From the NCBI GenBank assembly GCA_042216335.1, contig JBDGTY010000047.1:1-11115 (forward strand): a stretch of DNA of 11,115 bases, read 5' to 3'. Every line of letters begins with the position of its first letter. Positions within the stretch are counted from its first letter, which is position 1. Positions 1 to 11,115 of this stretch are shown one piece after another. The DNA is from Candidatus Nanohalobium sp. Its GTDB lineage: Archaea > Nanohalarchaeota > Nanosalinia > Nanosalinales > Nanosalinaceae. The position numbers and the translations under genes are program-made. Below the pieces are notes generated by a model. That model was not told the DNA's origin, did no database searches, and saw only the letters and a program-made list of their open reading frames with translations.

Positions 1-1290
1 TTAAAATCCTAATTTCTGCATCATGTTCTGCATGTTTCCACGCTTCATACTGCCTTTGTCGAACTTGTCGACCATGTTCTTGGTCTGACGGTAGTGCTTG
101 ATCAGTTCGTTTACTTCCTCTACGCTCCTTCCTGAACCCTTTGCGATCCTGTCCTTCCTGGAGCGGTTCAATACGGATGGATCATTGACCTCCTCCCGAG
201 TCATGGAATCGATTATCACGGTGTAGCTGGAGATCTTTCCCTCGGTCAGGTTGGCTACGTTGTCCGGTATCTGGTCCGACGAGAATGGTAACTGGCTCAT
301 CATCTCCTCCATCATGCCGGAATCCGTCACTGACTTCATCTGCTCCTGGAAATCCTCCAGAGTAAACTCTCCCTCAAGAATCTGCTCCGGGTCGGTGTCC
401 AATTCCTCTATCTTCTCAAGAAGCGATTCAAGGTCCGGCTGGCCGATCATATCGGATACAAAGTCGACCGGATCGTAGACCTCAAGGTCCCCCATCTCCT
501 CTCCGGTTCCGATGAACTTAACGGAGATATCCGAGTTCTCACACGCGACAAGCGCACCACCACCTTTCGCGCTCGAATCCATCTTCGTGACTATGACACC
601 GGACAGCCCGACTGCATCATCAAAACTTTCCGCCTGCGTCTTGGCACTCTGGCCAATATCCGCAGGGATAACCAGGTACTTCTCGTCCGGTTGCAGCGCA
701 CTTTCTATATCTGAAAGCTCTTCCTTCAGTTCGGAATTCAGAGAGTTTCGACCGGCAGAGTCGACGATTAAGACGTCGACGTCCAGCTTTTCCTTTCCCT
801 TTTCAACTACCTTGACAGGATCTTCCGCGTACTTTTCGCCATAGAACTCGGCTTCTACATTCTCTGCTATCTGCTTCAGCTGGTCGTAGGCTGCGGGTCG
901 ATCCGTGTCTGCAGCGATAACTCCGACCTTCATCTCACGTTTCCTGTAGAAGTCGGCAAGCTTTCCTACGCTGGTCGTCTTTCCAGCACCGTAGAGCCCG
1001 CAGAGGAGTATTGTCTGTGGCTCTATCTCTATCTCGGCTTCTTCCCCGAGTATGCTTTCCAGTTTGTTGTATACTACTTCGAGGACGTGTTCTTTCCTGC
1101 TTAAGCCGTCCTTTTTCTCTCCGAGTGCTTCTTCTCTTATTTCATCGGAGAGGTCGGATACAAGGCCTACGTCGACGTCGGCTTTGATCAGGTCTCTCTG
1201 TATGTCTTTGACTAGTTGTTCTACTGCTTCTTCGTCCACGCTCCGGTTGGATGAGAACTTCTGTATGGAATCCTTGATTTTGTCGAACAT
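1..1290 (-). CDS. srp54: Signal recognition particle protein SRP54 (Ffh)
   Basis: Start taken at ATG 1290 (MFDKIK), not the 1665 ORF start, which overlaps vapBC antisense. N-domain DIQRDLIKADV, G1 GLYGAGKTT, DTDRPAAYDQL, G3 DSAGR, G4 TKMDSSAKGGG, Met-rich M domain with SRKDRIAKGSG. Stop at 1-3. Confidence 0.97.
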   Translation of the reverse strand: MFDKIKDSIQKFSSNRSVDEEAVEQLVKDIQRDLIKADVDVGLVSDLSDEIREEALGEKKDGLSRKEHVLEVVYNKLESILGEEAEIEIEPQTILLCGLYGAGKTTSVGKLADFYRKREMKVGVIAADTDRPAAYDQLKQIAENVEAEFYGEKYAEDPVKVVEKGKEKLDVDVLIVDSAGRNSLNSELKEELSDIESALQPDEKYLVIPADIGQSAKTQAESFDDAVGLSGVIVTKMDSSAKGGGALVACENSDISVKFIGTGEEMGDLEVYDPVDFVSDMIGQPDLESLLEKIEELDTDPEQILEGEFTLEDFQEQMKSVTDSGMMEEMMSQLPFSSDQIPDNVANLTEGKISSYTVIIDSMTREEVNDPSVLNRSRKDRIAKGSGRSVEEVNELIKHYRQTKNMVDKFDKGSMKRGNMQNMMQKLGF

Positions 1291-1339
1291 ATTTCCCGTT
1301 GTGGGGTGAAGGATTAAATGAGTAGGTCTGATGCGAGGA

Positions 1340-1371
1340 TTCTTAAGAAGTGTTATACATTGTTTATACAT
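1340..1371 (+). promoter_or_regulatory. Putative vapBC promoter/operator
   Basis: Perfect palindrome TTCTTAAGAA (1340-1349) starting 30 nt upstream of ATG 1370, followed by the tandem repeat TGTTATACAT/TGTTTATACAT (1351-1371). Confidence 0.45.
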
Positions 1372-1591
1372 GACTGAGATCGAGACCGAGGCCAAGAAGT
1401 GGGGCAACTCCATCGGCGTCAGGATCCCCAAGGAAGCGGTTGAGGAGGAAGGTATCGAGCCAGAGGACACTGTCCTGATCGATGTGAAGAAGCTGCGGAA
1501 GCCCGATGAGGACGCGTTCGGAGCCCTTTCCAACTGGAAAGTCGATGCACAGGACGTCAAGGATGAACTGAGGGAAGAGCATGGACGCTGA
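1370..1591 (+). CDS. AbrB/MazE/SpoVT-family antitoxin (VapB-like)
   Basis: KKWGNSIGVRIPK signature, 73 aa from ATG 1370, overlaps the downstream PIN gene by 11 nt. Confidence 0.92.
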   Translation: MTEIETEAKKWGNSIGVRIPKEAVEEEGIEPEDTVLIDVKKLRKPDEDAFGALSNWKVDAQDVKDELREEHGR

Positions 1592-1949
1592 ATACTACTT
1601 CGATACTTATGCACTGATAGAGTTTGTGGAAGGAAAAGAGAACTACCAGAGGTTTCAGGACACACCTATTATCACTTCCTTCTACAATATCTACGAGTTC
1701 GCATGCTATCTGCTCCGAGATCATGATAGAGAAAAAGCGGAGAGGGTTCTCGACAAGCTCAACTACAACTTGATCGAACCCGAGGAGGACGACCTGATAC
1801 CCTCTGCAAAATTCAAGCTGGAGAACAGAAGTCAGCAGCTTTCCTACGTCGACTGCATGGGTTACAGGCTGGCAGAGAGACACGACCTGAAGTTCCTGAC
1901 AGGAGACCAGGAGTTTGAAGACAAGGAAAACGTTGAGTACGTGGACTAG
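1581..1949 (+). CDS. vapC: PIN-domain toxin (VapC family)
   Basis: YFDTYALIE, conserved Glu (IYEF), LSYVDC and FLTGDQEF motifs; 122 aa; coupled to the antitoxin. Confidence 0.93.
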   Translation: MDAEYYFDTYALIEFVEGKENYQRFQDTPIITSFYNIYEFACYLLRDHDREKAERVLDKLNYNLIEPEEDDLIPSAKFKLENRSQQLSYVDCMGYRLAERHDLKFLTGDQEFEDKENVEYVD

Positions 1950-1950
1950 C

Positions 1951-2316
1951 CTATTCGATAAGTTGTTTTACTTTATGTATGAATTCTTCGGCGAAGTCTA
2001 CTGCTTCTTCAGCTTTTTCCTCGTTGAACTGTTTGCCAGTCGCATAATCCGCCTCCTCACGCCAGGTCTGAAGTTCCGAGTACTGCCGCGTCACTTCCGG
2101 TTCAAGTTCGTCACGGAAAAGTTTTCCGAGTTCGGAGGAGACTCCCTGATGCGTCTTCGGCTTTGAATTCTCTTCAAGCAATAGCGCTTTGGCTGCGTGG
2201 AAAATAGAATAGTAAGCCCGGGAGATACTTGCATTATACTTCTCGCCTCTCAGAAGATACCTAGCCGTATCTAGATCGTCTTCAGCAGCTTCCAGCAATC
2301 TTTTCTGATCCTTCAA
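1951..2316 (-). CDS. HEPN domain protein (UPF0332-like), MNT-HEPN pair
   Basis: RAYYSIFHAAKALL, KTHQGV and REEADY motifs; TTG start overlaps the MNT stop (TTGA). Confidence 0.9.
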   Translation of the reverse strand: MKDQKRLLEAAEDDLDTARYLLRGEKYNASISRAYYSIFHAAKALLLEENSKPKTHQGVSSELGKLFRDELEPEVTRQYSELQTWREEADYATGKQFNEEKAEEAVDFAEEFIHKVKQLIE

Positions 2317-2630
2317 ATCTCAACACCTTCTCTATCGACGTTTTCATAGAAATTGTAGCCTTCTTCCAGTCTTGTCTCAAACTCTTCCTCTGTGAAGAAA
2401 CGAGGGGAGAAAGCTAAATCACGTTTATGCCTGTAATCATCGACAAGCTCGAAGACCTTATCCTCGTCAACCTCGCCAGACACGATAATAGCCAAGTCAA
2501 TATCACTTCCTGTGTCATGCTCGTTACGAGCATAGCTACCGTAGAGAACAGCCTTCTCAAAGCTATCACCAACTACCTCTCTAAGTTCATCAACAAATTC
2601 CTCTATATCTTCCTGGGAGGCGATCTTCAT
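2313..2630 (-). CDS. Minimal nucleotidyltransferase (MNT) antitoxin
   Basis: LYGSYARNEHDTGSDIDL = GS-x10-DxD; 105 aa; directly upstream of the HEPN gene. Confidence 0.92.
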   Translation of the reverse strand: MKIASQEDIEEFVDELREVVGDSFEKAVLYGSYARNEHDTGSDIDLAIIVSGEVDEDKVFELVDDYRHKRDLAFSPRFFTEEEFETRLEEGYNFYENVDREGVEI

Positions 2631-2669
2631 ACTTAGACTTTAACCGAGAAAGTTCAAAAACTTTAGCTC

Positions 2670-3011
2670 TCACGGCCCCATGTTCCAGTACTTCGAGATT
2701 AAGAGAGACAGTGCTCCGCCTATGAGGAACATTCCTACTGATATTTGAAGTGCTGCTTGCCCAGGTATTCGTTGCCAGGTTGCGTAGATGTATGCTGCGA
2801 ATGCTATGTTTATTCCGAAGAGTATCGGGTTCTGGAAGTTCCCGAGGCTGCCCCAGGCTTTTTCAGCTCCTCTGAACTGGAAGAGTATCCATCCAGCCAT
2901 GAACGTGGTTATTATTCCTGCTGTGAGGTCGGATTGGGTGTAGCTGAGGTAGCCAATGACTGCTGAAAGTGCTGCGATGAAAAATGTTTTTGCCGGCATT
3001 TTCTGTTCCAT
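2670..3011 (-). CDS. Small hypothetical membrane protein (about 4 TM segments)
   Basis: 113 aa with four hydrophobic stretches; no family recognised. Confidence 0.75.
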   Translation of the reverse strand: MEQKMPAKTFFIAALSAVIGYLSYTQSDLTAGIITTFMAGWILFQFRGAEKAWGSLGNFQNPILFGINIAFAAYIYATWQRIPGQAALQISVGMFLIGGALSLLISKYWNMGP

Positions 3012-3034
3012 GAAGTTCTGGAAGGGTTTAAGGG

Positions 3035-3441
3035 GTGAAATGACCCGCTATCAAATCAGGAGATTTGGAAGGGGCTTCCGTATGGGTCTGTTTCTTCATC
3101 TTTTCCAACCTTGCCGTTACAGCGTCTAATCTGTAACCATTACGGAACTTACGCTTTGAGGAAGGCTGAATTAGGGAAACCATTCCCACATCTTAACCAT
3201 CAAAGATGGTTTCCTTATTCGCTCAGTGGTTGTTCCACGCAACTCACTACACCATCCGTTTCCGAAATGGGAAACATTTGGCTTACCTTTGAGTTCAGGG
3301 TTGCTGTTTGTTGATGAGGCAGTAAGCCCTAACCAAACTGCCGTGAATACTATGGTTATAGACCGTGAAACTTTAAAATCTGTCGAGTCATCCCTAACCA
3401 TAAATCACAGATCTGAGAACAAGGGTCTTCTCAACAAGGAG
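3035..3441 (-). mobile_element. Putative non-autonomous IS200/IS605-type element / orphan omega-RNA-like structured RNA
   Basis: On the minus strand it is preceded by TTTAT (3446-3442) and ends GGAAGCCCC-hairpin-GCGGGTCATTTCAC (3079-3035). At least 8 inverted-repeat stems inside; no TnpA or TnpB ORF. Confidence 0.6.
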
Positions 3442-3454
3442 ATAAAAGGTTTTC
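3442..3454 (-). promoter_or_regulatory. BRE/TATA-like element GAAAACCTTTTAT
   Basis: Purine-rich BRE followed by TTTTAT, resembling the other upstream elements in the window; points into the 3035-3441 element. Confidence 0.5.
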
Positions 3455-3474
3455 ACTCCCACGGTTTTCCTGCT

Positions 3475-4269
3475 ATGCATCCAGTGACCCGTGTTGGAGA
3501 GGAAAACATGCATCTCAGAGACTCGGAGAAGGACTCCAGACTCCAGCTTATCTTCGTTCCCGGAATCTTCTCACCGGAGGCCTGGAAGTACCAGATGAAC
3601 TACTTCTCTGAGGATTACAGGGCGATCAGTTTCTGGCCCACTCTCAGCAACAGGGACCTGGAAGGACACAGAAAAGCACTGAAAAACATACTAGACCAGA
3701 AAGATGTCGACAACGCGGTCCTGATCGGAGCAAACTTCACAAACCCCGTCATCCAGGGATTTGAGGCTCGTGAGGACGTGGCGGGGACCGTACTGGTCGG
3801 AGCGAAGAGAAAGCTGAAGAAAGGAGTGCCTAAAGAGGTCTACCAGGCACTGACATCGAAGAAATTTCCTGTAAAACTTTCGAAAAAACTGTTCTTCTCC
3901 TCGATGAGGTACAGGGAAGTCCGGAACTTCTGCAGGGATACGGAGTTCATCGGTTTCGATGACTTTAAGACCTTCCAGAAGCGTTTCGGCGTAAGACAGC
4001 CTGAAAAAGAGGCGTTGATCGTCCACGGGAAGAATGACTTCTTCTCAGATGAGGGATACGCCCGGGAGCTGATGTCAAGTGCATCCGTCTCGGTTCTGGA
4101 CGCGGGCATCTTCAGCTTCTACGAGAAGCCTCAGGAGTTCAACAAGACATTGAACGACTTCCTGTTGAAGATCAAGAGGAAGGCCGTTCAGGAGAGGATC
4201 GAGGAGACGAAGGAAAGGAACCGGACACTGGAAGAATTCGAGAAAAAACTGGCGAAGGTGAAGAACTAG
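3475..4269 (+). CDS. Alpha/beta-hydrolase-fold protein, probably catalytically inactive
   Basis: Start taken at ATG 3475. LIFVPG...WKYQ, AVLIGANF, LIVHGKND and AGIFSFYEKPQEFN follow the family pattern but lack the nucleophile Ser and catalytic His. Charged C-terminal helix. Confidence 0.82.
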   Translation: MHPVTRVGEENMHLRDSEKDSRLQLIFVPGIFSPEAWKYQMNYFSEDYRAISFWPTLSNRDLEGHRKALKNILDQKDVDNAVLIGANFTNPVIQGFEAREDVAGTVLVGAKRKLKKGVPKEVYQALTSKKFPVKLSKKLFFSSMRYREVRNFCRDTEFIGFDDFKTFQKRFGVRQPEKEALIVHGKNDFFSDEGYARELMSSASVSVLDAGIFSFYEKPQEFNKTLNDFLLKIKRKAVQERIEETKERNRTLEEFEKKLAKVKN

Positions 4270-4270
4270 G

Positions 4271-4777
4271 ATGATAGCAGGACTTATACTTTCGGATGAC
4301 GTGGAAGAGGAGTGCAGCCTTGCGTTCCTCGGAGAAGAACTCGAAACCATGCAGGTAAACACCAACGAGGAGATCGTGGAGGAAGTGGAAAAAAGAGAGC
4401 CAGAGGTTCTGGCCGTAGACGTCGGAACGGAGCAGAGCCAGCAGGAGTTCACCAAGGAGGAGAACGAACTGAAGGAAGAGGGCTACATCTTCACACCGAA
4501 CTCTCACCAGCAGAGGAAGGTGGAGAGGATGCAGAGCCTGGAAAGACACCTCGAACACAAGATGGGAGGCATGATAGAGATCATTCGTTTCGAACCCCAG
4601 ATAACCGCCAAGGAACTCGCGATCGACTCGGAGAGAGATCTGTCCTCCATAGGAGTTGAGGGAGACATCGGAGGCGTCGGAGAGTTTGATGCCACGCTCG
4701 GAGCTGTTACGGCCCGTTTCTACAGTCAGGGACAGTTCGAGGATTATGGTGTTGTTGTTCCGGAGAGCGTGAGTTAG
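4271..4777 (+). CDS. DUF429-like RNase H-fold protein (degenerate)
   Basis: MIAGLILS, EVLAVDVG, IIRFEPQIT and EFDATLGAVTA resemble the DUF429 motifs GIDL, IAIDAP, EVYP and DAllAA; starts 1 nt after the upstream stop. Confidence 0.6.
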   Translation: MIAGLILSDDVEEECSLAFLGEELETMQVNTNEEIVEEVEKREPEVLAVDVGTEQSQQEFTKEENELKEEGYIFTPNSHQQRKVERMQSLERHLEHKMGGMIEIIRFEPQITAKELAIDSERDLSSIGVEGDIGGVGEFDATLGAVTARFYSQGQFEDYGVVVPESVS

Positions 4778-5319
4778 ACTATATTCAAGTTCTTTCTTTT
4801 TTGAAGGATGGCGGACTGGTACTCTCCTTCTATCTTTCCTACTGCTCTCGAAGCATCTCTTCTCTTTCTGTTGCCTCCGAGGCTGTGCGGAGGTTCATCT
4901 ACAGCCCCGATCTTGATCTCTCCTAGGTTCTCCTCCATGTAGTGTTCGAAAGTTGCCACGGTGCACAGCGAATCCGGGATATCCTGGATGTATGTTCCTC
5001 CATCGCCTGTGAAAACCTCCACGTGCCAGTCACTGCCTTCAATATCTGAGAGGAGTTCTTTAACTAGACCGTCTTCTCCCCATCTTCCAAGCCTCTTATT
5101 TCGAGGATGAGAGTGACCTATAAAGTACTCTTCCTGTTCTTCACTGAAGCCCAGAAAACCCGTGCATGGGCCGCAACCTGCTGTAAAAACCGGGTTTTCG
5201 TCAGAACCTCTGACTTCTAACTCATCAATGTGGATCTGATCGACCGTTTCATCGTAGATATCAACAACCGGGTAATCATCTTTCCCCTTCACATCCATGT
5301 AATCCGGTTTTCTATCCAC
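4774..5319 (-). CDS. Hypothetical protein, possible CheD/CNF1/YfiH-type Cys-His deamidase fold
   Basis: VFTAGCGPCTGFLGF...YFIGHSH resembles the CheD T-x-LGSC...GxxH pattern; acidic composition; GTG start (an internal ATG start is possible). Confidence 0.6.
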   Translation of the reverse strand: MDRKPDYMDVKGKDDYPVVDIYDETVDQIHIDELEVRGSDENPVFTAGCGPCTGFLGFSEEQEEYFIGHSHPRNKRLGRWGEDGLVKELLSDIEGSDWHVEVFTGDGGTYIQDIPDSLCTVATFEHYMEENLGEIKIGAVDEPPHSLGGNRKRRDASRAVGKIEGEYQSAILQKRKNLNIV

Positions 5320-5477
5320 GGTTTCATTCAGGAGAGAGTAAAATTCGTCGCTCTCGCCCCGCCATTCTTCGAAAGATGGAAAGCTATACTCAAAAGTGTT
5401 TGGAGCCAGTTTTTACACAACACACAAAAAAGGTTAAAAGAGTTTTGTCATTAATACGTGAATACAGGTAATCCAAT

Positions 5478-5819
5478 ATGGGAATGGAAAAGTTTTACTC
5501 GACGGTCAGGAAGCAGTTCGGCCTTGACAAGGAACAGATGAAGGACGAAGTCAAGGAAGAAGTCACTGCAGAACTCAGGGACGAACTCGGAGAGGAGATC
5601 AGCTACATCGAGGCACAGCTCAAGGAATACGAGCAGCTTGTCGCAGAAGTCAACCACCTCCTCGCCACCATGAGGAAGGACAGGATCCAGAAACGAAGCG
5701 AGGGAAAAGACATCAAGATGGACGACATGGGCGAAGACCTCCAACCGCTGAAATCCAAGCTCCGGAAACTGGAGAAAAGTATGCAGAAACGCCTCGACGA
5801 AGGAACAGCTTATAGCTAG
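5478..5819 (+). CDS. Hypothetical coiled-coil protein
   Basis: 113 aa, charged and helical, with codon usage like the neighbouring core genes. Confidence 0.75.
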   Translation: MGMEKFYSTVRKQFGLDKEQMKDEVKEEVTAELRDELGEEISYIEAQLKEYEQLVAEVNHLLATMRKDRIQKRSEGKDIKMDDMGEDLQPLKSKLRKLEKSMQKRLDEGTAYS

Positions 5820-5821
5820 AG

Positions 5822-6232
5822 ATGAAAGAGCTAAACGAATTACTGGCTGGACTTGCAGCACCTTCAGGACCTGAGCTAATCGTCGGAACCTTGGCAGGAT
5901 CAGGAGCAGTTTACCTAGGCCAAAAAGCACAAAATGCAGCAAAAGAGGCTGAAAATGACTGGAGAGAACTAAGTGAACTCAAGAAAGACCTTGAGGCCAG
6001 CAGAGCCCAAGACTTTCAAAACAAAGATATCCTCCACAAACTGGAGAACTTTAGCGACACGTTCTATTTCCGTAAAGTCAGAGACCTGTACGAGGAAGAA
6101 AGTCTAGACACCGGCTACGACAGCGAAGATTTCCTCAGAGTGAATCTAAACTACGATCAACTTGAAAAGACAGAGACAAAAAAGAGAAATATTACAGAAG
6201 ATCAGAACATAGACGAATACCTAGAAGCCTGA
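5822..6232 (+). CDS. Hypothetical protein with a possible N-terminal membrane anchor
   Basis: 136 aa; hydrophobic/Gly segment LIVGTLAGSGAVYLG followed by an acidic helical region; starts 2 nt after the upstream stop. Confidence 0.7.
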   Translation: MKELNELLAGLAAPSGPELIVGTLAGSGAVYLGQKAQNAAKEAENDWRELSELKKDLEASRAQDFQNKDILHKLENFSDTFYFRKVRDLYEEESLDTGYDSEDFLRVNLNYDQLEKTETKKRNITEDQNIDEYLEA

Positions 6233-6233
6233 A

Positions 6234-7124
6234 TTAATCCAGAATATCCTCCACGAACTCCTCCTTATCGAACTCCTCGATATCGTCGTAGTCCTGTCCC
6301 GTCCCGATGTATGCGACTGGTTTACCGCTTCTCTGGCTGATCGACACTATTGCGCCGCCGTTCTCATCCACATCCATCTTCGTGACGATGACAGCGTCAA
6401 ACATGCCCTCGTAGGCATCTGCCTGCTCCAGGACATCGTTCCCTGCCAGTGCATCCACCACCAGGAAGGACACATCCGGTTCGTTGACCCTCACCATCTT
6501 CTCCAGCTCATTCATCAGGTTCTGATCCGAATGGGAGCGCCCTGCAGTATCGACGACCGCAACCTTGCCCTCATTCTCCGCGTGCTCCACAGCATCATAG
6601 GCCACCGCTGCAGGATCAGACTCGTACTCATGAGAAATAACTTTCGTGTCTAGAGCCTCACCGTGCTCCTCAAGCTGCTCGATGGACGCAGCCCGGAAAG
6701 TATCACCAGCACCAAGCACAACTTCCATATCATGTTCTTTAAGCATCTCTGTAATCTTCCCTGCCGTCGTTGTCTTACCTGCGCCGTTAAAGCCCATCAG
6801 GAAGACTACAGGCGGGTTCTCGGCCTGATTAAGTTCTTCCAGGAAATCATAGGAATCATCAAGCAGGTCAAGCAGTACTTCCCTGACTGCCTCATTCACC
6901 TTTTCCTCAGCTTTCCCTCTCCTGACTTCCTCACCCAGAAGCTCTTCTCTTAACTTATCTTCTATCTGTTCGGCTGCTTCAAGTGAAACATTGTTCTGAA
7001 GCAGCTTCAACCTGAGTTCTTCTAGAAGCGGGTCGAGAGTATCCTCATCCAGCTCTTTCTCCGCGACGGTCGACTTGACATTCTCCGAAAAATCCCTGAC
7101 CGATTCCTTGAACTTATCTAGCAT
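6234..7124 (-). CDS. ftsY: SRP receptor FtsY
   Basis: GFNGAGKTTT, GDTFRAASIEQL, DPAAVAYDAV, DTAGR, TKMD and GTGQDYDD motifs; NG domain only. Confidence 0.97.
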   Translation of the reverse strand: MLDKFKESVRDFSENVKSTVAEKELDEDTLDPLLEELRLKLLQNNVSLEAAEQIEDKLREELLGEEVRRGKAEEKVNEAVREVLLDLLDDSYDFLEELNQAENPPVVFLMGFNGAGKTTTAGKITEMLKEHDMEVVLGAGDTFRAASIEQLEEHGEALDTKVISHEYESDPAAVAYDAVEHAENEGKVAVVDTAGRSHSDQNLMNELEKMVRVNEPDVSFLVVDALAGNDVLEQADAYEGMFDAVIVTKMDVDENGGAIVSISQRSGKPVAYIGTGQDYDDIEEFDKEEFVEDILD

Positions 7125-7159
7125 CTTCTTTCAGAAATAGATAAGGAGTAGAGAGGTTT

Positions 7160-7576
7160 TTATTCCTCGGCCTGCTGTTGCTGCATCTGCATTTGCATCT
7201 GCTGCATCTGCTGCTGTAGCTCCTGCAGGTTCTCTTCAAGTTCTTCCTTCGTCTCGTTCAGCTTACTTTTCTCCTCTTTGAGAGCTTCGGCCGCTTCATC
7301 ATTCTCTCTTTTCTGGTATGTGTCTCCTCCGATGTTTGTGACGACCTTGTCCGTTTCCTGGATCTTCGCTGTTACAAATGCTCCTCTACCGATAGGCGCA
7401 AGGATCTCATCACCTTCACTAACGTTGTCGAGACCCTGAATTGCTTCGATGGAGTCTTCTACGTTCTCTCTGCTGTTCTCCACCTGTTCCAGGTATTCCT
7501 GTATCTCTTCCATCTGCTGCTGGATCTGCTGGTACTGCTGCATCATCTGCTGCTGGCCCTGAGGCTGTTCCGGCAT
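7160..7576 (-). CDS. pfdA: Prefoldin subunit alpha
   Basis: EILAPIGRGAFVTAKI...VVTNIGGD beta-hairpins between coiled coils; lies between rpl18a and ftsY. Confidence 0.93.
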   Translation of the reverse strand: MPEQPQGQQQMMQQYQQIQQQMEEIQEYLEQVENSRENVEDSIEAIQGLDNVSEGDEILAPIGRGAFVTAKIQETDKVVTNIGGDTYQKRENDEAAEALKEEKSKLNETKEELEENLQELQQQMQQMQMQMQQQQAEE

Positions 7577-7579
7577 AGA

Positions 7580-7759
7580 TTACTCGACCTCCTCTGAGTC
7601 TTCTATCTCGATGCTGCTTCTCGGCACAGAATGCTTGCTGCCGAGTTCGGCGTATACCTTGTCTTCAGCATGTTTTTCGCTTTCAGCCTCTACTTCACGT
7701 GTGAAGGGCTGCGTCTCCCTCCCGAGCTTGATCTCTCCTGAGAACTTGTACTCTGTCAT
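7580..7759 (-). CDS. rpl18a: 50S ribosomal protein L18Ae (LX)
   Basis: Start ATG 7759 (MTEYKFSG), 59 aa; FTREVEAESEKHAEDKVYAELGSKH...IEI motif; conserved synteny with pfdA. Confidence 0.93.
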   Translation of the reverse strand: MTEYKFSGEIKLGRETQPFTREVEAESEKHAEDKVYAELGSKHSVPRSSIEIEDSEEVE

Positions 7760-7837
7760 ATAAGACCTGTTCCCGTGGAAATCTTTTAAACTCTCAGCCA
7801 GTTCGTGCCAGCAAATCGACATAACAGGTTTTCCCTT

Positions 7838-8587
7838 TCAGGATTTAATCTTGAATCCTTCTTCTCTCAAAGCGTTTTCTACTGTCTTTCTGACCTTGCT
7901 GTAGGGCGGTGACTGCGGTAGAAGATCTGATAGGTCTCTTCTGTAATCTTCCTCATCGGGAAAGCTGATTTCGATCTGGCCGGATGTCTTTCGATCTACA
8001 AGGTCCTTTTCTATCCCTGTATTATCTATGAGGAACCAGATGTCGAAAAGGTCTCTTCCCTTGGATCTATCGTTCATCGCCGCTATCTTCTCCGCCAGTA
8101 TCTCCTCCAGCTGCATCACGGTGAGGAAGTAGGACGGGATATCGGGATAGGGGCTTCTGACCTGTTTCACATCTGTTTCAAGCATAGTACCCGTTCTCTT
8201 CCCCGCATCAATCTGGATAGTGTTTGTCGAATTCCTGCTGCCGCTGTAGAAAGGCCCTTCAAACCTGAGATGGGCGGTGTAGGAAGAGCTTTCTTCAAAC
8301 GTCTCCGATCTCTCAAACTCCGCGGCTATACCCAGTCTCTCGAATGCCTCAACCCCGTCTTTCACCACTTTTTCAATCTCTTCAGGAGCCATCTCTGTGT
8401 TGAAGTCAAGATCCTCGGAGAACCTGGGAAGATTATAGCATATCTTCAGGCATGTACCGCCCTTGAAAACCAGATCTTCGCCGGAAATCTCTCTGAGAAA
8501 GATGTGCTGGAGATACTCTTTCTCCTGGTAGTACGGGTTTATCTGGTTCTTTTCGGCGATCTGTTTCAGCTTTCTCTCTGTAATCAT
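7838..8587 (-). CDS. AbiEii/AbiGii nucleotidyltransferase toxin (type IV TA)
   Basis: EKEY, LVFKGGTCL, RFSEDLDF, EILAEKI and RSKGRDLFD motifs. Confidence 0.95.
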   Translation of the reverse strand: MITERKLKQIAEKNQINPYYQEKEYLQHIFLREISGEDLVFKGGTCLKICYNLPRFSEDLDFNTEMAPEEIEKVVKDGVEAFERLGIAAEFERSETFEESSSYTAHLRFEGPFYSGSRNSTNTIQIDAGKRTGTMLETDVKQVRSPYPDIPSYFLTVMQLEEILAEKIAAMNDRSKGRDLFDIWFLIDNTGIEKDLVDRKTSGQIEISFPDEEDYRRDLSDLLPQSPPYSKVRKTVENALREEGFKIKS

Positions 8588-9327
8588 TCTGTACCCTCGT
8601 ATACGTTATCCTCAATTAAGCAGTTTTTCACACGTTCACCTTCTCCCTTCGACGGATCCAGTTTCACGTAGCTCCCCGAGACATTCAGATCGTTATCCAG
8701 ATTTTTACGCTCCAGAAGGTATTTCAGCCTCTTCTTCACGGAGGAAATACCCATCTTCTCAGCGTAGTACTCCAGTTTTTCAAAATCAAGATCCTCTCCC
8801 AGAGACTTCTCAACCTCGGTTATCCCCCCCGAATACCGGGGAAGATGCAGAGAATCGATTACGGCTTTCTCTGGCTCCGCCATGAAACCATCCTCCTTCT
8901 CGTATCCGAAAAGATAATCCGGCTTGAACCTGACAAAATCAATCCTGTGGTCTCTGAACTCTATCTCCGAGGAATTCTGCGCGTTGACAACGTATACAGT
9001 CCTCGGCAGCTGATCCGTCAAGCCGTGATACGAAAGCGCTGACCAGAAAGAGATATACGACGGCCAGTAAATTCCGGAAGCCACCTCGTAGAGAGAAACA
9101 TCGTAGTTAGGAATATCAAGAACGTAACGGCCACTCACAGGCACCTCCAGCAAATCCTTCTCTTTAAGGTTGGAAACCAATCTGTAACACTTATCCCTGT
9201 CAAAACCCAGTCCTTTCTCCATATCCTTCCTGGTGAAAACCTTCAGCTCACTCTCCACCACAAACTCAACCAGGCTGTACTCCGACCTCGACAGCGACTT
9301 GTAATTTTTCCTCTCAATCTCCGACAT
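8584..9327 (-). CDS. AbiEi-family antitoxin / transcriptional regulator
   Basis: Start ATG 9327; N-terminal wHTH, PSYISFWSALSYHGLTDQLP and AEPEKAVIDSL; ATGA overlap with AbiEii. Confidence 0.92.
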   Translation of the reverse strand: MSEIERKNYKSLSRSEYSLVEFVVESELKVFTRKDMEKGLGFDRDKCYRLVSNLKEKDLLEVPVSGRYVLDIPNYDVSLYEVASGIYWPSYISFWSALSYHGLTDQLPRTVYVVNAQNSSEIEFRDHRIDFVRFKPDYLFGYEKEDGFMAEPEKAVIDSLHLPRYSGGITEVEKSLGEDLDFEKLEYYAEKMGISSVKKRLKYLLERKNLDNDLNVSGSYVKLDPSKGEGERVKNCLIEDNVYEGTE

Positions 9328-9465
9328 AACAGCAGAAAATAGGGAAAAATTATACTTAAAGCTTTTGACATCTCTTTTCAAAGAAAGACCCAACTCCTAC
9401 TTCAAGCACCATAGAACCTGGCTAAAAACTCCGCCCCTCTTTTTCCCGTAGCATCGTAGCAGAAA

Positions 9466-9858
9466 TCATAGCCCCGCAAGTTTTTCAGCGACTTCCAGCC
9501 TCGCGACCTTCGACCGGGTCTCTCCCTCCACCGGCAGCGTCTGAGTCAGATGGTTTCTGGCCTCATCGTATTCTCCGTTTTCGACAGCCTCTCTCGTACC
9601 TCCGATAGTCTCCGACTTCAGCTCATCCCGAAGTTCGTCAAGTCTTTCATCACCGGCTTTTCTGTGGAATGTTCTGACACCTTCCTCTACCTCGTATTCC
9701 ACAAGTTCTTCCTGCATAAGGTTCTGAAGTATTTTCTGGCATCTTCCGGTTCTGAGGCCTGTCTCCTCCGCTAATTTCTGTTTTCTCTCCTTCTCTTCCA
9801 GGTTGTTCAGTACTGCGTGGTGTGCCGGGTCGAGGACGAGTTTCTGCCAGGTTTCCAT
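9466..9858 (-). CDS. Winged helix-turn-helix domain protein
   Basis: QKLAEETGL...CQKILQNLMQEELVEY...RTF pattern; 130 aa; divergent from the peptidase gene. Confidence 0.7.
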   Translation of the reverse strand: METWQKLVLDPAHHAVLNNLEEKERKQKLAEETGLRTGRCQKILQNLMQEELVEYEVEEGVRTFHRKAGDERLDELRDELKSETIGGTREAVENGEYDEARNHLTQTLPVEGETRSKVARLEVAEKLAGL

Positions 9859-9896
9859 GTAGAAGTTTTTATGCTCTTCCCGGTTTAATACTTGGT

Positions 9897-10694
9897 ATGC
9901 TGGTAGACTTCTCCCACATACTCACGTTCTCCATGTTGTTTATAGCGGCAGTTTTCGACGTGAGAAGCGAACTGGGAGATGTACCCGATGTGTTCCCGGC
10001 TGCGGCAGTTGTCGGAGGTATTGTTCTGCATGCGGCACAGGCCTATATCATCGGCTCCTGGCAACCACTGCTCTACTCACTCGGCGTCGGAGCAGTCTTC
10101 TCTGTGTACGGCTGGGCAGCGTACTGGAAAGGGATGTGGGGAGGAGCTGATGCGTTTGCTCTTTCCGCTCTCGGGTTCGGAGCACCTTACCTGACTCTCT
10201 CCCTTCCGGGAGTCGTGAGGCACTCCACCAGCCTGTTCATAAACATAGTCCTGGTCGCCTTCATCTACACACTGGTCTTCTCGGTTGTCAGAGCTTTCAG
10301 GAAGGAAGGATTTTTCAGTGAGCTAGTGGAGAGATTCAAGGGATTCAGGAAGGAGATCTCACTGGTCGCCGGCTTCGGCCTCGTCGCATTCGGCATCTTC
10401 GACCCGATATACGCACTCGGAGTCTACACACTCATACTGCTCAGCACCTTCACGTTCCTCTTCCTGAAAACAGTGGAGGAATACGCCATGGTAGAGAAAG
10501 TCGACGCCGACGAACTCAACGGCGGAGAAGTCCTCAAAGGCGACAGAATACGGGGAGTAACCGCCGAAGAAGCAAAGGAACTAAACGGAGAAGTCGAAGT
10601 CGTCCACGGATTGCGTTTCCTGCCCGTCTTCCCAATCGCGCTTCTTTTGACGGATGCCGGCCTTACCCTGATCCAGTACTTCCTCTCAGTGTAA
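9897..10694 (+). CDS. A24-family prepilin/preflagellin peptidase (PibD/FlaK-like)
   Basis: Start ATG 9897; multi-TM; catalytic Asp motifs AVFDVR and WGGADA; C-terminal LRFLPVFP. Confidence 0.9.
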   Translation: MLVDFSHILTFSMLFIAAVFDVRSELGDVPDVFPAAAVVGGIVLHAAQAYIIGSWQPLLYSLGVGAVFSVYGWAAYWKGMWGGADAFALSALGFGAPYLTLSLPGVVRHSTSLFINIVLVAFIYTLVFSVVRAFRKEGFFSELVERFKGFRKEISLVAGFGLVAFGIFDPIYALGVYTLILLSTFTFLFLKTVEEYAMVEKVDADELNGGEVLKGDRIRGVTAEEAKELNGEVEVVHGLRFLPVFPIALLLTDAGLTLIQYFLSV

Positions 10695-11115
10695 TGACAC
10701 CTACCCTCCTCTCCCAGGCAGAAGATCAACGGTTTTCCCACTCGGCAGTTCGATGGCATCTTCAGAACTGACCAGGCCCCGAGCAAAGAGATTCCCGAAC
10801 AGTTTGATGTGAAACTGCAGGCCCTTATGCGCTTAATTGAACCTCTTATGCTTCTCGGAGGGGAGGTTCGAGTAGGTCAGACCGTAGTCGTCATCTCAGT
10901 TGCGATTCGTTCGAGCGAATCGATTGCACCGACCAGCGTATGCCCGTTCGGAACATCACACGGAACGCTCGATGCTTCCGTCACTCCTCAAATCTTATCG
11001 AGGCCGGATTGCTTGAGAGTCATGATTTGATGGATCCCGTCCTGCTCTGGACCTCGGCGCAGGAAGCGTCATCGGTCGGTCGTTAGTCTTCCCGCACCAT
11101 ATCACGGTCAGCCGA
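10689..11115 (-). ncRNA. Putative large structured RNA or element end, truncated by the window edge
   Basis: No credible ORF over more than 400 nt; many nested stems; shares motifs with 3035-3441. Strand is tentative. Confidence 0.5.

What the first reader, a model, noticed from the sequence alone, without database searches (positions are those of the whole stretch)
3035..3441. Protein-less 407-bp element with IS200/IS605 ends: candidate orphan TnpB omega-RNA
Seen: on the minus strand the segment follows TTTAT and ends ...CGGAAGCCCCTTCCAAATCTCCTGATTTGATAGCGGGTCATTTCAC. No target duplication is evident and there is no transposase or nuclease ORF. Established: IS200/IS605 elements insert 3' of a short AT-rich motif (TTTAT and TTTAA are known targets) and end in TCAA or TCAC. 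A 4-nt guide 5' of the subterminal hairpin pairs with the cleavage site (IS608: GAAT/TCAA), so TCAC requires GAxG, and GAAG is present at that position. The right end also encodes the TnpB omega-RNA scaffold, with the flanking DNA acting as guide. Inference: a non-autonomous element that keeps an unusually long RNA scaffold and could guide a TnpB/Cas12f-like protein encoded elsewhere. The predicted guide is CCCUUAAACCCUUCCAGAAC (3034-3015).
Basis: partly seen in the sequence, partly recalled or inferred. Interest (0 to 1): 0.8.

Follow-up and report, generated by a model that had tools for sequence, protein, structure and literature searches.

The report
Protein-less transposon carrying a guide RNA
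This 407-base insert is a gene-less offshoot of an IS200/IS605 (TnpB-type) jumping gene that still carries the folded guide-RNA part of its parent; the kind is already known, but this family is shared by two distant groups of salt-loving archaea.

Summary
Window 3035-3441 is missing from the orthologous locus in 3 of 3 other genomes of the genus and in one of another genus. The flanks there join as ...TTTAAGGG|ATAAAAG..., with no target duplication. On the minus strand the insert follows TTTAT and ends in TTCAC.

It has no coding capacity and matches no Rfam family. It consists of a left end, the decayed 3' end of a tnpB gene and a right end. All three are homologous to tnpB-bearing, and in one case Y1-tnpA-bearing, elements in related genomes.

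The last 263 nt fold into a covarying RNA. Across 51 distinct relatives, 91.6% of cells pair, against 33-50% when partners are slid. The fold includes the guide-adjacent pseudoknot that is typical of TnpB omega-RNAs.

This is a palindrome-associated transposable element (PATE) carrying an omega-RNA, a kind already in print. The same family occurs in Nanohaloarchaeota and in Ca. Methanohalarchaeum thermophilum, where the model finds 133 matches.

The window's own assembly holds no Y1 transposase and no cognate TnpB. Present-day activity is therefore unproven.

The parts
3442..3446 (-). Target motif / predicted TAM, TTTAT, immediately 5' of the left end
   Evidence: The same motif precedes 10 of 12 protein-less copies. 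It also precedes the tnpB element L025 and the own genome's tnpB element.
3382..3441 (-). Left end (LE): CTCCTTGTTGAGAAGACCC, a subterminal hairpin, then GGTTAGGGATGACTC
   Evidence: Aligns to the sequence just upstream of the 428-aa tnpB in L025. Conserved in 12 copies, with a hairpin of varying sequence. Homologous to the LE of the tnpA+tnpB element L050.
3372..3378 (-). A/T-rich box (TTTTAAA): inferred archaeal TATA-like promoter element, 26-28 nt upstream of the conserved GGCAG hairpin
   Evidence: An A/T-rich box lies at this place in 12 of 12 copies, judged by eye on the alignment. The spacing was measured in 3 copies. Promoter function is inferred and was not tested.
3318..3342 (-). Conserved hairpin GGCAG...CTGCC, found only in protein-less copies; predicted 5' end of the transcript
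   Evidence: One search shows it in 10 of the 12 copies, all except G053_C5 and G039_C22. Not seen in the tnpB-linked L025.
3159..3291 (-). Decayed 3' end of a tnpB gene, which forms the 5' half of the omega-RNA scaffold
   Evidence: Aligns to L025/L027 nt 1727-1864, that is the last ~115 nt of the tnpB ORF plus ~20 nt downstream. No open frame.
3035..3297 (-). Omega-RNA-like structured region (10 helices plus a pseudoknot)
   Evidence: Model R1 scores 239.5 bits here. Covariation.
3233..3238 (-). Pseudoknot 5' strand, GUGGAA, in the loop of helix 3
   Evidence: Pairs with 3035-3040. 98.7% of cells pair in 51 distinct sequences; the sixth pair is GC in 29, CG in 15 and AU in 3.
3077..3146 (-). 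Extra domain (stem TCCGUA/UACGGA enclosing a hairpin), present in protein-less copies and absent from tnpB-linked relatives
   Evidence: helices 8 and 9, 96% paired, compensatory changes.
3035..3078 (-). Right end (RE): GAAG, an imperfect palindrome (CCCC...AAAUC/GAUUU...GGG), a linker, and the terminal TCAC. The last 6 nt form the pseudoknot 3' strand.
   Evidence: The inner hairpin covaries (helix 11). The terminal 50 nt match contig starts in G039 at 86%.
3015..3034 (-). Predicted guide (the flank 3' of the RE), CCCUUAAACCCUUCCAGAAC. It is also the 23-nt stretch between the insertion point and the ATG of gene 2670..3011.
   Evidence: Follows from the rule that the omega-RNA guide is the DNA just outside the RE. 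In empty sites this sequence lies directly after TTTAT. No expression data.

Best explanation
Window 3035-3441 (sense on the minus strand) is a recently inserted, protein-less derivative of an IS200/IS605-family element of the tnpB-only (IS1341) lineage, that is a palindrome-associated transposable element (PATE).

Shown:
- It is an insertion without target duplication, 3' of TTTAT and ending in TCAC.
- Its left end, its decayed tnpB 3' end and its right end are each homologous to parts of tnpB- and tnpA-bearing relatives.
- Its 3' 263 nt belong to an RNA family with strong covariation. The last six nucleotides before the flank pair with an upstream loop, which is the pseudoknot geometry of TnpB omega-RNAs.

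Inferred:
- It moved as single-stranded DNA through a Y1 (HUH) TnpA supplied in trans, which recognises the similar subterminal palindromes of the LE and RE.
- An internal TATA-like box drives a transcript of about 310 nt that runs through the RE into the flank. That would give an omega-RNA whose guide is 3034-3015.
- A compatible TnpB supplied in trans would use it to cut the empty site (TTTAT + CCCTTAAACCC...), and homologous repair would then restore the element.

The assembly of this genome holds neither a Y1 transposase nor the cognate TnpB type. This copy is therefore probably stranded at present, although structurally intact.
For: **Insertion**
- Empty sites in G001, G002, G003 and G009, flanked by orthologous genes.

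**Family and ends**
- Other copies lie at unrelated sites: G002 has 3, G053 and G039 have more, the SCG-AAA382B04 archaeon has copies, and Ca. Methanohalarchaeum thermophilum has many.
- TTTAT precedes 10 of 12 copies. 47 of 51 distinct members end in TTCAC.

**Link to tnpB and tnpA**
- Element nt 6-57 align upstream of, and nt 151-283 align to the 3' end of, a 428-aa protein with OrfB_IS605 (92 bits) and Cas12f1-like TNB (43 bits) domains.
- Model R1 also hits the tnpB-linked sites in G002:C12, G039:C24 and G069:C14 at 119-121 bits.
- 11 of 12 short-form sites checked in G070 have TnpB similarity just upstream.
- G039:C2 carries Y1 tnpA (131 bits) plus tnpB between homologous LE and RE.

**RNA structure**
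- Seven sequences: 90.5% of cells paired, against 34-46% when slid; 32 pairs changed on both sides, against 1-10; 0 of 500 shuffles reach this.
- 51 distinct sequences: 91.6% against 33-50%; 47 of 56 pairs, against 11-24; 0 of 500 shuffles.
- The pseudoknot was not part of the model, yet pairs in 98.7% of cells with three pair types at its sixth position.
- In ISDra2 the nucleotides -2 to -6 next to the guide pair with a 5' segment (passages of PMC10097598).

**Not a housekeeping RNA**
- No Rfam match.
- RNase P and SRP RNA candidates lie on other contigs.
Against: - No transcript evidence: no RNA run holds the stretch.
- The own assembly (96.2% complete, 74 contigs) has 0 matches to Y1_Tnp.
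- Its only tnpB is split over two contig ends. It is 31-43% identical to the cognate type, and its RNA region is not recognised by R1 even with filters off.
- In G070 none of the 12 tnpB-like regions checked has an uninterrupted frame of 250 aa or more. The proposed partner may therefore often be dead.
- The helices other than the pseudoknot were drawn by eye from these sequences and then counted on a model-fitted alignment, which inflates pairing.
- The promoter is a conserved A/T-rich box only.
- The DNA-level GAAG/TCAC pairing is recalled from IS608 and was not tested.
Confidence: 0.85

Rival explanations
1. Inert relic. The element is a deletion remnant that no longer makes a functional RNA. 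The structural signal belongs to the ancestral tnpB-linked omega-RNA and has not yet decayed in this copy.
For: - No cognate TnpB and no TnpA in the assembly.
- No RNA evidence.
- A clearly degenerate right-end fragment exists on C39 of the same genome.
- The tnpB copies checked in G070 look broken.
Against: - The long form, with its extra domain and GGCAG hairpin, is found only in protein-less copies. It covaries among them across two phyla.
- The window and G002:C12 copies differ by compensatory changes (AACCAUC/GAUGGUU against AACCGUC/GACGGUU; UCCGUA/UACGGA against UCCGAG/CUCGGA).
- All helices and the pseudoknot are intact in the window copy (239.5 bits).
Confidence: 0.3
2. Exapted promoter or leader. 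The main present-day effect is on the neighbouring gene 2670..3011 (minus strand). The insertion separated that gene from its TATA-like TTTTAT box, so the gene is now transcribed from the element's internal promoter as a long structured leader.
For: - In empty sites TTTTAT lies 23 nt upstream of the gene's ATG. In the window it lies 430 nt away.
- The element points towards the gene.
- The gene is still an intact 113-aa frame.
Against: - This is purely positional, and no promoter or transcript was mapped.
- Other copies sit in unrelated contexts. The G053 copy, for example, points at the 3' end of a convergent gene.
- It would be a side effect of this insertion, not what the family is.
Confidence: 0.2
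3. The element belongs to another transposon type that also inserts without duplication, such as IS607 (serine recombinase with tnpB) or a rolling-circle IS91-like element, and is not mobilised by a Y1 TnpA.
For: - TnpB genes also occur in IS607 elements (passages of PMC10055086).
- Most relatives found here carry tnpB alone.
- No transposase was tested.
Against: - The one relative with a transposase and homologous LE and RE carries a Y1_Tnp gene.
- The ends have the IS200/IS605 layout: an AT-rich penta-nucleotide target at the LE only, similar subterminal palindromes at both ends, and a terminal TCAC.
- No serine recombinase gene was seen beside the tnpB copies examined. This was by ORF listing only; no family search for serine recombinases was run.
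Confidence: 0.05

Closest known systems
PATEs (palindrome-associated transposable elements) of haloarchaea, e.g. Haloquadratum walsbyi HqIRS families (PMC3119063; passages read)
   Same: - No inverted terminal repeats, no target duplication, and too short to encode a protein.
- Near-terminal palindromes like those of IS605-type transposons.
- Some copies arose from tnpB elements by internal deletion.
[quoted passage not shown]
   Different: - That paper predates omega-RNAs and does not describe an RNA structure.
- Sequence relatedness to the HqIRS families was not tested, because their sequences are in supplements I could not see.
- The hosts here are Nanohaloarchaeota and Methanonatronarchaeia rather than Halobacteria.
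PATE-like elements with omega-RNAs in Geobacillus stearothermophilus (Meers et al., PMC10055086; passages read)
   Same: These are minimal IS200/IS605 elements without protein genes. The authors say they 'often encode' omega-RNAs that would need a TnpB supplied in trans by another IS. That is the same logic proposed here.
   Different: - Those are bacterial, with different sequences and TAMs.
- Here the protein-less form has a longer scaffold than the tnpB-linked form, with an extra domain and a 5' hairpin, plus an apparent own promoter.
- Here no compatible TnpB is seen in the same genome.
ISDra2 TnpB omega-RNA (PMC10097598; passages read), and sotRNAs of IS1341-type genes in Halobacterium (PMC4615843; listing and start of abstract only)
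   Same: - The RNA overlaps the 3' end of tnpB and runs through the RE into the flank.
- The nucleotides just 5' of the guide pair with an upstream segment to form a pseudoknot.
   Different: - The ISDra2 scaffold is 116 nt with four stems. Here 263 nt with ten helices are modelled.
- No sequence similarity was tested.
- Binding and cleavage are not shown here.
IS608 (IS200/IS605 prototype) end architecture (recalled; also mentioned in the passages of PMC10055086 and PMC3119063)
   Same: - Insertion 3' of a short motif.
- Subterminal hairpins at both ends.
- A tetranucleotide 5' of the RE hairpin, and a terminal cleavage tetranucleotide a few nt 3' of the hairpin.
   Different: - The target is TTTAT (IS608: TTAC, recalled) and the end is TCAC (IS608: TCAA, recalled).
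- By the same recalled rule, the tetranucleotide at the LE does not obviously fit the target.

Membership tests
IS200/IS605 family, non-autonomous derivative (PATE) | Insertion without target-site duplication | tested here: met
   The empty sites of G001, G002 and G003 join the two flanks exactly, with one ambiguous G.
IS200/IS605 family, non-autonomous derivative (PATE) | Insertion 3' of a short conserved target motif at the left end only | tested here: met
   TTTAT precedes 10 of 12 copies, TCTAT one and TTTAA one. The flanks otherwise differ.
IS200/IS605 family, non-autonomous derivative (PATE) | No terminal inverted repeats; similar subterminal palindromes at both ends | tested here: met
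   The LE carries GAAGACCC..hairpin..GGGATGA and the RE carries GAAGCCCC..hairpin..GGG+linker+TCAC. The hairpin sequences covary between copies (helix 11). No dedicated search for terminal inverted repeats was run; the ends were read by eye.
IS200/IS605 family, non-autonomous derivative (PATE) | Too short to encode, and not encoding, a transposase or nuclease | tested here: met
   The longest internal ORFs are 76 and 67 aa, with no Pfam hit. The ATG of the 76-aa frame is not kept in the G002 copy.
IS200/IS605 family, non-autonomous derivative (PATE) | Ends shared with an element that encodes a Y1 (HUH) TnpA | tested here: met
   G039:C2 (L050) carries Y1_Tnp at 131 bits plus tnpB, between a homologous LE and RE ending GGTAGTGGGTAGTTCAC. 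This is in another genome; there is none in the window's own genome.
IS200/IS605 family, non-autonomous derivative (PATE) | Mobilisation by TnpA through single-stranded DNA, with DNA guide/cleavage-site pairing | not testable with these tools
   Only the presence of GAAG and TCAC was checked (6 of 7 sequences have GAAG).
TnpB omega-RNA | Derived from the 3' end of tnpB plus the RE, ending at the transposon boundary with the flank as guide | tested here: met
   Homology to L025/L027 nt 1727-1864 and to their right ends. The model ends exactly at 3035.
TnpB omega-RNA | Conserved secondary structure with a pseudoknot formed by the nucleotides next to the guide | tested here: met
   Geometry compared with the ISDra2 passages.
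TnpB omega-RNA | Expressed as an RNA | not testable with these tools
   No RNA holder listed. The promoter is inferred from a conserved A/T-rich box.
TnpB omega-RNA | Bound by a TnpB and guiding TAM-dependent DNA cleavage | not testable with these tools
   The cognate-type TnpB is present in G002, G039 and G069 but not in the own assembly.
Housekeeping or other curated RNA families (Rfam) | Match to a curated covariance model | tested here: not met
   0 matches at gathering score over the window. Only chance-level matches at E 0.9-3.5.

The most novel reading that the evidence does not exclude
The long form may be a self-propagating 'guide-RNA-only' transposon lineage, not a one-off deletion product. 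It has its own promoter, a PATE-specific 5' hairpin and an extra RNA domain, and it lives on the TnpA and TnpB of related IS elements. It has spread between a DPANN symbiont lineage (Nanohaloarchaeota) and a halophilic methanogen lineage (Methanonatronarchaeia), and in the latter it outnumbers its tnpB-bearing relatives several-fold. Because its TTTAT target resembles an archaeal TATA box, it would tend to land between promoters and genes and rewire them.
Probability: 0.35. Interest if true: 0.6.

Novelty: new member of a known kind. Interest (0 to 1): 0.42.

Why it matters
It gives a cleanly bounded, datable insertion of a guide-RNA-bearing, protein-less IS200/IS605 element in a genome of about 1 Mb from the nanohaloarchaeal symbiont lineage (relatives are labelled Ca. 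Nanohalobium). All three other genomes of the genus are empty at this site.

It also defines a covariance model for an archaeal omega-RNA family with 51 distinct members. That family can be used to ask two questions: do protein-less elements really borrow TnpB in trans, and what does the extra RNA domain do?

The cross-phylum distribution points to exchange of mobile elements among hypersaline archaea.

The kind itself (PATEs, often with omega-RNAs) is already described. This extends the kind and is not a surprise.

Tried and rejected
- **Known RNA families:** rejected. Rfam at gathering score and at E<=10 gave nothing meaningful. There are no tRNA or tmRNA genes. RNase P RNA and SRP RNA candidates lie on other contigs, below cut-off at 34 and 85 bits.
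- **Single-sequence folding:** uninformative about strand. z is -2.8 on the minus strand and -2.7 on the plus strand.
- **BLAST against tnpB loci:** only one short left-end match. A local alignment and the covariance model were needed to see the relationship.
- **RNA evidence:** no RNA holder listed.
- **Laying Logan contigs of four DNA runs:** this gave only fragmented short contigs over the element. Word depth was higher over 3163-3366 than over the flanks in X1. One low-depth contig of a relative in X3 joined 2911 to 3441. None of this is used as evidence.
- **Literature:** searches for 'Methanohalarchaeum' + 'IS605' (0 papers) and 'Nanohaloarchaeota' + 'TnpB' (1 unrelated paper) found nothing on this family in the held library. 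Subscription papers and supplements were not searched.
- **Earlier findings of this scan:** no notes for this genome.
- **Resident tnpB element:** R1 with filters off gave no real match (best 4.9 bits).
- **Not run:** structure prediction, complex prediction and protein database searches, because the element encodes no protein.
- **Not examined:** the catalytic residues of the related TnpB proteins.
Full report
**1. What is at 3035-3441**

Read on the minus strand, the segment is preceded by TTTAT (3446-3442). It starts CTCCTTGTTGAGAAGACCC and ends ...CGGAAGCCCCTTCCAAATCTCCTGATTTGATAGCGGGTCATTTCAC at 3035. It lies between two divergent genes, 2670..3011 (minus, 113 aa) and 3508..4269 (plus, 253 aa). 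The only internal ORFs are 76 and 67 aa, and neither has a Pfam match. Composition is unremarkable. There are no tRNA genes and no Rfam family matches at gathering score. With permissive thresholds only chance-level matches appear. Candidates for the archaeal RNase P RNA and SRP RNA lie on other contigs, so this is not one of those.

**2. It is an insertion, with exactly the stated borders**

The window is contig C42 of a 1.02-Mb genome in 74 contigs, 96.2% complete. A search of relatives and local BLAST showed that in G001 and G002, both of the same genus, the two flanks lie next to each other. The alignment gives ...GGGTTTAAGGG|ATAAAAGGTTTTCACTC... for G001. For the window it gives ...GGGTTTAAGGG[GTGAAATG...CAAGGAG]ATAAAAGGTTTTCAC.... 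The extra DNA is therefore 3035-3441, or 3034-3440 because one G is ambiguous. Nothing is duplicated at the junction.

Both flanking genes are orthologous in those loci (57% and 73% identity in G001; 56% and 68% in G002). The third genome of the genus, G003, has the same empty junction, TTTAAGGG|ATAAAAG. G009, of another genus, has the two gene starts 88 nt apart. So 3 of 3 other same-genus genomes are empty and the insertion is recent.

**3. It belongs to a repeat family with IS200/IS605-type ends**

BLAST over the 70 genomes held for the order found related DNA in 4 of them, counting the window's own.
- G002 has one close copy (83-94% identity, with about 110 extra bases) and two diverged copies.
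- G053 has one copy.
- In G039 the last 50 nt of the element (3035-3084) match the first bases of several contigs at 86%. That is what a multi-copy repeat does to an assembly.

An exact-pattern scan of the species collection with two right-end motifs gave 13 loci. They came from MAGs labelled Ca. Nanohalobium sp. and Ca. Asbonarchaeaceae, which by identical model scores and flanks are the G002, G053 and G039 copies. They also came from an uncultured archaeon, the single-cell genome SCG-AAA382B04, and Ca. Methanohalarchaeum thermophilum HMET1. The window therefore comes from a Nanohalobium-like nanohaloarchaeon.

In 12 protein-less copies aligned, the base just outside the left end closes TTTAT in 10, TCTAT in 1 and TTTAA in 1. 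The sequence further out differs between copies. Among 51 distinct family members, 47 end in TTCAC. The others end in GTCAC, TTTAC, TTCAT and GTTAC.

The left and right ends carry the same kind of module: GAAG(A)CCC(C), a hairpin whose sequence differs from copy to copy but stays paired, then GG(T)AGGGG. At the right end a short linker and TCAC follow. GAAG is present in 6 of the 7 sequences, and the seventh has AAAG. I checked only presence and conservation.

**4. Its parents are tnpB elements, and a relative with the same ends carries a Y1 transposase**

TnpB-type Zn-ribbon and RuvC-type domains occur in G000, G001, G002 and G039. A 428-aa TnpB gene is nearly identical between G039:C24 (L025) and G002:C12 (L027). 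It scores 92 bits on OrfB_IS605 and 43 bits on Cas12f1-like TNB.

A local alignment places element nt 6-57 just upstream of that gene in L025, again directly after TTTAT. It places element nt 151-283 on the last ~115 nt of the ORF plus ~20 nt downstream. The 407-nt element is therefore left end + decayed tnpB 3' end + right end.

Y1_Tnp was found in G002:C11, G039:C59 and G039:C2, but not in G000, G053 or G069. The G039:C2 element (tnpA, then tnpB) has a left end, GGTGAGAAGTCCCCCTCCTCACGGAACGAACGTGGAGTTAGGTTGAGGATGAATCGCC, that is plainly homologous to the left ends of the protein-less copies. Its right end reads GGAAGCCCCTTCC...GGTAGTGGGTAGTTCAC. This is the best available evidence that a Y1 TnpA moves the family. 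It is indirect.

**5. The 3' 263 nt are a structured RNA of the omega-RNA type**

I aligned the region from the tnpB remnant to the right end for five protein-less copies and two tnpB-linked elements (A2). RNAalifold proposed, among other helices, a pairing between a conserved loop, yGUGGAn, and the last six nucleotides of the element.

A structure drawn by hand has 57 pairs in 11 helices, including that pseudoknot. It pairs 90.5% of cells, against 34-46% when the 3' partners are slid by 1-3 columns. 32 pairs change on both sides, against 1-10 when slid, and 0 of 500 shuffles reach the observed values.

A covariance model without the pseudoknot (R1) was then used to collect and align 59 matches, 51 of them distinct (A3). 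On A3, 91.6% of cells pair, against 33-50% when slid. 47 of 56 pairs change on both sides, against 11-24. That alignment is fitted to the model, which favours the nested helices.

The pseudoknot was not in the model, yet it pairs in 98.7% of cells. Its sixth pair is G-C in 29 sequences, C-G in 15 and A-U in 3. The long protein-less copies have GUGGAG/CUUCAC, the tnpB-linked ones GUGGAC/GUUCAC, the window and its closest copy GUGGAA/UUUCAC, and L027 GUGACA/UGUCAC.

In the ISDra2 TnpB structure the nucleotides -2 to -6, next to the guide, pair with a 5' segment. That pseudoknot is described as common to all Cas12 guide RNAs (passages of PMC10097598). The geometry here is the same.

The window copy scores 239.5 bits, with every helix intact. 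It differs from the G002:C12 copy by compensatory changes in two stems.

**6. Long and short forms**

The tnpB-linked relatives match the model over about 175-190 nt. The protein-less copies match over about 250-285 nt. The extra length is a domain closed by the stem UCCGUA/UACGGA (window 3146-3077) with an inner hairpin (helices 8 and 9, 96% paired).

Upstream of the modelled part, 10 of the 12 protein-less copies share a hairpin, GGCAG...CUGCC (3342-3318). All 12 share an A/T-rich box (3378-3372), which lies 26-28 nt before the hairpin in the three copies where I measured it. L025 has neither at that place. I read the box as an archaeal TATA-like element. That would give a transcript of about 310 nt plus guide. 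This is inference only.

In the record that holds L066 (G070, Ca. M. thermophilum) R1 finds 133 matches, and in G071 (SCG-AAA382B04) 11. By the lengths listed, counted by hand, 19 of the G070 matches are short form. None of the 19 best-scoring G070 loci fetched has TnpB similarity within the locus; 2 of the 11 G071 loci do. Of 12 short-form G070 sites fetched, 11 have TnpB similarity just upstream, but none has an uninterrupted frame of 250 aa or more.

The long form is thus a lineage of its own, shared by two archaeal phyla. It is not a deletion that happened in the window's genome.

**7. What the window's genome can and cannot do with it**

The own assembly has no Y1_Tnp match. Its only tnpB is split between the end of contig C40 and the start of C31. 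It is 31% (N half) and 43% (C half) identical to the L025 protein. That element also sits after CTTTAT and ends GAAG-hairpin-GGATGTCAC, with a possible GUGACA/UGUCAC pseudoknot. However, R1 does not recognise its RNA region even without filters.

A second family trace in the genome is a degenerate right-end fragment of about 135 nt on C39, directly after the stop codon of an AbiEii-like gene. No RNA run holds the element. The copy is structurally intact, but its partners are not in the assembly.

**8. Mechanism proposed**

Shown: an insertion without duplication next to TTTAT; ends and internal parts homologous to tnpB/tnpA elements; a covarying RNA structure with the guide-adjacent pseudoknot.

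Inferred from established knowledge of IS200/IS605 and TnpB (passages of PMC10055086; partly recalled):
- A Y1 TnpA supplied in trans excises and inserts the top strand, using the subterminal palindromes.
- The element is transcribed through the right end.
- The resulting RNA carries the flank 3034-3015 (CCCUUAAACCCUUCCAGAAC) as its guide.
- A compatible TnpB would cut any copy of the locus that has lost the element. There TTTAT lies directly before the guide-matching sequence, as in the empty sites.

**9. Comparison with what is known**

PATEs were defined in Haloquadratum as transposase-free elements without inverted repeats or target duplications, with near-terminal palindromes related to IS605-type transposons. 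Some arose by core deletion, and one keeps a disrupted C-terminal coding part (passages of PMC3119063). Meers et al. found PATE-like elements in Geobacillus and wrote that PATEs often encode omega-RNAs that would need TnpB in trans (passages of PMC10055086). RNAs overlapping the 3' end of IS1341-type genes in Halobacterium were reported in 2015 (PMC4615843; listing and start of abstract only).

The element is therefore a new member of a known kind. Four things are not, to my knowledge, in print: this particular family, its spread across Nanohaloarchaeota and Methanonatronarchaeia, the extra RNA domain, and the apparent promoter of the protein-less form. This rests on two searches of the held library, which excludes subscription journals and supplements.

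**10. Verdict**

Identity as an IS200/IS605-derived PATE with an omega-RNA module: about 0.85. That this copy's RNA is made and used today: open, perhaps one in three. Interest is moderate.

Noticed in passing
window 3012-3034 and 3442-3450; gene 2670..3011 (minus): The TTTAT target is part of a TATA-like TTTTAT box. In empty sites this box lies 23 nt upstream of the ATG of the 113-aa gene. The insertion moved the box 407 bp away, so the gene must now be read from within or through the element. A TTTAT-targeting element would tend to hit archaeal promoters.
   Followed up: partly
G000:C39:1772-1906 (L043 1652-1786): A second trace of the family in the own genome. It is a degenerate right-end fragment of about 135 nt ending in GGTCACTTCAC, directly after the stop codon of a 271-aa AbiEii-like nucleotidyltransferase gene. 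It has no left end and no pseudoknot partner.
   Followed up: partly
G000:C40:7042-7762 and G000:C31:1-540 (L030, L029): The genome's only tnpB is broken by the assembly between two contigs. Its element follows CTTTAT and ends GAAG-hairpin-GGATGTCAC. It therefore has the same target and end type as the protein-less element, but a diverged RNA region.
   Followed up: partly
G070 (record of L066, Ca. Methanohalarchaeum thermophilum HMET1): There are 133 matches to the RNA model in a 2.1-Mb genome, mostly the long protein-less form. The 12 tnpB-like regions checked next to short-form matches all lack an uninterrupted frame of 250 aa or more.
   Followed up: partly
L002 about 1389-1500 (G002:C12 copy) and the G002:C1 copy (L010): Two G002 copies carry an extra block of about 110 nt made of several short hairpins, inserted at the same point inside the GGCAG hairpin. 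It may be a nested miniature element.
   Followed up: no
window 3163-3366, run X1: In the metagenome run that holds most of the stretch, summed word depth over the element's core is 2-4 times that of the flanks, and the contigs are fragmented there. Other copies or relatives may therefore be present in that community.
   Followed up: no
L063 about 5880-5959 (uncultured archaeon contig): A much shorter, AT-rich sequence follows TTTAT and ends GAGAAGCCCCTTCC-hairpin-GGTAAGGGTCACTTCAC. It may be a terminal-only mini version of the family.
   Followed up: no
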